Below the pieces are notes generated by a model. That model had not been told where the DNA came from. It saw only the letters and a list, made by a program, of their open reading frames with translations, and did not search any database. A program made the translations under genes and the position numbers. From a virus, in IMG/VR virus record IMGVR_UViG_3300037258_000282, positions 1 to 64,000 of that record: a stretch of 64,000 nt of DNA, one strand, 5' to 3'. Of the stretch, positions 1-64,000 are shown piece by piece. Numbering within the stretch: position 1 is the first letter of the stretch; every line of letters starts with the position of its first letter.

Positions 1-50
1 AGAATGTCCTTCGGACCGAGAATTTATTTTGAAAAAACTCAAGATTCCTA

Positions 51-79
51 TTGACTCGATATAGAGATCCTGATAAGGT
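51..79 (+). promoter_or_regulatory. sigma70-type early promoter with AT-rich UP element
   Basis: TTGACT-N17-TAAGGT with TG extension; upstream aatttattttgaaaaaa; near-identical copy at 1431-1459. Confidence 0.75.
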
Positions 80-104
80 ATCTCTATTGGATAGGAGGTT
101 CGAC

Positions 105-605
105 ATGGCTAAGCACTTCGAGTTCACCGGTGAGACTCTACTCCACTCTGGAGTCACTCTCAGAAGGATTCGGGCTACTCAAGATATTCCAGTCTGTGGA
201 GTCAAGGCCGGAGACCTCGGGGGATGGATCGAGAGGGAAGATAACTTATCGGACTCCGGATGGGTCTCCGGGAACGCCAAGGTCTATGGGAGCGCCAAGG
301 TCTACGAGCGCGCTTGGGTCTACGGGAACGCTTTGGTCTCCGGGGACGCTCGGGTCTTCGAGAGCGCGGAGGTCTATGGGGACGCTTGGGTCTTCGGGAA
401 TGCTCAGGTCTATGGGAGCGCTCGGGTCTTCGTGGACGCGAAGGTCTTCGAGAGCGCTCGAGTCTATGGGAACTCTCTGGTCTCCGGGGACGCTTGGGTC
501 TACGGGAACGCTCAGGTCTACGGGAGCGCTCGGGTCTTCGGGCAGGTCTTCGGGAGCGCTCAGGTCTATGGAAACTCCTGGGTCTCCAGGGGCGCGCGAA
601 GGTGA
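105..605 (+). CDS. hexapeptide-repeat (left-handed beta-helix-like) protein, paralog 1
   Basis: N-terminal RRIRAT..GDLGGWIE.EDNLS motif then (A.V[YFS]G[DSN])n repeats; GGAGG RBS before ATG 105 (the ORF-track TTG 51 is the -35 box). Confidence 0.85.
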   Translation: MAKHFEFTGETLLHSGVTLRRIRATQDIPVCGVKAGDLGGWIEREDNLSDSGWVSGNAKVYGSAKVYERAWVYGNALVSGDARVFESAEVYGDAWVFGNAQVYGSARVFVDAKVFESARVYGNSLVSGDAWVYGNAQVYGSARVFGQVFGSAQVYGNSWVSRGARR

Positions 606-646
606 GCGCGAACTGATAAGGTATCTCTATTGGATGGAGGTTCGAT

Positions 647-1279
647 ATGACTAAGCACTTCGAGTTCACGGGTGAGACTCTACTCCACCATGGAGTCACT
701 CTCAGAAGGATTCGGGCTACTCAAGATATTCCGAATGGAGGAGTCAAGACCGGAGACCTCGGGGGATGGATCGAGCGCGAGGACAACCTCTCGGACTCCG
801 GATGGGTCTTTGGAGAGGCCAAGGTCTTCGGGAGCGCTCGTGTCTATGGAAACTCCTGGGTCCATGGGCGCGCTCGGGTCCATGGGCGCGCTCGGGTCTA
901 TGGGCGCGCTCAGGTCTACGGGGACGCCATGGTCTATGGGGACGCTTGGGTCTTTGGAGAGGCCAAGGTCTACGGGCGCGCTCGGGTCTATGGGGACGCT
1001 TTGGTCTCCGGGGACGCGGAGGTCTATGAGAGCGCTCGGGTCTTCGGGAGCGCTCAGGTCTCCGGGCGCGCTCGGGTCTTCGAGAGCGCTCAGATCTTCG
1101 GAAGCGCGGAGGTCTATGGGAGCGCTCAGGTCTACGGGGACGCATGGGTCTTCGAGCGCGCTCAGGTCTTCGGGAGCGCTCGGGTCTTCGAGAGCGCTCA
1201 GGTCTTCGGGAGCGCTCAGGTCTCCGGGGACGCGGAGGTCTATGGAGACACTAGTGTCTCCAGGGGCGCGCGAAGGTGA
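647..1279 (+). CDS. hexapeptide-repeat protein, paralog 2
   Basis: same architecture; GGAGG RBS. Confidence 0.85.
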   Translation: MTKHFEFTGETLLHHGVTLRRIRATQDIPNGGVKTGDLGGWIEREDNLSDSGWVFGEAKVFGSARVYGNSWVHGRARVHGRARVYGRAQVYGDAMVYGDAWVFGEAKVYGRARVYGDALVSGDAEVYESARVFGSAQVSGRARVFESAQIFGSAEVYGSAQVYGDAWVFERAQVFGSARVFESAQVFGSAQVSGDAEVYGDTSVSRGARR

Positions 1280-1430
1280 GCGCGAACTCCTAGGTCTCTA
1301 GGTCAGAGACTTGGTCAGAGCTCTAGGTCGGATCCTGATAGAGTCTTCTCTCTGGTGGGAACGCTGGTACTAGGTCACTCCAGAATGTCCTCCGGACTGA
1401 GATTTATTTTGAAAAAACTCAAGATTCCTA

Positions 1431-1459
1431 TTGACTCGATCGAGAGATCCTGATAAGGT
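1431..1459 (+). promoter_or_regulatory. sigma70-type early promoter (copy of 51-79)
   Basis: TTGACT-N17-TAAGGT inside a ~110-bp block nearly identical to 1-110. Confidence 0.75.
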
Positions 1460-1484
1460 ATCTTCCATTGGATGGAGGTTCGAC

Positions 1485-2072
1485 ATGGCTAAGCACTTTG
1501 AGTTCACCGGTGAGACTCTCGTAACTATCGATGGCGTCACCCTCCGTAGGATCAGGGCTACTCGGGATATTCCAATCCATGAGGTAGAGACCGGAGACCT
1601 CGGTGGATGGATCGAGAGAGAAGATAACCTCTCGGACTCCGGATGGGTCTTTGGAAGCGCTAAGATCTATGGGGACGCTTTGGTCTCCGGAGACGCTCGG
1701 GTCTTCGGGAGCGCTCGGGTCTTCGGGAGCGCTCTAGTCTTCGGGAGCGCTCAGGTCTTCTGGAGCGCTCAGGTCTATGGGAGCGCTCTAGTCTATGGGG
1801 ACGCTCAGGTCTATGAAGACGCTTGGGTCTTCGGGAATGCTCGGGTCTATGGAGACGCTCAGGTCTACGGGGACGCTCGGGTCTATGGAGACGCTTGGGT
1901 CTTCGGGAGCGCTCGTGTCTATGGGAACTCCCGAGTCTATGGGGACGCTTTGGTCTCCGGGGACGCGGATGTCTATGAGAGCGCTCGAGTCTATGGGGAC
2001 GCTCAGGTCTATGGGAACTCTCAGGTCTCCGGGGACGCGGATGTCTCTGGGAACTCGAAGGTCTACTTCTGA
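1485..2072 (+). CDS. hexapeptide-repeat protein, paralog 3
   Basis: same architecture; RBS before ATG 1485. Confidence 0.85.
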   Translation: MAKHFEFTGETLVTIDGVTLRRIRATRDIPIHEVETGDLGGWIEREDNLSDSGWVFGSAKIYGDALVSGDARVFGSARVFGSALVFGSAQVFWSAQVYGSALVYGDAQVYEDAWVFGNARVYGDAQVYGDARVYGDAWVFGSARVYGNSRVYGDALVSGDADVYESARVYGDAQVYGNSQVSGDADVSGNSKVYF

Positions 2073-2505
2073 GGATTACACGCAACTATAGCGCTGGGGC
2101 TAGATCAGCTTCGATCAGTCCCCATCCGCTCTATGGCTTCTAAGTCACTACTATAGCGCAGACCGAGGAAGGCTGGTCCGACTCTTAGTATGACTCTACG
2201 GCAGTATGACGCCTATGTAGGGCCGGTGGTCTCGGATAACCGGCGGTAGCACCCTTGGTCTTCTTCCGTATCGACGGAAGGTCATGTCTGAGTCTCGCAC
2301 TCTCGGTCTGGCCCTCCGTAAGGAACGCTCGTAAGCTGGGTGACGCGCAAGAGAGTTGGTCGCGTGACTGATAGACTGCACCTCGCCGCCTTTGGTGTTT
2401 CTCAACCAGAGGGACGAGGTATTTATACGATCGCGCATGTCTGTTCGGCCATATCCATGCCCGAGTACCACAAGGCCGAGGCGCGTATATGGCTCTCTTG
2501 AGCTC

Positions 2506-2563
2506 TTGGTCAGAGACTTGGTCAGAGACTTGGTCAGAGACTTGGTCAGAGCTCTAGGTCAGA
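2506..2563. repeat. tandem 12-bp repeat (TTGGTCAGAGAC)n
   Basis: 3 perfect copies plus variants; same unit at ~1295-1330 and 4076-4331. Confidence 0.9.
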
Positions 2564-3252
2564 GGATGAAGACCCGAGTCAATAGGAATTTTGAGCTTAA
2601 GCTAGCTTCTTACCGTGCCCTCACCGACGTTCTCATAATGTTCCACACTTACTGGAATCTTCCGCTTCTTCTACAAGAAGGGCGCCGCGGCACTTCCAGA
2701 TACCCAATGGAGTCAATGACTTAGAAGATCTGAGTGGGGGAGGCCTCTTCGCGCGATTCTAGCCGTAGTACCCTACCTCTCGCGCAGAGAGCGCGAGTTT
2801 CTACGAGAAATGTGTTAGAATCACTAACGATTACAACTTCATTTTTTGGGCATTTTGGGCACTTTTCTGACCGTACGGCATCGACGACGGCGAGAACTTA
2901 TGCATAGATTCTCAAGATTCCTATTGACTCGGCCGAGAGAGGATGCCTTCCATTGACCAACTCTCCGCGGTCAGGAGCGCCATATATCTCTAACCGCGTC
3001 GGATCAAAACCGTTGACAATCTCATAGAACCACCGTATTATATTCGCGCGGTCGAAAGTCTCGGAGACCGGAAACTCTGAGACTGGAGCCAAAAAAAACT
3101 TTAAGTACGACGCCTATTTTAGTTGACTTAGATTCGTGAGAGTGATATGAGTATAGAGTGATTCGGTACAGACTCAGGTGAGTCAGTTCCGATTAGGTCA
3201 TATCGACCAGCCGGCTCAGTAGAGTTCCGGTTCATTATGAGGAGTAAGTGAG

Positions 3253-3819
3253 ATGGGTGAACACGTGACGAAGCAGAAGATCGCCATTCGAGTCATGGGC
3301 GAGTGCGCGGATAAGATCATGGATGAGACCCTCGTCCAGATGTGCCGAGCGATCGGCGGAGAGTTCCTCGGGCCCTCCGGCGAGCCGACTCCCCACGGTC
3401 TCCTGAAGGCCCGGGGATACTACTGGCACCTCACTCGAACCGGTCAGGCGCCGGGGACCTTCATCCCCCTTCCCAAGGGTCGCGGAGCCCGAAAGTTCTC
3501 GGACCCGGACTACCATCCGCTGGTCTCCGAGACGAAGCCCAATCGGGTCAAGAAGTCCTCGATCAAGTTCGAGGTGTCTTCCTCGGCCCTGGGCGCGGTC
3601 CTCGAGCACGCCTCTCACCAGGAGGGATTCGTCCCATCCCCGGTCGAGGTCGAAGTGTCCTCTGAGACTCCAGAGATCGAGAAGACTTCAGAGCTCAAGA
3701 AGACCATCAGGTCCGGCGCTAAGAAGACTCCGGAAGAGATCTCTGAGATGCGCAAGGCCGCGATGACCAAGATCAACGCGGCTCGGGCCAAGGCCAAGAG
3801 TGAGAAGATCGCGGCCTGA
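3253..3819 (+). CDS. hypothetical protein with basic/Ala-rich C-terminus
   Basis: GAGGAG RBS, phage-like codon use. Confidence 0.7.
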   Translation: MGEHVTKQKIAIRVMGECADKIMDETLVQMCRAIGGEFLGPSGEPTPHGLLKARGYYWHLTRTGQAPGTFIPLPKGRGARKFSDPDYHPLVSETKPNRVKKSSIKFEVSSSALGAVLEHASHQEGFVPSPVEVEVSSETPEIEKTSELKKTIRSGAKKTPEEISEMRKAAMTKINAARAKAKSEKIAA

Positions 3820-4075
3820 TGAAGACTCCAGGGGACCAGAGTACCTAAAGAGCCGGTACTCTGGTCCAATCGGCGCTCTAGAGCTAGCTCGAACCGAAGC
3901 GTCTCGGGTCGAGCATGCTCGAGCACTCTACTTCGAGCACTCTACTTCGAGATCTCCTTGGGAGTTGGTCCAATGGTGGGTGGAGTCATACTCGTCAGGT
4001 ACGTAGGGGCGGTAGTTATAACTCTAGTGTTGGTGGGACTCTGGGTAAGCGCGTATATGGCTCTCTCGTGGTCGC

Positions 4076-4331
4076 GTGAGATCTCTAGGTTGATCTCTAG
4101 GTTGATCTCTAGGTTGAGGACTTGGTCATAGCTCTAGACTATTGGTCAGAGACTTGGTCAGAGCTCTAGGTCATAGCTCTAGGTTGATCTCTTGGTCAGA
4201 GCTCTAGCTCTAGCTCTAGGTCAGAGACTTGGTCAGAGACTTGGTCATAGCTCTAGGTCATAGCTCTAGGTTGATCTCTTGGTCAGAGCTCTAGCTCTAG
4301 CTCTAGGTCAGAGACTTGGTCATAGCTCTAG
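4076..4331. repeat. mosaic tandem array of 12-bp units (CTCTAGGTTGAT / TTGGTCAGAGAC / CTCTAGGTCATAG)
   Basis: roughly 20 permuted units read directly; no spacers. Confidence 0.9.
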
Positions 4332-4513
4332 TCGCGTTTCAGTTCGCGCGCGCGAGCTTATCTTAAGTAACTTGAGTTTAATCCCCGGGTCCTATCTAGA
4401 ATCGACCAGATCTATGGTCCGCATCCGCTCTACGATCCGCTCCGCTCTATTCAACTTTACTCTAGTCATGGCGATCACGATCGGTCCGCATCCTCGACCG
4501 CGTGGGAGACGAA

Positions 4514-4771
4514 CTCTCTTGAGCTCTCTTGATCTCTCTTGATCTCTCTTGATCTCTCTTCGAGATCTTTATGAATTACTTCATTCTGATATATCTCGCG
4601 TCCCCTCCGCGTCCCCTTCGCGTCCCCTCCGCGTCGCCTCGACCGGTGTGCCAGTTCAGTTCCGTTCCGAGTCATATCCTCCGCTCTCTTCCCGCTGGAG
4701 TCCGCTCTCTTCCGGAAGAGTCCGACTGATCTTTTCTCCCCTCCGCGTCCCCTCCGCGTCCCCTCCCCGCG
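4514..4771. repeat. pyrimidine-rich tandem repeats (CTCTCTTGAT)n and (CGCGTCCCCTC)n
   Basis: 10-mer x~5 at 4514-4562; 11-mer copies at 4597-4635 and 4738-4771. Confidence 0.85.
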
Positions 4772-4781
4772 CTTTTTTCCA

Positions 4782-4810
4782 TTGACTGCCATCGACATCA
4801 GTGATAGGAT
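4782..4810 (+). promoter_or_regulatory. sigma70-type early promoter
   Basis: TTGACT-N17-TAGGAT, TG extended -10. Confidence 0.7.
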
Positions 4811-4833
4811 CTAAGAGCGATGAGGAGTAGGTC

Positions 4834-5556
4834 ATGAAGGTGACGTTTACCGATCAGATCCGAGACAAGATCCGAAAGCTTCTCTCCACGGCCGCCGAGG
4901 GTTCCGGGGCGTCTGAGTCCGAAGTCGCGTACGCGCTTCGAGTCGCCTCCGTCCTCATGGCGCGGCACGGCATCGACCGAGAGTCCGTTCTCGACTCTCC
5001 GGATCCAGGCGCGACCTGGGGAGGCTACCGGAGGATCGACTACTACGTCGTCTCCCTCGCCGCCGGAGCCGCGTACCTCTACGGGTGTCGAGTCGTCTCG
5101 GCGAGGCATCCCGGGGGAGCCCTCTTCGTCAAGTTCGCCGGGAGGAGCGACAACATCTTCGCCGCCGAGGTGACTCTCGACTACATCACTCGCCAGGTCA
5201 ACTCGCTCTGCCTCGCCTCCACTCCGAAGGGGCTCACTCCCTCCGAGATCGGAAAGTTCCGGCGATCGTTCAAGCGCGCGGCCTCGGCGCGAGTCGCCGT
5301 CCGAGCGCGGAAGTTGGCCTCCGAGATCTCCGAGACCTCCTCCGAGACCTCCTCCGAGACCTCCGGAGGATCGTCTCGCGCCCTGGTCCTGGTCGACTAC
5401 CTCAGGCGGATGACGGAGGAGGCCTCCGCGCTGGTCGCGACTCTCGGAGTCGCCCCATCCCGGGCGCCGCGCCCAGTCAAGTACTCTCATGGGACCGCGG
5501 AGGGACTCAGGGCCGGAGACAAGGTCTCTCTTCGTCAGGAGGTTGGTCGTGGCTAA
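4834..5556 (+). CDS. DUF2786-like domain protein
   Basis: N-terminal KIRKLL..A....SE.E...A...A..LM.RHGI pattern; GAGGAG RBS. Confidence 0.7.
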   Translation: MKVTFTDQIRDKIRKLLSTAAEGSGASESEVAYALRVASVLMARHGIDRESVLDSPDPGATWGGYRRIDYYVVSLAAGAAYLYGCRVVSARHPGGALFVKFAGRSDNIFAAEVTLDYITRQVNSLCLASTPKGLTPSEIGKFRRSFKRAASARVAVRARKLASEISETSSETSSETSGGSSRALVLVDYLRRMTEEASALVATLGVAPSRAPRPVKYSHGTAEGLRAGDKVSLRQEVGRG

Positions 5557-6052
5557 GCGCTTCGAGTTCACCGGAGAGACTCTCGTCGACGGTGAAGTTA
5601 CACTTCGTAGGATCAGGGCTACTCGAGATATACCCGAGTACGCCATCGCCGCCGGAGATCTCGGGGGATGGATCGAGTGCGAGGACAACCTCTCGGACTC
5701 CGGATGGGTCGGGGAAGAGGCCAAGGTCTTTGGAAACTCTCGGGTCTTCGGGAGCGCTTGGGTCTACGGGAGCGCTCAGGTCTTTGGGAGCGCTCATGTC
5801 TTCGGGAGCGCTCGGGTCTATGGAAACTCCTGGGTCTTTGGGCGCGCTCTAGTCTCTGGGGACGCTCAGGTCTCCGACGAGGCAAAGGTGTACGAGGACG
5901 CTATGGTCTCTGACTCAGCCCAGATCTACGGCTCCTCCGAGATCTTTGGGAGCGTTCGGGTCTATGAGTACGCTAGAATCTGTGGAGATTCCCGGGTCTC
6001 TGGGGACGCCTTAGTCTGTGAAAGCGCTGAGATTCACGATCTCTCGAATTGA
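5549..6052 (+). CDS. hexapeptide-repeat protein, paralog 4
   Basis: GTG start after AGGAGG; same N-terminal motif and repeats. Confidence 0.8.
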   Translation: MAKRFEFTGETLVDGEVTLRRIRATRDIPEYAIAAGDLGGWIECEDNLSDSGWVGEEAKVFGNSRVFGSAWVYGSAQVFGSAHVFGSARVYGNSWVFGRALVSGDAQVSDEAKVYEDAMVSDSAQIYGSSEIFGSVRVYEYARICGDSRVSGDALVCESAEIHDLSN

Positions 6053-6077
6053 CGTCGACTTAGGAACCTGATAGGAT
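6049..6077 (+). promoter_or_regulatory. sigma70-type early promoter
   Basis: TTGACG-N17-TAGGAT. Confidence 0.7.
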
Positions 6078-6103
6078 GCCTTCCATTGGATAGGAGGTTC
6101 GAC

Positions 6104-6631
6104 ATGGCTAAGCACTTCGAGTTCACTGGTGAGACTCTCGTCGACGGTAAAGTTACACTTCGTAGGATTCGGGCCACCCGAGATATACCCGAGCATGATG
6201 TGATGAATGGAGACCTCGGGGGATGGATCGAGATGGAAGATAACTTATCGGACTCCGGATGGGTCGGGGAAGAGGCCAAGGTCTCCGGGAGCGCTCGGGT
6301 CTACGGGAGCGCCTGGGTCTCCGGGGACGCTCGGGTCTATGGAAGCGCTAAGGTCTACGGGAGCGCTCTGGTCTTCGGGGACGCTCTGGTCTTCGGGTAC
6401 GCTCAGGTCTTTGGGCGCGCTCTAGTCTCTGGGTACGCTCAGGTCTTCGGGTACGCTAGAGTCTATGGCATCGCTCTAGTCTTCGGGGATGCTCGGGTCT
6501 ATGGAAACTCCTGGGTCTATGGGAGCGCTCGGGTCTACGGTTCTGCTGAGATCGCCTCCACCATTCAGATCTCTGGGGACGCCTTAGTCTTCGGCGACTC
6601 TCTGATCGATAGATCGACTGCGGGAGAATAA
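6104..6631 (+). CDS. hexapeptide-repeat protein, paralog 5
   Basis: same architecture; leader nearly identical to paralogs 1 and 3. Confidence 0.85.
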   Translation: MAKHFEFTGETLVDGKVTLRRIRATRDIPEHDVMNGDLGGWIEMEDNLSDSGWVGEEAKVSGSARVYGSAWVSGDARVYGSAKVYGSALVFGDALVFGYAQVFGRALVSGYAQVFGYARVYGIALVFGDARVYGNSWVYGSARVYGSAEIASTIQISGDALVFGDSLIDRSTAGE

Positions 6632-6635
6632 GAAG

Positions 6636-7067
6636 ATGGCAAAGACCATGAAGATCACTGATGTCGTGAAGTTGATCGAGGAGATAAGCCCTCTCGTGGA
6701 GTCGTCTTCGAGGGATCTCGCCGAGATCAAGGAACTTCAGGAGAGAGTGAAGCCATACTTGGCCAAGCTTAAGGAGATCTCGACGGCGATCGACTCTCTA
6801 GAGAGCTACGATCCAGACGAGACCTTCTCGATTCACGGAAAGCGCTATCAGGTCGAGGCCGGCATTCGAGAGCACACTCGAGAGATCGTCGACGTGCAGA
6901 AGATCTTGAGTATACTCGGCACTGAGGTGTTCATGTCTATCTGTAAGGTCGCCTTGAAGGACGTCGACGACCACTTTGGCCGAAAGGAGCAGGAGGAGTA
7001 CGGAATCGTGCGGACTAACCGCACGGTCCGAAGGATCAAGATATCCAAGTACTCACCTTCCAGTTGA
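6636..7067 (+). CDS. hypothetical protein
   Basis: GGGAG RBS, 143 aa. Confidence 0.7.
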   Translation: MAKTMKITDVVKLIEEISPLVESSSRDLAEIKELQERVKPYLAKLKEISTAIDSLESYDPDETFSIHGKRYQVEAGIREHTREIVDVQKILSILGTEVFMSICKVALKDVDDHFGRKEQEEYGIVRTNRTVRRIKISKYSPSS

Positions 7068-7114
7068 CATCACCCCTCGGGTGGTGTAGTATCATGAGCG
7101 ACGGGAGAATTACG

Positions 7115-7354
7115 ATGGTGGTCAAGAGATACGAGTCTATGTCAGTCTCAACCCAGTGGCCCAACTACGGAGCTAAATACTCGGTGGAAGACGGGCGGGC
7201 GGTCGGATGGCTCTTCGCGGTCTACTCCGATCGGTGGATGAAGCTCTCGTCGTTCAACGTTCGAGTTCGAGACTCGTCGTTTAGAGTATCACTGGGCGAC
7301 GCGGACACGGTAGGCTTTCGAGTCTTACCCTCGGATAAGGTGAAGGTCGCGTGA
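7115..7354 (+). CDS. hypothetical protein
   Basis: downstream of promoter TTGACA-N17-TAGTAT (7064-7092); GGGAG RBS. Confidence 0.6.
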   Translation: MVVKRYESMSVSTQWPNYGAKYSVEDGRAVGWLFAVYSDRWMKLSSFNVRVRDSSFRVSLGDADTVGFRVLPSDKVKVA

Positions 7355-7554
7355 CTCAGGACTCTACCTCTCGACTCATCTTCATAACTCCCGAGAGGCT
7401 CGTCGAGCTTCGTCGAGAGGGCATGAAGTATCACCCAGCGACACCGACGCTAGAAGACCTGGGAAGAAAGAACGCGGTATATCTTCGCGTTCCTGGGTAC
7501 GGCACGTTTCGAGTCGCCAACACTTCTCCGTGGTGGAAATCAAGGAAGAAGTGA
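7351..7554 (+). CDS. hypothetical protein
   Basis: overlapping GTGA start/stop coupling. Confidence 0.55.
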   Translation: MTQDSTSRLIFITPERLVELRREGMKYHPATPTLEDLGRKNAVYLRVPGYGTFRVANTSPWWKSRKK

Positions 7555-7591
7555 ATGTATAAGTCAACCTCTGATCAGTGGAGCGCACTAG

Positions 7592-7876
7592 GTGAGCAAT
7601 CGCAAGGTCAATAGAGACGAGACTATGAGCAACTACCATCAGCGTAGGCTCGATGGCGCGATAAGATATGCGGCCGCGGATAAGAGCGACCCGTTCGCCC
7701 TGGCGAGAGCTCTAACTCACCTATCGAACGGTATCTGCTCTCGCGCGGAGGATGGGACTCCCGGACACTACGACGCCGAGAAGGGAGTCGAGACTCGGTA
7801 CCTGCCTCTCTCAGAGGGTCAGGAGACTCCGGAGTCGTATGTCGTCGACTCATACTCGAGGAAGGTGAGACCGTGA
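7592..7876 (+). CDS. hypothetical protein
   Basis: GGAG RBS, 94 aa. Confidence 0.55.
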   Translation: MSNRKVNRDETMSNYHQRRLDGAIRYAAADKSDPFALARALTHLSNGICSRAEDGTPGHYDAEKGVETRYLPLSEGQETPESYVVDSYSRKVRP

Positions 7877-7986
7877 GTGTCCGGGTCGATAAATACTCTC
7901 TACTCACCGATCCGATCTTCTGGCTCATCGTCTGCTCGATGGGAGCGATGATCTGGGGAGTCTTGTTCGGTCCGATCGGATGAAGT

Positions 7987-8036
7987 GCCCAGGTAGTTTA
8001 AACTGGCTCTCAGTTCGAGTCTGAGTCTGGGCTCCA
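7987..8036 (+). ncRNA. 50-nt tRNA-like RNA lacking the anticodon arm
   Basis: GCCCAGG/TCTGGGC acceptor, CTCAG-TTCGAGT-CTGAG T-arm, T-CCA end; only ~15 nt between the stems. Confidence 0.7.
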
Positions 8037-8140
8037 GTAAAGGGAGTGCGTTTGATGAACCCTTATATGTTAGGTAGGCTGATAATCAGCTTAATCGAAC
8101 TAGCGGTGCGGTGGGTTATCTATGGATAAATAGTACCGCT

Positions 8141-8202
8141 GGTGGCGTATTGCTCTGTTGTCAACCGGTTTCAGGCGAGTTCGATTCTCGTCGCCACCGC
8201 CA
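8141..8202 (+). ncRNA. 62-nt tRNA-like RNA lacking a D-arm (degenerate GTC loop)
   Basis: GGTGGCG/CGCCACC acceptor, GCGAG-TTCGATT-CTCGT T-arm, G-CCA. Confidence 0.65.
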
Positions 8203-8209
8203 AGTTTAA

Positions 8210-8283
8210 GTGCGATTCGTCCAATGGCAGGGCCCGCGGCCGATTACCGCGAGACAGGGGTTCGATTCCTCTATCGCATACCA
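8210..8283 (+). tRNA. tRNA with GAT anticodon (Ile-like), non-canonical loop CC-GAT-TA
   Basis: full cloverleaf, A-CCA; C33/U37 atypical. Confidence 0.7.
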
Positions 8284-8286
8284 AGT

Positions 8287-8316
8287 AGAAAGGCCCAGGT
8301 CGGACCTGGGCCTTCT
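8287..8316. terminator. GC-rich hairpin (terminator/processing)
   Basis: AGGCCCAGGT-CGG-ACCTGGGCCT inverted repeat. Confidence 0.6.
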
Positions 8317-8427
8317 GGTATCTAGAATATCCCGCAGTAGTGAAGAAGTAGGACTAGACACGTTCCGAGCACGATCGTCTTACCGAGCAGATCGCAGAAC
8401 TTCTCTATCGAAGTGTTGGGATCTGAC

Positions 8428-8673
8428 TCAGGAAGCATATCGCTCAAATCTCGCGAGTTTCTCGGAATACTCGATCTCGTCTAGTATCTCACTCCGAGAC
8501 TCATACGCGCCCTCTTCCCATGCTCTGAAAAACGCGGAGTCTAGTATGTACGGGTTAATGTCTTCCATGAAGGAGATGTCCGTACTTCTAGTTATCTTGT
8601 AGTTCTTCCTAAAACCGTTGAAGCCCTGCATGAAGCACACTTGGTACTCTCTAGGGCTTATCTTGACCGGCAT
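8428..8673 (-). CDS. hypothetical protein
   Basis: GGGAG RBS and upstream TTGACA promoter on the - strand. Confidence 0.6.
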   Translation of the reverse strand: MPVKISPREYQVCFMQGFNGFRKNYKITRSTDISFMEDINPYILDSAFFRAWEEGAYESRSEILDEIEYSEKLARFERYAS

Positions 8674-8967
8674 AGAACTTCTCCCAACTTATTTGGAATA
8701 GCATATCACCGATAGACGCATATGTCAACTGGTCCTTATCCCCCAGAGAGGGTCGTAGAGGACCGCGTATCTCCGATGGTATGTTTACACCTCTCTGATC
8801 GCCTCCTCGGCTCTCCGATCCTCTCTAGGGATCATCATCTCTGGGAGTCAGTTGACACGGGCACTCTAATTTGTTATATATAACACCATGGAGAGGATCA
8901 CTCTTCCATACCAGAGTTGACAACACCACTCAAGTGTGTTAGTATTTAACCACAGTGGAGTTCAGTT

Positions 8968-9831
8968 ATGCCCGTAACAAACTCAAAGAAGGACGTCTCT
9001 GCCCAAAATGGGACCGCCGCGGCTCTCGCTGAGATCGCGGTCGAGATGCGAAACCAGGCGCCGGTTGGAAATGAGACCGATCAGCAGATCGCCGAGCGCC
9101 TCGAGGAGCGCTTTACCGTACTCGACATCCTCGTGGAGGCATCCATCACTGGAGACGCCCGCGCCCTGATAGTCTCCGGCCCTCCGGGAGTCGGTAAGTC
9201 TTTCACGGTCGAGCAGCACATGAGGGAATACGATCCCGCGGGAGACGTTCATACCATCATCAAGGGCTTCGTTCGAGCATCCGGCTTGTTCAAGACTCTG
9301 TACAACTATCGCCATCCCGGCAACGTCATCATCTTCGACGACGCCGACTCGGTGTTCTTCGACGATAACTCACTGAACATCATCAAGAGCGTCTGCGATA
9401 CTACGGGCACGAGGCGGGTCTCCTGGCTCTCCGAGTACGAGTTCATCGACGCCGAGGGCGAGGCCATCCCGAATACCTTCGAGTTCGAGGCTACGGTAAT
9501 ATTCATCACGAACCTCGACTTCGACTTCTTGGTCGACCGAAATCACCGGCTCGCGGAGTCGCTGAAGGCCCTGATGTCGAGAGCTCACTACCTCGATATG
9601 TCGATGAAGACTCGGCGAGACTACCTGGTCCGCATCAAGACCGTCGTCGAGGCCGGACTCCTGGGAGACTTCTCAGTTCAAGAGCGAAGTGAGATCATGG
9701 GCTTTATAGAGGCCAACTATTTGAAGATTCGAGAGCTCTCTCTTCGCATGGCCATCAAGGTTGGTCACCTCCGAAAGAGCTCTCCGAGTAACTGGAAGAG
9801 GATCGCTCTTCTAACGACCTGCAAGGCGTAA
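8968..9831 (+). CDS. AAA+ family P-loop ATPase
   Basis: Walker A GPPGVGKS, Walker B IIFDDAD, sensor IFITN. Confidence 0.85.
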   Translation: MPVTNSKKDVSAQNGTAAALAEIAVEMRNQAPVGNETDQQIAERLEERFTVLDILVEASITGDARALIVSGPPGVGKSFTVEQHMREYDPAGDVHTIIKGFVRASGLFKTLYNYRHPGNVIIFDDADSVFFDDNSLNIIKSVCDTTGTRRVSWLSEYEFIDAEGEAIPNTFEFEATVIFITNLDFDFLVDRNHRLAESLKALMSRAHYLDMSMKTRRDYLVRIKTVVEAGLLGDFSVQERSEIMGFIEANYLKIRELSLRMAIKVGHLRKSSPSNWKRIALLTTCKA

Positions 9832-9902
9832 GAGTTACTCCTCGGAGAGGAGCGGTCGCTCCTATCCATAAATATAACCTCTCTGGAGAGGACTATGGTG
9901 GT

Positions 9903-10094
9903 ATGTATAGGTACAAGGTGTTGGTAAACTATAAGGTAATCGATAGGAAGGCGTCGGACTACGGGTGCGTGCTCGAGTCTGCGCGGAAGTTCACGTGCTT
10001 TTCTGACGCCGTCGCGTGGATACGTGACTTTAGAGCGATGTCCAATACGTATCAGATGGTGGGAAAGCCAACTGTTGAAGCTATCTCTCAGTGA
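9903..10094 (+). CDS. hypothetical protein
   Basis: ORF with RBS. Confidence 0.55.
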   Translation: MYRYKVLVNYKVIDRKASDYGCVLESARKFTCFSDAVAWIRDFRAMSNTYQMVGKPTVEAISQ

Positions 10095-10101
10095 AGGATG
10101 A

Positions 10102-10503
10102 ATGAAGATGGATTTAAATTTTAATGAGTTGAGTCAAGTCTATTGGAAGGTCGTGGGTCGCGCAGGTGACAGGCTGATCTTGACTCGAGGAACGGATAAA
10201 TTGGTAGTAAATATAGTCTCCTACGACAACGCCGGCGCGCCGGGCGAGAAGACGTCCGCTCAACCTAAGTGTGAGGAGTGGTACTTCACGGACTATCCCC
10301 TCGACGACAGCAGTGAGTGCGGCTTTTCAACTTCCGCGTTCACCGTCGAAGATGCCATCGACAACTTGAATAAGACTCTCAGGATCAAGAAGGATGACGT
10401 TGACACACGGGATGATATGGAATATATCTATAAGATGGTTGGTAAGATGAAGAAAGCCGTCTCGTTCTCACTCGTTACGCCAACTTCGGATGGAGAGATC
10501 TAA
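10102..10503 (+). CDS. hypothetical protein
   Basis: ORF in operon context. Confidence 0.55.
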   Translation: MKMDLNFNELSQVYWKVVGRAGDRLILTRGTDKLVVNIVSYDNAGAPGEKTSAQPKCEEWYFTDYPLDDSSECGFSTSAFTVEDAIDNLNKTLRIKKDDVDTRDDMEYIYKMVGKMKKAVSFSLVTPTSDGEI

Positions 10504-10504
10504 C

Positions 10505-10828
10505 ATGAACTTACCTAGGGGAAGTCATTGGGTCGTAGATGAGAGCCACCCCGACGGGACTCTTCTACTGAAAAGTTCTGAGCCGAACGTCTGCTACTCC
10601 ATCGTCAAGATCGTCAGCAGCGATGAAAGGAGTGACTGGATCTTCGTGAGCGATAATGAAAAGGTTGAGCTAACATGCCTCGACTGCACTCTTCAAGAGG
10701 CGCTAGCGTCGCTTCAGAATGAGGCTGAATATGTCAACGACATCAGCGGAGTATACAAGTTCCACTCAAAAGTCAATATGAGGATCGTGTACGAGATCGA
10801 GGATGTTGACGTCTCCGAGAAGGCGTGA
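10505..10828 (+). CDS. hypothetical protein
   Basis: GGAG RBS before ATG 10505. Confidence 0.55.
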   Translation: MNLPRGSHWVVDESHPDGTLLLKSSEPNVCYSIVKIVSSDERSDWIFVSDNEKVELTCLDCTLQEALASLQNEAEYVNDISGVYKFHSKVNMRIVYEIEDVDVSEKA

Positions 10829-10861
10829 TAGAATCTTCTCAGGAATTATCGGAGGTTCGAG

Positions 10862-11032
10862 ATGACGGCGTTCGTAGAAGTTCAAATTCACGGCTCCTGG
10901 GTCGTGGCTTCGTCGACCATCAACAAGGCTCAGTTCGTGCTGACTGAGATGGAGAGAGTAAAGCGGTCGTATCCGACTTCCAGAGTTCGAGCCGTCGACG
11001 AAAATGGAAGAATCGTCGACATCCTCGGCTGA
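10862..11032 (+). CDS. small hypothetical protein (56 aa, MTAFVEVQIH...RVRAVDENGRIVDILG)
   Basis: not in ORF track; GGAGG RBS and promoter TTGACG-N17-TAGAAT at 10806-10834. Confidence 0.7.
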   Translation: MTAFVEVQIHGSWVVASSTINKAQFVLTEMERVKRSYPTSRVRAVDENGRIVDILG

Positions 11033-11057
11033 GGTTCTGGAGAGTCAGTCATAAATA

Positions 11058-11268
11058 GATTGACTCTTCGGAGTTCGGGCAGGCACCCCGAATCGACAAA
11101 ACTGTCGGCACGCTTGGTGGACTAGTCGCTGTACTCACAGACACTGGTCGCGAATCAAGTATGTTAGAGACGTCAACCCTGTGAACACGGGAGCAGGGCC
11201 TGCGTTCTCGCCCTCTGGACCTGGATCCGGAGTCTCGGTGGCTTCCCTGGAAGCGCGACCGAGCTTTT
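11058..11268 (+). ncRNA. candidate structured non-coding RNA
   Basis: follows CATAAATA late-type promoter; series of hairpins including a UUCG loop; ends in a hairpin plus T-run. Confidence 0.5.
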
Positions 11269-11273
11269 TAATT

Positions 11274-11349
11274 GGGTCCATAGCACAATGGGTAGTGCGC
11301 CGTCCTTTTAAGTCGAGAGACCTCAGTTCGAACCTGGGTGGACCCACCA
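11274..11349 (+). tRNA. tRNA-Lys(TTT)
   Basis: cloverleaf, CCA; mismatched anticodon stem. Confidence 0.85.
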
Positions 11350-11353
11350 GTAC

Positions 11354-11446
11354 GGGAAGGGCAAGTAAGGTCAAGCTGGTGCTGATGGGCCACTGTAAAT
11401 GGTCTCCCTCTGCGGCAAGGTGTTCGATTCATCCCCCTTCCCACCA
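11354..11446 (+). tRNA. tRNA-Tyr(GTA), extra ~8 nt before the D-arm
   Basis: GGCCA-CTGTAAA-TGGTC arm, long variable arm, CCA. Confidence 0.75.
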
Positions 11447-11504
11447 ATCTCTGTTGACAAAAGCTCTAGATGGTGATATCGTAGAGCGATAGTATGGAGT
11501 TACG

Positions 11505-11762
11505 ATGATACTGCGCGCTATATCGATCGCTCTGGCCCTCGCGGTTCAGCACTCTGATATCTACCGCGGGACCGCAGAGGCCTGCAACGTCTCTGGATAC
11601 TACGAGGAGCTCAGCCTCGAGTATCCCTCGGAGTCGTACTGCGAGAGATCAATGATGATGGACCTACCGAGCTGGATCTCTCTGCTCGACTCCTCGGGCC
11701 ACGGTAACTTCCAGCTCCAGGGAGGATGGCGGTGCCGAAAGATCTCGGACTCTGACGCGTGA
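11505..11762 (+). CDS. hypothetical protein with N-terminal hydrophobic segment
   Basis: GGAG RBS; promoter at ~11454. Confidence 0.55.
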   Translation: MILRAISIALALAVQHSDIYRGTAEACNVSGYYEELSLEYPSESYCERSMMMDLPSWISLLDSSGHGNFQLQGGWRCRKISDSDA

Positions 11763-12265
11763 GTGAGATCTGGGTCGTATCAGACACACACTTCGGTCAC
11801 TCAAACATCATCAAGTACTGCTTCAGACCGTTCTCCTCCGCGGAGGAGATGGATGAGGAGATGATAGAGAGGTGGAATAAAGTCGTGACTCCAGAAGATC
11901 ACGTCTATCACCTCGGTGACGTCTACTTCTCGAAAGACTCAAACTTCCAGTATCGTCTCAACGGAAAGAAGAGACTCATACTTGGAAATCACGATAATGG
12001 AAAAGACGATACGCTTCTCAAGATGTTTCAAAAGATCATGGTCTGGAGGATGTTTCCAGACTTAGGACTTCTCTTGACTCACGTGCCGTGCCATCCAGAC
12101 GGACTGTCATTCAAGGACCTAACTAACGTTCACGGCCACATCCACGAGAAGATCGTGACTCGATACACTGAATATGAAAATAGACCAGATCCTAGGTATA
12201 AGAACGTCTCGGTGGAGCAGATCGACTACACTCCAGTGAATATCGAAGCGCTCAGGACCAGATAA
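11759..12265 (+). CDS. calcineurin-like metallophosphoesterase
   Basis: DTHFGH, HLGDV, GNHD, HGHIH motifs. Confidence 0.9.
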   Translation: MSEIWVVSDTHFGHSNIIKYCFRPFSSAEEMDEEMIERWNKVVTPEDHVYHLGDVYFSKDSNFQYRLNGKKRLILGNHDNGKDDTLLKMFQKIMVWRMFPDLGLLLTHVPCHPDGLSFKDLTNVHGHIHEKIVTRYTEYENRPDPRYKNVSVEQIDYTPVNIEALRTR

Positions 12266-12275
12266 ATAGATCTAT

Positions 12276-12351
12276 GGGTGCGTAGCTCAATTGGTAGAGC
12301 GGCTGACTCTTAATCAGCAGGCAGTCGGTTCGATCCCGACCTCACCCTCCA
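12276..12351 (+). tRNA. tRNA-Lys(CTT)
   Basis: canonical cloverleaf, CCA. Confidence 0.9.
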
Positions 12352-12369
12352 TATATACGACGGCTGAGC

Positions 12370-12442
12370 TCGGGTGTAGCTCAACTGGTAGAGCAACCGA
12401 CTGTTAATCGGTAGGCTGTAGATTCGAATTCTACCTCCCGAG
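12370..12442 (+). tRNA. tRNA-Asn(GTT)-like, no CCA, acceptor stem extended by 11 bp
   Basis: cloverleaf; flanks GACGGCTGAGC / GCTCAGCCGTC are perfectly complementary. Confidence 0.8.
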
Positions 12443-12469
12443 CTCAGCCGTCATATAAGTATATCTTTC

Positions 12470-12547
12470 GGTGTAGTGCGTCGGAAATGGATACGGCACA
12501 GTCTGCAAAACTGATATATGTGGGTTCAAGTCCCATCTACACCTCCA
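12470..12547 (+). tRNA. tRNA-Cys(GCA)
   Basis: cloverleaf, U73-CCA. Confidence 0.85.
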
Positions 12548-12551
12548 ATAT

Positions 12552-12628
12552 CTCCGCGTAGCTCAACTGGAGGAGCACTCGGCTACGAACCGAGAGGAAT
12601 GCGGGTTCGAGTCCTGCCGCGGAGGCCA
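12552..12628 (+). tRNA. tRNA-Arg(ACG)
   Basis: cloverleaf, CCA. Confidence 0.9.
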
Positions 12629-12649
12629 CTTCAACTAGAGAGGTAAAAT

Positions 12650-13009
12650 ATGCCTAAGAAGAGTGATAAAGACGAGACCGTATCGGATGCCGTGGAAGAT
12701 ACCACTGTAGATACCGTGGAGGATACCACCACGCACATTTTTCCAATCGACCACACTCCAGAGCTGATCGACTTTAGTAGAGTTAGAGCATACGAGCTGC
12801 GTGATAGGCTTAACCTGCCTCACGACTACTCGTTCATAAGCGACATCTCTCCCACTACAGAAGTCGATCTAATGCTCGCGACGATCGGGCAGTCCAACTT
12901 TGTCTCTGTATCAAGACATAGACTCTCGGCGCAGATCACGCTTCTGATGGGATTCATCTCCCCGGAGGGAAGGTCTAACCTGGCGAGATACGTATCAGAC
13001 AGATCGTAA
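12650..13009 (+). CDS. hypothetical protein
   Basis: GAGG RBS; internal VEDTT duplication. Confidence 0.6.
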   Translation: MPKKSDKDETVSDAVEDTTVDTVEDTTTHIFPIDHTPELIDFSRVRAYELRDRLNLPHDYSFISDISPTTEVDLMLATIGQSNFVSVSRHRLSAQITLLMGFISPEGRSNLARYVSDRS

Positions 13010-13010
13010 C

Positions 13011-13085
13011 GCGGGTATAGCTCAATGGTAGAGCGCCTCGGTGCCACTAAGGAAGCTCGGGTTCGATTCCCGATACCCTGCTCCA
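13011..13085 (+). tRNA. tRNA-Gly(GCC), atypical
   Basis: cloverleaf with bulged acceptor and weak anticodon stem, U73-CCA. Confidence 0.75.
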
Positions 13086-13129
13086 CATCATAGAGAGGTT
13101 AGCGCACTTATCGGTTGCACTGAGTAAGA

Positions 13130-13204
13130 CCCGTCCTTCGTTCAATGGCAGGACGCCAGTTTGTGGAGCTGGATACCAGAGTTCGATTCTCTGAGACGGG
13201 ACCA
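13130..13204 (+). tRNA. tRNA-His(GTG), no G-1, A73
   Basis: cloverleaf, A-CCA; preceding base is A. Confidence 0.85.
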
Positions 13205-13205
13205 G

Positions 13206-13281
13206 GCCGCTCGGGAGGTGGAGGTCATCTCATCGCTCTCATAAGGCGAAGAACGGAGTTCGACTCTCCGGGGCGGCACCA
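13206..13281 (+). tRNA. tRNA-CAT (Met or Ile2)
   Basis: TCGCT-CTCATAA-GGCGA arm, CCA. Confidence 0.8.
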
Positions 13282-13282
13282 G

Positions 13283-13290
13283 TATAAATA
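13283..13290 (+). promoter_or_regulatory. T4-type late promoter TATAAATA
   Basis: exact gp55 consensus; same or NATAAATA variants at 8125, 11050, 12261, 14730 and 16032 precede tRNA blocks. Confidence 0.65.
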
Positions 13291-13447
13291 TTGTAAAAAT
13301 ACTGGAGTCTCACATTGCTGTCTTTATCGTGGACTAAACTCTACGATCACATGGCCAGAAGGATGGCTAATAAGCACGAGGTAAAGCATCACATGGGGCA
13401 TTCAACGTTCACTATACATAGATCAGACTTAAAGTAATCTTAGTTTT

Positions 13448-13523
13448 GAGTGACGTGCTGGTATGGTTATAGCGCTGACCTGAAGAGTCAGACAATCAGG
13501 TTCGATTCCTGAGTCACTCACCA
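13448..13523 (+). tRNA. tRNA-Phe(GAA)
   Basis: cloverleaf, CCA. Confidence 0.85.
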
Positions 13524-13525
13524 GA

Positions 13526-13614
13526 GGACAGTCTACCGGAGAGGTCTCCGGACCCGTTTGCTAAACGGTGGGCTCTCGGAAGGGAGTGCGTTTCGAGTAC
13601 GCGGCTGTCCTCCA
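13526..13614 (+). tRNA. tRNA-Ser(GCT)
   Basis: long variable arm, CCA. Confidence 0.8.
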
Positions 13615-13620
13615 TGAGAT

Positions 13621-13691
13621 ATGGGTCGAGTGTTATGGTACACGCAGGTCTCCAAAACCTTGAATAGGGGGTTCGATTCCTCCGGCCCGTG
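13621..13691 (+). tRNA. tRNA-Trp(CCA), CCA end not encoded
   Basis: cloverleaf with G73. Confidence 0.8.
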
Positions 13692-13735
13692 CATTGAGTT
13701 GATATAGTGATAAGAAAGTGATATATAGAGAGAAT

Positions 13736-13826
13736 GGAGTGCGTATCTGGCCGGTGATGCCAGCATCGTCTTGAAAACGATAGGAGGCCTAGAGCCCAGG
13801 GGTTAAATTCCGCCACCACTCCGCCA
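13736..13826 (+). tRNA. tRNA-Ser(TGA)
   Basis: ATCGT-CTTGAAA-ACGAT arm, long variable arm, G-CCA; degenerate T-arm. Confidence 0.75.
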
Positions 13827-13834
13827 TTTAATAT

Positions 13835-13912
13835 CCGGCGTTTGTTTAATTGCACTAATACACCTGTTTTTCAAGCAGAGAGATATGGGTTGGAGTCCCA
13901 TACGCCGGACCA
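13835..13912 (+). tRNA. tRNA-Glu(TTC), degenerate
   Basis: acceptor and T stems intact, T-loop TTGGAGT, CCA. Confidence 0.65.
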
Positions 13913-13950
13913 AGACTACCAAGACTACCAAGACTACCAAGACTACCAAG
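13909..13950. repeat. 9-bp tandem repeat (ACCAAGACT)x4.7
   Basis: read directly; begins with the tRNA ACCA end. Confidence 0.95.
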
Positions 13951-14026
13951 CGACGTTCTTCTAACGGCCTAGGAAACCAGGTTCTCAGCTTGGGGAATAT
14001 GGGTTCGAGTCCCATACGTCGCGCCA
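13950..14026 (+). tRNA. tRNA-Glu(CTC)
   Basis: cloverleaf, G-CCA. Confidence 0.85.
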
Positions 14027-14041
14027 AAAAGTGAACCGAAG

Positions 14042-14695
14042 ATGGATATATTCACGATGAGCCCTAAAGTACTCACCCTGATAGGTGACGTTCACGGAAA
14101 ATTTGGTCGATACGAGACCATAATAAAGAAACTGACCAATACCGTTCAGGTCGGAGACATGGGCGTTGGATTCACGTCTTCGATAACTGGAGACCATTAT
14201 ACCAACCCACCGCACCGCGGTATGGTTTCTGGCAACCATCGCTTCATACGTGGAAATCACGACAATCCCCGGGTATGCTCTCGTCAGTCTCAGTGGATAC
14301 CAGATGGATACGTAGAGACAAGTCCATCCGGAGTCAAGATAATGTATGTCGGAGGGGCCTTCTCGATAGATCGAATGTGTAGGACTGAGGGGTTTGACTG
14401 GTGGGCCGACGAGGAGTGCTCGTACGTCGAGTTCATGAAGATCATCTCGGCCTACGAAAACTTCAAGCCGGACATCATGATCACGCACGACGCTCCAGAC
14501 TTAGCGCGATCTCAGATGTTTCTATCCGGAAGAATAGAAAGCACTAGAACTTCCGCCGCTCTTCAAAACATGTTTGACATTCATCAGCCATGCGAACATT
14601 TCTTTGGTCACTGGCACATAAACAAGACTGAGAAGATCGCGGGCACTAAATTTACCTGCCTGGGAGAGCTGTCCACACTTGAGCTCTCCATATAG
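14042..14695 (+). CDS. calcineurin-like metallophosphoesterase
   Basis: GDVHG, GDMG, GNHD, THDAP, FGHWH motifs. Confidence 0.9.
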   Translation: MDIFTMSPKVLTLIGDVHGKFGRYETIIKKLTNTVQVGDMGVGFTSSITGDHYTNPPHRGMVSGNHRFIRGNHDNPRVCSRQSQWIPDGYVETSPSGVKIMYVGGAFSIDRMCRTEGFDWWADEECSYVEFMKIISAYENFKPDIMITHDAPDLARSQMFLSGRIESTRTSAALQNMFDIHQPCEHFFGHWHINKTEKIAGTKFTCLGELSTLELSI

Positions 14696-14747
14696 TGGTT
14701 GACAGATGCCAACTCACGTAATATAGTGAGATAAATAGAAAGTTTCG

Positions 14748-14822
14748 GCCCGTCGCGCAGACTGGGATTGCAGGTGTTTTACACGCATCTTAAGTAGTGT
14801 TCGATTCACTAGACGGGTACCA
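14748..14822 (+). tRNA. tRNA-Val(TAC)
   Basis: cloverleaf, CCA. Confidence 0.85.
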
Positions 14823-14850
14823 AGTTTCCGCTAGCCGTGGCGGTTAGTAT

Positions 14851-14923
14851 TGCGCGGTGGACAAGTAGTTAAGTCGTTTGTCTCATAATCAAAAGATCGG
14901 GAGTGCAATTCTCTCCCGCGCAA
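14851..14923 (+). tRNA. tRNA-Met(CAT)
   Basis: cloverleaf; ends ACAA, no CCA. Confidence 0.75.
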
Positions 14924-14930
14924 CAAATAG

Positions 14931-15009
14931 CTGGGCGTAGGGGAGTCTGTCCGTCCCTGCCTCCCTTGGAAGGAGGAGACCGCTGGTTAAAATCCAGCCG
15001 CCCAGACCA
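14931..15009 (+). tRNA. tRNA-Pro(TGG)
   Basis: C1-G72, A73-CCA. Confidence 0.85.
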
Positions 15010-15013
15010 ATAC

Positions 15014-15089
15014 GTTCTCGTAGTTCAACTGGATAGATCGCCGGCCTCCTAAGCTGGACGTGTGGGTTCGAGTCCCGCCGAGAACACCA
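15014..15089 (+). tRNA. tRNA-Arg(CCT)
   Basis: cloverleaf, CCA. Confidence 0.9.
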
Positions 15090-15096
15090 CTGCATA

Positions 15097-15184
15097 GGGT
15101 ACCGGGACTGCATGGGGTGGTCGCCGTGGTCGCCTCACTTGCAATGAGGAGTTCAGCAGGGTCCGATTCCCTGGGTATCCACCA
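15097..15184 (+). tRNA. tRNA-Ala(TGC) with 9-nt tandem duplication in the D-arm
   Basis: G3:U70, TGC loop, GTGGTCGCC x2, CCA. Confidence 0.8.
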
Positions 15185-15201
15185 GATTACTGGAGTTTGA
15201 T

Positions 15202-15648
15202 ATGAGGAATTGCTGGGTATTCGACATAGACGGAACGGTCGCCAACGGCGATCACCGAAAGTACCTGCTCAGCACTCTGAGCGGACAGAGAAAGTGGGAC
15301 GAGTGGTATAAGCTGGCCTACCTCGATCTGCCGCACCGAGACATAATAGACTTTACTCACGTGGCAAAGATGATATCAATGCCGGTCATGATGTGTACCG
15401 GTCGGCAAGATGAATGCCGCGAGACTACGGTCAGATGGCTATACGATCATTACGTCATATACGACCGCCTGTACATGCGCACTACTGGAGATCATCGAGA
15501 CGACGCCGTCATCAAGCTAGAGTTGGTCAACCAGATGAAGAGTGATGGATTCAACCCCGTGCTCGCTTTTGAAGACCGAGATAGAGTCGTCAAGATGTGG
15601 AGGGACCTCGGAGTGCGGTGCCTTCAGGTCAACTACGGAGACTTCTAG
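15202..15648 (+). CDS. HAD-family phosphatase (PseT/PNK 3'-phosphatase-like domain)
   Basis: FDIDGT, CTGR, LYMR, FEDR motifs. Confidence 0.85.
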   Translation: MRNCWVFDIDGTVANGDHRKYLLSTLSGQRKWDEWYKLAYLDLPHRDIIDFTHVAKMISMPVMMCTGRQDECRETTVRWLYDHYVIYDRLYMRTTGDHRDDAVIKLELVNQMKSDGFNPVLAFEDRDRVVKMWRDLGVRCLQVNYGDF

Positions 15649-15843
15649 ATGAAACCCATAACTTGCTATACCGCGTGTCACCTCATTCAAGAGTCGCTCG
15701 ATCCAAATCCACTTATGATGACGAGATACATTCCAAGTAGATATGCCGACGTAGGTAGAGTCATAACGCTGGCGGATGACGCCGAAAACATCTGGACTGT
15801 TTCCGAAGTATTCGATACCGTATACTGTCACGAGGTGGATTGA
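15649..15843 (+). CDS. hypothetical protein
   Basis: operonic ORF. Confidence 0.5.
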   Translation: MKPITCYTACHLIQESLDPNPLMMTRYIPSRYADVGRVITLADDAENIWTVSEVFDTVYCHEVD

Positions 15844-16040
15844 AGATGGACGCATTCAGCGTTTATGTTCTCTGCACTCTCAAGCGAGAGGGTGACGTGT
15901 CCGGACACATCACTCACAGATACCTCAGTAGGTGGGACGCGGTTTACGGAAAGAAGATCATCTTAGAGTCTGATAACTCGGCTTCCTACGTCGTCATAGA
16001 CGTACACGAGCAGACCCATCAGCACAACGTTTATAAATAA
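15840..16040 (+). CDS. hypothetical protein (weak paralog of the upstream ORF)
   Basis: shared TRY[IL]..R..A..G+.I.L pattern. Confidence 0.5.
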   Translation: MKMDAFSVYVLCTLKREGDVSGHITHRYLSRWDAVYGKKIILESDNSASYVVIDVHEQTHQHNVYK

Positions 16041-16045
16041 AGTAT

Positions 16046-16121
16046 TCCTCGATCCTCTAATGGTAGGAGTCCAAGCGTTGAACTTGGGGAATGCGGGTTC
16101 GAGTCCTTGCTCGAGGAGCCA
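16046..16121 (+). tRNA. tRNA-Gln(TTG), G33
   Basis: U1-A72, loop CG-TTG-AA, CCA. Confidence 0.8.
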
Positions 16122-16125
16122 TATA

Positions 16126-16202
16126 GCGCTGGTAGCCCAACTGGTAGAGGTGCCTGTCTTAGAAACAGGAGGTTGTGAGTTCGAATCTCACGCGGCGCAC
16201 CA
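16126..16202 (+). tRNA. tRNA-Leu(TAG), short variable arm
   Basis: CCTGT-CTTAGAA-ACAGG, A-CCA. Confidence 0.85.
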
Positions 16203-16276
16203 GTCCTTATAGTACAGTGGCAGTACAGATCCTTTGTACGTATCAGACTCCAGTTCGATTCTGGGTGAGGGCACCA
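16203..16276 (+). tRNA. tRNA-Thr(TGT)
   Basis: cloverleaf, CCA. Confidence 0.8.
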
Positions 16277-16277
16277 A

Positions 16278-16351
16278 GTCGCGTTAGCTAAATGGCAGAG
16301 CAACCACCTCGTAAGTGGTAGACCGGAGTTCGATTCTCCGCCGCGGCACCA
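16278..16351 (+). tRNA. tRNA-Thr(CGT)
   Basis: cloverleaf, CCA. Confidence 0.85.
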
Positions 16352-16375
16352 GGCCTACTTCGTAGGTCTTTTTTT
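16352..16375 (+). terminator. intrinsic terminator
   Basis: GGCCTAC-TTCG-TAGGTC hairpin plus T7. Confidence 0.85.
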
Positions 16376-17021
16376 ATTCCCGAAATACTGACACTACTCT
16401 CTCTACGAATGAGCTCACGTCTTTCTTGAAGACTTGAACTGGCTCATGATCGGCGCATATCAGGACTACGAACTGTCGCACGGGGATTTGATATAGGTGC
16501 GAGAACATCATGGAATAGCACGCAGACTGTAGAAAATATGACTCAATGCGTTCCTCATCCTTGAGTCTTAGAGACGTCTTAAAGTCCACTACGGTAGGCT
16601 CGCCGTCATAGTAACACACCAGGTCGGCGGTCCCCGCGCATCTTAAAAACTTGGAGTAGAGTGGAAGCTCTATTCCCAGTACCGAGCTGACGCGCTCCCT
16701 GAGGTGTCTGGCCGCGCCCTCGAAGGCGTAGAGGTGCACTGGGTTGGCAGACCCGATGTCTTTATTGCTCATGAATTTCTCGGCCAGCGAGTGCACGATG
16801 GTTCCCCTCGCGGCGGCCCTCTTCATTATCAGATCTGCCTGCTCGTTCCCGACTCTCTCGCGCCACGAGACTAGCCAGCTCTTGTCGAGCTTCTCTCCGA
16901 GAACAGTCGTCACAGACTTAAAGCGCATTCCAGATGGAAGGGCGTAGTAGCGCTTCCCGTCGACCTCCACTCTCTGAAGATCGACGGGAGTCACTAACTC
17001 GTGCTTAAAGTTTCCTAGCAA
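16374..17021 (-). CDS. PD-(D/E)XK exonuclease
   Basis: SVTTVL, RGT.VH, AGTAD..VVDFKTS, Q..CY motifs. Confidence 0.85.
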   Translation of the reverse strand: MLGNFKHELVTPVDLQRVEVDGKRYYALPSGMRFKSVTTVLGEKLDKSWLVSWRERVGNEQADLIMKRAAARGTIVHSLAEKFMSNKDIGSANPVHLYAFEGAARHLRERVSSVLGIELPLYSKFLRCAGTADLVCYYDGEPTVVDFKTSLRLKDEERIESYFLQSACYSMMFSHLYQIPVRQFVVLICADHEPVQVFKKDVSSFVERVVSVFRE

Positions 17022-17800
17022 GTTATTCCCAGCTCATCCTTGGTGATAAGGTACTCGCGCACTAGGCCACTCCTCACTATATCGGCGTGAGTGAAGTCTA
17101 CGCACGTAAACGACTCGAGGTGCTCGACTATCTTCATAAAGTCTCTCAGTCCAGATCGGTCTCGCTGAGAGGTAAAGTCAGACTGATGGAAGTCTCCACA
17201 GAATATGATCCGACAGTTCTTGCCCACTCGCGTGATGATGGAGTCTAACTCGTGTAGTGTCAGATTCGCGATCTCGTCGACTATGACTATCGCGCCTGAG
17301 ATGGTGGTCCCTCTGACGAATGAAGTTGGTAGAAACTCAACTAAGTGCTTGGACTTTAGATACTCATAGGCGTCGCCGCGCCCGAATATCTCAGAGCATA
17401 TCGGATAGTACGGCGCCTCATACGACATCATCTTCTCTCTCGCGTTCCCCGGCATAAAGCCGATATCCCTCGTGGGTACGGCCGACCTGACTATCACTAG
17501 TTTTTTATACTCTGAATTTTTGTTGAGTATCTCATCTAGAGCTAGATATATCGATATGAAGGACTTACCAGTTCCGGCCGCGCCGTGAAGCATCAGGTTC
17601 TTTCCATCGCGGTAGGCGTCAAAAGTACGCCTCTGATTGTGAGTCAGAGGCGAGAAGTGTTTGAGCTCAAAGTTTATCTTCTGCTGAAGGGTAGTGGGAG
17701 TAGTTCCTTGCCTGGCAAGTTTTCTTCTCTCCTTTCTGGTAGGTACGTGAGACTCTTCTTTCATTCGCTCTCTCCTTCTCTTATCTTGAGGATTTGTCAC
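17015..17800 (-). CDS. phoH: PhoH-like ATPase
   Basis: GAAGTGKS, RGTT, VDE, TRVG, CGDFHQSD, DIVRSGLV. Confidence 0.92.
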   Translation of the reverse strand: MTNPQDKRRRERMKEESHVPTRKERRKLARQGTTPTTLQQKINFELKHFSPLTHNQRRTFDAYRDGKNLMLHGAAGTGKSFISIYLALDEILNKNSEYKKLVIVRSAVPTRDIGFMPGNAREKMMSYEAPYYPICSEIFGRGDAYEYLKSKHLVEFLPTSFVRGTTISGAIVIVDEIANLTLHELDSIITRVGKNCRIIFCGDFHQSDFTSQRDRSGLRDFMKIVEHLESFTCVDFTHADIVRSGLVREYLITKDELGITC

Positions 17801-17824
17801 GAACTCATGATCGATCTCTGTGCC

Positions 17825-18064
17825 CTAGAAAGTCTCTACCGTGCTCCTTCTCAGTCCGCGAGAGTTAGCCTTCTTGATTCCCTTCAATAGGTCTCTGAAC
17901 CCCTGCTCTGGCTTCTTAGACACGCCTGACACGATGCCTGGAAATCCATATACGAGTTGAGTGATGCGTGGATTCTTCTCCATGAACTCGCCTCTCTCGG
18001 AGATGGACATCTCGAGAAGAAACTCATCGCCCGTTAGGACGTCGCGAAAGAGATACTCAGGCAT
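17825..18064 (-). CDS. small conserved protein (FmdB-like MP.Y.F start)
   Basis: typical neighbour of phoH in T4-like phages. Confidence 0.65.
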   Translation of the reverse strand: MPEYLFRDVLTGDEFLLEMSISERGEFMEKNPRITQLVYGFPGIVSGVSKKPEQGFRDLLKGIKKANSRGLRRSTVETF

Positions 18065-18491
18065 TCTGCGTCGGCTGAAAGAGTCCCGGGAGGGCGGCTA
18101 GAACGTGGTCCTTAGTTATTCCTCCGACGTGAAGCTTCTTACACTTGATCGCGCAGAGGAGGGCGGCGTCCTCTGGAGCCACGGCTTCCAGCATCTCGAT
18201 GAACATCGCCTCGCGCTTGATCTTGGGAATATTAGGATACATTCCCTCGATGAAGTAGCCGATCTTTCGAGCGTCGTGAATCAAGACGTTCTCTTGATCT
18301 GGAAGCTTCGACGGCGTATACGGTGGATCTTCCTCTGGAACCGCGAACTTGATCGATGGATCGAATGCGGCCTGTAGGACCACCCGAAGAACGTAGGAGT
18401 CGTTTGCCTTGAGGGCGTCGATCTTCTCCTGTGTCTTCTTCAGTCTACTAACTTTCTTCAAGAACTCTGCTACACCTATTCTAGTAGCCAT
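18057..18491 (-). CDS. conserved T4-like hypothetical protein
   Basis: FDP.IKF..P...PPY, KRE.MFI.MLE motifs; rnh-adjacent. Confidence 0.7.
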   Translation of the reverse strand: MATRIGVAEFLKKVSRLKKTQEKIDALKANDSYVLRVVLQAAFDPSIKFAVPEEDPPYTPSKLPDQENVLIHDARKIGYFIEGMYPNIPKIKREAMFIEMLEAVAPEDAALLCAIKCKKLHVGGITKDHVLAALPGLFQPTQNA

Positions 18492-18502
18492 GTCAACTCC
18501 TC

Positions 18503-19384
18503 TCACTGACCTACGTAAAAATCATTCAGCCCCGCGAGGAGCTGGTTCAACTTAAACTTCAGTAGATAGCCGTGCATCCTGTTAGTTGGCTTGGATGCCT
18601 GCTCATGATACTGAGATATAACTGCCTCCGAGATAGCCGGTGGTATCTCTCTCAAGTCTATTATCTTTCGATTCCTATGATAGTTCCTTCGAACTAGCTC
18701 GGTGTATTTATCAGGATCGACCGCTAGCAGCTCTGATAATCTCTTCTGAGTCATCGCCTTCTGCTTCTGTCCGATCACTAAGCAGTTGTCTGGCGAGAGA
18801 ACGTTTGGAACGCCGTCTCCGGCATCTCCCCTCAGCACGTGCTCGTGCAGGTAGCTCGCTGGGTCTGGATGAGTGATGAATTTTTTCTTTATCGGATTGA
18901 ACTGCCTGACGTAGTCCATAACGTGCAGCTGTATGAAGTCCTTGTCGGATGAGAGTATGAGTATATCATCTGGCACTATCTGACCTGGACGAATCCTATA
19001 TTGGTGAGTCATGCACATAGTAGCTATGACGTCGTCGGCCTCGGCTGAAGCGACGGCTATGACTCTATATGGCGCGTATTCCTTGAGCTCATCGCGAATC
19101 AAGCCGAGAGACTTGAATATAGCGCTCCAGTCTAGTTCTGACGAGTCTCTGCTCTTCTTCCTGTTGGCCTTATAGTATGGAAAGTACTGCTTCCTCCACT
19201 GATTTGGAGAGTCGCAGCACACGATGAGCTCTCCGAACTCTCGCCCTAACTTAGCCTTATATGAGCGAATGCTGTTGAGAATCATATGTCTCAACATCGG
19301 CTCTTCTACCTGAGCATTAGTATGATTGCCAAGCTGCATCATCAGGTTGGCGATCATCACTTGAGTTAAATCTAGAAGTATCAT
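18503..19384 (-). CDS. rnh: T4-type RNase H (5'-3' exonuclease)
   Basis: WRK..FPYYKANRK, EADDVI, SSDKDFIQL, GDAGDGVPN. Confidence 0.93.
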   Translation of the reverse strand: MILLDLTQVMIANLMMQLGNHTNAQVEEPMLRHMILNSIRSYKAKLGREFGELIVCCDSPNQWRKQYFPYYKANRKKSRDSSELDWSAIFKSLGLIRDELKEYAPYRVIAVASAEADDVIATMCMTHQYRIRPGQIVPDDILILSSDKDFIQLHVMDYVRQFNPIKKKFITHPDPASYLHEHVLRGDAGDGVPNVLSPDNCLVIGQKQKAMTQKRLSELLAVDPDKYTELVRRNYHRNRKIIDLREIPPAISEAVISQYHEQASKPTNRMHGYLLKFKLNQLLAGLNDFYVGQ

Positions 19385-19389
19385 GTCAT

Positions 19390-19797
19390 CTACTCATCTG
19401 ACTTATCTGACTTATCTTCTAAGAGATCGTCTATATTGAGAGACTTGGGCATGTCGTACATCATGTCAGGATCGTCGCTCTCAACAAACAGAGCGTCTGC
19501 TATCTTCTGCACCGGATGATATATCCCATAGTGCCTGAATAGAAGTGATCGAATAGACTCAGATATGAGAATGCTATCCTTGGGACCGGTACTCTCACTA
19601 AAGTTAAAGCCCGCGACGTAAAGCTGGCTGAACAGCATGGGAATCAGCGCTTCCATCACCGCGTGAACGTGATAGACTTTCATGGCCTCCACGCCATTAT
19701 CTATCTTCTCGGGAGTGAGAGGACCAGTCGCAGAATTCTTTATCTTTGAGAGCGTTATTACGTTGTTATTAGATCCAGTAGGTCCACTTTTAGTCAA
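19390..19797 (-). CDS. hypothetical protein
   Basis: operonic ORF. Confidence 0.65.
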   Translation of the reverse strand: MTKSGPTGSNNNVITLSKIKNSATGPLTPEKIDNGVEAMKVYHVHAVMEALIPMLFSQLYVAGFNFSESTGPKDSILISESIRSLLFRHYGIYHPVQKIADALFVESDDPDMMYDMPKSLNIDDLLEDKSDKSDE

Positions 19798-20788
19798 TTA
19801 ACACCACCGTACTTCCACTTTCAGTAAATTTAAAGTCATATACCCTACACTCAGGAAACTTGCCCAATAGCTCTGCCGCGAGTGCCTCTCTGTCTAAAGT
19901 ATAGAATAAGAAAAATCCGCCTCCCCCAGCTCCCACTAGCTTCCCTCCGATCGTCCCACTCACGCCCTTTGCGGTGGCGTATATTGAGTCAAAGTAACTT
20001 CCCGATATATCTGGAACAAACTTCTTCTTACTTTCCCACGACTCGTCGAATAGGTGTCCGATGGTATCAAATTCTTCGTGAAGCATGGCGTGCGCCGCGA
20101 CGTGAACTCGATCTCTGTTAGAGAGAGCCTCAGTAAATTTTCGCGGATCGTCGAAAGCGACAGACTGTTTCTGAAGTATGTCGTTGGCTGATCGCTCTTT
20201 TCCAGTATAGAGGAGGAGGAGGTTAGACTTAAGAACGTATAGTGAGGGCTTCGAGATACCCGAGTTTTCTCGGACTACCCTACCATCTCCCTTGAGAAAC
20301 CTAAGGTAGTTGATACCACCAAATGACGCGGCGTACTGATCCTGCTTTCCCACCGGGTAGCCGCACATCTCCATCTCGACGTGACACGCTAGGTCTGCCA
20401 GCATGACTTTGGAAGCAGACTCCATGCCCCACATCATGTAGCACATGGCGTTGATGAGTCCCACGGTAAAGCTAGACGAAGATCCGAGCCCAGAACCTCT
20501 CGCCATTATATCCGAGATCGACGAGATTGTCAATTCTTTCTTCACGCCGAAGTGGCGGAGAGTCTCTCGAGTTATCGAGTGCTTCATGTCATCTATGACT
20601 GAGACTTCTTGAATGTCGTCGACCAGCATAGTCTTTATTCCAGTATGCTTAGTCTCATGAACGAAAGTATAGATGTACTTGTCGATAGTTATGGATAAGG
20701 CAGCTCCCTCCTCACGGGAATAGAATGCCGGTAGATCGGTTCCGCCGCAGAATAGAGCCAGCCTAAGTGGAGTCTTAGTCACTATCAC
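19790..20788 (-). CDS. GHMP kinase, HddA-like heptose-7-phosphate kinase
   Basis: TPLRL..GGTD, GSGLGSSS, GKQDQY, GAGGGGF. Confidence 0.88.
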   Translation of the reverse strand: MIVTKTPLRLALFCGGTDLPAFYSREEGAALSITIDKYIYTFVHETKHTGIKTMLVDDIQEVSVIDDMKHSITRETLRHFGVKKELTISSISDIMARGSGLGSSSSFTVGLINAMCYMMWGMESASKVMLADLACHVEMEMCGYPVGKQDQYAASFGGINYLRFLKGDGRVVRENSGISKPSLYVLKSNLLLLYTGKERSANDILQKQSVAFDDPRKFTEALSNRDRVHVAAHAMLHEEFDTIGHLFDESWESKKKFVPDISGSYFDSIYATAKGVSGTIGGKLVGAGGGGFFLFYTLDREALAAELLGKFPECRVYDFKFTESGSTVVLID

Positions 20789-22458
20789 GATATTCTTCCC
20801 GTGGCGGTGTCGAGAAACATAGTTTGATTCTGGGGAATCTTTCTACTATTCAAGCTGGGGTACTGCTTGATGAGCTCGAGAAGCATCGCCGACCACCTGA
20901 AGTGCGCTTGACTTGGGGAATACCTCCTGTCTGCATACTCCTTCACGAACTGAAGCTTCTCGGCGGTTGGCTTCGGCCAGTACTTAAGGGCTCTCTCGGC
21001 GATGTAGAGTCTAAAGGAAAACAACTCAGCGTGTCTGTTGAGATCTGCCGACCCATCGTACATGAAGTTCATTCCTCCGGACGTATCGATAAGTCCACCG
21101 AAGTTTGGATGCACGGAGATCATCCCAGCTGACATAGCCTCGATCATAGATCGGCACGCCGTCTCTGGCCACACGCAGGGATAGGTGTGGATGTGGTAGT
21201 TCAGAAGCCTCTCTCGCATCTCATCGTACGGCGTGTACCCATAGTAGGTGCACTGTGGGTGGGCTCTTATCTGGTCAAATAGCTGCTTAAACGGTTCGTC
21301 CCTGACGCCCCACCCATACATCTCGAAGGAGGAGTGAACGTGAAGATGCAGAGTAGGGTCTCTCTCGGCGTGCGCCGCGAAGACTGGAAAAAGTATATTC
21401 AGGCCCCTATGCGGAGTCGAGAAGTACGCCAGGTCTAGCCTGTCTTTAGCGCGAGCCACCTTAGCTGGAATATCGACTGAGATCGGGTGGATTCCGTTCT
21501 CTATCACTACGCACTGCTCTGTATAGGGAATACCGAGTTCAACCTGAAACCTCTGGTACTGCCAGTTAGAGATAAACACTATCTTGTGAAATCTCTTCCT
21601 AAAATCGGGATCCTTGAGCTTCACGCACTCAGGATCAGAGGGCATGTCGTGCACGGTCAGTATGCGGATCTTATCTTCTTTAAGTTCCCGTATCCTCGTG
21701 GGAATGATCTGAACGTGCTCGAGAAGTTCTCTGGGTATCCCACCGCTGTAGAGGAACCGCATGAAGAGCTCAGTCCCGCCGTTAGAATTAACGTTAGTCT
21801 CGTTAGTCTCCATTAGGTCTACGCAGGTAGTCGTGAGTTGAACTCTCTCAGTTCCAGCCTCGTCGCATACTATGAAGGCGGCCTTATGCTCTTGAAAGTC
21901 ACCCATCCCAGCGATGTCTCGTAGGTCTCCATAGTGCCTTCCGACGCACTGAGCTTTTAACCCTGCGGCCTCGAGAAACTCATTGAACGCCTTAAACTCA
22001 CCTTCCTCCCAGCCCTCATATCCCATGATCTCGTCGAATATGAGTAGAGTTCCAGGGCGTATCATCGGACCGCAGTGCTTGAATATGGTCTTAGCCGACG
22101 AGTATAGGTCTGAGTCTATGTGAATGAGGGCCGCAGTCTCTCCGGCATGATCTTGAATGAACTTAGGAAGAGTATCCTCAAACCATCCCACGTGAAGCTC
22201 TACGTTCTCTGGTAGGTCGGTCGGGATATCGCACGCGAAGGCTCCCTTCTCGTGAAAGGACCAGCTCTCGGGAATGCCTTGAAATGAGTCAAACCCGTGT
22301 ACGATCCTGCTCTTGTCATAGAGAGCGAGGGCCTTGATGGTATCGCCTGTGGCCACTCCGAACTCTAGTATGAGTCCGTTCTTGTGTAGATATCGCTTAT
22401 ACGCTCCAAAGAATACCGAGGGAGCCTCCTCAATATCACTTATCATCTCGATGTTCAA
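20785..22458 (-). CDS. fusion: class I SAM methyltransferase (TylF-like) + GT-B glycosyltransferase
   Basis: EFGVATG, GFDSFQG, HIDSDLY, FDE; then GGTE, STPHRGL, ET.C..IEAMSAG. Confidence 0.85.
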   Translation of the reverse strand: MNIEMISDIEEAPSVFFGAYKRYLHKNGLILEFGVATGDTIKALALYDKSRIVHGFDSFQGIPESWSFHEKGAFACDIPTDLPENVELHVGWFEDTLPKFIQDHAGETAALIHIDSDLYSSAKTIFKHCGPMIRPGTLLIFDEIMGYEGWEEGEFKAFNEFLEAAGLKAQCVGRHYGDLRDIAGMGDFQEHKAAFIVCDEAGTERVQLTTTCVDLMETNETNVNSNGGTELFMRFLYSGGIPRELLEHVQIIPTRIRELKEDKIRILTVHDMPSDPECVKLKDPDFRKRFHKIVFISNWQYQRFQVELGIPYTEQCVVIENGIHPISVDIPAKVARAKDRLDLAYFSTPHRGLNILFPVFAAHAERDPTLHLHVHSSFEMYGWGVRDEPFKQLFDQIRAHPQCTYYGYTPYDEMRERLLNYHIHTYPCVWPETACRSMIEAMSAGMISVHPNFGGLIDTSGGMNFMYDGSADLNRHAELFSFRLYIAERALKYWPKPTAEKLQFVKEYADRRYSPSQAHFRWSAMLLELIKQYPSLNSRKIPQNQTMFLDTATGRIS

Positions 22459-23485
22459 TACGCTTTCCCTTTTTATATATTACGTCTACCACGCTCACGG
22501 CCTTCAAGGCGCTAGTTAAGTCAGGAATCGCGTGTATTCCCGAGTTTATAGCTTCATAAAAAGCTAGATGCTCTCTCTCCCAGCTCCTGTCATCTCCGGG
22601 ATACTCAAAGATGGTAGTCTCAGGATAGCCGAACTCATCTGGTCTAACGTAGAGGTGGCAGCGCTCGACTCCGTAGCTGCTTCCAAGTCCCTCTACCTCT
22701 ACCTTACCCTTTCGACCGAACACTTCGAATGAAAACTTATTCTTCCATTCCGTGCACGAGACGTGAGCGAACACGGTATGACCGGCATCATCTCTGAGAG
22801 TCATAAACGCGTTGTCGTCGAGCTCTTGCTTCCAAAACGAAGTCGTGGCGAATCCATCTATGGAGGTAAAATTAGCATCGTTGAGAAACCACGCGGCGAG
22901 ATCTATAACGTGAACTCCCTGCTCGAGAAGCTCTCCACCGGCGGCTACAGATGGATCTCCCCTCCACTCACTCTCATATCCCAGGCGCCCTCCGTGGCCG
23001 TATCTTGCCCGAATGTGCATCACCTCTCCGATGATACCACTATCTACCAACTTCTTCGCTTTGTCAACGGCCGGATGGAATCGATGGTTGAATCCAACTT
23101 GAACCACTGTGCCGACCGGCTTATCGTTGAAGAGCTTTCTGATCTCCTCCGGAGAGCCGGAGACTGGCTTCTCTACCAGAACGTGCTTACCCGCCGTCAT
23201 CGCGGCCCTCGTTATCTCAGTCAGGGTCGAGTGTGGAGTAGAAACTATAACAGCGTCGATTCGATGGTCGTTGATTATGTCCATGTAGTTAGAGGTGTAG
23301 AGAACTCGAGGGTGCCCTAACTTAGCTCTGTTGAACGCCACCTCGGAGTAGTTTGACTCTTCGAGGTCGCACATTCCAACGAGGTGCCCTCCCGCGAGTT
23401 GAATAGCGCGCTTCTTTCCTACCGCCCCACATCCTATCAGTCCTAGTTTAACAACGCTCTTCACTTCAATCTCCTCATAGTGCAC
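22436..23485 (-). CDS. Gfo/Idh/MocA NAD-dependent oxidoreductase
   Basis: GCGAVG, HVLVEKP, GFNHRF, GGELL.QGVH.ID. Confidence 0.9.
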   Translation of the reverse strand: MHYEEIEVKSVVKLGLIGCGAVGKKRAIQLAGGHLVGMCDLEESNYSEVAFNRAKLGHPRVLYTSNYMDIINDHRIDAVIVSTPHSTLTEITRAAMTAGKHVLVEKPVSGSPEEIRKLFNDKPVGTVVQVGFNHRFHPAVDKAKKLVDSGIIGEVMHIRARYGHGGRLGYESEWRGDPSVAAGGELLEQGVHVIDLAAWFLNDANFTSIDGFATTSFWKQELDDNAFMTLRDDAGHTVFAHVSCTEWKNKFSFEVFGRKGKVEVEGLGSSYGVERCHLYVRPDEFGYPETTIFEYPGDDRSWEREHLAFYEAINSGIHAIPDLTSALKAVSVVDVIYKKGKRIEHRDDK

Positions 23486-24237
23486 AGATCATCGTCGTAG
23501 GTCAGGCTCCTAACGAACTCGCGATCCGAAAGATCGTCGAACGTCGCGGATAGTAGTTTTCCCGTAAACTGCAGCGCGTGATCTGTAAGAAGGGCGTCTA
23601 TCATCCTAACTGGAGCATTAAAATTGAGATCACTTACCGAATCGAGCTTCTTCCGTAGGTCATCTCCCAAGAGATGTGAGCTCTCTCTGGCCTGATCCAC
23701 GAACTGGCTGGGCATCAATCCTGGAGCAACACAGTTTATCAATATGCCTCGATCGAAGAAGTCCTCACAGACCGCCTCGACGAATCGAGCTAATCCATAC
23801 TTAGCGGTCGTGTAGGCTACCGAACCAGACTGATGGACGGACGCGCCGCCGCCGAACAGTAGGATTATCCTTCCTCCCCTCACTCCCTCAGACATCCTCG
23901 CAGCCACCTTCTTCGTAAGAAGCAGCGGGGCTATCAGGTTTATGTTGATGGTCTCGAAGATATCTGTCGTAGAGCAGTCTAGGATCGACCCAATATGCCC
24001 GTAACTACCAACCGTACATACTAGATGAGTCACGTCGAACGGAAGGTTCTGAAGGAACGAGTCCACTTCTCCTGGATTGGAGATGTCTACTGACTCTGTT
24101 CTGACCAAAGTAGGTGAGGGGGCGGCGCGCCTAGCCACACACGCGATATTGCTGAACTGCTGTACAGAAGAGTTGGCATAGAACTTAGCTAACTCAAGGC
24201 CTAGACCGGAGCTAGCTCCAGCGATGAGTAGGTTCAT
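23461..24237 (-). CDS. short-chain dehydrogenase/reductase
   Basis: GASSGLG, YTTAK, NCVAPG. Confidence 0.9.
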   Translation of the reverse strand: MNLLIAGASSGLGLELAKFYANSSVQQFSNIACVARRAAPSPTLVRTESVDISNPGEVDSFLQNLPFDVTHLVCTVGSYGHIGSILDCSTTDIFETININLIAPLLLTKKVAARMSEGVRGGRIILLFGGGASVHQSGSVAYTTAKYGLARFVEAVCEDFFDRGILINCVAPGLMPSQFVDQARESSHLLGDDLRKKLDSVSDLNFNAPVRMIDALLTDHALQFTGKLLSATFDDLSDREFVRSLTYDDDLCTMRRLK

Positions 24238-24968
24238 GGTATGGTATATTCAGACTTAGCCGCGTCGTCGAAGAACATCTTCACGGTCTCGAGCGAGAAC
24301 ATCCAGAGAGTCTTAGAGAAATTATCGTTCATCTTCTTGATGAGCGCGGGAGTCATCGTGATGATGTCGCACCCAGAATTACTCGCGAGGACGTAATCGA
24401 AGGCCTGACGAGGAGATGCCCAGAGCAGCTTGGTCTTCGATGACTGTGCCGCGATCTCAGTGGAGGCTTGTTTCATGATTGGAGTGGGATCGATTCCCGC
24501 GTCGGCGATCCTACCGGCGAATACCGATAGGATCGACGGCGTGTCTGAGTCTTTCAGCCAGTCAATGACGCTCTGAATCTGGTAGGGAGCCATGACGGCC
24601 GTGACGTTGACTAGAATACCCTCAAAGGCGAGGTCCCTGACGACCGACTCAGTCGACTCACCCTTCGTGTTAGTAATGGGTATCTTCACAAAAACTTTAT
24701 ACTCCTCCGCCAGATCCTGGATATACCTGGCCTGCACTACCATGTCGCCTAACTCGTCGGCGAATACCTCGAGTGAGAGCGTCGTCGTGGGCCTGGCGCG
24801 CTTGAGATATTCAATGATTCCTCGGGCGAACGGTAGGTACTCCCTCACGCCGGCCTGCCTCATTAGCGACGGATTCGTCGTGAACCCAGAGATGCACGGA
24901 TCTCTCGCGGCCTCAACGATCCCATTCCAGTCTGCGCCATCTGCGTAAAGTTCCATCGTCCTCACCAA
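24234..24968 (-). CDS. transaldolase
   Basis: GFTTNPS, VFVKIP, VNVTA, FAGRIAD, LLWASPR. Confidence 0.9.
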   Translation of the reverse strand: MVRTMELYADGADWNGIVEAARDPCISGFTTNPSLMRQAGVREYLPFARGIIEYLKRARPTTTLSLEVFADELGDMVVQARYIQDLAEEYKVFVKIPITNTKGESTESVVRDLAFEGILVNVTAVMAPYQIQSVIDWLKDSDTPSILSVFAGRIADAGIDPTPIMKQASTEIAAQSSKTKLLWASPRQAFDYVLASNSGCDIITMTPALIKKMNDNFSKTLWMFSLETVKMFFDDAAKSEYTIP

Positions 24969-25546
24969 GTTGTATTATTTACTTGTAAATCTGGGTGCGA
25001 CACCAGGCAGTGCCACACTATCGCCTGAAACTCCTCGGCATGTGGAGTCACTCTCCTCGACTCAAAGGCTGGAACTACGATGACGCAGTGACCCTTCTCA
25101 ACCACGTAACCGTCTGGTCTTCCAACGATTCCCATGATGGTCGCGCCGCGGGCCAGCGCGCAGTCTATCGCCTCGATCAGCGATAGAGAGATTGCTCGAG
25201 CCTTAGATCCTCCTCCGACCGACAGCACGAAGAGGATGTCTCGCTCGTCGACGCGCATCTTCGCCAGATACTGAGAGAAGATCTTACTTAGACCTGAATC
25301 ATTGGCCGTGGCGGTCAGCATGGCCACGTTGTCAGATGGGCATATCGTCTGAATGTCGCACAATTTCTGAAGGTCGTTCGCCATATGAGAGGCGTTCGCC
25401 GCGGAACCGCCGAGTCCGATGACGAACACTCTACCCATCTTATTTCTAGTATGTTGAAATAGTTGGACCATATCCTCAATCTTATTGACAGATATTGAGG
25501 ACGCGATCTCGACCACTTCAGCCATATATTTATCTGTAAACATCAA
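24962..25546 (-). CDS. SIS-domain phosphoheptose isomerase (GmhA-like)
   Basis: GLGGSAANASH..ND, TATAND, E.FQ..VWH. Confidence 0.85.
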   Translation of the reverse strand: MMFTDKYMAEVVEIASSISVNKIEDMVQLFQHTRNKMGRVFVIGLGGSAANASHMANDLQKLCDIQTICPSDNVAMLTATANDSGLSKIFSQYLAKMRVDERDILFVLSVGGGSKARAISLSLIEAIDCALARGATIMGIVGRPDGYVVEKGHCVIVVPAFESRRVTPHAEEFQAIVWHCLVSHPDLQVNNTTW

Positions 25547-25997
25547 GGGACTCGTTTCTAGTTGCCACTCGTTTTCTTATCGAGGATGATGATAGACTAT
25601 GAAGCCTCTCGGGAGTATATACGATCTCTATACCCCTGGTCCGGCATATGCTCTCACCAGTCAGAATGTTACCGTAGTATTCCATGCCGATGAATCGAGC
25701 GTTTATCGGTTCGATGCTCAGGATATTCTCGAGATCTTGCTCAGTCTCATAGGGAATAACCTGATTCACTTGATAAAGAGAGGAAATCATCTTATACCTC
25801 TCATATACCGTCATCACCGGCTTATTCTTACACTTGCGCTCTATAGATGGATCGACGTGAAGTCCTACGATGAGACGCCCGCATCTATCAGAGCAGAAGT
25901 CCAGCATGGAGACGTGACCTGGGTGAAGTAGGTCGAACGCCCCGCAGGTGAATCCGCACTCATAGTCATAGTCGTCACGAGTGCCCTTAATAACCAT
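25530..25997 (-). CDS. cytidylyltransferase-family nucleotidyltransferase (TagD/RfaE-II-like)
   Basis: GAFDLLHPGH, LIVGL, SSSSIR. Confidence 0.88.
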   Translation of the reverse strand: MVIKGTRDDYDYECGFTCGAFDLLHPGHVSMLDFCSDRCGRLIVGLHVDPSIERKCKNKPVMTVYERYKMISSLYQVNQVIPYETEQDLENILSIEPINARFIGMEYYGNILTGESICRTRGIEIVYTPERLHSLSSSSIRKRVATRNESLDVYR

Positions 25998-26274
25998 CGA
26001 CCCGCTCTACGTAGCTGACGTTGTCTACTATAAACGAGCGCCACGCCTGCTTCTGAATGTTCCAGACAGCGATATGGCGCTTGTTGCTCTCATGGAATTC
26101 AGTCTCTGCCTTGAGAAGAGATGCGTCGACTGGAGGCAGCTTAGCAGGATCCAGCGTACAGATCATATCTGACTCAGTCCCATCCAGCTTAGTGAAGTAG
26201 ACCTTCATGACGTTGATGCGTAGATCTTTCAGAAGTGAATCTCTATTATAATTTCCCATGTTCTCATCCTTCAA
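25987..26274 (-). CDS. small SH3/WYL-like protein
   Basis: F.KLDG...M.CTL, AWRSF motifs. Confidence 0.7.
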   Translation of the reverse strand: MKDENMGNYNRDSLLKDLRINVMKVYFTKLDGTESDMICTLDPAKLPPVDASLLKAETEFHESNKRHIAVWNIQKQAWRSFIVDNVSYVERVDGY

Positions 26275-26524
26275 TTAAAAACTTAGCAGAGCTCTTGCTC
26301 TCCCTAGAGAGCAGTTCGTTGAGCTGCTGGTACCCACCGATATTATAGTCATCGACGACCACGACCGGATAAGTCTTGACTTCAGGAAAGGTCTCGAGAA
26401 GCCACTCTCTAGTAAAGTCCTCTCCAAGAGTCATTATAGTAAATGAGATACCCTTGCTCACTAGAAGTAGCTTCGCTCTGTCGCAGTACGAGCAGTTCAG
26501 TCTAGTATATAGAGTGACGTTCAC
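26264..26524 (-). CDS. glutaredoxin
   Basis: CSYC, TYP, IGGY. Confidence 0.9.
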   Translation of the reverse strand: MNVTLYTRLNCSYCDRAKLLLVSKGISFTIMTLGEDFTREWLLETFPEVKTYPVVVVDDYNIGGYQQLNELLSRESKSSAKFLIEG

Positions 26525-26768
26525 GAAAGTCTCTCTTTCCAATACGCCTCGACTGAATATCGATCAGTTGGAATGTAGCCCTCTAATACCATGTCTAGAG
26601 CCACGAGCAGCTCGAGCAGCTCGAGCTCTAACCAATCATTCTTCTTCATGCCTATATCATCCTCTCTTTTTTAGTCCCTTGTTCCAAGGTATATTTACAA
26701 TCCAGACATACAAATGTATTTTTTCAAAACCCAAGTTTTAAATAAAAAATATCCTAAGATATTGATAT

Positions 26769-27254
26769 TTAAATCATTTTCCTCTCTCCAAGGATCTCCT
26801 TAAGTCTGTCCGCTCCATAAGAAGCCGCATGAGCGTCAGGCTTTATCATGGGAATGATGTTAGTCATACCCCTGACGTACCCGATCGCCTCGTCTACTAT
26901 ACAAGACGACCCGAACATCTTTGAGCCGTTTATGTCCATATGTATCTCGGCGTGACGGTTTCCGATAGCGTCTGCGATGTCGATATACATCTGAGCCGAG
27001 AGCATCACCTCGCGCATGAGGCGAAGCTTAGGTCGATCTATTCGAGAGTCAAAGTCTCGCTCGGTCAATATGGTGCCGAATAACCTGCAGCCCTTGCATC
27101 CGTCGATATGCACGACGATCGCGGTCATGTAATCCGCGTACCAGACTCCCTTGTACTTATGTCTCTCAGAGTCTGTACCAACGTATATCTTGGTCTCGTC
27201 AGATGTCGAGGCGATATACTCACACGCCTCGTTGATGTCAAACTTTTTTTTCAT
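26769..27254 (-). CDS. RNase H-like YkuK family protein
   Basis: IYVGTDS, RL..EV, EIH.DIN, KPDA.AAS..AD. Confidence 0.8.
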   Translation of the reverse strand: MKKKFDINEACEYIASTSDETKIYVGTDSERHKYKGVWYADYMTAIVVHIDGCKGCRLFGTILTERDFDSRIDRPKLRLMREVMLSAQMYIDIADAIGNRHAEIHMDINGSKMFGSSCIVDEAIGYVRGMTNIIPMIKPDAHAASYGADRLKEILGERKMI

Positions 27255-27257
27255 ATG

Positions 27258-27794
27258 TTACTTCGCTGGCTGATCCGGGCCCCTATTAGTATAGTCTAGT
27301 ACCTGTCCGTTGTCTGTCGTCTCCGGTTTGACTCCATAGACTCTCTTCTGATAGTCTCCATTCCATGGATCGGCGTACATCCTGTCGTCGAGCCTCTTTT
27401 CTTCCAGATCGGTATCTGTTATGACTGCCGTAGCATTTTCAGCCTGCATGACGGCCTTTAGAGCGGCCTCTAGTTCTGGAGTCTTCACGTAGGAGTATAG
27501 GCGAAGAGTCGATCCGGTATTAACCAGCACGTATATACTATGATCATCTGCGTGCACACTTACGATCTGATATCCCTTCTCAGATGTGTCGTTCCAAAAT
27601 GGAAACTTTATATCTGGCTTAGGCATCCCATACATCTGACTAAGAAGCACGAAGAGAACGAGCATAAAGGCCGCGCAGGATGGAACTATCGTCACTCTGA
27701 ACCAAGACTCTATCCTAATCGCTAGAAACGCGAGAAAGAACACTATCGCGGTCATAATCAAGCAGTACGCGAATGAGATAGTAAAGAAGTTCAT
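27258..27794 (-). CDS. membrane protein (2 TM + periplasmic domain)
   Basis: hydrophobic N-terminus, GMPKP. Confidence 0.65.
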   Translation of the reverse strand: MNFFTISFAYCLIMTAIVFFLAFLAIRIESWFRVTIVPSCAAFMLVLFVLLSQMYGMPKPDIKFPFWNDTSEKGYQIVSVHADDHSIYVLVNTGSTLRLYSYVKTPELEAALKAVMQAENATAVITDTDLEEKRLDDRMYADPWNGDYQKRVYGVKPETTDNGQVLDYTNRGPDQPAK

Positions 27795-28456
27795 CGCAGC
27801 GATCCCCGAAGTGGCCTATATGCCGTGTTGACTGAATTTTGAATCAGGTGGTGGTCGGAGTCTATGACGAAGTCGAATACCGTAATCTCCTCGCCCTCAG
27901 TCTCCAGCTCGAACTCTTTAGTTATGATAGTCTTATCTGGAACTATATTCACGCTAGTGCCGGCACTATTAGCGAACTGCGAGAAGGTTATCGTCATCCT
28001 CGCCTTGATCGGCATCGGAACCGGAGGATGCGGCTTGTTCGTCGCGCTTATATCGTCGTTGTCGTGCTGCTTGAAGTATACGGCATTGAAGGTCCACTCT
28101 CCAGGAACTAACTCATTGGCGCACTGTATCTCATACATCATATGCGATGGATTGAGATGAAACCCGAGTATGTCTCTGAATAGGTGGAGGGTCTTACCGT
28201 GCATGTTGGTAAAGCCCACTGAACCACGATCGTCGGGGGACTTTCCCCAGAGGTCGAGGTCGACGTCCCTGTCATTAGGCCACGAGAGCTCCGCGCATAG
28301 CGTGCCGAGCACTCTCGCGTCCTTGGGAGTCGCGTGCGGAACGACCATCATGAGTACTAGAAGTATCACCATCATTCCGAGCACTGATATCAGCGTGTCC
28401 GATAAGACTACGCCAAACATCTCGGTGACGTCGCTCTTCGATCCTCTCTCTTTCAC
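27791..28456 (-). CDS. single-TM protein with Asp in the TM (ExbD/MotB-like anchor) + DVDLW periplasmic domain
   Basis: LSDTLISVLG TM; W...D.DLDLW motif. Confidence 0.65.
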   Translation of the reverse strand: MKERGSKSDVTEMFGVVLSDTLISVLGMMVILLVLMMVVPHATPKDARVLGTLCAELSWPNDRDVDLDLWGKSPDDRGSVGFTNMHGKTLHLFRDILGFHLNPSHMMYEIQCANELVPGEWTFNAVYFKQHDNDDISATNKPHPPVPMPIKARMTITFSQFANSAGTSVNIVPDKTIITKEFELETEGEEITVFDFVIDSDHHLIQNSVNTAYRPLRGSLR

Positions 28457-28462
28457 TGGCCC

Positions 28463-28906
28463 TCACTCCTCGGTCGTGATGGCGAACAGAAGAGTCTCTG
28501 TCCATATATAGCACACTATGCCGAGGATAGTAGTGTTGAATAGAGTCTTTAGCGACTGAAGGACGAATGGAATGGCCTTCGTGATGTCCGATAGGTCGGC
28601 GACTCCGAGATGAGCCACCGCGGAGGCCAGTCCTATCAAAGTTCCAATGATGCCCACGAACAGAAACTTCGGCGCGATAAACTCCATGTATCTGCTCCAC
28701 CTACTCTCGGCCGAACCCCAGTAGCCGATGTTTCGAGTCGCCGCGGCGACTGACATGCAGACAACTATGGTCATCATTCCCATCATCAGGAAAGAGACGT
28801 GAGAGACGTCGTTGATGAACAGAGGTTGAACTATACCGTAGATCGCTCCAAGACCAAACAGTGATAGCGATAGGGCGTTGATAAGTAATACTTTAACAGT
28901 TTTCAT
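28463..28906 (-). CDS. MotA/TolQ/ExbB proton-channel family protein
   Basis: GIIGTLIGL ... LFNTTILGI signature. Confidence 0.75.
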   Translation of the reverse strand: MKTVKVLLINALSLSLFGLGAIYGIVQPLFINDVSHVSFLMMGMMTIVVCMSVAAATRNIGYWGSAESRWSRYMEFIAPKFLFVGIIGTLIGLASAVAHLGVADLSDITKAIPFVLQSLKTLFNTTILGIVCYIWTETLLFAITTEE

Positions 28907-28919
28907 CCTGAAGTTTTCC

Positions 28920-29066
28920 TCATATACCGATCGCAGCGCACGCCAGGGCAGCTACTGCTAGAATCGCGGCTATTCCAAGTGCCATCAGAGACGCCTTATG
29001 GCTTCCCGCGCTGCATGAATACCGAACTAACGCTAGAGCTAATATGGCGAGTGTTATTCCTCTCAC
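28920..29066 (-). CDS. 48-aa hydrophobic two-TM peptide
   Basis: MRGITLAILALALV...AALACAAIGI; not in ORF track; behind a TTGACA promoter. Confidence 0.5.
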   Translation of the reverse strand: MRGITLAILALALVRYSCSAGSHKASLMALGIAAILAVAALACAAIGI

Positions 29067-29176
29067 CTCACTCTCCGCGGTTTCATATTATATCCAAGTG
29101 TCGACAATGTCAACATCAAGCACTCCAATCTAGTAGACTTATTTATATAAATAACCAAAAAGAGTGGAGAGTATCT

Positions 29177-29677
29177 ATGAAGTTAGCAGACGCCATGTCA
29201 AGCATCAAGTCTGGCGATATATTCGCATTCGCCAATGAGACTTCTGTCGTTGATAGACTCATATCTCTATGGACTCGCTCTCCGTACGATCACGTAGCGA
29301 TCGCGTACTGGAAGAGTGGAGTCCTGCAGTTGGCGCAGGCGACATACGGAGCTGGATGTACGTTAGTACCAGCCCAGCCATCTGCTATATCGAGCCATAC
29401 CGGTACGTGCTACTGGCTCGCCAATAATCTGGCCTGGAATGCCGCGGCAGACGCGGCGCTCAATGGTGCCATAGGACAGCCATACTCATTTCTCGCGGAG
29501 ATCGAAGTCGGTCTAGACCTGGAGCCGGCCGCGAACCAGTACATATGCTCGATCTATGCCGCCGACATCCTTACTCCCGCGGGTCTAACTATCTCTCGTC
29601 GCGGCTGCACTCCAGCCACCGTAGTGGCGGCGTGCCTAGGCCGTGGGTCAAAGATGACTCAGATCACTCAGTCGTGA
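29177..29677 (+). CDS. permuted papain-like NlpC/P60 (YiiX/YaeF-like) protein
   Basis: GDIF, SPYDHVAI, GQPY, YICS; late promoter TATAAATA at 29146-29153. Confidence 0.75.
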   Translation: MKLADAMSSIKSGDIFAFANETSVVDRLISLWTRSPYDHVAIAYWKSGVLQLAQATYGAGCTLVPAQPSAISSHTGTCYWLANNLAWNAAADAALNGAIGQPYSFLAEIEVGLDLEPAANQYICSIYAADILTPAGLTISRRGCTPATVVAACLGRGSKMTQITQS

Positions 29678-30168
29678 TCGTACTCTTCGGTCACGATACC
29701 ATCCCGAGTACATATGACTAGAACGCTGTCGCCGAACGCGCTCTCAAAGACTTCTGCCGGAACGAAGTGAATCATCTCGGTGATCTTCTGAACCTCAGCG
29801 CAGACTTCGTCGAACCTCGGATAGATAGTCTTATAGAGCTTAAATTTCTCAACCCTCTTCACGGCCCAGTCAGTACCCTTAGCCGCCTCGTCGCAGATCC
29901 ACTCGCCGAGATTCACAAATGGAAAATCAAAATCACCGGCTTCGTACTCAGCATCATCCAGATGCGAAAATTGGATGTCGCCGATTCCGAATACGCAAGT
30001 GTCGCCGTCATTGAAGTATGGTGTATACTGAGTCCACTTGACGGACTTTACCTCTGGAAAGTCTGTCAGAAACTTCACTATCCTCTCTCCAACGATAGCC
30101 TGAGCTTTCTCATTGAATCGCTCGCAAGCCTCCTTGTAGTCCTTTATAATATCGTAAAGTTCATTCAT
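29668..30168 (-). CDS. conserved phage hypothetical protein
   Basis: WTQYTPYFNDGD.C.F, FGD, EEYDHD. Confidence 0.75.
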   Translation of the reverse strand: MNELYDIIKDYKEACERFNEKAQAIVGERIVKFLTDFPEVKSVKWTQYTPYFNDGDTCVFGIGDIQFSHLDDAEYEAGDFDFPFVNLGEWICDEAAKGTDWAVKRVEKFKLYKTIYPRFDEVCAEVQKITEMIHFVPAEVFESAFGDSVLVICTRDGIVTEEYDHD

Positions 30169-30568
30169 CTTTCATTACCTCGTCAATAGTGTTACATGTT
30201 CCTGAGTCTCTACTCAACTTCTCATACGTTCTCTTACGTCGAGATCTCTGCGTGCCGGACATCCAGGGCTGAAGCTTCATATTATTCAAGTAGCTCTCAA
30301 GAGTAGGAATAAATCCAAGGTCCTCTATCACGTGATCCTCCGCGACCTGACGCGTAGAATACTGCTTATCTTGAGAGTTTATTCTCACCGATCCAAAGGC
30401 GCGCTCGACGACGAACACTCCGAACGCTGAGTGCAGCACCGCCCTATGCCTATGATCTGGAACGGCGGCCTTAGACGAGTCCATGAACTCGTGAATGTCG
30501 AGATAATCCTCCATGCGACCGCCGTACTTTCTGGCAGATGACTTAGAGTGAATATATGGATTCACCAC
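30161..30568 (-). CDS. conserved phage hypothetical protein (His-rich, possibly metal-binding)
   Basis: H..SS..KYGG...DY..IH..MD, HR..LH, E.HV.EDLG.IP. Confidence 0.75.
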   Translation of the reverse strand: MVNPYIHSKSSARKYGGRMEDYLDIHEFMDSSKAAVPDHRHRAVLHSAFGVFVVERAFGSVRINSQDKQYSTRQVAEDHVIEDLGFIPTLESYLNNMKLQPWMSGTQRSRRKRTYEKLSRDSGTCNTIDEVMKDE

Positions 30569-31621
30569 TCATTCTCCCTCTCCCAGGAGGAACTTGTTTG
30601 ATATCACCTTGAAAGACTGCGACGGACAATCTATGCTCTTAAACACCAGTCCCTCTGCTACGGGATGACTGATAGATACAGTTGAGTCTGCCTCATCGAG
30701 AAACGACTGGTGATCGCGATAGGAGCTTAGATATTGATGAAAGTGAAGTATCGGAACGTGCCTCATAGCGGCCCCGCGCTCCTCCAGAAGAGCCATAAAT
30801 GAGTATCTACTCACGGCGTCTAGATAACTCTGAGTAGATATGTCCCAAATATCGAACACGTAGAGCTCGTGATCGGAGAGTTTCTCACGGTTTCCCTGTA
30901 TCCCAGGACCCATTACCTCTCCCTGAACCGCGATGTCGCGCCCAATCGTCCCCAGAGCTTCTAAGAGTCCGGACTTTCTCACGACCTTCCATAATGTAGA
31001 ATCAGACTCTAGTAAGTCTAAGTTGCGCGAGCAGACGCCGACATTATCAGCATAATAGTACGCCGTGCATGAGGTCCCATCCAACTTGATCGAAACTTCA
31101 AATGGTCCCATCGAATACTTCGCGAGCTTCGAGTATACGTTCTGAATCCTCTCCTGGTCCGTCTTGGGAATGAAGGCTGGAAAGCTTCCTCGAGCTAGGC
31201 CGTTAAATTCTAGAGAGAGCGATCTCTCGTACTTCTGGACGCCGAGAGACTCAGTCAGGTCGTCTCCATAGACCTCCGCAATTACGTCTGGAAAATTTTC
31301 CCGGATATCGGAGAGTGGTACTATCAGCCCCTGAGACAGTTGTCCCCTGAGTCTTATCGTCTTGATGCGAAAACCGTCGCCAAGGTGGCGTGTAGACTTA
31401 AAGGAGGAGGGACGAAGAAACTCGAATAATGGATGGACTCGAATGAACGAGTCGATCTCGAAGTAAACGCAGAGATCACCCGCAAAGAAATTATTGCTCT
31501 TCTGAGTTACTACCTCCCAGCCGTCGTCGATCGTCGCGACCACTATGCGATCGGCTCCTGGGATCGGCTCGACGCTGGTTATTCGGCGGACTGACGCTAA
31601 CTTACGAGTCACTTCAGACAT
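30569..31621 (-). CDS. RNA ligase, DRB0094/Rnl2-like
   Basis: IPGADRI, YFEIDS, SQGL, KTD.ERIQN, KLDGTS, EGLVFK, FKVISN. Confidence 0.9.
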   Translation of the reverse strand: MSEVTRKLASVRRITSVEPIPGADRIVVATIDDGWEVVTQKSNNFFAGDLCVYFEIDSFIRVHPLFEFLRPSSFKSTRHLGDGFRIKTIRLRGQLSQGLIVPLSDIRENFPDVIAEVYGDDLTESLGVQKYERSLSLEFNGLARGSFPAFIPKTDQERIQNVYSKLAKYSMGPFEVSIKLDGTSCTAYYYADNVGVCSRNLDLLESDSTLWKVVRKSGLLEALGTIGRDIAVQGEVMGPGIQGNREKLSDHELYVFDIWDISTQSYLDAVSRYSFMALLEERGAAMRHVPILHFHQYLSSYRDHQSFLDEADSTVSISHPVAEGLVFKSIDCPSQSFKVISNKFLLGEGE

Positions 31622-31643
31622 AATAACAAACCATTTTATAGTT

Positions 31644-31717
31644 TGGAGCGGGCTACCGGAATCGAACCGGTTTAGTTAGCTTGGAAGGCTAATGATCAAC
31701 CAATAACCCAAACCCGC
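31644..31717 (-). tRNA. tRNA-Gly(TCC)
   Basis: cloverleaf, U73-CCA. Confidence 0.9.
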
Positions 31718-31730
31718 GTAGTTATATTTA

Positions 31731-31820
31731 TCACTTCTTGTTCGATCTGCGCTTCTTGCGCTTAGACGAACCTATCTTCCTGCGCCCCTTTCGTGGACGA
31801 TTCTTATGAGCATGAGGCAT
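31731..31820 (-). CDS. 29-aa Arg/Lys-rich peptide
   Basis: MPHAHKNRPRKGRRKIGSSKRKKRRSNKK. Confidence 0.6.
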   Translation of the reverse strand: MPHAHKNRPRKGRRKIGSSKRKKRRSNKK

Positions 31821-31841
31821 CGTTAAACTCTTTCAATAATG

Positions 31842-31918
31842 TGGTGCCCGGAGTGGGACTCGAACCCACACTGTGCGGGGTTTAAATCCGCTGACACTAC
31901 CAATTGGCCTATCCGGGC
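31842..31918 (-). tRNA. tRNA-Leu(TAA), short variable arm
   Basis: cloverleaf, A-CCA. Confidence 0.8.
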
Positions 31919-31957
31919 TTATCGCTTTAACTAGGTCTTAAGTTCAATGCTAGCCTG

Positions 31958-32194
31958 TCATCTGCGTTTCCACTCGCGTATCACTCTAACTATATCTTTA
32001 GGAGAGACCATCTCGCACTTAGCCTCAATCTCACTGACTCTACTCTTGGGAATATCGTAGTGTGGAAACCCCGGTGTGTTATGAAACCAACACCTCTTGA
32101 TGCTGAGATCGTGGGCCATCTTAGTCAAGTTCTCAAAGGAGAACGGGACGCATATTAGATGTCTCCGACCATCAGTGAGATATCGCAATGTCAT
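31958..32194 (-). CDS. DUF4031-like protein
   Basis: RHL...L..MA..L.I.R.WF...PHYDI. Confidence 0.65.
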   Translation of the reverse strand: MTLRYLTDGRRHLICVPFSFENLTKMAHDLSIKRCWFHNTPGFPHYDIPKSRVSEIEAKCEMVSPKDIVRVIREWKRR

Positions 32195-32360
32195 AGGCGA
32201 ATACTATAACGCTTCGGATGATCTGTCAACTGCCTATATGTGAAATATCTTCCCGCATCTGACGCACTTCAATTTAGAGAAGTGACAGGGATACCGATCC
32301 GCAGAGTCATGATAATCGTGATAGTCGTGAACGTCGTCGGACATCTCGCACACCATAGCT

Positions 32361-32834
32361 TCAGAGAGCCTCAGGTATGCCAGCATCGATCCCGTCGGCT
32401 TGCGTAGGTCCGACCGGCTCAAGTGCTTTCCATTGAGCCAGGTCTCTAATCTGGCTCTTACGTACTCTAGCGAGGATCCAAGAATTGTAGTAAGAGTCAC
32501 TCTCTAGTACTCTCCTGTCAACTTGCTCGCACAACTCGAGGTAAGTGGCAGCACTCTTGGATGCGCAAAGGTGCAGCACCTGTCGAAGAAAAATACCGCG
32601 GCCAAAAACTTCAACATCTCTCAGTAACTCCTCGTTGGACCCATAGTAGTCCTTCCAGTCGGACTCTACCTTATATCTCTTTTTCTTCTTCTTGACCATC
32701 TTGGTCTTAGAGAAGAAAAAGCTTTTCTTCCCGATGTACATTCTACCCGTTCTAGAGTTAGTTATCAGGTATACGAAGCTGACTGCTCCATATGGAACCT
32801 CCTCGAGTGGAGTTCCACTATACGTCCACGACAT
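32361..32834 (-). CDS. GIY-YIG family nuclease
   Basis: FVYLITN...YIGKK, W..YYGS, YYN. Confidence 0.8.
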   Translation of the reverse strand: MSWTYSGTPLEEVPYGAVSFVYLITNSRTGRMYIGKKSFFFSKTKMVKKKKKRYKVESDWKDYYGSNEELLRDVEVFGRGIFLRQVLHLCASKSAATYLELCEQVDRRVLESDSYYNSWILARVRKSQIRDLAQWKALEPVGPTQADGIDAGIPEAL

Positions 32835-32888
32835 CTCAAGATATTCCCCACGGGTATAACGAATCATTATACCCGATAGGAATATTTA

Positions 32889-33095
32889 TCAGCTATCCGG
32901 ATGAACCTCGTAGTAAGCTTCGTCGAACGCCGGAGACCAGCTGCCGACGCATTCGTCTAGACCATCCGCGTCGTAGTTCTCAAACGCCTTGATGACTTCA
33001 GTATATAGGTTTACTCTCTCATCGTACTTGGAGATAGTCTCATCGATGATCTGAATAAGTTCTTCTATGAGAGTCGAACCAGAAGACCAACCCAT
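32889..33095 (-). CDS. hypothetical protein
   Basis: MGWSSG start, acidic. Confidence 0.6.
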   Translation of the reverse strand: MGWSSGSTLIEELIQIIDETISKYDERVNLYTEVIKAFENYDADGLDECVGSWSPAFDEAYYEVHPDS

Positions 33096-33231
33096 TACTG
33101 CGCGAACCTCTCTTCTTGAGTTAGACTGATCCAGTAGTTCCAGGAGACCTCGTCGCCACTTGAGAGAACTACTACGTACTCTCCATCTCTATACCGAACG
33201 TTGGCGACGTGAACTCTACTCTTCCTGTCTA

Positions 33232-35193
33232 TCATACCTCGCATCCTCCAGCTCCCGTGCAGGCCAGCTCATGTGATGATGTAGTAGTGTCCTCTAACTC
33301 ATACTCTGGGAGCTTCTTCCAGTCTATCTTCTCGGGCATCTGAGCTACTAGTTGGTCGTATTCTTCACGCGAGCACGCCGAGAATGGAGCCTGTCGATAC
33401 GTGTGCCCGTCCTCTTCCGCGGGAAGGAACGACACTCCAGAGAGCCACTCGAAGTTCTCATAGCACCAGGCTCCAACCGCGAGCCACTCACTCTCTCGAA
33501 CCGACACTGTGATAGACGGCTTGTGCTCGCACCAATACTTCTGATATATCAACCAGAGCTCGAGATGGCTGATGGCGTCGACATCGCTCTTAAATATTGA
33601 GTCACAAGGTGATTTCAGTGGAAACTTAAACACCACGTTTCTCTGGTTATAGAAGTCTATCTCATGTGGAACACCCGCGTCGATCATGAACTTAGTTACT
33701 GGATCGTTGGTCGAGTTTCTAACGTGCCTGATGTAGAACGCCGAGTGCGCCGGATGAATTCCAGAAGAAGTTCCATTCAGAGCAGAGGAAGTTCCAGATG
33801 GCTTGACGCACGTTATAGCCACAGAAGAGTTGATGCCTATCTTAGAAGCTAGTTCCCTGTTGACTACTATCGCCCCACGCTTAAGTCTCGTGAGCAGACT
33901 CACGAGAGCGGGCCTAGGCCCGTATCCATTAGTTAGAATATTGTCGAATATTCCCGTGAGAGATACTCCGAGAAGTCGCTCATCCTCGCAGTTTCGCTGC
34001 CACTTCTTGTTGATGAAGCGAAAGTTAGAGAGACACGCCTGAAACGTTCCTAATATCGTAGCTATCCTGATCTTTCTAACCAGCGACTCTTCCGTGTCAT
34101 CTGGACGAATTATCACCTCAGTTAGGTTACAGAATTCTAATTCCCTCAAGATTATCTCGACGCAAGGATTTGTCCCAAATTCATGATCTGGATCTCTGAG
34201 CCTATAGAGCTCTTCTCCAGCATCTTGGTTTAGTAACTTCCTAAAGTCATTAGCGTTATTAATCACGGTTCTCATGGCTGGTCTAGAGATTATACCCCGC
34301 TCACCGGACTTAGACTCATAGAGTGAGATCCACTCTCGCATGAACGTCCCAATGTCTGGCTTTGATTCGTAGACCGCCGAGTTATTGGAGAGAGATCTCT
34401 GGTTATCCTTTACCCACCACTGTCCCTTCTTACAGTCTCTCATCCTATCATCCGAGAGATCGGACAGGGATATGAGGGCCGATCTCCTGACTCCACCTAC
34501 GACGACGATCTCGGCGATCTTACACACTAAGTCGTGACACTCTATCGTCGATAGCTTCCTTCCGGCGGCGCGGCGAAAGAGGGCGGCGGAGAACGTCAGT
34601 AGGTCGACGAGAGGATCTGGTCCCGACGCTCGACCACCGAAGATCTTCAGCTTAGCTCCCATCGGTCGTATCTTCGACACGTCGTACTTGGGTATCTGAC
34701 CTACGGCCAGCAGCGACATCCACTCACGAAAGCCCTTGGCCCATCCAGTTCTAGAGTCCTCAAACACTATCACGGTATCTGACTCGTAGAATTCATCTGG
34801 AAGAGTGGGAAGCTTTGAGATGTACTGCTTCTCAACCGAGAAGCCCATGCCTGAGCCAAGCATGAGAGTGTAGAGAGTCTCGTCGAACGACCTCAGCGAG
34901 TCGATTGGAATATACGCGCAGTTGAAAATAGCGCCCGGGTCTCTCTTTAGAGCCGGCCCTGCCGTCATGAGTCCACGCATGGACGGCATCCCCTCGTGAT
35001 CTAGGACAGCCTGCTCGAGTTCGGGCCTATAGCTTGAGAAATCAAAGGCATACTCCTCTCGCATGAACGACTCCATAAAGTCGAAGTAGCGAGCGACAGT
35101 CTCGGGCCAAGTCTCTCTCCTCTTCTCACGGTCGAGATACTTAGCGTATCTCGACACGTAGATGAACTGCTGATAGACTGAGTCCTCGTACAT
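33232..35193 (-). CDS. nrdJ: class II (adenosylcobalamin-dependent) ribonucleotide reductase
   Basis: RRETW.ETV.R, PSMR, FNC, GGVRRSA, TNPCVEI, VKPSGT, C-terminal C....CE; AAGGAG RBS before ATG 35193. Confidence 0.92.
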   Translation of the reverse strand: MYEDSVYQQFIYVSRYAKYLDREKRRETWPETVARYFDFMESFMREEYAFDFSSYRPELEQAVLDHEGMPSMRGLMTAGPALKRDPGAIFNCAYIPIDSLRSFDETLYTLMLGSGMGFSVEKQYISKLPTLPDEFYESDTVIVFEDSRTGWAKGFREWMSLLAVGQIPKYDVSKIRPMGAKLKIFGGRASGPDPLVDLLTFSAALFRRAAGRKLSTIECHDLVCKIAEIVVVGGVRRSALISLSDLSDDRMRDCKKGQWWVKDNQRSLSNNSAVYESKPDIGTFMREWISLYESKSGERGIISRPAMRTVINNANDFRKLLNQDAGEELYRLRDPDHEFGTNPCVEIILRELEFCNLTEVIIRPDDTEESLVRKIRIATILGTFQACLSNFRFINKKWQRNCEDERLLGVSLTGIFDNILTNGYGPRPALVSLLTRLKRGAIVVNRELASKIGINSSVAITCVKPSGTSSALNGTSSGIHPAHSAFYIRHVRNSTNDPVTKFMIDAGVPHEIDFYNQRNVVFKFPLKSPCDSIFKSDVDAISHLELWLIYQKYWCEHKPSITVSVRESEWLAVGAWCYENFEWLSGVSFLPAEEDGHTYRQAPFSACSREEYDQLVAQMPEKIDWKKLPEYELEDTTTSSHELACTGAGGCEV

Positions 35194-35392
35194 ATCTTCT
35201 CCTTGAAAAATAAAATAAGCGCGACTGAGACGATGCAATCGTGTCTGTCGGGCGCGGAAATCTATATTATGATTGTATTACAGTGGAAACATTAATGGGA
35301 TGGGCCCACGTCAGGAGAAGAGACGCAACCATCGGAACTTTACTGAGTGCCCTCACTGCGATCCTCTTTCTTCTCTCGATCTCTAAGACTCA

Positions 35393-35695
35393 CTATTTAT
35401 AGTCTGGGGTGAACTCTTCCATCGGAACTATGGTAGTCACAGCTCCGTGGCTGGAGATCGTGATATCTAGTATGATTCTTAACTCCGGAATGAACAAATC
35501 TGCCCGAAGTTCATTGCGATCGATCACTTCTGGAGGATTATTTGTCTCATCGCACACTACTTTATAACCAAATACTTCAAGCAAATTATTCGAAATTTTT
35601 TTTCTCGTGATCGAATCATTTAGCTCGCCGTATGACATATCAAGTATCTCGTCAGCCGACTTCTGAATGATAGACATCATGATATCACTTACCAA
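35393..35695 (-). CDS. small protein containing a tail-sheath (gp18) C-terminal motif
   Basis: YKVVCDETNNPPEVIDRNELRADLFI. Confidence 0.6.
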   Translation of the reverse strand: MVSDIMMSIIQKSADEILDMSYGELNDSITRKKISNNLLEVFGYKVVCDETNNPPEVIDRNELRADLFIPELRIILDITISSHGAVTTIVPMEEFTPDYK

Positions 35696-35888
35696 TTTCT
35701 ACTCCACATTAACATAGCCTAAAAACGGGCCGCCATATATACACCTGACTCTCGCGTCTCTCAATGTCTCGAGCCAACATCTCTGACAGATCGCGCACTT
35801 TCCAGATTCTAAAGCTTGCTTGGTGACTTTGTCGACTACTCTTACTCGCGGATCGTCAAAAGTGAAGTCAACTTCTATTCCATCAAAC

Positions 35889-36806
35889 CTACGCAGTCTC
35901 ATCAGGAATGGTCTTTCTGTATTGAATCCATCCGTGGCAAAAATTACCACTCAAGTGAGGATTAGCTGGAACGCCGGACGGAGTGAGATCGTCGGCTTTA
36001 GCCTGATGCTCGGTGGGAGACGCGTGCATAGGTTTCTCTCTAACGAACTTGTCGTGAAGCTCTATCGCCCTCTCCAAGTTCATATCAAAGCCATCTACCG
36101 TCTTATATGAAGTAGATCCGCATCTAGCTACAGAAAGCGCTATCGCGTTCCTATCAGACGCGAGAGCTGGTATTCCATCAGAATCTTCAATATGCAAGTC
36201 GTCAATACTAACAAACGGCCAGTGCCAGCGTCCTGGTGGTAGTACGTTGACTTGCGCGAAACCCATCGCCTTCCTGATCTCGCCCGCGAGTAGGCGGAAA
36301 TGCGGCTCCGCCGCCTCGTGATCTCTGAGAGCAAAGAAGTTTGACCATTCCGTAGACGTGACTACCACCGTGATGTGGGAAAACGGCTCAAGCAGGCGGT
36401 TGATTATCTGCTTGTGATATCCTAACCGAGCGTAGCGCTGGGCCTTCTTAACCGCATAGTCTCTCGCCTCGAGCCACTCTTCCTCGGCGTCGAAGACTGT
36501 TCGGTACCCATAATCTTCCTTAGACTCATCGTCTTCCATAAATTCGATATGTGGGCGGTGACCAATACCCTGCATGCCGGGTTTATTCATTCCCCACACG
36601 AGCGGTACGAATGGATCGCTCATGACGTCTTCGATAAGTTTTGCTACGGGAATAGCTCGACTAGACGCCGAGTTCCTCGACATCACTCTATGAGTCATAA
36701 ACTCAGAGTGAATGCACCTGGGATAGCGGAGCAGTAGCGTATCTATCCTAGAGTTAGTCAGGGCGTGTCGAGAGGCCAAGATGCTTTTAGCAGTGATAGT
36801 CGTCAA
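35889..36806 (-). CDS. thyX: flavin-dependent thymidylate synthase
   Basis: EFMTHRVMSRNSASSRAIP, NRLLEPF, NFFALR, HASPTEH. Confidence 0.85.
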   Translation of the reverse strand: MTTITAKSILASRHALTNSRIDTLLLRYPRCIHSEFMTHRVMSRNSASSRAIPVAKLIEDVMSDPFVPLVWGMNKPGMQGIGHRPHIEFMEDDESKEDYGYRTVFDAEEEWLEARDYAVKKAQRYARLGYHKQIINRLLEPFSHITVVVTSTEWSNFFALRDHEAAEPHFRLLAGEIRKAMGFAQVNVLPPGRWHWPFVSIDDLHIEDSDGIPALASDRNAIALSVARCGSTSYKTVDGFDMNLERAIELHDKFVREKPMHASPTEHQAKADDLTPSGVPANPHLSGNFCHGWIQYRKTIPDETA

Positions 36807-37825
36807 ATCTTTCTCCAGTCTGCGAGTCGCATTCTCGCCGATAATCCGTTAAACGTGTTTTCCTTAAGAATAAATTGAAAGTTAGTGCTCTCATCAGCGA
36901 GAAACATATCGTTGACGTCCTTATACGCGTGAAGATACTCCGGCCATATGGCCACAGAATATCCAAAGTCTATCGCCTTTGAGATCTTTCTTACCGTATC
37001 GGCAGATCTAGGCTCGTTGTCATAAACGATGACTAAGTTAGTCCTGGGAAATGACCGACAAGACGACGCGAGGTCTCCGCCGAGAGTGGCTATCGAGTTC
37101 TCAACGAACATCGAGTCGATCGGTCCTTCAAACACGTATATAGTCTTGTCTCTATCTACAGTATCTAAGCCATAGATAGAAGTAGACTCACCATCAAGCA
37201 TCGTGGTGATGTATTTAATAGAACCATGAGTACTTAAGAGCGCCCTACCCTGAAAGCCAAATAGCTTTCCCTCCTCTGATAGGAGTGGTATGAGTAGACG
37301 AGTCTCGTCTAAAGAGAGAGCTCGATCTGAGAACTTTCCAGGCAATAGAGAATTAGTAAATCCCATGAAGTTTGGACACTCGTATAGTTTAGTCCAATAC
37401 TTCTTGGGTATCTTCCTACTCTCGACGAAGTGAAGAGTTTTCGAAGTTGACTCTAAGACTGACACTCGCTTAAGTCGCTTGAGGCATCCCATGTCGTCGA
37501 ATCGAGGAGGGGCGTATTCAACAGTCGCGATCTTAGGGAGGGCCTCCCTCTTGTCTCTCAGTAGATCGAGAGAGTACTCTCCATAAGAGACTGGATCAAA
37601 ATCTTTGAGAAAGGTGGAAAACCTCCTGGAGGCGCAGCCGTTGTGACAGTGAAAGAACCACTGCCCGTCGCGAGTATGAAAGTAGGCGCGAGCCTTAGTC
37701 TTTGATCTCTTGGAGTCTCCGCAGAAGCAGCAGCGAAAGTTATAGAGAGAGTCACTCTTCCTGCTGAATCTCTCTAACTTTACGGACACCTGATTTATGT
37801 ACTTAACGTCTACCCAGGAGCTCAA
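36803..37825 (-). CDS. DNA primase (gp61)
   Basis: NFRCCFCGDS zinc ribbon, FQGR, EGPIDS, YDNEPR, KDVNDM. Confidence 0.93.
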   Translation of the reverse strand: MSSWVDVKYINQVSVKLERFSRKSDSLYNFRCCFCGDSKRSKTKARAYFHTRDGQWFFHCHNGCASRRFSTFLKDFDPVSYGEYSLDLLRDKREALPKIATVEYAPPRFDDMGCLKRLKRVSVLESTSKTLHFVESRKIPKKYWTKLYECPNFMGFTNSLLPGKFSDRALSLDETRLLIPLLSEEGKLFGFQGRALLSTHGSIKYITTMLDGESTSIYGLDTVDRDKTIYVFEGPIDSMFVENSIATLGGDLASSCRSFPRTNLVIVYDNEPRSADTVRKISKAIDFGYSVAIWPEYLHAYKDVNDMFLADESTNFQFILKENTFNGLSARMRLADWRKI

Positions 37826-37883
37826 TCACGTATCTCTCATATTGAGATACTAATCTATACCTCTACCATCGATTTGTCAATAT

Positions 37884-38471
37884 TCACTTACTCACGTGAT
37901 CCGGGACCTCTGCTGGAGACGCTCCCCGTCTGACCTGAAGTTCTAGCTCTAGACTCTTTATCCTATCCTGAGCCGCAGCCAGCATCTCCGCGTCGTGCTT
38001 ATCCTCCAACTGAGTAGCTCTCGTCTCATCCCTGTTGATCCTCTCGCGCATGAGCTTTATCTCGCTGTTGAACGTGTCTGAAGTCACTGCTACTCTTGAG
38101 AAGTCCTTAAAATCTGACACGACCTGGCGAAGATCGTCGTTGATAGGCTTAAGTATGGCCGCGATAAGTCCGATAACTACTATAGCGACTCCGGCGGCGG
38201 TCGCCCAGAACGCGAGCCAGTTAGTGGACCGCGCCGAGTTCCAAGCGGCCGACTGAGTCTCTATCTTGGTGACTATATCCTTGATGGACTCAGAGATAGA
38301 CTCAGCCATGCCATGCATCTGAGACGAGAAGTCCTTCTGAACGTCATCAATCTTATCTGAGAGAGTTAGAAAATTGCGCTCGGCTCCAGACACTCTCTCA
38401 GAGAGCGCCCCGAGATTTATACTTCCCTCGGCCCAAGTGTTCTCGTAGTTGGTCCTACCGACGATCGGCAT
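37884..38471 (-). CDS. coiled-coil protein with a single TM
   Basis: central hydrophobic helix. Confidence 0.65.
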   Translation of the reverse strand: MPIVGRTNYENTWAEGSINLGALSERVSGAERNFLTLSDKIDDVQKDFSSQMHGMAESISESIKDIVTKIETQSAAWNSARSTNWLAFWATAAGVAIVVIGLIAAILKPINDDLRQVVSDFKDFSRVAVTSDTFNSEIKLMRERINRDETRATQLEDKHDAEMLAAAQDRIKSLELELQVRRGASPAEVPDHVSK

Positions 38472-38481
38472 CTTACTCTCC

Positions 38482-38664
38482 TCATTTTACTCTTGACAGC
38501 TTCTTAATCTTAACTATATCAGACAGCTTCTTGCGCTTGATGGGACGCGCTATTAGAAGTGGGTCGAACGTCTGAATAGGACCTGATGAGGACGAGGAGG
38601 CGCCCATGGAGTTAGTTGGAACTCCAGACTCAGTCTCAGCTATGATCTCTCTATCTTCTCTCAT
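38482..38664 (-). CDS. small hypothetical protein
   Basis: PTNSMG...FDPLL, basic tail. Confidence 0.6.
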   Translation of the reverse strand: MREDREIIAETESGVPTNSMGASSSSSGPIQTFDPLLIARPIKRKKLSDIVKIKKLSRVK

Positions 38665-39053
38665 ATGCCTCTGAGTCTCTCTACTATCGCCTGTTCCATC
38701 GCTATGAATCTGGTATCCACTAACAGTTCGTCTCCTACGTTACGAATCTCATTCTGCATCACGTCGAGCAGTATAAGGAACGGCTTGACGTACTTCATCT
38801 GATCCTTCAACTTTAAGTATAATATCTTACATAAGACCACTGGACCAAAGCAGTTATTAAGTATTATGATGTGGTTGAGGATCAATCTCTCTTTGAGACT
38901 TCCGCCCTCGACGTACCGCGTTATCAACTTCTTTATGTATTTTACCCTGTTTATATCTTCCATCACGTCCTCTATCGAGGAGAACTTTACGTCTCGATAG
39001 TGGCGAACGCAGAAAAGGAGGAAATTATCTTCGACTAACTTTTCTTCGTTCAT
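38661..39053 (-). CDS. conserved T4-like hypothetical protein
   Basis: ED..R.KYIK+L..RY, ERLILNHII.L.N.FG. Confidence 0.8.
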   Translation of the reverse strand: MNEEKLVEDNFLLFCVRHYRDVKFSSIEDVMEDINRVKYIKKLITRYVEGGSLKERLILNHIIILNNCFGPVVLCKILYLKLKDQMKYVKPFLILLDVMQNEIRNVGDELLVDTRFIAMEQAIVERLRGI

Positions 39054-39056
39054 ATC

Positions 39057-39338
39057 TTAGAACGTCGACAGTGCCGCTCTCATCCAAGTATTAGATGAAG
39101 TGCACATATAAATGTAGCCAGAGTCATACGCGAAGTTTCCTGCGTTACCCACTGACGCGGAATTTGCTGGAGCTGAGTTGGAGATTATCACGTTGGCGCA
39201 GAGATTCGCTAACATTATCTGCCTGAGAGTGGCGTTAGCGTTCACTCCATTGGCGTTGTATATCACGAGCACCATGTCAGTAGCCGCCAGATTTGCGGCT
39301 ATTGGAAGCTCATCTACTGCTACTGGATTCTGGGCCAT
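39057..39338 (-). CDS. putative virion structural protein
   Basis: PANS...G..G..AYD..YIY.C...NTW.R. Confidence 0.65.
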   Translation of the reverse strand: MAQNPVAVDELPIAANLAATDMVLVIYNANGVNANATLRQIMLANLCANVIISNSAPANSASVGNAGNFAYDSGYIYMCTSSNTWMRAALSTF

Positions 39339-39341
39339 ATA

Positions 39342-40682
39342 TTAGACTGACCCACCGCCGGTATTGGCCACCGCCGAGATTATGTTGAGCAAGTCAGAAT
39401 AGAGTATCGCGTTGGCCGTGGAGTCCGCCGAGAAGGCGCCCTGCTTGCCGATAGTTCCAAGAGCTACGAGAGTCTCATAGTGGACTCTGTTAGCTCTTCC
39501 TCCTGCCACGAGAGTGAACACGTTCGCTCCATTCGAGGCGAAGAAAGATAGAGGCGCGGCGATGTTACCGTGAACTAGAGTTATTCCACTTCCTAGGTTG
39601 AACGTTGGAGTGAAGGTGTCGACCAATGGACCAACTCCATTTCCGTGGGCACCTGAAGCGTTGGAATATACTAGAGTATACGCGGAGGCGACGTTCGTGA
39701 ACCGAGATCCGGCATTCACTACTCCAAAGGATAGGTTTCCTCCGGTGGAGTTGGTCGTGACGTTGACGACCGCCGGAATTCCAAGCGTCGGCCACGTCAG
39801 CGGATATATGGTGATCAGATCTCCGTTGGTATAGGAGGTGACGTTAGTAGTTCCATTAGACCACGTCATTCCCTTCACGTTTCCATAGATCGCTCCGTTG
39901 GCATTGGCCGTGAAGCCGTATCCAGCGTTGCTTATGGTAAACTGAAGGTTTCCTCCAGTAGAGTTAGTCGTAAATGAGATGACGGCGTTGGCCTCGCCTC
40001 CCACGGCAGTTCCCTGCAAGTTGGCGACAGGCGACGCGATGATGAGCAGATTTGAGTTGCTCCATCCAGTAGCAGTTCCCGTGAGATATACGGAGTTGAC
40101 TACAGACGTCTGTGCTACGGCCGGCGTATTGTTACTAAATCCGAAGCCAGGATTAGCTATCGCGAATGATACCGGACCGCCGATCGAGTTTGTGGTCACT
40201 AGAGCGAGACCATTCGCTCCCGACGGGGATATTAAAGTCAATCCCATATTGTTGATATATGGACCAGGAGTGTTCGCGTTAGTGTTTACGTATGCGCCGT
40301 GAACTATGTTGACCTCGGCGATTGGTCCAGTACCGGCTCGACGAATATTCCAACCAGTGTGAGTTATGAGAGACCCAGAGCCACCGGTATTCGACGCTAC
40401 GGTCGAGTGAAGATTCGCAGAATGAGCGGTATTGACGCCGATGATTCCAACGGCGATTCCAGATAGGAACGCGCCTGGAGTAGTATTCTCGAACATCTGA
40501 ACGTCGACGTTAGCTCGCGAACCCGCGTACGTGTTTCCGAGGTGGGCGTTGGCGCCGTGTGGGGCTCCATTAGGAGCCCCCTTGACATAGACGTATGTCC
40601 CTAGCGGCGCGCCAATCGTAGTTTCTATCGTAGTCGTGCTGTTGGCCACGACGGAATTTGAGTTTAATCCCCACCCGCTCAA
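39342..40682 (-). CDS. putative virion structural protein (Asn/Gly/Thr-rich, repeated TTNSTGG modules)
   Basis: late promoter TATAAATA at 40712-40719; GRANRV.YETLVA motif. Confidence 0.7.
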   Translation of the reverse strand: MSGWGLNSNSVVANSTTTIETTIGAPLGTYVYVKGAPNGAPHGANAHLGNTYAGSRANVDVQMFENTTPGAFLSGIAVGIIGVNTAHSANLHSTVASNTGGSGSLITHTGWNIRRAGTGPIAEVNIVHGAYVNTNANTPGPYINNMGLTLISPSGANGLALVTTNSIGGPVSFAIANPGFGFSNNTPAVAQTSVVNSVYLTGTATGWSNSNLLIIASPVANLQGTAVGGEANAVISFTTNSTGGNLQFTISNAGYGFTANANGAIYGNVKGMTWSNGTTNVTSYTNGDLITIYPLTWPTLGIPAVVNVTTNSTGGNLSFGVVNAGSRFTNVASAYTLVYSNASGAHGNGVGPLVDTFTPTFNLGSGITLVHGNIAAPLSFFASNGANVFTLVAGGRANRVHYETLVALGTIGKQGAFSADSTANAILYSDLLNIISAVANTGGGSV

Positions 40683-40747
40683 GTGCGTCTCCTTAGGTTG
40701 TGATTTCTTATTATTTATACCATTTGGAGACTTAACTTAGAACTCAG

Positions 40748-40939
40748 TCACTGAGTCATCATGTCGAGCACGTACGCAGACTGCTTGGATATCTTCCTCG
40801 CGACTCCATCAACTATGAGTATGTGGTGATCCTTATCGTACCTGAGATCGTGATAGTCGTGGATAACGCGCATAGCGGCCTCGTGATTACCGGCCGCTAT
40901 GATCTTCTTGATTAGATCTACCTTCTTTTCGTCAGTCAA
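40748..40939 (-). CDS. hypothetical protein
   Basis: operonic ORF. Confidence 0.5.
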   Translation of the reverse strand: MTDEKKVDLIKKIIAAGNHEAAMRVIHDYHDLRYDKDHHILIVDGVARKISKQSAYVLDMMTQ

Positions 40940-41186
40940 CGCTCTCGACTATCCTTCCAAACTCTCGCTCGATCGACTCCTTGTCGTCTGGCTTTTCAGC
41001 TTCCATGTAGCTTGAGTAATACTCACCCACCACGTCAGTTGGAATTCCATGAGTTTTTCCCGTATCTGGATGAATCAAATGAATAAACCCAAATTCGTCA
41101 GTCTTACCCATCTTAACCTGAGCCATAAGGCTTGGAGTATCTGGCCTCTCTAGGTCGAGAGATCCCATGTACTGTCTCTTTACCAT
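40932..41186 (-). CDS. hypothetical protein
   Basis: operonic ORF. Confidence 0.55.
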   Translation of the reverse strand: MVKRQYMGSLDLERPDTPSLMAQVKMGKTDEFGFIHLIHPDTGKTHGIPTDVVGEYYSSYMEAEKPDDKESIEREFGRIVESVD

Positions 41187-41207
41187 TCACCACACCGTAA
41201 GTTAAAC

Positions 41208-42683
41208 TCACTTACTCTTCTTAGAGTCCGTCAGCGCGTTTGTTGGAACACCATCTACTATCTTGTCGCCTCGACCCTTTCCGACCTGAGGACCATCGTC
41301 GTCTCGCTGAGAGCCTGGCTTCGCCTCGACCAAACCAGCCATACCGGCGATCTCGTCCCTATAGAACGTTACTCCATCTATCACTAGATTGATCTCCTCC
41401 GTGATATTCTGACAGTCTGATAGAACTCCCGTGACGTACGTCGAGATATCTTCTTTCTCTACCGCCTGATTCGCGCTCTCCTTGAATGTCTTTTTCACCT
41501 TAGACTTATAGTCTCTTACGCTGGTCTTACCACCGGCGTCGGCTTTCGAGTATGGAACCATCTCCCTGGCCTTATTCCTGGCGTCTCTGTGATCTGACGC
41601 GATGACGGCATGAACGAATCCATCTTCTGGTATGTTCATCCAGGACTTCTTGTGATGAACTATGAATATGCGACCAGAATCAGCAGAAGCTTCCTCGGTG
41701 GCCTTGACCTTAGTCTGCCCGGAATATTTCGCGAGAGCCGACTTAATTCCCTTCTCTCGCCCAGCGATGGACTTCTTAGCGTGATCGGCGGCCCACTTAT
41801 CCTGAGGGTCCTCTGATCCCTTTAGAGCCGCCGCGGTCTTCTTCTTCGCCGCGACGTCATCCCTCGCGCCACCTATGTAGCTATCAAGTTTACCATGAGA
41901 TATCTCATCTACCTGCTCAACTTCTTCCTTCACGGCCGACTTCTTCTTATCGTCGACACTCTTTGGCTCCATCTTTCCAGACGCCACGTAGTTAGCGAAT
42001 CGAGCGTTCGAGTTATGCTTAGCGTATCTCGCCAGCGTCTGTCTCGTCAGCTCTATCAGAACGTCCGACCTCGACATTCCCTCGAACATCCTCTTGGTGG
42101 TATCGGCGATCTCTCCCTGGAGCTTCTTCGCGCGCGACTCATTCTCCTTTCCCTCGAGATCGTCAGTATTGAGATCTACAGTAGCCTCGTCAAACTCACC
42201 GCGCGTGATATTCTTATCAGAAGTGCCGTTCTTGTTCTTTCTTGCGGCATCCGCGGTGATATCAGCCTTGAGCTTCTTGTCGGCCTTAGTCTTGGCGGCC
42301 TCGTCTACGATTTTATCATTTGTCTTTGGATCGGTGTCGACCTTCGTCTTGCCGGTGGTCTTCAGTATCTTACCCTTCTTACCGTCCTCTATGTCGGCGA
42401 CTTTCTTGTCGTTCTTAACCATAGAATCGTCAGAGTCTTTATCATCGGAGCTCTTGGAATCGTCGTCATTCTTTCCAAATGGAGGCTTCTTGGAGTCCTT
42501 ATCCTTAGAGTCCTTAGAGTCCTTATCCTTGGAGCTCTTATCTTCCTTTCCAAATGAAGGCTTCTTGGAGTCCTTATCCTTGGAATCCTTACCCGACTCG
42601 TCCTTCTTTTCAAACTTCTCGCTTAGAACTCCACTCACGGCGGCAATTAGGCTTTGCGGCAGGCCAAACATAGACTTAGGCAT
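41208..42683 (-). CDS. putative internal head/prohead core protein
   Basis: late-type promoter at 42724-42731; KD-rich repeats; multiple hydrophobic-x-E motifs. Confidence 0.6.
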   Translation of the reverse strand: MPKSMFGLPQSLIAAVSGVLSEKFEKKDESGKDSKDKDSKKPSFGKEDKSSKDKDSKDSKDKDSKKPPFGKNDDDSKSSDDKDSDDSMVKNDKKVADIEDGKKGKILKTTGKTKVDTDPKTNDKIVDEAAKTKADKKLKADITADAARKNKNGTSDKNITRGEFDEATVDLNTDDLEGKENESRAKKLQGEIADTTKRMFEGMSRSDVLIELTRQTLARYAKHNSNARFANYVASGKMEPKSVDDKKKSAVKEEVEQVDEISHGKLDSYIGGARDDVAAKKKTAAALKGSEDPQDKWAADHAKKSIAGREKGIKSALAKYSGQTKVKATEEASADSGRIFIVHHKKSWMNIPEDGFVHAVIASDHRDARNKAREMVPYSKADAGGKTSVRDYKSKVKKTFKESANQAVEKEDISTYVTGVLSDCQNITEEINLVIDGVTFYRDEIAGMAGLVEAKPGSQRDDDGPQVGKGRGDKIVDGVPTNALTDSKKSK

Positions 42684-42729
42684 ATGATCTTCCTTCTGAG
42701 ACGTCGGGTTAGTGATGACTCAGTATTTA

Positions 42730-43314
42730 TCACTCCTTTGCTTTAATGGACTTTAGTCGCCGCCGGACGTCCCTATACATCTCAGCTACCTTACTTTCTA
42801 TCATCGCCTCCGGCGCGCCCTGACGAAAAGTGTCAAAGTCATTCCTATCGGCGGCCTCTCTCATCATCGTGCCAGATATAATGTCTCTGCCTGGAATAAG
42901 AATTGAGTCTATAAACTTAAAGTCATAGAATCCGTGAGGGTAGGCGTTCCCATTATACTTCTTCAGTAATTCGTAGTACTCGTCGCGTCGATCTTCGCCA
43001 CTGACTACTACGAAGATCCTGCACCCATCTGCATATATCTTAGATGCGTGGTGAAGTATAGATGGAGAGTCGTGCGACGACTCTGAGATCTTAACTTGGT
43101 CTCCAAACGTAAGGCGACCGTACTTAAGTTTCTGCTTCACCGTCAGGGGGTTTTTCTTAGAACTCACCGCGTGAGACACTATGATGTTGTACTTGCCGCC
43201 GTTTTTTTCGGCTAGTGACTTCGCCTTAAGTACTCCAAGCTCGTGACCCTTAGTCCAAGGTTGTGCCCTGCCCCACCATAGGGTCTGATACTCACGCCCT
43301 ACGTCAGTCATCAA
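42730..43314 (-). CDS. cytidyltransferase-like (HxGH superfamily) protein
   Basis: GRAQP.TKGH, KNPL, G.DR, SGT.MR. Confidence 0.8.
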   Translation of the reverse strand: MMTDVGREYQTLWWGRAQPWTKGHELGVLKAKSLAEKNGGKYNIIVSHAVSSKKNPLTVKQKLKYGRLTFGDQVKISESSHDSPSILHHASKIYADGCRIFVVVSGEDRRDEYYELLKKYNGNAYPHGFYDFKFIDSILIPGRDIISGTMMREAADRNDFDTFRQGAPEAMIESKVAEMYRDVRRRLKSIKAKE

Positions 43315-44498
43315 TCTCTCTTGGAATGCTTGGCAAAATTCATCTTAGAAAACTCCGAGCGATCGACTAACTTGACGCTGTCTCCGCGTCTATTAGTCGC
43401 CACGACTCCCTCTGGGGCAGTCGGCTTACCGTCGATACTTCTCGCGTACCCACCACCGCGGCCCAGTACTTTAACTAGTACGTTCTTGGCTTTCTGAAGA
43501 TGGCCGTGTAACTTCAACATACTATCAAAGTGTTTGGAATTGTCAACGGCACGCTGAATCTTACTCGCGTATCCCTGAGCCTTCCTCTGCCTTCCAGACT
43601 CCGTCTTAAGTTTTTCTACCGCGCTCTTTGACTTATCTGTGAGAAAATTGATGTATCCATTCAGTGACGGCTCTTTTCCATTTCTGATAGAGTCGTTGAC
43701 GTGGGCTTCGATAGAAGATCCGTGATCCCTCAGAATATCAGGTGTCTCGGGCTTCATCTTCCCATATTCTCCGGTAGCTAGAGCCCGGTGAAATAGGAAC
43801 TCTCTCTGCTCGTCAGGCGAGTAGCTAGATGGATTTATCTTAATATTATTAGACATCCGGTGTACGTCAGGATGATCTTGAAACTTCGAGTGGTCCGACT
43901 CCTCCATGGGTTCGGCCCTCATCTGATGCGGCTCTCCCCTTCCCACGTACTTAGTGTGAATGGCGATGCCGAATTTAGATCTACCAACCTTCTTTCCCTC
44001 GGCGGAATCTTTGGGTACAGAATAAGTTATGAGGTTGGGAGTAAATGAAGTGTTGGCGCCATCGACTATCCTATCAAGTGAGGAGTGCATCACGTCTCCC
44101 TGGTACACTCCTCCCGTAGGTGGCATTATCTTAGGTAAGTGTCTGAGAGCAAACTTCAGCTTGTCAGTCAGACCGCTACCCGGGCCGTGATTGTTATGAA
44201 TGTCGGCGTTGGTATAGTTGATCTTAGGCTTCGAGTTAAACGCTGACTTCGTTGCTACGAAGAACTGACCGGACCTAGGATGAGTGCCAAATACTAGAGA
44301 AGGAGACCCATCCAGCTTCTCAGAGACGTGAATCTTACCATCATGTCCGAGAAGCTTTCTATGAACTCCATCGAGAAACTCAGCGGCTAGCCCCACTCCA
44401 GAGTGGCCACCGCGAATAGGAAGATCTTCTAGATGAGTGAGGTGCTTGAGCGGCGCGGCGACTCGCTCCTCAGTAACAAATTCTTGAAAACTCTTCAT
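43311..44498 (-). CDS. ATP-dependent ligase-fold protein
   Basis: HLTHLED, KLDGSP, YQGD, EGVV, KLVDR.EFS. Confidence 0.7.
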   Translation of the reverse strand: MKSFQEFVTEERVAAPLKHLTHLEDLPIRGGHSGVGLAAEFLDGVHRKLLGHDGKIHVSEKLDGSPSLVFGTHPRSGQFFVATKSAFNSKPKINYTNADIHNNHGPGSGLTDKLKFALRHLPKIMPPTGGVYQGDVMHSSLDRIVDGANTSFTPNLITYSVPKDSAEGKKVGRSKFGIAIHTKYVGRGEPHQMRAEPMEESDHSKFQDHPDVHRMSNNIKINPSSYSPDEQREFLFHRALATGEYGKMKPETPDILRDHGSSIEAHVNDSIRNGKEPSLNGYINFLTDKSKSAVEKLKTESGRQRKAQGYASKIQRAVDNSKHFDSMLKLHGHLQKAKNVLVKVLGRGGGYARSIDGKPTAPEGVVATNRRGDSVKLVDRSEFSKMNFAKHSKRD

Positions 44499-45451
44499 TT
44501 TTTTCTCAAAGCCTTGTTTATGTCTATGGAAGTATTCCTCTTCGTCGCCATATATACACCGACCCTTCCTCCCGTGTCAACATTATTTGCGCCGAGGCGG
44601 TGCTCGCACATTATCTTACATTCCACCGCCTCCGACATATAGTTGTTTCTCGCGTTAGAGTAGATGTTGTCTGCCGTGAATTTGTATATTCCCGAGCTTA
44701 TCTTCTTCAGTCCCACGCTTGACCCGTGAAGTACGGCCTGAACGTTGTCGATACCATACTTCTTTCCATGATCCATCCCGTACATAGACTTATGTATCAG
44801 ATCTCTATCTGGTGAATAATCACTATTTAGTCCAAAGTGATATGCCGGATATCCAGGTGGAAGCCACTTCTGTCCAGGAATAGTCATATCTCTTTTTATG
44901 ATGAACTTACTCACGGCGATCCTCATTCGCTCGAAGTGCATCTTATCGCACACTCCGGCAAACTGCTGAAACGTCTTTGCCTTGAGAGATAAGAAGATCA
45001 CGTGCTTCATCCCATTGACTAAGATGACGTCACACTTATGTCCGGCCACAGCGTCCGTTACTCCAGTTACCGAGAACTTCTTTCTCCCGATTATGATCGC
45101 TATAGGTCGCCCACCATTTTCCGCGACGGCCTCGGCCACCGCTACTCCGAGGGCGGCTTTCTGACTCTTCTCGATGGCCATGACGTTGTCTCTATTCTTT
45201 GGAAGCTTTGGCTTATCCAGCATAGAGATGCGCTCCGTAACCACGATCTCCCCATAGGAGAGGTCTGCGATGAAGTATCTATCGCCGTCGAGTCTGACAT
45301 TAGATACTCGAACTTGGGACTTGTATGGTATGACTGACCTTTTTCCCTTAAAGAGATAGGTCGTCATATTCATCAGGTCCTCAGTAAAGTACTTAGTCGC
45401 GTGGCTCACCGCGCGCGGACTCTCACTGTTAGCGTATATGGTTCCCATCAA
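44495..45451 (-). CDS. hypothetical protein, possible PD-(D/E)XK nuclease
   Basis: KCDVIL...FLSLK...FQQF. Confidence 0.5.
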   Translation of the reverse strand: MMGTIYANSESPRAVSHATKYFTEDLMNMTTYLFKGKRSVIPYKSQVRVSNVRLDGDRYFIADLSYGEIVVTERISMLDKPKLPKNRDNVMAIEKSQKAALGVAVAEAVAENGGRPIAIIIGRKKFSVTGVTDAVAGHKCDVILVNGMKHVIFLSLKAKTFQQFAGVCDKMHFERMRIAVSKFIIKRDMTIPGQKWLPPGYPAYHFGLNSDYSPDRDLIHKSMYGMDHGKKYGIDNVQAVLHGSSVGLKKISSGIYKFTADNIYSNARNNYMSEAVECKIMCEHRLGANNVDTGGRVGVYMATKRNTSIDINKALRKK

Positions 45452-45643
45452 CTTATCTCCATGATATGAATCGTGATTATCTGATTGACACCCACATAAG
45501 TAAGTGATAGATTTGCCTTCGTTGAAGGCGGCTTCTACTCACGAGACGATGCCATGGAGGCGCCTGTTGCGCTACGTACCAACCGTGATACAGCACGCAA
45601 CTACTATGAGATGCTGGATACATTCCGAATGGAGGCATGATAT

Positions 45644-45844
45644 ATGCGCCTCGGCAGCATTCAGCGTGATGTTGTGGCCTACCTCACTCGGTGCAGCGAG
45701 AAGCGCGGTGTGATTCGCTCTACAACTAAAGCTGATGAATTTCAGGGCTATGATCTTGAACAGGTAGAGCGCGCTCTTACTGGCCTCATGCGTCGTGGCA
45801 TCGTTCGACGCGAGGGCATTTGGTATGTTTTGGCGAAGTGGTAG
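45644..45844 (+). CDS. small hypothetical (winged-helix-like) protein
   Basis: GGAGG RBS; VERAL..L.RRG.V...G..Y. Confidence 0.55.
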   Translation: MRLGSIQRDVVAYLTRCSEKRGVIRSTTKADEFQGYDLEQVERALTGLMRRGIVRREGIWYVLAKW

Positions 45845-45920
45845 ATGCCAACACCAGTCTTCGATCGGGAGGACTTATCGTTCCCTCGGCCTACATCGAA
45901 GCGATACACTAGAGTCGACT

Positions 45921-46526
45921 CTAGTGTATCGTCGCGCTCTTCATCTCATACCTATTTCCCTGCGCGTCGAACATGAACCTATCGATGATTCTAATTCTAT
46001 TAGCATAGTATGAGATGTATACATCGTGCAGCGCCGTACCCATGTTGCTGCCACCGTTATATCTCAGAGAGTCATACCCTAATCTCTTAAGTAACTCTCT
46101 GGCTCTCGCAGTCTGAGTCATTCCCTGGGATATTCCCTTGAATACCTGCTCTCCAGTGAGAGTCAGCGCTCCATCTGACAGCTGTCCTAGAACCAGGTAC
46201 TTATCTGCCCCGGAAGATAGGAGTCCAGCCCCGCGCGCGAAGCTCTCCATCTCACTTCTAGTTGAGAACATCTTCTTAATATTGGAGGAGGGAATATAGT
46301 TGTCGACGTCGAAGCACTTGTCTATCAGAAGATCTACCTTATACACTATGCGATCTCCGCCAGATTTTCTGGCCATGGATCTCGCGTAAGTATAGGCGAC
46401 GTCGGCAGTGTTCGTGAAGTAGGCCACTCCACCCCCGTAATAGTCATTTATTACGCGAGCCTTACCCTGATCGAACTGAGAGAACGATGAGTTAGTTCCA
46501 TGAAATAGAGTCTCAGTCTTACTCAC
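45921..46526 (-). CDS. ADP-ribosyltransferase-like protein
   Basis: LFHGT...FD, G..YFT....A..YA, GYD motifs. Confidence 0.65.
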   Translation of the reverse strand: MSKTETLFHGTNSSFSQFDQGKARVINDYYGGGVAYFTNTADVAYTYARSMARKSGGDRIVYKVDLLIDKCFDVDNYIPSSNIKKMFSTRSEMESFARGAGLLSSGADKYLVLGQLSDGALTLTGEQVFKGISQGMTQTARARELLKRLGYDSLRYNGGSNMGTALHDVYISYYANRIRIIDRFMFDAQGNRYEMKSATIH

Positions 46527-46971
46527 GCGCGCTTTAACTCTCTAAGCATGAAAGTCGGAGTGAACCCCTGAAACCCAGTAGAATTACTGATCTTCACTCC
46601 AACTCTCGCTCCACTGTAAGTATCAAACTTACGTAGAACTTGAGAGGTTAGGTTCTCAAAGATGTCGTAGAACTTCTTATTTCCATCTACTCTCTTACGG
46701 ATGATATAGCTTCCCATGTTAAGTATCCATATCTCTCTTAAAGTAAAACTCTTTGGTCTGACAATTCAAGACGATGTTCATCACGTAGTTATAACCAGGT
46801 GCAAGCTTAGGGGACGCCACCTCGCACAGATAGTAGTCCATATCTCCAATCCAAGAAGCCTTAAGTATTCTAAGATCTTCTCTTGGATAAGTGAGTAGGA
46901 ATATCAAGAAGTCTCGAGTTACCTCGACCGTACATCTACCCCAGTTGTCCTCTACTCTCATGATGCTCTTC

Positions 46972-47586
46972 CTAATCTATGTAGAAGCGCCCGTTTATAT
47001 CGGCGCCATTTCGACCACGCTGATAGATGTAGTTAGTAAATGTCTCAACATCTCTCTGCGCCATCGTGGAATAGCCCTTTGTTCCATACTTTAAGATACG
47101 CCTGAGAGTAGCATTTGGGTAAGTGACTGTATTTAGACTTATGTTCTTGCGCAGAACATCACGAATCGCGGCTCTCGACGTGATAAGCCTACCATCAGAT
47201 ATGGCCGACATCCCGGCGACTATATCGAATGAGGAAAGCAGAGCCTCAGCGGTGTCAAAGTTGTGTTCCTCGACGAACTGTACCTTAGCGTCCTTGAACT
47301 TAAAGTTAGATAACTTTCCTTCCGGGCACTTGAACGTGCACTTAGCTCCGGCCTCTATTAAAACTTCTCGTGCCTTATCGGCGGCTACTTTATGCTTGAA
47401 GAATATGTCGTAGTCTACGACTACCTCGCTCTCGTCGAACAGCTTTCTAAGCGCCCCTCCCGCGAGGATCACTCCATAATTGAACTGAGAGAATATCTGA
47501 GAGAGCTCAATAAGCGTCGGCCATCCCCTCTTCTCAAGTATCACTCGAGTAGAATTTACATTAAACGTGATAAAGTTCATTGACAT
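46972..47586 (-). CDS. nucleotidyltransferase (poly(A) polymerase/CCA head-like)
   Basis: AGGALR, DYDIFF, FD, R.LKY..KGY. Confidence 0.75.
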   Translation of the reverse strand: MSMNFITFNVNSTRVILEKRGWPTLIELSQIFSQFNYGVILAGGALRKLFDESEVVVDYDIFFKHKVAADKAREVLIEAGAKCTFKCPEGKLSNFKFKDAKVQFVEEHNFDTAEALLSSFDIVAGMSAISDGRLITSRAAIRDVLRKNISLNTVTYPNATLRRILKYGTKGYSTMAQRDVETFTNYIYQRGRNGADINGRFYID

Positions 47587-47725
47587 AGGTCCATGTATCT
47601 ACTGGCAAGCTCAACGATGATCTTGAGCTTTTCTGGTTCTATAACGCAGGAATCTCCCGAGTACATAGACTCATCGACGAGAGTCCTAGCCCAGGCCAAT
47701 ATCTCCTCGATCTCTTCGTCACCAA

Positions 47726-49117
47726 TCACTTAAACTCGCTGAATTTGTCTTTAAGCTTACCTTTATGTCGCTCGGCGTCGTGAGTTCCAAATGTAGTCTT
47801 ATCCATGACCGGCGAATCGTCTTCCTGACCAGATTGATCTATATTGTACATTCGCATCTTCGCTCGATCAGTGCCGATGAAGAACTTCTTCTTTCTATTC
47901 GGATCGGAGTACCTATTCTTCAACTGCTTTGCCATCAACTGATCTATCTCAGTCAACTCGTCAGTCGCGATCAAGGCCATCATGAAGTCAGCGGTCGCGG
48001 GAAGACCAAATGAGTCCGAAGTATTCTCAAGACCAAAGTCTGAGTCCGTATATCCAGTCCTGTTTACCTGAGTGGCCGTCACGATCGGGACGCCGAACTC
48101 CACGGCTAGACCTCTGATCTCTTCGGCTATGGACTTCACGTACGTATACGTGTTGATCGACCCACTGAGCTTCAGTCTAGACGAAGCGCAGATATTAAGA
48201 TAGTCGATATAGATGATCGACGGAGAGAAGTTCTTCTTAGTCTTAAGCTCATTTAAGAGATATCGAAAGTGAGAGCTTCCGGCCGCGGCGGTGGGATACT
48301 CCTTGATTATGAGCTTTCCCTTGACTTTCTCTCGGAGTCTAGCGATCTTTCGATCGTAGACGTCCTTAGAAGTCTTCCTCAGTTCAGAGAGTGGAATATC
48401 CAAGAGATTAGCGTCGATCCTCTCGGCGATCCTCTCCTCAGCCATCTCCATAGTGATGTAGAGTACGTCGAACCCGCGAGATAAGTTATAGGCGGCCTGG
48501 TGGCACATCAGCATGGACTTTCCAACGCCGACTCCAGCCATGTATACGTTCAGAGTCTTGACCGAGAACCCACCCTCAGTGATCTCGTTCATTATATCAA
48601 TGTCAAACGGGACCTTCTTCTCTCTGGCGTGGTAGAACTCGTATCTCTTCTCTGCGTCGTCTATGAAGTCATGACCGATGGAAGTATCAAACGACACGGC
48701 GAGAGCGTCAGATAATATCTTAGGTATGGCGCCCTTATCAGACTTCGCGTCCTTACCGTCGATTATCTGGATCGACTGCATGATCGCGTTGTAGACCGCG
48801 CGCTCTTGGCAAAATTTTTCAGTGGAGTCTACGAGCCACTCTAAGTCTGGTCTCCTTTCTGGCTCCTTGGAGATCTCCTCAACTATAGAGACCGCCTCCT
48901 TGAATATCTGCTCCGTAAGTGAGACATTCGTTAGGTCTATCGCGACAGCTTCGATAGATGGTATCTTATTGTACTTTATGAAGTATGATGTTATTACCTC
49001 ATATACTACTCTCTCTGCCTTATTGGAGAAGTACTCTGAATTTAGAAATGGGATTATCCTGCGTGAGTACTCTTGGTTAGAGACCAACCCTGAAAGTATT
49101 ACCTTCTCTACTGCCAA
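47726..49117 (-). CDS. replicative DNA helicase (gp41)
   Basis: AGVGVGKS, ERIDAN, KEYPT, YIDYLNI, ATQVNR, KQLKNRY. Confidence 0.95.
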   Translation of the reverse strand: MAVEKVILSGLVSNQEYSRRIIPFLNSEYFSNKAERVVYEVITSYFIKYNKIPSIEAVAIDLTNVSLTEQIFKEAVSIVEEISKEPERRPDLEWLVDSTEKFCQERAVYNAIMQSIQIIDGKDAKSDKGAIPKILSDALAVSFDTSIGHDFIDDAEKRYEFYHAREKKVPFDIDIMNEITEGGFSVKTLNVYMAGVGVGKSMLMCHQAAYNLSRGFDVLYITMEMAEERIAERIDANLLDIPLSELRKTSKDVYDRKIARLREKVKGKLIIKEYPTAAAGSSHFRYLLNELKTKKNFSPSIIYIDYLNICASSRLKLSGSINTYTYVKSIAEEIRGLAVEFGVPIVTATQVNRTGYTDSDFGLENTSDSFGLPATADFMMALIATDELTEIDQLMAKQLKNRYSDPNRKKKFFIGTDRAKMRMYNIDQSGQEDDSPVMDKTTFGTHDAERHKGKLKDKFSEFK

Positions 49118-49466
49118 TATCAGATCCTAGCGTAAAGTCTTCGGCAACCCCCTCTATCATACTGAGGCGCGCTCCAGAATAAGTTCTTACATTGCTGTCA
49201 AATGCGTCCGATAAGATAAGCACTATCTTCGCGGCGCCCTCTTCTCCAAGGATGCTGGCTACTCTCCTACCATCGTCGGAAATAAACTCAGATATAATGT
49301 ATTTATCGTATGACATCGCTCATATCTACTCCGACCATCTCTGTCATGGCAGGCCAAAAAGGGATTGGATCTACTGGAGTTCCTGTATTAAGATAGATGT
49401 TAAGAAACCTATTAGGAAAATCTTGCTGCCAGATATCCCCAATGTATGACGTTATGCACATCTCTC

Positions 49467-49994
49467 TTATTCATCCTCAGTAGTGTCTGATATCATCTTG
49501 ATGTTACCGATAGCATATTTATTATCGAGATACACCTTAAAGTCGGTTCGATCAAAGATGTATTTCCAAAGCGAGGAAGATTTCTCGGCCATCTTGACCT
49601 TCACGTTCATATCTTCGATGACCTCGCCAGTCTCCCTGTCTACCGGCGCGACCCACCCGTTCTTAGTGGAGATCAAGTACTTACCCTCGAGAGCCTGCTC
49701 GACTAGTCCCGACCACCTATTCATTCCATCTTCAAATGTTATCTTGATGGGTATCTGGGACTTCTCCTTGAGAAAGCGAGACTTCTCAATGTTGATAATA
49801 AAGTCAAAGCCAAGCAGCTCCTTATCGGTGTTCTTATCCTGCCTCCTAGACACTATCCATATCGTATCGGCTCCAAAGTACACCCCCGTGTTATGACATA
49901 CGACACCATTCTCAAGTACGTACTGCTGGTTGCGTTCAACAGATATATCATACACTGACTGGTGCCCGACAGGTCTTATACTTTTTATTTTCAA
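49467..49994 (-). CDS. uvsX: UvsX C-terminal half preceded by a split-intein C fragment (35 aa)
   Basis: VYDISV...YVLENGVVCHN|TGVYFGAD..., KSRF.KE. Confidence 0.9.
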   Translation of the reverse strand: MKIKSIRPVGHQSVYDISVERNQQYVLENGVVCHNTGVYFGADTIWIVSRRQDKNTDKELLGFDFIINIEKSRFLKEKSQIPIKITFEDGMNRWSGLVEQALEGKYLISTKNGWVAPVDRETGEVIEDMNVKVKMAEKSSSLWKYIFDRTDFKVYLDNKYAIGNIKMISDTTEDE

Positions 49995-50311
49995 TTATCT
50001 TCCTCTTACAGTTATCGTCATGCCATCTCTTAACATATCATCAGTTTATCACGATCACTTATATCAGATACCAACTTCCACGATCCGTCATCCATCATAA
50101 ATTGATGGTCTTCAGAAACTGTTACCTTATATCCATCTTCAAACTCAACTTCGAAGCACCGTGGAGTTCCATCGCATAGAGTTTCTGGATTCCACACATG
50201 AGTAACTTGCATATCACCATCTAGCGTAACTACGCTGCTGCCCACACTCATACATTCCATAGGAAGTAGCGTACCATCGGCCATTTTCACTCTCGTTCCA
50301 GCGGCAACGCA
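49890..50311 (-). mobile_element. naturally split intein (IntN 50311-50033, IntC 49994-49890)
   Basis: blocks A and B on one ORF; blocks F and G (His-Asn, +1 Thr) on the next. Confidence 0.9.
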
Positions 50312-50956
50312 ACCACCAGATACCACCGGCTTTGAGTACATCTCCTGCGTCTGATACGTGTGGTTGATGACGACCATCGGTATGTTCTTCATCGGAAGGT
50401 GCGGAGTTACTATCCTGAACAGACTCTTGAGCTGCTTAGCTCGCGTCATATCGGCCGAGGACTTCTGATCCATCGCGTCCTCGACTTCCTTCTTCGACGC
50501 GATATTTCCAATCGAGTCGACCATGATGAAAACGCGATCGCCCTTTTTTAGCTTGGCGAGTTGAGCCGCGATATCAAACTTCAGCTCCTCGATATTGGTC
50601 ACGGGAGTGAGGACGACAGACTTCAGCGATATACCAAACATATCAAAGTATGACTTCGGCGTGCCGAACTCATTGATATAGAACAATATCACTCCATCTG
50701 GATACTTCTTTAAGTACTGAGACGCCAGGAACAAAGCGAAGCCAGACTTGAAGTTCTTTGACACTCCGGCGATTACCGTAAGTCCGGCCGTAAGTCCACC
50801 GTCGACCGAACCCGAGAGGGCCAAATTTATCATCGGCACCGACGTGGGAATGACGTCCCGATCGTTGAATATATCTGAATTTTCCAAAATATCAGTCGTG
50901 CTAATAGTGGAAGTTTCCAGTATCTTTTGCTGGAGGGTCAACTTTTCTGCTGCCAA
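50030..50956 (-). CDS. uvsX: UvsX (RecA-like) N-terminal half followed by a split-intein N fragment (93 aa)
   Basis: AGVSKNFKS, DSIGN.ASKKE, DMTRAK, SGG|CVAAGT...SEDH. Confidence 0.92.
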   Translation of the reverse strand: MAAEKLTLQQKILETSTISTTDILENSDIFNDRDVIPTSVPMINLALSGSVDGGLTAGLTVIAGVSKNFKSGFALFLASQYLKKYPDGVILFYINEFGTPKSYFDMFGISLKSVVLTPVTNIEELKFDIAAQLAKLKKGDRVFIMVDSIGNIASKKEVEDAMDQKSSADMTRAKQLKSLFRIVTPHLPMKNIPMVVINHTYQTQEMYSKPVVSGGCVAAGTRVKMADGTLLPMECMSVGSSVVTLDGDMQVTHVWNPETLCDGTPRCFEVEFEDGYKVTVSEDHQFMMDDGSWKLVSDISDRDKLMIC

Positions 50957-50957
50957 G

Positions 50958-51767
50958 TTACGACCTGTCCTTATCTGATAGGATGTTTGGATTGATTACT
51001 ACTATATCACTTCTGCCTGGAAGTGTCAACTTCTTTTGGAGTCCTGAGTTTGCCGCGAGGAGAAGTACGATAGCAAGCGGGTCGAATACTGACACTATGA
51101 CTACTATCAGGTATCTCACGGTCTTATCTAGAGCCGCCTGAGAGTTTTCAGAAAATAGAAGTTGAGCAACGTATAGAAGTGGGCCGGCGTCAGCTGACGC
51201 TTGGCTTACCTTAGACCTCGCGGCGATCAGCTCCTCGCTGTACTGCTGAGACGCGGTGAGGTGCTTATTTCTAGAATCCACTAGAGCTTGCCGAGTCTTG
51301 CGCTGACTCAGCTGCTCTCTAAGTGATAGAGACGCTCGATCGTTCTTGACGAGACTCTCTATAGCCTTATCTATCGCATCTATCTGAGTCTGTTCATCGT
51401 CTATGTAAGTCTTCTCACCTGAGACCTTAGCCTCAAGCAGTTGAATCTGCTCGACGTTACCTATGTTGGCCACTATGACGTGCTCGATGTGGGCCTTGGC
51501 TAGAAACCCATATACTCCCACGTCAGTTATGACTGACAGAACGCATATCGCCGCGATGAGATATGAGCGTATCGCGACAGAGGCCACCGGCCAGTTATGT
51601 TGAACCCACGACGCCGCGACCAGCTTTCCGGCCCCGAGGACGACGCCCATTATAGTCACGGGCCAGTAGGCGCCGACGAAGAGAGTGGTAAGTCCCTGAA
51701 TCGAGAAATACTCAGCTACGCCAGATAGACAGATCGCGACTATGAGGGCTATCGCGCTTACTATCAT
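50958..51767 (-). CDS. membrane protein with coiled coil (conserved in T4-like phages)
   Basis: S+.GL..LF.GA, G+YGFL.KAH, VFDPLA. Confidence 0.75.
   Translation of the reverse strand: MIVSAIALIVAICLSGVAEYFSIQGLTTLFVGAYWPVTIMGVVLGAGKLVAASWVQHNWPVASVAIRSYLIAAICVLSVITDVGVYGFLAKAHIEHVIVANIGNVEQIQLLEAKVSGEKTYIDDEQTQIDAIDKAIESLVKNDRASLSLREQLSQRKTRQALVDSRNKHLTASQQYSEELIAARSKVSQASADAGPLLYVAQLLFSENSQAALDKTVRYLIVVIVSVFDPLAIVLLLAANSGLQKKLTLPGRSDIVVINPNILSDKDRS
51001..51029 (-). promoter_or_regulatory. sigma70-type promoter for uvsX
   Basis: TTGACA-N17-TATAGT. Confidence 0.7.
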
Positions 51768-52063
51768 TCGGCGATTAACTTTTCCATCTTCTCAACGAAC
51801 GCCTGAATGGCTGAGACTCTCTGAGAGCCGGGCCAATACACGTAGTCTTTCTCTGAATCCGCACCCAGAGCGCTGAGGAGGGGCATGATCGCCTCATGAA
51901 GATTTCCAAGCTTTTGCTTAGTCACGTCGGCGACCGTAGTGACCGTTTCAAGATGAGCCTGAAGCTCTCTTTCCTTCTGCTTAACCTCACCCTCAGTCAT
52001 GAGTGAGAAGCCAAACGCGTTGTTTGAATCGTAAGTCTGTTCCACTTTTTTTCCTATCTCCAT
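51764..52063 (-). CDS. hypothetical protein
   Basis: FGFS, I.PLL..L..D.EKDY.YWP; start uncertain. Confidence 0.6.
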   Translation of the reverse strand: MEIGKKVEQTYDSNNAFGFSLMTEGEVKQKERELQAHLETVTTVADVTKQKLGNLHEAIMPLLSALGADSEKDYVYWPGSQRVSAIQAFVEKMEKLIAE

Positions 52064-52145
52064 TTTCTCTTCTTTATGATCTTCGCAGTTGCACACTTTA
52101 TACAGCCCGCACGAGCATCCTCCGCCTCGATCATACATAGCCACG

Positions 52146-52502
52146 TCAAGCTCCGGCGATTGGTTTAAAAGATTCAGGAAGAATGACATTTGGCGGACTT
52201 CCCCTGAAGAAATGGGCAATATCTGTCGGGGTATATCCCGCGAGGCCGCACCCGATCGCTGTAACCTCAAATGTCATCTCCGTATGCTCTCTAGCGAACT
52301 CAATGAAATCTCTAACATATCTCTCTATCCAATCAAGTGGAAGAGTCCTGAGGTTCGCGTCCTTAGTAGGTATGCCATACGATCTACCCATCAGTCCAGT
52401 AGACCGTCCGTACACCGCGCCCTTGTACTTTTTAGCGTAGAGCGCGGCGCCCTTTCCGTGCCTTCCAGCCAGATTGGAGCCGAAGACGAAGATACTCTCC
52501 AT
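52146..52502 (-). CDS. conserved phage protein (IFVFGSNLAGRHG family)
   Basis: IFVFGSN..G.HG.GAA, SY.IPT, IGCGLAG. Confidence 0.75.
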   Translation of the reverse strand: MESIFVFGSNLAGRHGKGAALYAKKYKGAVYGRSTGLMGRSYGIPTKDANLRTLPLDWIERYVRDFIEFAREHTEMTFEVTAIGCGLAGYTPTDIAHFFRGSPPNVILPESFKPIAGA

Positions 52503-53611
52503 CAGAAGAACCTCTCAAGAGAACTCTTCTTCTCGAGAGTCCAACCGATCACGTCGACTATAGACTTAAGTGGCTCAAGAAACGCCTTATCAAACTGAAG
52601 GTTTCGATCTATGAAGTCCTCAAGTCCAAATTCAACCGGCATCCTCTCAGCTATCGATATCACGTTCTCACCTATTGGGTTTGGAAGTCTAAGGTACGCG
52701 AACTTCACCTTATCGCCATCCGATATGGGCTGAATAGTCTTGAGCCCATGCTCCCGACATAGGTGATTGAAGAGTAGAGCTCCCCTGACGGCAATTGGAG
52801 TCTTATCTCCGTATATCCTCTTATTGTCTGAGTACTTATCCATTCCGTTCACCGACCGGGGAAACGCTATGTCTTCAAACTTCAGTGCGTTGAACTCATC
52901 TCTGAACTTGTCGATAAACGCATATAGCTCTTCCTGACTTCCATGTAATATTATTCCTATGGCCTTCTTAATATTGTCTCGACAGACGTGTGGAGTTGAA
53001 GAGCGCACGGCCTCTATTCCAGACATCTTGATCTCAGGAGGATCGCACTTAACTCCCTCGATGTCCAGGGCTGAGAGAATATACATCTTTTTAGCTTTCC
53101 AGATAGATCTTCCAGCTATGGTTTCTCTCTTCATGTGCATCTTCTGCTGATATGCGCCCATTCTATGTTGAAGTTCGGCGTATATCTTTTCGAGCTTCGG
53201 GGCGATCTTCTCGCTTACGAACCTATCTAGGGCCGCGGTTATCTCGTACTTGTCTTTATCTCGACCTATCAACTCCACGATAGAGTCTAATTCAAGATAG
53301 ATGGAATCAGTATCGGATGCCACGACATAGTCTATTCCAGAAGTCTTGAGTAGAACGTTGATATACTGGTTGAGCTTCTTTTCTGTCCACCTGATCGTAA
53401 GCTGACCTGAAGAAGTCACTGCCTCAGCGTGGTTGAAGTCAAACCAGCGAAAATATTGATTCGCGAGCTAGAGCGCGCCGTAGAACGAGTTGAGAGATGT
53501 CTTCATAGATAACTGAAGATTGTGATACTTCGAGATCTCATTTTTCAACTGTTCACGACGCGCTAAAAGCTCCTCCTTTCTCAAGGCGCTAACCTTTTGC
53601 ACTTCCGTCAT
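52502..53611 (-). CDS. family B DNA polymerase C-terminal subunit (gp43B) with internal in-frame TAG at 53468-53470
   Basis: GGAGG RBS + ATG 53611; motif B KTSLNSFYGAL, stop, LANQYFRWF; motif C DTDS; KKMY; C-terminal SLERFF. Confidence 0.9.
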
Positions 53612-53636
53612 CTATCACCTCCCTCTTAAGTATAGA

Positions 53637-55088
53637 TCAAAGTTTAACTAACTCAGCGTTTACCACCGCCAGCTCCTTCTTGGCGTTGAGCATTAGCTTC
53701 TTATACTTTACTCGTCCATCGTATAGCTTCTGCATGATCTCTGGAAGAAAACCAGACTTGTCCTTCCTATACGCGCAACCATTCGCGGCAAACGAGAAGC
53801 TCTTCCTATCATACTCTGATAGTGGATCTTCGCCCGTAAGCAGTTCATCTATCTTCGGAAAATTATGATACCTAGTTGAGAACATCTCCGGTGAGATATT
53901 GTACTCCATAATTAAATGTGGGTAGAGTGAGTCCAAATCGAGAGACACGACCCACCTAGACTCACCTATCTTCGGCTCCTTGACGTATCCTCCCATGAGG
54001 GAGTCAAACATCGTAGACTTCTTCACCGGAGGAATCACTATACCCTGGTTCATCAAGTGAGAGTGTATGATCATATCAGACGGGCGAAGGGTGGTGAGAG
54101 TATCTATATAGTTGACTTTAGCCAAGTACGCGTAGGCTACGACCTGCTCCAAAAACTTAAGCTTCTCCTCCAGCTTCTCGACTAGAATGCAGTCCCTCAC
54201 GTTGTAGTCTATATACTTCGTAAAGTCTGCTCGGTATATATCCATGAGGTTTCCATACTCAGAGTAGTCCAACTTCTGCTCGTTGAGCTCGACCTTGGAG
54301 ATATAGTCTAGCTTATACGACTCAGAGTTTCCAAACTTAAACTTTCTATAGAGCTGATAGTAGTCCAGAACACTGACTCCAACTATCACGTAGCTGTGAT
54401 TGGTCTTATTGTGGAACGCTACCTCATTTATATCCAAGATCTTCCACGGTGAGAGTCTAAGAGTCCACGACTCACCTATAACCGCTCGTATCCTATTGAT
54501 AAGATATGGAATGTCGAAGAACTCTATGTTCCATCCAGTCACTATATCTGGGGATATAGACTCCCAGCACCTCACTACCATCTGGAGAAGCTCTATCTCA
54601 TCGTGGCACTTCACGTACTCGATCGATGGATCAGTTCCGAGATACTCCTCGCACCCAAATACCATAGACTTACCGCGAAACCTCAGAGTCACTGCCGTGA
54701 TCTCTTGGTCCGCTCGAACTATCGATGGAAATCCTGAGTCAAACTTACACTCCAAGTCTAGAGTGATAGTTCTTATCATAGAGAAGTCGTGCTCTATTAA
54801 GTCTGGAAACTTATCGTATATGTAGAGGTATTGAAAGTTATCCAGCCCGTAGATCTCAAAGTTATCGACGTCTTTGTACTTATCTACGAACGCCTTAGCG
54901 TCCTTGATGCTCGAAAAGTTCATCTTCCCAAACTTACGACCATCTAAAGATCTATACTCTCCCGTTGGAGATGGAACGAACAGGTAGGGCTCGTACTCTA
55001 CGCATTCCTTGACGCGCAGTCCCTTGTCGTATCCGCGGTAAAATATCTTGTTACCGCGCTTAAGTACAGAAGTGTAGAATTCTACCAC
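53637..55088 (-). CDS. family B DNA polymerase N-terminal subunit (gp43A: exonuclease + motif A)
   Basis: DLE, GWN..FFDIPY, YN..D, DLDSLYP; ends in the fingers helix. Confidence 0.93.
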   Translation of the reverse strand: MVEFYTSVLKRGNKIFYRGYDKGLRVKECVEYEPYLFVPSPTGEYRSLDGRKFGKMNFSSIKDAKAFVDKYKDVDNFEIYGLDNFQYLYIYDKFPDLIEHDFSMIRTITLDLECKFDSGFPSIVRADQEITAVTLRFRGKSMVFGCEEYLGTDPSIEYVKCHDEIELLQMVVRCWESISPDIVTGWNIEFFDIPYLINRIRAVIGESWTLRLSPWKILDINEVAFHNKTNHSYVIVGVSVLDYYQLYRKFKFGNSESYKLDYISKVELNEQKLDYSEYGNLMDIYRADFTKYIDYNVRDCILVEKLEEKLKFLEQVVAYAYLAKVNYIDTLTTLRPSDMIIHSHLMNQGIVIPPVKKSTMFDSLMGGYVKEPKIGESRWVVSLDLDSLYPHLIMEYNISPEMFSTRYHNFPKIDELLTGEDPLSEYDRKSFSFAANGCAYRKDKSGFLPEIMQKLYDGRVKYKKLMLNAKKELAVVNAELVKL

Positions 55089-55293
55089 TTGTCTCTACTC
55101 TCATTTTTAGTCACGATATCGACGTACATCATGATCGTAAGTATAGATAGAGCCATGAAGATATACAGACATGCCATCGCGACGTGGGGCTCCATAGGAT
55201 TGACCTGAGCTATCCCTCGACTAGCGAGAACGTGTCCACCTATCATATTCACGTCGAGACTCTCTCATACAATAATATATCACATATATCGAT

Positions 55294-55506
55294 CTAGTGA
55301 AAGGTCTTTCCTAGAGTCTCCTCAGAGCTGACTACGAGCTTATTACCATCTGGCTCGTAGAAATATAGAGGTGACATCTCTATGTTTCTCCACATCTCGC
55401 CGATCTCCAGGGCCCGAACGAAGGCGTTGTTCGACTCGTCTGGAAACCGCTTGAGATACTCAGTGGCATAATACGTGACGCTCTGCTCGCTGACTTTATA
55501 ATACAT
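55294..55506 (-). CDS. hypothetical protein
   Basis: ORF 70 aa. Confidence 0.5.
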   Translation of the reverse strand: MYYKVSEQSVTYYATEYLKRFPDESNNAFVRALEIGEMWRNIEMSPLYFYEPDGNKLVVSSEETLGKTFH

Positions 55507-55619
55507 CGGACTAGAGTCTATGTCTCAGTCAGGATTTGAAATATTAGTATCAACCATGACATGTCCCTCCTAGCGCTTGATAAATAATCCGAGGCCAACA
55601 CTAATGGAGATAATATCCC

Positions 55620-55991
55620 ATGATATCGATTTTGTCACTACTCACTAACAAGTTCGTCGGCTATGTGGTAACCTTTTTTCTGGTGTCCGGCCTACTAGTC
55701 AGTGGATATTTATACTGGAAGAGCACGGTAGAGGCTGGGGCGCTCGATAAGTTCAACCAGGCTCAGATGGCTCAGGTCGTAGCGGACAACGTTAAGCTAG
55801 CGGCTCAACTGAAGCAACTCCAGAGCGATCAAAATGCTATCGCTTCGACTCTCTCTGCAAAGAACTCTGATCTCGACGCTTCCATCAAGGCCAAGCTGAA
55901 GAACCTGAGCTCTGCCCCAAACGTTAAGGCCGATAAGCTCGCCTCCAAGATACTACGCGATCTAATCGCAAGTCTTCCTCCCACCAACTGA
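55620..55991 (+). CDS. putative inner-membrane spanin
   Basis: N-terminal TM + coiled coil; late-type promoter GATAAATA at 55579. Confidence 0.7.
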   Translation: MISILSLLTNKFVGYVVTFFLVSGLLVSGYLYWKSTVEAGALDKFNQAQMAQVVADNVKLAAQLKQLQSDQNAIASTLSAKNSDLDASIKAKLKNLSSAPNVKADKLASKILRDLIASLPPTN

Positions 55992-55998
55992 GGTATCC

Positions 55999-56283
55999 AT
56001 GTTCAACTTAGTTAAGTACCTGCCTATACTAGGGCTCCTTGGTCTAGGAGCCTGCGAGACCACTCAGGCTAACTTAATTGAGACCCAATTTAAGGTCGCC
56101 GTACCACCGGCAGTGATGTATGACTGCAAGGTAGCCAAGAGACCAGCCGATCCCCAGACTCTCACTGATATAGAAGTCGGAAAATATATAGTTCACCTCT
56201 ATCACAACAACGTCAAGTGCAAGCAGTCTATCGACGCTATTAAAGACTTCGAGACTAAGGCATCTCAAGACGTTGGTAAGTGA
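55999..56283 (+). CDS. putative outer-membrane spanin lipoprotein
   Basis: lipobox LGAC, Pro-rich, two further Cys. Confidence 0.75.
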   Translation: MFNLVKYLPILGLLGLGACETTQANLIETQFKVAVPPAVMYDCKVAKRPADPQTLTDIEVGKYIVHLYHNNVKCKQSIDAIKDFETKASQDVGK

Positions 56284-56285
56284 GA

Positions 56286-56642
56286 TCAGTCATACGCGGG
56301 AACAATATCATCGTTTCCCCGCGTATCTGATTCATTTTCCACCACTATATACTTAGCTTTTGGATTAAACATCGCGTAGGCGCCGAGTATCTTTCTAGCT
56401 CGGTGAAGCCTCTTTATCACGTCATTTAGAGTTTCATGACAGGCTAAGTCATTATGCCCGCTCTGCAGATCCACGAGAACTGCCTCGAGATTAGAGTCTA
56501 TAGCTCTATCCACGTGTATCATGACATTATTCCCAGACTCATCTGGAACGAAGTGAGTCTCAAGCTCTGGAAATAGAGCCGATCGAATTTTGTCTAGCTC
56601 GACGTTGGGTCTCTTCGATCGAAACCACCGCATCCATCTCAT
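56286..56642 (-). CDS. hypothetical protein
   Basis: operonic ORF. Confidence 0.6.
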   Translation of the reverse strand: MRWMRWFRSKRPNVELDKIRSALFPELETHFVPDESGNNVMIHVDRAIDSNLEAVLVDLQSGHNDLACHETLNDVIKRLHRARKILGAYAMFNPKAKYIVVENESDTRGNDDIVPAYD

Positions 56643-57046
56643 CTCTTCACTCTACCTATAGTGTACTTCGACTCGAGAATATAGTCCCTCTTCTCTGAGA
56701 AGGATATAACCTTAATCTGAGACATATCGGCGAGCGGAGAACTGATCTTCTTCAGAGACTGCTCTGGAATTTTAACCAATCCCCACTCTGCTAGAAGCCT
56801 AACTATTCTGTTGCGTCTGGCGATGTCGTCTTCAGTAAAGTTAGTCTCTCGATCGTCGAGAGCGAACATCTCCTTAAATGATACGATAAAGTACCTACCG
56901 CGGCGATGGAAGATGTGGCAGGACTGAAAGAGTTTCTTCTCTCGCCTAGAAAGAATACCTACTCGCGAGAGAGTCTCCTTGATCTTTAAGAAGTCTTCTG
57001 GATCTATCATAACCTCTACTAGAGACTCAAAAACTGTCTCATTCAT
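56639..57046 (-). CDS. regA: RegA translational repressor
   Basis: DFLKIKETLSRVG, LFQSCHI, FKE.FALD, RRN.I..LL.EWGL. Confidence 0.95.
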   Translation of the reverse strand: MNETVFESLVEVMIDPEDFLKIKETLSRVGILSRREKKLFQSCHIFHRRGRYFIVSFKEMFALDDRETNFTEDDIARRNRIVRLLAEWGLVKIPEQSLKKISSPLADMSQIKVISFSEKRDYILESKYTIGRVKR

Positions 57047-57416
57047 CTAACTCCAGCCTTTTCTTGATTATTTTCTTCTGCTCCGGAGTAAGTATCCTAC
57101 ACGCTTCGCGGGCTCTTACTGTACTATATTTATAGTACAGTCTAACTTGCTCCAAGTATGGCTCGAGTAAGCCCTCTTTCTTCTTAGCAAATCTTCTTCC
57201 GCGGGGAATGGAATTGAATAGATAGTCGTACTGAAGCTGATTGTCCAGTCCGTACCTCAGGTTCATCTCATTCGAGTATAGAACCGTGTCTGGAAACGCC
57301 GACAGAGATCTGTTCATGCGCCACGCGGAATATCCGGTAATGTCACCCACACGGTTCTTCGTGTGGATGGAGTTCTCAAACCGCCAGTCGTATTCATACC
57401 GACTCTCTGACATCAC
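57039..57416 (-). CDS. clamp loader small subunit (gp62)
   Basis: NRSLS.F.DTV...NEMN, QYDY, YYKYS...A. Confidence 0.88.
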   Translation of the reverse strand: MMSESRYEYDWRFENSIHTKNRVGDITGYSAWRMNRSLSAFPDTVLYSNEMNLRYGLDNQLQYDYLFNSIPRGRRFAKKKEGLLEPYLEQVRLYYKYSTVRAREACRILTPEQKKIIKKRLELDE

Positions 57417-57669
57417 GTCATTCTAATCAAGGCGTCAGTGATCGTAACACCTGGAGTCTCTTCATCACGCCATATGCCAGTGGAAGCGTCTCCACCCGCC
57501 CTGATAACGACCCAGTACCTGACTCTGTATGGAAGCAGCATATACGCGACGTACATGCAGAAGCTGTCCCATAACTCATCCAACTTAGAGACCACCTGCC
57601 AACTCATCTTTGAACCTCATGCAAAACCAGTTACTATAAATGGTCAATATCTTTCAAGCATTAAAAAAG

Positions 57670-58617
57670 CTAAAGCGGCGTGCACTCGACCATAACTTCC
57701 GTGATAAATGCCAAGAGATTGACCTCCTGGTCTGCGACGAAGGCCGATTGATACTGATACTTTGAGAGAGTGAGTATAAGCATAGGGATGGACGCCTGGG
57801 TGAAGTAAGTGGAGCACTGCTCGTAGAACTTCCTGTATATTCCCACGACGTCGTTATTCATGTTCTGGATCACCCACTGCCTGGCGCTGGAGTAATCCTT
57901 GTTCTTGATGTATATAATCAGCTCTGAGAATACCTCGTCCGTCATGCGAGCGAGTATTCCCGTGTCGATCGTGCCAGACGCTGAGTAAGTCTGGAGCTCA
58001 TTTAGCACTCTTCTCCAGTCTGGAAAATGCTTGGTGATGAGCTCTGCGACTATCGGCTTTTCAAACTTCACTCCCTCGTTGGATAGGATCGCGCAGGTCC
58101 TATGAAAGAAGGCCGACGCCATCTTTGCCTTCTCTTTGGAGTCGAAAGTAAACTCTACGAGAGAGCACCTCGAGTGAAGAGCTGGAATGATCTTATTCTT
58201 ATAGTTGCAGGTAAACATGAACCCGCAATTTCCAGAATACTCCTCCATAAAGTTTCGGAGAGCGGGCTGCGTTGAATTTGGATTGAGAAAGTCGGCCTCG
58301 TCGAGTATGACGTACTTCCTACCCCCGGTAAGTGACACTGAGGAAGCAAAGTTCGCGATCTGATTTCTCAGAGTGTCGATGTTTCCGTCGAGAGATCCAT
58401 TTATCACCATATAGTCTATGCCGAGCTGCTCGCACATAGCTCGCGCCGTGGTGGTCTTTCCTACTCCAGATGTACCCGCGAGGATCAGGTTCGGAATGGC
58501 CCCATTCTTGATGAACTCTCTAAACGACACTTTTATGCGATCTGGGAGTATGGTATCATCGATAGTCTGAGGTCTATACTTTTCTACCCAGAGAAATTCA
58601 TCAGGATTCGATTGCAT
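57670..58617 (-). CDS. clamp loader large subunit (gp44)
   Basis: LWVEKYRP, GVGKTT, LDEAD, SRC, FPDWRR. Confidence 0.95.
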   Translation of the reverse strand: MQSNPDEFLWVEKYRPQTIDDTILPDRIKVSFREFIKNGAIPNLILAGTSGVGKTTTARAMCEQLGIDYMVINGSLDGNIDTLRNQIANFASSVSLTGGRKYVILDEADFLNPNSTQPALRNFMEEYSGNCGFMFTCNYKNKIIPALHSRCSLVEFTFDSKEKAKMASAFFHRTCAILSNEGVKFEKPIVAELITKHFPDWRRVLNELQTYSASGTIDTGILARMTDEVFSELIIYIKNKDYSSARQWVIQNMNNDVVGIYRKFYEQCSTYFTQASIPMLILTLSKYQYQSAFVADQEVNLLAFITEVMVECTPL

Positions 58618-58809
58618 CGGGGTAAGTCCTTCTCAGATAATCACGATCCTGCTGAAGCATGCTCATGAGAGTGCCCATAGTATCATACTCTCGCCGATAC
58701 TGCTTACTGTCTCGAAGTTGGAAAAAACCGCGATATAGCGCGGCGATCGAATTTTCGATCAGTTCTTCGGTGGCGTCGGCTGGCTCTTCAGTAGTCATGA
58801 CAGGTCTCC

Positions 58810-59475
58810 TCAGGCGTACTGCGACTTTTCCTCAAGTGCGATATAATACTGAAGTTTTCTAGACTTAGACGTGAAGTGCGATATTCCCTCACAGATCGTC
58901 ACGTCGTATGCATCTGGAAGCATCTTCAGGTTATCGTACCTGAAGATAGCTCTGAACTTCTTTTGCGTCTCTCCGACCACTAGCGAAAAAGTGTCTCCAA
59001 ATGAGTTCTTAATGTCGAGAGCCGTAATAGTTACGGTGTTACCATCGCCTATTATCGCCAGGTCTGAAAGCCCCATCACGGCGTGAGCCTTGGCGATCGA
59101 CGGAAGGACATCCTCGTTAAGTGAGAACTTCACCACCGCGGGTGGAAGATTGAGGCCATCGGCTTCCGGTGGCATGGGCTTGACTCGTGGATCTCCGTAG
59201 ACGTAAGTCAGCGACCAGCTTTCGGCATCAGATATCTTTACAGTCTTATCTCCAAACTCTAGATCGGGATCAGACATGAGAGACATCGACGACAAAAACC
59301 TGTCGAGCTTCGAGATCGCAAAGGTCGTCGGAAAGTTCGTAGCCACCTCGGCTACTCCAAATATGCTTTTTGAAGCCGAAAGCGTCTTGAGAATTCGACC
59401 CTCTCTAATCAGAATCATGGGATTGATAGCAGCGAAATTCCTCAGTACTACCAGCGTATCTTGATCTATCTTCAT
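58810..59475 (-). CDS. sliding clamp (gp45)
   Basis: T..VL.NFA.IN, F.I..L..FL, NLKM....YDV, YYIALE. Confidence 0.92.
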   Translation of the reverse strand: MKIDQDTLVVLRNFAAINPMILIREGRILKTLSASKSIFGVAEVATNFPTTFAISKLDRFLSSMSLMSDPDLEFGDKTVKISDAESWSLTYVYGDPRVKPMPPEADGLNLPPAVVKFSLNEDVLPSIAKAHAVMGLSDLAIIGDGNTVTITALDIKNSFGDTFSLVVGETQKKFRAIFRYDNLKMLPDAYDVTICEGISHFTSKSRKLQYYIALEEKSQYA

Positions 59476-59487
59476 ATGTTTCTCGCT

Positions 59488-59530
59488 CTCTATGATATAT
59501 CGCGATATATCATAGAGTCTCTATGATATA
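59488..59530. repeat. overlapping palindromes in the gp45 leader
   Basis: perfect 30-bp palindrome 59488-59517 plus a second inverted repeat 59506-59530. Confidence 0.9.
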
Positions 59531-59534
59531 ACAT

Positions 59535-59563
59535 AATATATCACCAACCTACCGCGGTGTCAA
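59535..59563 (-). promoter_or_regulatory. sigma70-type promoter for the gp45 operon
   Basis: TTGACA-N17-TATATT with TG extension. Confidence 0.7.
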
Positions 59564-59564
59564 C

Positions 59565-60005
59565 TCACTTATTTCTAGAACTATATGCGGAGTTTATAAC
59601 TCCGGCGTGGATCGCCCAGGGCCACTTATCGTTGATTAGAGCGGCGGCATCGTCACCATCTAACTCTATCCTATCTGACATAGAGTGCTCTAGAAGTGAG
59701 ATGTAGTGCTCATACCTACTTGAGACATCCACTGGGGCTATAGTAGAGAAGAACTTATTATAGGCATCTTGTATATTATTTGCAGTTGCCGAGCCCTTCA
59801 AACTAGCCTTAGCTACCTTGATGAGTTTTTTCAAAAGTTCCTCGCGATCTTTGTAATACACATTGACGGCAGTATCATACTGCTCAGATCGTAAGGACTG
59901 ATGCTTCTTAAGTTGAAGCAACAGCACGTCCTTGTCATATATCGCCCGGATGTTTAAGTTTCCAGTATCTCGCGTTGAATCGATATGCATCGTGTTACAC
60001 TCCAT
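59565..60005 (-). CDS. hypothetical protein
   Basis: 146-aa ORF. Confidence 0.6.
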   Translation of the reverse strand: MECNTMHIDSTRDTGNLNIRAIYDKDVLLLQLKKHQSLRSEQYDTAVNVYYKDREELLKKLIKVAKASLKGSATANNIQDAYNKFFSTIAPVDVSSRYEHYISLLEHSMSDRIELDGDDAAALINDKWPWAIHAGVINSAYSSRNK

Positions 60006-60009
60006 TTCT

Positions 60010-61293
60010 TTAGATTATCTTACCATACGCGGCATGTCCAGCATCCCATAGTCTAGTATATCCTGCCGCGATCATGTTTTCAACTTCGGTCTTATCTTCA
60101 TCAAAATTAGGAAGAGAATTCTTTAACTTATGTTTTTGACATGAGTATCTCGACGCTCTATCCCCAGTAGTCGAGTTAAAGTATTGATAAGACGGACTAG
60201 TCTCTTTAATTAAAGAAAAACCCAGAGTTTCATATACCGCACCGGTGAAGAACCTCCTATCACAGTAGCTGATCATGCTACCAGACACTCTCTTAGAGAT
60301 CTCTGACATCATCTTAGCCGGACCACCAACCACAGTAGTTCCGATCGCACTAGCAAGTCTTAGAAGTTCTAGGTCAAATCTCTTATTAAACCTAGGTCTT
60401 CCAACCGTCATCACGGATACTAAACTTTTCTTATGGAGAAGTCCGACTGCTAGAGAGTGTCCCACACTTCCCTGTACGTGATTCTCCTCCAAAAAGTTAC
60501 TCGCCACTCTCTTGTCTAATACCTCTATCTCACACTCTCTAGCCCATATCCTAGAGTTACGCCCCAGTGATGAAGTGATAATAGACTTAATCTTATCAAA
60601 GTTTTCGTCTATCTCATAGTCATATGGCTGAAGTAGTCTTATTCCTAACTCTCTGCACTTAAAAAACTTATCTCTATGATAGAACTTAAATTCATCACCA
60701 GAGTGCCAGTAGGCCCCATTTACCTCTATAGCTAACTTATTCGACCCAACGTATATGTCCAACTCTTTTGGAGAGATTATAGTCCTATCGTTAGTAGAAT
60801 ACTCTACTCCAATTGACGAGAGTAGGTCTCTAATCTTTCTCTCATATCTAGACTCAACTCTACTCTTATCTAACTCTATCTCGTTGAGATGCATGTACCT
60901 CTCAATGCAAGTTCTCTTCACTCCCAGAACGGTTCCTATCTCGGAGCAAGATAGACCACTACCATGGTATAGCTCTTGAAGCTGAGACCTCGAGAAATTT
61001 TTCTTTCTAAGAGATGAATTGTGTGTCACTCCGTATCTCTCGAGTAAAGTTCTAGAGCTCTTCTCTCTTACGGCGTCGACCTCAAATGCCGACCTAAACC
61101 CATGCCTCGCCGCGGTAGTATTCATTCTCTGATGAGAGTTATTCCAACTCTCATCCCCATGGCGTCGGAGTGAGGTCTCCCTCCTCTTAGATATCGTATC
61201 AGGATGCCTCATTGAGCATGAGGTAGAGCAAAACTTACTTGAGGTTCTACCATTAAGCTCCACGTCGCACGTGAGGCATCGCTTAAGTGGCAA
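60010..61293 (-). CDS. homing-endonuclease-like protein (Zn finger + DUF559/Vsr-like nuclease + Mom/GNAT-like C-terminus)
   Basis: C..C...FCS.SC; ELDIY...AIEVNG.YWH; AR.C, NH.QG, EL.R, ISY.DRR, Y..LGF; visibly more AT-rich. Confidence 0.7.
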   Translation of the reverse strand: MPLKRCLTCDVELNGRTSSKFCSTSCSMRHPDTISKRRETSLRRHGDESWNNSHQRMNTTAARHGFRSAFEVDAVREKSSRTLLERYGVTHNSSLRKKNFSRSQLQELYHGSGLSCSEIGTVLGVKRTCIERYMHLNEIELDKSRVESRYERKIRDLLSSIGVEYSTNDRTIISPKELDIYVGSNKLAIEVNGAYWHSGDEFKFYHRDKFFKCRELGIRLLQPYDYEIDENFDKIKSIITSSLGRNSRIWARECEIEVLDKRVASNFLEENHVQGSVGHSLAVGLLHKKSLVSVMTVGRPRFNKRFDLELLRLASAIGTTVVGGPAKMMSEISKRVSGSMISYCDRRFFTGAVYETLGFSLIKETSPSYQYFNSTTGDRASRYSCQKHKLKNSLPNFDEDKTEVENMIAAGYTRLWDAGHAAYGKII

Positions 61294-62407
61294 GTCCCGC
61301 GCTCTTCTTGTTCTTCTTAGCCCTGCGAGCCAACTTCTCCTGCTGCTTTGATGGTACAGCCGCGGAGTCGATCTTGTCTGGAACCGGCAGCTTGTTCAGC
61401 TTCGATGGGTCGGCGGTAGCGGCGGCGCCGATCGCGGCCAGGTCAGCGAGAGAGCCACCGAAGATATACGTACCGACGTGACTCATCTGCATCCACGGGC
61501 AGAGCCAGGTCTTGAGCCCGATCGCGTGTGCTTTCTGACAAAACCAATAATCTTCAGACAGATATCTCTTCGTCGACGCCTCTCGTCGCATATTGAAGTT
61601 CTTTATCATGTCATATATGACTGAACCAACGGACGACTCAGGAGCATCCGAACCTACTGGAAATTGTAGATACTCTTCGATCTGATTCTTAAGTTCGAGA
61701 GGATCTGGAACGTCCATCTCGGCCTGAAAGAACTGCATGATAGGACGCGAGCCATCGAAGTGCTGAGTCCTAACGTGATCCGGCCTATAGAAGTACTGCG
61801 GATAGCTCTCGCAGAACTTATCCATGGCCTCGCGCTTCATCATCATGAAGCCAGTTCCGATCTCAAGTACTTCAGCGGGCTCCGAGATGAGTATATTTCC
61901 AGTTCCACCCTTGGGATTAAAGACGTAGTCACCCACGAACTTCTCTAGAGTCTGCGGGTCTTTATCTGCGAATCCCTTATCTACCGCGGTCTTGATCTTC
62001 TCCCAGGAGATACACTTCTTCGGGTATGGTCCTCCGACGATATCATAGTCATTGCCCTCCATATTCTGAAGAGCCATGAGGGCCAGAACGTCCTGCGGGT
62101 TGAAGCCGATATCGGCGTCGATGAACATCATGTGACCAAACGGGCGCTTCTCAACTTCAACACCCTCTTGGTTCTGGACGTTGATCGTCATGCGCATGAA
62201 CTCATCGCAGCAGTAGTTTCGCGCACGAGGAATAAGCGACTCGTTGAACAAGAAGTGAAACACCAGAGGTATGTTGTAGTGCTTAAACATCGCGGACATA
62301 TCGGCGCATGATTTAGCAAATATTCCAGAACACATTCCACCATACATAGGCGTGGATACGAACAGGCCTCTCTTCTGAAGCTTACTAATATCTAGAGGTA
62401 TCTGCAA
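61283..62407 (-). CDS. GT-A-fold glycosyltransferase-like protein
   Basis: TPMYGG, ESLI.RARN, FIDADI, GTGFM, YLSEDY.FC. Confidence 0.75.
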   Translation of the reverse strand: MQIPLDISKLQKRGLFVSTPMYGGMCSGIFAKSCADMSAMFKHYNIPLVFHFLFNESLIPRARNYCCDEFMRMTINVQNQEGVEVEKRPFGHMMFIDADIGFNPQDVLALMALQNMEGNDYDIVGGPYPKKCISWEKIKTAVDKGFADKDPQTLEKFVGDYVFNPKGGTGNILISEPAEVLEIGTGFMMMKREAMDKFCESYPQYFYRPDHVRTQHFDGSRPIMQFFQAEMDVPDPLELKNQIEEYLQFPVGSDAPESSVGSVIYDMIKNFNMRREASTKRYLSEDYWFCQKAHAIGLKTWLCPWMQMSHVGTYIFGGSLADLAAIGAAATADPSKLNKLPVPDKIDSAAVPSKQQEKLARRAKKNKKSAGLAT

Positions 62408-62410
62408 GGC

Positions 62411-62707
62411 TTACTTTACTCCCTTATTCTGGCTGAGCTCCATCGCGTGTAGAGCGAATAGTATGAAATGCATCGCCTTGAAGGCGTCTTTTCGAGCGGC
62501 CGCGTAATCGCCCTTTTTTCCCAATCTCCAGAGATACTTCATGGCAGTATCCCTCGAGCTAGTAACGGCAGATCCGAGAGCTATCCAGGCGTCCATGCAC
62601 TGAATCGCGTCTCCAGAACTATCTGTAGAATAATGCTCAGAATAAGTAGAGTCTACGATGGCCTTAAGCTGAGCTATCGTCTGATCTTCAGAGTACCTAT
62701 AGTTCAT
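62411..62707 (-). CDS. DUF3310-like protein
   Basis: HY, I.C.D, KY.WR.GKK, D..KA. Confidence 0.7.
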   Translation of the reverse strand: MNYRYSEDQTIAQLKAIVDSTYSEHYSTDSSGDAIQCMDAWIALGSAVTSSRDTAMKYLWRLGKKGDYAAARKDAFKAMHFILFALHAMELSQNKGVK

Positions 62708-63906
62708 AAAAATATCTCCAAGTTGGATTTTATATCATCCATATCATCAAGTGACTTACTCGCGTTATGCTGGAACACGTAACTTGAGTTGATCATGTTA
62801 CGACGACCCTCTAGATAAGCCCTCACTTCTAGAGCCATATCTCTCGCGGTACTCACCGGAACATTTTGACAGATATGATTCACTGACTTTTCTGGGTCGA
62901 GCAGTTCAAAATCCAATGGTAAGTTCATTATGGTCATCGCCTCGCGATAGCTGATGTACCTATCTTGGTGGGGATGAGTCAGCATAGTTGGATAGTGTCC
63001 CACGAAGGCGCCTATGTGCCCCTTAGGTACGATGGTTCCTCGCCTCATTATGGAACCACCGGCCTGGAGTTTCTCATGCCTCCGAAGGCACCTGTCGCGC
63101 TCCTTGGGATATCCATTAGATCCCATCCACTCGGCTATCTCTGGATACGCGTGAGTCTTCTCTATGAATGAGACGATATCGTTGTTTCGTATTTTTGCGG
63201 ATGGAACTAGGTTGAAGAACTCTAGATGAGATATACCACCGTACATGTGCTCCAGAACAAACCGATAGTATGGATCTCTAGATGGGATCTTCCCATTGAT
63301 AGGGGTTGTCTGAAAGTTTGATCTACCGGCGGAAAGTATGGTATCCTCGATCTTCTCATGCTCTCGACTGAAGTACGACAGCTCCGGGCAGCGATCGCCC
63401 TTCCAAAAGAAGAAGAAAGCTCGAGAGCGAACTTGCGGCATCCCATGTAGTATAGACTTGGTCGAGTATACGGACATCGCGTAGCCGGCATCGTGAGCTA
63501 TCGCCCGCATACGCTCTCTGATGTCTTTACCGATATTTCCCGCGAATCCCGGCGCGTTCTCTCCCCAGAATACCTCTGGACTCATCTCAGTCAAGACATA
63601 CTGAGTCGTCTTAATCAACCACTTGTTGTTTTGATTGCTAGTTCCATATCCATGAGACAACTGAGATAAACCGGCGCATGGACACACGCTTCCAACGACG
63701 TCGAGCTTACTCGGCTTACCCCCGTCATCTAGAACGACGTATGGTACTTTAGCTCCCAGATTTTTCTCATAGTAGTTGATGAGATGCCTGTCGTTACCAT
63801 AAAATGGCTTGAACGATATAAGCTCTTCGGATAGTCTTCCGAAAGCCATATCGGAGCCCAGCGTCAGCCCACCTATAAGAGGAATTATGGTGCCGTGCTT
63901 AATCAT
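62704..63906 (-). CDS. C5-cytosine DNA methyltransferase-like protein
   Basis: motif IV CPCAGLS, motif VI ENAP, motif VIII QVRSR, motifs IX-X HP..DRY...RE, QNVPV. Confidence 0.75.
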   Translation of the reverse strand: MIKHGTIIPLIGGLTLGSDMAFGRLSEELISFKPFYGNDRHLINYYEKNLGAKVPYVVLDDGGKPSKLDVVGSVCPCAGLSQLSHGYGTSNQNNKWLIKTTQYVLTEMSPEVFWGENAPGFAGNIGKDIRERMRAIAHDAGYAMSVYSTKSILHGMPQVRSRAFFFFWKGDRCPELSYFSREHEKIEDTILSAGRSNFQTTPINGKIPSRDPYYRFVLEHMYGGISHLEFFNLVPSAKIRNNDIVSFIEKTHAYPEIAEWMGSNGYPKERDRCLRRHEKLQAGGSIMRRGTIVPKGHIGAFVGHYPTMLTHPHQDRYISYREAMTIMNLPLDFELLDPEKSVNHICQNVPVSTARDMALEVRAYLEGRRNMINSSYVFQHNASKSLDDMDDIKSNLEIFL

Positions 63907-64000
63907 TAAAAAATGTACTCAAATCTGCCCTATCCATCACTTTGGAAAGATCCATTACTGTAGTTCTCTTCTTTCCCTCAAAGACCGAAAAGATCTTATC
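63899..64000 (-). CDS. 3' end of an upstream gene (partial)
   Basis: open frame ending ...ADLSTFFND*. Confidence 0.5.
   Translation of the reverse strand, partial: DKIFSVFEGKKRTTVMDLSKVMDRADLSTFFND

Follow-up and report, generated by a model that had tools for sequence, protein, structure and literature searches.

In a 64,000-nt stretch of a virus record (positions 1 to 64,000 of IMG/VR record IMGVR_UViG_3300037258_000282, here called the window), the recombinase gene uvsX of an uncultured T4-like phage is carried as two neighboring open reading frames, each fused to part of an intein, and no homing endonuclease gene (HEG) stands between them. This raises the question of how the gene came to be divided in this way, and whether an endonuclease once occupied the gap. 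Our preferred explanation, which we hold to be probable, is that the window carries a naturally split class-1 mini-intein whose HEG was lost by deletion, and whose halves would splice in trans to give a 355-aa UvsX.

Two halves of uvsX and two halves of an intein

The two ORFs are adjacent and co-oriented on the minus strand, each fused to one half of the split intein. From the ORF list and the raw sequence, ORF1 (50030-50956) encodes 308 aa, comprising UvsX residues 1-215 (the N-extein, 50312..50956, ending ...PVVSGG) and a 93-aa IntN (50033..50311), and closes with a TAA stop codon at 50030..50032. It probably starts at a TTG that follows the upstream ORF's stop by 1 nt, and the ORF1 sequence holds no ATG or GTG before residue 40. 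The N-extein carries both Walker A (AGVSKNFKS) and Walker B (IMVDSIGN) motifs. ORF2 (49467-49994, minus strand) encodes 175 aa, made up of a 35-aa IntC with a TTG start (49890..49994) and the 140-aa UvsX C-extein with its stop codon (49467..49889), the first residue of which is Thr+1 (TGVYFGAD...). Between the halves lies a spacer of 35 nt (49995..50029, minus strand), in which the frames of ORF1 and ORF2 are both closed, and the two ORFs are in different frames (35 mod 3 = 2). A sequence-only reading of this DNA had given lengths of 93 aa for IntN, 35 aa for IntC and 215+140 = 355 aa for the spliced product, all of which were right. This is the only copy of uvsX in the 152.6-kb, 91%-complete genome.

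In approximately 60 intein-less uvsX loci in IMG/VR, the counterparts of N-extein residue 215 and C-extein residue 1 are directly adjacent and in frame. The 10 such junctions displayed read ..[VI]V[SG]GG/TG[IVS][YM]YS.. (the slash marking the insertion site), and T4 UvsX (PDB 3IO5) reads ..VMGGGTGPMYSAD.. across the same site. The extein junction had been placed at SGG/TG, which is exact, the intein-less homologues being uninterrupted there, and the spliced 355-aa UvsX is the product that these homologues predict. We take the GG/TG site to be the C-terminal end of the stretch corresponding to the RecA-family DNA-binding loop L2.

The inserted element has the features of a genuinely split class-1 HINT intein of Cys1/Thr+1 type. 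In block A (CVAAGT), Cys1 (Cys216 of ORF1) directly follows ..SGG and is invariant in 16/16 aligned sequences. In block B (VSEDH), Ser66 and His69 are invariant in alignments A6 and A8, Ser being the usual residue of the family at that position. The C-terminus of IntN (KLMIC) falls in the same alignment column as those of the relatives (A6/A8), indicating that IntN is full length. IntC begins MKIKSIR and contains block F (VYDISV) and block G (VVCHN), and alignment A1 showed D16, H34, N35, T36 and G37 to be invariant. Two substitutions were seen. Position -2 of block G, counted from the terminal Asn, is Cys in the window and Thr or Ser in relatives, and in block F a Gln replaces His, as it also does in two relatives (L009 and L010). 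The net charge of IntN is -10, with an acidic tail, and that of the first 12 IntC residues is +3; known split inteins show the same charge pattern, an acidic IntN paired with a basic IntC.

Profile searches supported this assignment to differing degrees. The sequence-only reading had put forward Hint-domain HMMs as a check, and Pfam Hint/Intein_splicing models did match both pieces, but weakly, with Hint scores under the curated cut-offs. IntC matched Intein_splicing positions 122-155 (8.3e-5), and RecA and T4_UVSX_C were also matched. From PHROGs, phrog_8337 matched ORF1 residues 7-257 (2.8e-70), covering the first 40 intein residues, phrog_97 (UvsX-like) matched the N-extein (2.5e-59), and phrog_18112 matched ORF2 residues 1-168 (3.6e-51), IntC included. 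As phrog_8337 and phrog_18112 span the intein pieces, families of split uvsX halves already exist. IntN also matched DnaE intein chains in the PDB (E 3e-4). The PHROGs matches, together with the recurrence of the same intein in many phages (see below), bear out the earlier claim that uvsX is fractured here by a split intein.

The fold was judged on a relative in place of the window halves. This relative (L105) is a contiguous member of the family, 132 aa long and 48% identical to the window IntN, and was folded using alignment A8, which consists of contiguous inteins and IntN rows only. The predicted structure was all-beta (pLDDT 82.4), and its top PDB matches were all inteins (gp41-1, NpuDnaE, Mtu RecA and DnaB; TMq 0.75-0.86), the best being the gp41-1 split intein 6QAZ (TM 0.84-0.86, rmsd 1.8 A), so that the model is that of a HINT fold. 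Alignments mixing IntN and IntC fragments with one contiguous intein were discarded; in them MAFFT had matched the latter part of IntN to IntC, as the HINT fold is pseudo-two-fold symmetric.

The spacer and the expression of the downstream half

The endonuclease had been reported as absent from the locus. No free-standing HEG ORF was found between IntN and IntC, the spacer being only 35 nt, but the endonuclease is not simply absent, as a tail of ~12 codons appears to be left as the spacer itself. In the third frame the minus-strand segment 49996..50031 reads KRWHDDNCKRKI, which corresponds to the second half of a CxxC...H..C motif, the H..C half being the only surviving piece. In this frame a stop codon is followed by YVKRWHDDNCKRKII.. 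The HEG tail of the closest relative, L009, corresponds to KRWHDDNCKRKI (...RWHNEKCKRKIQ, then stop) and ends ..CKRKIQ before its stop codon at the homologous position. Such tails lie just upstream of, or overlap, the IntC start in L009 (..CLYC..SRWHNEKCKRKIQ), Vibrio phage EniLVp02 (..CPHC..TRWHFDNCKAKR), Yersinia phage TG1 (..CPYC..KHFNNCKEFK) and L020 (..KRWHNDNCKKRKLL), in each case followed by a stop codon. The conserved tail of HNH/NUMOD3 HEGs is RWHxxNCK[RK]K, which the spacer encodes in a now-dead frame.

A census of the motif [RK][WH]Hx[DEN]NCK found a single occurrence in the six frames of the 64-kb window, which is the spacer. In ~470 kb of related loci the same motif was found in HEG tails only, nearly always within the intein gap. 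Searching the rest of the 152.6-kb genome for a homologue of the L009 HEG found none, and a tblastn search of the phage collection with the 29-aa third-frame peptide gave one non-significant match (E = 6), to a NUMOD3 protein; the footprint is drawn from the direct comparison with HEG tails at homologous loci and from the motif census. Judged from these, what remains in the spacer is the 3' end, ~12 codons long, of an HNH/NUMOD3-type HEG that has been deleted, and the 5' junction of the deletion would lie at the ORF1 TAA or a few bases off.

This tail also appears to carry the translation signals of the downstream half. In DNA alignment A3, AGATGGCATGACGATAACTGTAAGAGGAAGA..TAATTG of the window stands opposite AGATGGCACAATGAAAAATGCAAAAGGAAAATACAATG of L009, which places the Shine-Dalgarno (SD) sequence for IntC inside the K-R-K codons of the HEG and equates the TTG of the window with the ATG of the relatives. 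The sequences AAAGGAAA and AGAGGAAA in relatives are homologous to GAGGA and occupy the same place. The raw sequence agreed with the ORF2 start as it had been described, with a 35-nt spacer and a GAGGA (50001..50005, minus strand) 6 nt upstream of the TTG. ORF2 depends on this TTG, whereas nearly all relatives use ATG, an observation that counts against our preferred explanation.

The gene call of the collection for ORF2 (P0001) is 162 aa long, with an N-terminus 13 residues shorter, which fits a start at an internal GTG (Val14). Such a product would miss the first IntC strand. We consider this call to be wrong, because the first 13 codons of ORF2 match the family consensus MKIKSIxxVGKKx, because the SD precedes the TTG and not the GTG, and because ORF1 too appears to begin with a TTG and TTG starts with an SD were often met in a census of the window. 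That census was crude, picking starts by SD first and using no gene model, and shows just that such starts are not rare here.

The mini-ORF of 13 codons that had been described across the gap (MLRDGMTITVRGR and a stop; 49995..50036, minus strand) is present in the raw sequence, and its TAA abuts the ORF2 TTG. The proposal that it couples translation of the two halves did not find support. It has no SD and no counterpart at other short-spacer loci, and the spacer frame that matches the relatives is that of the endonuclease, which differs from that of the mini-ORF. The good SD 6 nt upstream explains initiation at the TTG without it. We judge the mini-ORF to be incidental; the simplest view is that it is a different reading frame of the HEG tail.

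Co-transcription of the two halves is likely, given that no terminator-like site was seen in the spacer or its surroundings, that RNA structure there was not significant (fold z = 0.35), and that a strong sigma-70-like match (TTGACA-17-TATAGT with TG; 51001..51029, minus strand) lies upstream of ORF1. The last of these, a consensus match only, is a candidate promoter of a transcript spanning both halves.

These features bear on a different explanation, namely that the locus is decaying or inactive, its halves no longer splicing on account of a weak or unused TTG or of the Cys/Gln substitutions, and UvsX either non-functional or a non-covalent two-piece complex that the intein halves keep together. 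Assembly of split genes without splicing has a precedent cited by Dassa et al. (2009) (Aeh1 nrdA; PMC2677866). The use of TTG instead of ATG would fit with decay, as would the unusual VVCHN and QQY substitutions, the 162-aa gene call that truncates IntC, and the loss, along with the HEG, of the selfish drive that maintained the element. Against this, all catalytic residues are intact, and the intein is conserved as much as the exteins, both of which are themselves intact in what is the sole uvsX copy. The 13 codons from TTG to GTG fit MKIKSIxxVGKKx, and hence have been kept as coding; the TTG, unlike the GTG, is preceded by a strong SD at the ideal distance; and TTG starts with an SD are, by the same crude census, frequent in this window. 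We therefore regard inactivity as unlikely and retain a trans-splicing split intein as the preferred explanation.

Relatives with full, shortened and apparently re-fused gaps

A tblastn search of 50,697 phage records showed that ~25 cultured T4-like phages align end to end with both halves, inteins included. Among the carriers are Proteus phages Pm5461/PM2, Yersinia TG1, Escherichia HY03 and relatives, Klebsiella Lion_ER11, and phages of Enterobacter and Salmonella, as well as Shewanella Thanatos-1, Vibrio VmeM-32 and Vibrio EniLVp02. In the 6 cultured-phage loci whose annotations were examined, a HEG of 400-855 nt lies between the halves. The insertion site and the split point are the same across relatives (alignments A1, A2, A6 and A8), and the gap is occupied by three unrelated HEG types: HNH+NUMOD3, GIY-YIG/SegE-like and Vsr-like/DUF559.

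The N-extein of the window is 47-59% identical to the UvsX N-halves of T4-like phages. L009, the closest intein relative, has an intact HEG of 234 aa (HNH+NUMOD3), and its identity to the window is 59% for the N-extein, 59% for IntN, 74% for IntC and 47% for the C-extein, so that the intein halves are conserved as much as the exteins. A GenBank note on VmeM-32, 'conserved domain HintC', indicates that annotators have noticed the intein. No paper describing a uvsX split intein was found in the full-text literature searched, where most subscription journals are unrepresented; in Dassa et al. (2009), UvsX features only as a neighboring ORF (PMC2677866).

A second scan of IMG/VR, with the IntN alignment as query, recovered at least 167 relatives. 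The best 80 of the 167 were classified by the gap between the halves, the figures counting loci and not lineages, with some loci near-duplicates. Most of these (51/80) had a gap of at least 700 nt in which an ORF lay, 129-579 aa long and mostly 200-300 aa, and were classed as having a full HEG. Gaps of 230-421 nt, classed as a decayed HEG, were found at 6 loci, and gaps below 150 nt at 11 (23, 33, 36, 52 (four loci), 74, 107, 115 and 138 nt). A further 9 of the 80 had a contiguous mini-intein of 130-160 aa, and 3 were unclassifiable. Two more short-gap loci came from the first IMG/VR scan (L015, 75 nt; L018, 142 nt). With at least 13 other IMG/VR loci having a spacer below 150 nt, and with the precedent of gp41-7 in Dassa et al. 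(2009), the HEG-less short-spacer state is not unusual.

The same HEG tail is kept at several of the short-gap loci, including L117 (GNIKRWHNDNCKEKR, then stop) and L159 (NLKRWHNDKCKKRKL, then stop). An allelic series with near-identical flanks was also found, in which L157 has a full HEG, L159 a gap of 52 nt with the tail, L158 a gap of 36 nt, and L137 is fused in frame. The junction in L158 falls at an ATAAAT, a sequence found at both ends in L157. In L137 and L016, ..GAATAC is joined straight to GAGGAAATTATG, so that the former SD/start region would now encode EEIM, the linker in a contiguous mini-intein (..VEY/EEIM/KIKSI..). The differing end-points point to independent deletions. Since the CK[KR][RK]K tail is conserved among HEG homologues, we infer that the direction of change is loss and not gain.

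Were the direction the reverse, the HEG-less split state would be ancestral, an empty homing site that relatives filled with HEGs later. [quoted passage not shown] An empty site would not, though, have the RWHxxNCK[RK]K tail in its dead spacer frame, with the ..CKRKIQ terminus of L009 at the homologous place, nor would L157, L159 and L158, with identical flanks, keep differing amounts of HEG tail. We regard this reading as highly improbable.

Contiguous mini-inteins at the same site (L016/L137, L099, L105 and L093) raise a last alternative, that the window really holds one of these and that an indel error in assembly or sequencing has given it the appearance of being split. The record is a metagenome assembly, and an exact-match scan for the spacer in viral and metagenome contigs gave no match, leaving the exact junction without an independent replicate. 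A single indel could not join the two ORFs, as the TAA abuts the TTG, and a TGA and a further TAA stand just upstream in the IntC frame; a frameshift and the loss of the abutting TAA would both be required. Nor would sequencing errors leave the third frame with a trace specific to a HEG tail, and the short-spacer state recurs at the 13 or more other loci. Of the explanations considered, an artefact is the one to which we give the least credence.

The preferred explanation, that of a split mini-intein which has lost its HEG, would then involve the following history. The ancestral allele would have had a free-standing HNH/NUMOD3-type HEG between IntN and IntC, an arrangement that persists in many relatives. 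A deletion of ~700 nt, from just past the IntN stop to ~12 codons before the HEG stop, would have removed the HEG, and the kept tail would have become the spacer, giving the SD and start codon (ATG having mutated to TTG) for IntC and the UvsX C-extein. The halves would probably be co-transcribed. Their intein parts, an acidic IntN and an IntC with a basic N-terminus, would pair and splice in trans, so that ...SGG is ligated to TG...

More tentatively, we lean towards the view that the uvsX intein family records a complete life cycle, run repeatedly in one intein allele, with the window as its domesticated, immobile end. Such a cycle would begin with a mini-intein being invaded, and so split, by any of the three HEG types. 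The HEG would then decay through deletions of varied end-points, its last codons being kept for the SD and start of IntC, and a later deletion in certain lineages would re-fuse the halves, turning the old SD/start region into a linker. The split intein of the window may have been kept only since its precise removal is improbable.

On its own the window is a modest case, and the family-wide series of decay and re-fusion is the more interesting by-product. For annotation, two separately labelled ORFs, one of which seems to have been called with 13 residues missing, are after predicted splicing one recombinase. Loss of the HEG, a step for which Dassa et al. had a single locus as illustration, is seen many times independently in this family, which also indicates that the HEG tail persists as the carrier of the translation signals of the C-terminal half. 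Apparent re-fusions to mini-inteins belong to the family as well. The uvsX split intein is also found in cultured coliphage relatives, which are easy to work with. The window adds one more natural Cys1/Thr+1 split intein to try for protein ligation; the suggestion that it might serve as an orthogonal ligation tool is plausible, but many other members of the family are just as accessible.

Comparison with known split inteins

The closest precedent for the state of this locus is gp41-7, a fractured helicase gene of T4-like cyanophages without an endonuclease, which is step III of the gene-breaking model of Dassa et al. (2009) (NAR 37:2560, PMC2677866). In that model the downstream half owes its start to the invading element, and loss of the HEG can follow (PMC2677866). 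The window likewise appears to be at step III, the HEG having been lost, and is not a canonical fractured gene. In gp41-7 and the window alike, a split intein interrupts a phage DNA-metabolism gene whose two parts lie side by side in the same orientation. The free-standing HEG is gone from both, and control sequence derived from it still precedes the C-terminal half. They differ in the host gene (gp41 as against uvsX), in the intein allele, and in what has been left behind, which is a hairpin at gp41-7 and in the window a coding footprint of the HEG C-terminus with an SD and a start codon. A hairpin like that of gp41-7 was not significant in the window spacer (z = 0.35).

The uvsX inteins of cultured phages (Proteus vB_PmiM_Pm5461/PM2, Yersinia vB_YenM_TG1, Escherichia HY03, Klebsiella Lion_ER11, Shewanella Thanatos-1, Vibrio vB_VmeM-32 and EniLVp02) are orthologous to that of the window. 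They share its GG/TG site, split point and catalytic residues, with IntN and IntC ~45-60% identical, but have a HEG of 400-855 nt (GIY-YIG/NUMOD3 type) and an IntC that starts at ATG, where the window has 35 nt and a TTG.

The fast trans-splicing gp41-1 intein (PDB 6QAZ) resembles that of the window in its size, N/C split ratio, phage origin and Cys1. The sequence identity is only ~26% and the host protein is another one, and its +1 residue is Ser, compared to Thr+1 in the window. For the Npu/Ssp DnaE inteins, IntN residue 87 aligns with Npu DnaE residue 94, and with the natural split of Npu taken to be at residues 102/103, the break in the window lies within ~2 residues of the Npu site. These inteins also share the acidic IntN and basic IntC, and the ..DHKFM.. 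of DnaE block B resembles the ..DHQFM.. of the window. The DnaE inteins have Cys at +1, and their halves lie far apart in a cellular genome, which is step IV of the Dassa model, whereas those of the window remain 35 nt apart.

Start codons of the uvsX halves

For the C-terminal half of uvsX, public gene calling gives P0001, a 162-aa protein that lacks the N-terminal 13 residues of the ORF read at 49467-49994 (minus strand) in the window. Its length fits a start at an internal GTG (Val14), which would remove IntC residues 1-13. The TTG at 49994, with a Shine-Dalgarno (SD) sequence 6 nt upstream, is a better start than this GTG. The N-terminal half likewise appears to start at a TTG. No ATG or GTG was found in this ORF ahead of residue 40, and the candidate TTG lies 1 nt past the TAA of an upstream 269-aa ORF, in the arrangement TAA-C-TTG (50954-50960, minus strand). 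A crude census of the window gave TTG starts with an SD in 12 of 55 ORFs.

Alignment of intein fragments and a second intein

When both fragment types were aligned together (alignments A4 and A5), MAFFT placed the second half of IntN (..CFEVEFEDGYKVTVSEDHQFM..) on IntC (..KVYDISV..EHYVLENG..). This misplacement mirrors the pseudo-two-fold repeat within the HINT fold and is a trap when split inteins are aligned automatically.

A second intein was seen in the same phage, outside the window, in the gp20 portal protein ORF (1019 aa; G000:C1 about 87079-90138, minus strand; L172:1080-4139). Portal_T4 matched this ORF in two stretches (1.3e-159) and Intein_splicing matched residues ~325-712 (6.7e-12), a length long enough to leave room for a putative endonuclease domain.

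Probable gain and loss of endonuclease genes in the uvsX intein gap

In different phages, the gap between IntN and IntC holds at least three unrelated types of homing endonuclease gene (HEG): HNH with NUMOD3 (IMG/VR loci L009, L012 and L020), GIY-YIG/SegE-like (L006) and Vsr-like/DUF559/MTES_1575 (L021, L039 and L050). This variety implies that one site has been invaded repeatedly.

HEG decay intermediates with in-frame fusions were also observed. At L010:2557-3105 a NUMOD3-only remnant is joined in frame ahead of IntC (..NQNCKKKDLF-MKITNIK..), and at L022:2570-2893, as in L114, the IntN end carries an HEG tail fused in frame (..GNLNRWHNENCKHKME*).

Four loci with near-identical flanks form an allelic series, comprising a full HEG (L157:2770-3571), a 52-nt remnant (L159:979-1100), a 36-nt remnant with its junction at an ATAAAT repeat (L158:2770-2875) and an in-frame fusion of the halves (L137:2770-2860). 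In the contiguous mini-intein of L137 the one-time SD/start region (GAGGAAATTATG) now encodes the linker EEIM, so that a split intein has apparently re-fused.

Follow-up and report, generated by a model that had tools for sequence, protein, structure and literature searches.

In an uncultured T4-like soil phage, the gene for the second part of a split family B DNA polymerase (gp43B) carries an in-frame TAG next to motif B, with the same leucine codon, CTC, on both sides of it, and the comparison with related loci makes it likely, in our opinion, that the protein is produced by an obligatory hop of the ribosome from one CUC to the other over the UAG. According to this model, the ribosome would start at ATG 53611, read 47 codons and stall, its P site holding peptidyl-tRNA-Leu paired with CUC and its A site UAG; this tRNA would then unpair, the mRNA would slide by 6 nt, and the second CUC would be bound by the same tRNA. 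Translation would continue from GCG, with nine bases specifying one leucine. The product of the hop would read ...NSFYGALANQYFRWF... (also given as ...YGALANQYFRWF), that is, the canonical motif B junction, and would include the tryptic peptide TSLNSFYGALANQYFR, while the ribosomes terminating at the UAG would release a peptide of 47 residues. About 65 related environmental phage loci carry inserts of 1–11 nt in the homologous 47-codon leader.

The window, i.e., the whole stretch of 64,000 nucleotides analysed in the present work, represents the first 64 kb of an IMG/VR record of 152,589 bp with an estimated completeness of 91%. The features discussed below are listed in Table 1.

Table 1. Position of the gp43 features and of a phage tRNA gene in the window (coordinates are those of the window).
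Feature	Position	Strand	Description
gp43A	53637..55088	-	483 aa; stop TGA 53639-53637; N-terminal part of a T4-type family B DNA polymerase, with the exonuclease and the first part of palm/fingers
43A/43B spacer	53612..53636	-	25 nt; RBS GGGAGGTG at 53623-53616; no nuclease ORF
gp43B, first open frame	53471..53611	-	Start ATG 53611-53609; 47 codons ending TCG TTC TAC GGC GCG CTC
Proposed take-off codon CTC	53473-53471	-	Last codon of the first frame of gp43B
In-frame TAG, proposed 3-nt coding gap	53468..53470	-	Codon 48 of gp43B
Proposed landing codon CTC	53465..53467	-	Same codon as take-off; reading would resume at GCG 53464-53462
gp43B, resumed frame	52502..53464	-	ANQYFRWF..., second part of palm with DTDS, thumb; 320 codons plus stop 52504-52502
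Phage tRNA-Leu (anticodon UAG)	16126..16202	+	Detected by ARAGORN

The Pfam matches, the translation and the alignment identify the polymerase of the window as a T4-type family B gp43 in its split form, with motif B (K...NS.YG), DTDS and a break located in the fingers. gp43A matches the Pfam families DNA_pol_B_exo1 (1.6e-24) and DNA_pol_B (1.3e-10), and its C-terminal extension (..AKKELAVVNAELVKL) is shared with other split forms in an alignment comprising both split and unsplit relatives. The leader encoded by the first frame of gp43B, SALRKEELLARREQL, is composed of a cassette-type N-terminal extension (VSALRKEELLARREQL) followed by the fingers helix P with motif B (K..LNSFYGAL). The TAG is followed by CTC GCG AAT CAA TAT TTT CGC TGG, and the same frame remains open for 321 codons up to a stop; this resumed part is 52–60% identical to phage DNA polymerases (52% in the case of a cyanophage gp43). 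In the mechanical ORF list, the downstream piece begins at GTG 53419, which is the first start codon of the resumed frame (14 codons after AAT and 15 after GCG), and the protein on record has 305 residues. An earlier note on this DNA had instead placed the true start of gp43B at ATG 53611, preceded by an RBS, and all of its coordinates, as well as the codon number given for the TAG, agree with the sequence.

The same note had counted exactly 6 additional nucleotides in the motif B region. The first 66 IMG/VR relatives retrieved (47–69% identical) all align as YGAL--[G/A]N.YFRW, each of them lacking these nucleotides (66 of 66), and the window possesses exactly two extra codons, as had been claimed. 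An assembly error, mentioned in the note as an alternative, does not hold: the six bases are not an assembler artefact, since an independent Logan contig, representing the majority sequence only, matches the window from 53000 to 54000 with 0 differences and 0 gaps at a mean word depth of 42.8, and they are part of the assembled majority sequence. The Logan contigs used derive from the single public run containing the window DNA, a soil metagenome that is probably the source sample. No protein more than 60% identical to that of the window was retrieved from the phage collection or from 5.8 billion proteins; because the nearest relatives in the latter share at most 60% identity, the CTC/CTC pair is untraceable through close kin. 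Two 12-mers resembling the site, at positions 4199 and 4286 (one mismatch each), are within chance expectation.

The DNA of the relatives was obtained from two pattern scans of IMG/VR, the first of which also allowed TAA and TGA, and from further look-ups. The resulting dataset includes 121 classified loci, 61 of which are uninterrupted and 60 of which harbor inserts of 4–11 nt (33 distinct local sequences), plus six additional ones (L095 and L133–L137). The inserts of the 60 IMG/VR or assembly loci, together with those of L095 and L133–L136, have a size of 4, 5, 6, 7, 8, 9, 10 or 11 nt (10 nt in L136) and fall at the same two positions; L074 and L137 have an insert of a single nucleotide located nine codons earlier. 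A stop codon directly follows the last sense codon. In 62 of the 65 interrupted relatives this stop is TAG; L136 has TGA instead, and L074 and L137 have TAA. In most forms, the take-off codon and the codon preceding the resume point encode one and the same amino acid, often with a different wobble base; the frame that resumes after the gap can be 0, +1 or +2 and varies with the lineage.

Besides the CTC-TAG-CTC of the window (take-off codon, gap, landing codon), 13 further distinct matched forms were found in the relatives, with Leu, Ile, Val or Gly codons. The Leu forms are CTT-TAG-CTC, CTT-TAG-CTA, CTT-TAG-CTT, CTT-TAGC-CTT, CTT-TAGTGA-CTC and CTG-TAGCGAAT-CTG; Ile is represented by ATT-TAG-ATC and Val by GTC-TGACTAA-GTT. 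The Gly forms, which sit one codon later than the Leu, Ile and Val ones, include GGT-TA followed by GGT, GGC or GGA (23 loci), GGT-TAG-GGA, GGC-TAGCTA-GGC, GGT-TAGTTA-GGA, GGA-TAGTTT followed by GGC or GGT, and GGT-TAGATA-GGT. The arrangement with one stop between synonymous codons, that is, the stop-hop type, is present in CTC TAG CTC, CTT TAG CT[C/A/T], ATT TAG ATC and GGT TAG GGA. Two loci (L075 and L076) read GGT GCT CTT TAG CTC GGA AAT, corresponding to YGAL, stop, L and GN, and have the architecture of the window with another take-off codon. Since the flanking codons differ at the wobble base, a mere fresh duplication is less likely. Moreover, the variation of the resumed frame among lineages rules out read-through, or a single type of frameshift, as the common mechanism.

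Two classes are imperfect, and in both of them the agreement between the take-off codon and the presumptive landing codon is limited to positions 2 and 3. The first one (11 loci) has GGT followed by TAG[C/T], with AG[C/T] standing before the resume codon AAY; the second one (6 loci) is TCC-TAGTT-AC[C/T]. Given these two classes, the matched-codon rule is incomplete.

The alignment of the leader ORF retrieved 115 clusters, about 95 of which are ORFs of 43–51 aa from JGI, ENA, Logan and NCBI; they end in ..YGAL, ..YGALG/S/A, ..YGAI, ..YGAV or ..KKVQL, and one cluster is represented on 56 contigs. The leader queries did not retrieve any cultured phage with a hop, only the cyanophages S-CREM2 and S-N03, which are split without a hop. 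Several relatives have gene calls that start where the truncated call of the window does. Two of these candidates for further interruptions, P0022 and P0062, whose gene calls begin with MANQYFRW, turned out to be artefacts of N-gaps in the scaffolds, while the others proved genuine.

In the stretch following the gap, the resumed frame of most classes lacks any of the start codons ATG, GTG and TTG close to the resume point, and the first one is met only after 10–45 codons, inside conserved sequence; in L080 and L108, a start codon is found one codon into the resumed frame. The 15 codons after the resume point (N.YFRW....AEA.) exhibit a pN/pS of 0.28 over all pairs of the 38 distinct interrupted sequences and of 0.18 in the Leu class, with synonymous sites being saturated. 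Decay is excluded because this stretch is conserved, and purifying selection on it without a nearby start codon points to its translation in the resumed frame as a continuation of the preceding part. Separate initiation of the downstream part was discarded as a general explanation, there being no start codon to use in most classes.

These data also bear on the possibility that translation simply ends at the TAG, with the downstream part being a separate third piece of the polymerase (started, for instance, at GTG 53419) or not being made at all, in which case the contig would be defective or complemented. Gene callers do give an ORF of 305 aa from GTG 53419; furthermore, the polymerase has already been split once, which makes an additional split conceivable, and in the 4-nt class the GTG within GGTGCG could restart translation in the +1 frame. 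However, a protein starting at GTG 53419 would lose LANQYFRWFDFNHAEA, which belongs to the region under purifying selection, and most of the other classes do not offer a start codon where it would be needed. A defective allele, in turn, would not turn up repeatedly, with its architecture conserved, in about 95 protein clusters and in dozens of samples, and the allele of the window is the assembled majority, at about 43x. Neither version predicts matched codons on the two sides of the stop, and we regard both as very unlikely.

As for the decoding of TAG, ARAGORN detected 26 tRNA genes and one tmRNA-like call in the whole record of 152,589 bp; no suppressor tRNA with a CUA anticodon was found either in the window or in the whole record. 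TAG terminates 35 of the 190 long ORFs of the phage genome. Among the pairs of in-frame ORFs separated by a TAG, gp43B is the sole one inside a conserved gene; the remaining pairs are ordinary gene ends followed by gene starts, or non-coding frames. The phage thus uses TAG as a normal stop, since it ends 35 of 190 long ORFs and interrupts no other conserved gene, and a reassignment of TAG was rejected on the same grounds and for the lack of a CUA tRNA. Both the regular use of TAG as a terminator and the missing suppressor tRNA had been noticed beforehand in the window, and the latter extends to the entire record.

The UAG might nevertheless be read by a near-cognate tRNA or by a suppressor tRNA of the host, giving YGAL-X-L-ANQYF with two extra residues at the fingers/palm junction. 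The insert of the window, like the other forms of 6 and 9 nt, is in frame and would yield a full-length protein, and a UAG followed by C is generally considered a weak termination context in Escherichia coli. Apart from the tRNA content and the TAG usage just described, this explanation contrasts with the inserts of 4, 5, 7, 8, 10 and 11 nt, which are out of frame, and with the two consecutive stops of L089, so that the family as a whole would be left unexplained; matching codons on either side of the stop are not predicted, and the 61 uninterrupted relatives all lack a two-residue addition at this point. Read-through thus appears highly improbable. Coming back to the hop, the phage tRNA-Leu with anticodon UAG could decode CUN codons and is a possible candidate for the hopping tRNA; a tRNA-Leu(GAG) of the host would serve equally.

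The search for a stimulatory RNA structure did not reveal any: the 51 nt around the site of the window have a minimum free energy of -8.6 kcal/mol (z = 0.1), and z is about 0 for the Leu class. A stem-loop similar to that of gene 60 was also looked for and rejected, the CGCG..CGCG stem at the site of the window having only 3–4 bp and the Leu class sharing no hairpin. The removal of the extra bases at the RNA level, by which an unrecognised processing or editing would take them out or cause them to be ignored, leaving the translated mRNA continuous, is the least probable explanation, and an extremely doubtful one: the evidence consists of DNA alone, no RNA run being present among the public runs containing the window DNA, but no mechanism known from bacteria or phages excises 1–11 nt, the site has no conserved RNA structure, and such a removal would require neither that a stop directly follow the last sense codon nor that the landing codon be read by the same tRNA.

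The distribution of the interruption was then compared with the organization of the polymerase gene. All 58 scorable interrupted loci have a split polymerase, with the break 40–77 codons upstream of the YG of motif B, and 57 out of 58 uninterrupted loci are unsplit (the exception being L002). An ORF of 158–244 aa lies between 43A and the leader in 37 of the 47 interrupted loci with enough upstream DNA; 11 of the 13 intervening ORFs tested match the Pfam families GIY-YIG or SegE_GIY-YIG, some of them below the curated cut-off. Ten loci, including the window, are split and interrupted without a nuclease gene. The split forms, again including the window, share additional segments at the tip of the fingers, AK.EL..V.AE..K at the end of 43A and SALRKEEL.A.REQL in the leader, which are absent from the unsplit polymerases.

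A quick maximum-likelihood tree was built from the C-terminal 300 residues; in it, the interrupted forms are scattered among uninterrupted lineages, as would be expected for a mobile cassette. The window groups there as the sister of L003 (SH-aLRT 98), an unsplit form from which both the C-terminal and the N-terminal cassette extensions of the window are absent; in the leader of the window, the part close to the gap (LNSFYG) resembles L003 and the N-terminal part resembles other cassettes. Split inteins were considered and discarded, since 43A has no extra segment of the size of an intein and the RYHN found in the leader belongs to the polymerase itself and occurs in unsplit forms too.

These observations can be accommodated in the following scenario. 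A mobile cassette would have split the polymerase at the tip of the fingers, with the six bases forming its 3' end; the cassette would consist of the 43A extension, a GIY-YIG homing endonuclease gene, the new N-terminal leader of 43B and the gap. By analogy with MobA and gene 60, the gap would most likely break the target of the nuclease in the highly conserved DNA of motif B, sparing the carriers from cutting themselves. The window phage has since lost its nuclease gene, a deletion after which the split and the hop would have remained. More generally, we lean, though only slightly, towards the idea that stop-containing hop gaps of 1–11 nt are a self-immunity device of widespread GIY-YIG homing cassettes, and that the hops are efficient enough for an essential replicase without an RNA hairpin, perhaps with the help of the conserved leader peptide.

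The earlier note had combined the hop from CTC to CTC with the proposal that the element gates or titrates the replicase. The first part is well supported by the comparison, in that the series of matched codon, stop and matched codon is kept in most of the roughly 65 related loci, with codons that co-vary and with all three frames represented; the second part finds no support, the element being tied instead to the splitting of the polymerase and, in most cases, to the gene of a GIY-YIG homing endonuclease. Because the hop is associated with a homing-endonuclease cassette, the self-protection of a selfish element appears to be a more likely origin than the gating of the replicase.

To our knowledge, programmed bypassing rests almost entirely on T4 gene 60 with its homologues and on the yeast mitochondrial "byps". 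The bypass of gene 60 within the MobA homing-endonuclease cassette is reportedly the subject of the work of Huang et al. in 1988 and Bonocora et al. in 2011. The MobA/gene 60 element splits the T4 topoisomerase gene, adds C- and N-terminal extensions and introduces a 50-nt bypass after a leader of 44–46 aa; the bypass shields the carriers from nicking by MobA, some carriers have lost the nuclease and kept the bypass, and the cassette has been termed unique to the topoisomerase gene (bioRxiv 10.1101/2022.08.31.505936). Moreover, in experiments with gene 60 constructs, landing has been seen at codons that differ from the take-off codon in the third position (bioRxiv 10.1101/2024.12.09.627546).

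The similarities with the gp43 loci are several. In both cases, a free-standing gene for a homing endonuclease divides a gene essential for replication, and the two halves of the latter carry new extensions; the gap comes after a leader of 44–47 codons in the downstream half (after codon 47 of 43B in the window); UAG directly follows the take-off codon, and take-off and landing codons match; lastly, some carriers without the nuclease gene retain the split and the gap. On the other hand, the gap measures 3 nt in the window and 2–8 nt in the relatives rather than 50 nt, and a take-off stem-loop is missing. The host gene is that of the DNA polymerase gp43 and the nuclease is GIY-YIG/SegE-like, in contrast to the topoisomerase and the HNH nuclease MobA of T4; the proposed take-off codon is Leu, Ile, Val or Gly according to the lineage. 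Thus, the gp43 cassette is an analogue of MobA/gene 60 and not a homologue. If the hop is real, it would represent a minimal natural counterpart of the gene 60 bypass, and the link between a nuclease, a split gene and a bypass would have arisen more than once, with another nuclease family and in another host gene. If the self-immunity reading is also correct, T4 gene 60 would become one case of a general strategy coupling a nuclease with a bypass, and the loci would constitute a graded natural series for dissecting take-off and landing.

The gp43 sites resemble the synthetic stop-hops even more closely in their layout, with matched codons flanking the stop and no need for a stimulatory signal. 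Such constructs are said to have been studied in E. coli by Weiss et al. (Weiss, Dunn, Atkins and Gesteland) in 1987, who reportedly found them inefficient, on the order of 1%, and by O'Connor et al. in 1989; one of the original constructs was reportedly CUU UAG CUA, and the relative L082 carries the same arrangement, CTT TAG CTA. Unlike these laboratory constructs of low efficiency, the gp43 arrangement occurs naturally, in an essential gene, and has been both conserved and diversified across many phages. In the synthetic case, nine nucleotides between and including the matched codons give one amino acid; shorter natural counterparts of gene 60 have long been presumed, and a review of 2016, in which hopping over an in-frame stop is demonstrated by synthetic constructs only, stated for a natural case that "no occurrences are known" (PMC5009743). 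Our literature searches, in turn, did not find any paper on hops in gp43. The window and the roughly 65 loci would therefore be, if the model is true, the missing natural short hops, in an essential enzyme, and they make up a natural mutagenesis series in which tRNAs, gap lengths and frames vary, together with the two classes of imperfect landing.

The split of gp43 into 43A and 43B in T4-related phages, such as the Aeromonas phage Aeh1, is reportedly described by Petrov et al. The cyanophages S-CREM2 and S-N03, as annotated, are similar to the window in that two neighbouring genes encode the polymerase, with the break in the fingers and in some cases a small intervening ORF; the cultured phages differ in the B subunit, which is annotated as an uninterrupted protein of 366 aa, a stop or gap after motif B being absent or undescribed. 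Because gene callers truncate the interrupted polymerases, as they do with the 305-aa ORF of the window, phage annotation pipelines miss or miscall them.

Finally, the prfB gene (RF2) contains a +1 frameshift site, CUU UGA C, with an upstream Shine-Dalgarno-like element. The window differs from it in having no such site and in the proposed movement, which would be of 6 nt and between codons that do not overlap. A similar site is found in L074 and L137, nine codons before the position of the window site in the homologous leader: they carry CTT TAA C (CUU UAA C in the mRNA), with AAGGTG (AAGGUG) 3 nt upstream, and a +1 slip at this point restores ..KKVQLNSAYG...

The extra bases that follow motif B in the distal half of the split gp43 DNA polymerase (43B) fall, in two insert classes of 4 and 8 nt, into sites with an imperfect landing codon, where the codon preceding the point at which the conserved frame resumes matches the take-off codon in positions 2–3 only. 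The site reads GGT TAG C/T AAY in the 4-nt class, the would-be landing codon being AGC or AGT, and TCC TAG TT ACC/ACT AAY in the 8-nt class. Moreover, the 4-nt class carries a 6-bp stem (CAGYGC..GCGCUG), whose end directly precedes the take-off GGU. In one of its members, L077, three consecutive stops occur in the old frame past the take-off codon (GGT TAG TAA TGA), and the +1 frame reads ..VSNEYFRWF. The two classes may be explained either by imperfect landing or by a +1 shift with the addition of a Ser.

A different site, CTT TAA C, lies inside the 43B leader (the first open frame, of approximately 47 codons) of two relatives, L074 and L137, with AAGGTG located 3 nt upstream in both. Here, the tRNA-Leu would slip by +1 from CUU to UUU, restoring ..KKVQLNSAYG..; the +1 frame contains no start codon. 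The geometry of the site is the same as that of the programmed frameshift of prfB (RF2).

The polymerase is also divided into A and B subunits in the cultured cyanophages Synechococcus phage S-CREM2 (OR473000.1; L131) and S-N03 (MT162466.1; L132), with an ORF of 81–98 aa between the two subunits and no gap after motif B in either phage. A metagenomic locus, L002, is likewise split without a gap. These three may represent either cassettes (the proposed mobile element) from which the gap has disappeared or splits of a distinct type. In two ENA scaffolds, the fingers-tip region of gp43 contains stretches of approximately 100 N, which suggests that assemblers break at this region, possibly because of cassette polymorphism within the population.

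The window harbors 24 tRNA genes, tRNA-Leu(UAG) and tRNA-Leu(UAA) among them, and 22 of the 24 form a single cluster; two further tRNA genes (Met and Gln) lie elsewhere in the genome. The putative tmRNA of the phage genome, if genuine, would be of interest alongside a gene in which a stop codon would serve to stall the ribosome.

Location of the features in the window, the whole record (G000) and the related loci (L)
Feature	Location	Strand	Remarks
4-nt class, imperfect landing	L070:3990-4015, L071, L077, L078, L096, L102, L124		
8-nt class, imperfect landing	L092, L094, L101, L106		
Three consecutive stops	L077:2500-2520		
CTT TAA C site	L074:2287-2500; L137:770-988		
N runs	L068:3860-3990; L069:1720-1830		
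tRNA genes	window 8210-16351 and 31644-31918		
Putative permuted tmRNA-like gene	G000:C1:135312-135627	minus	ARAGORN call; outside window; tag peptide ANDNFACEARLAA
Repetitive ORF runs	window 4199-4297, 5850; G000 147-151 kb		

Lastly, several long same-frame ORF runs with repetitive translations (e.g., GALRSLGAL.. and DALVYGDALVYG..), located near both record ends, probably correspond to structural or fibre genes rich in repeats.
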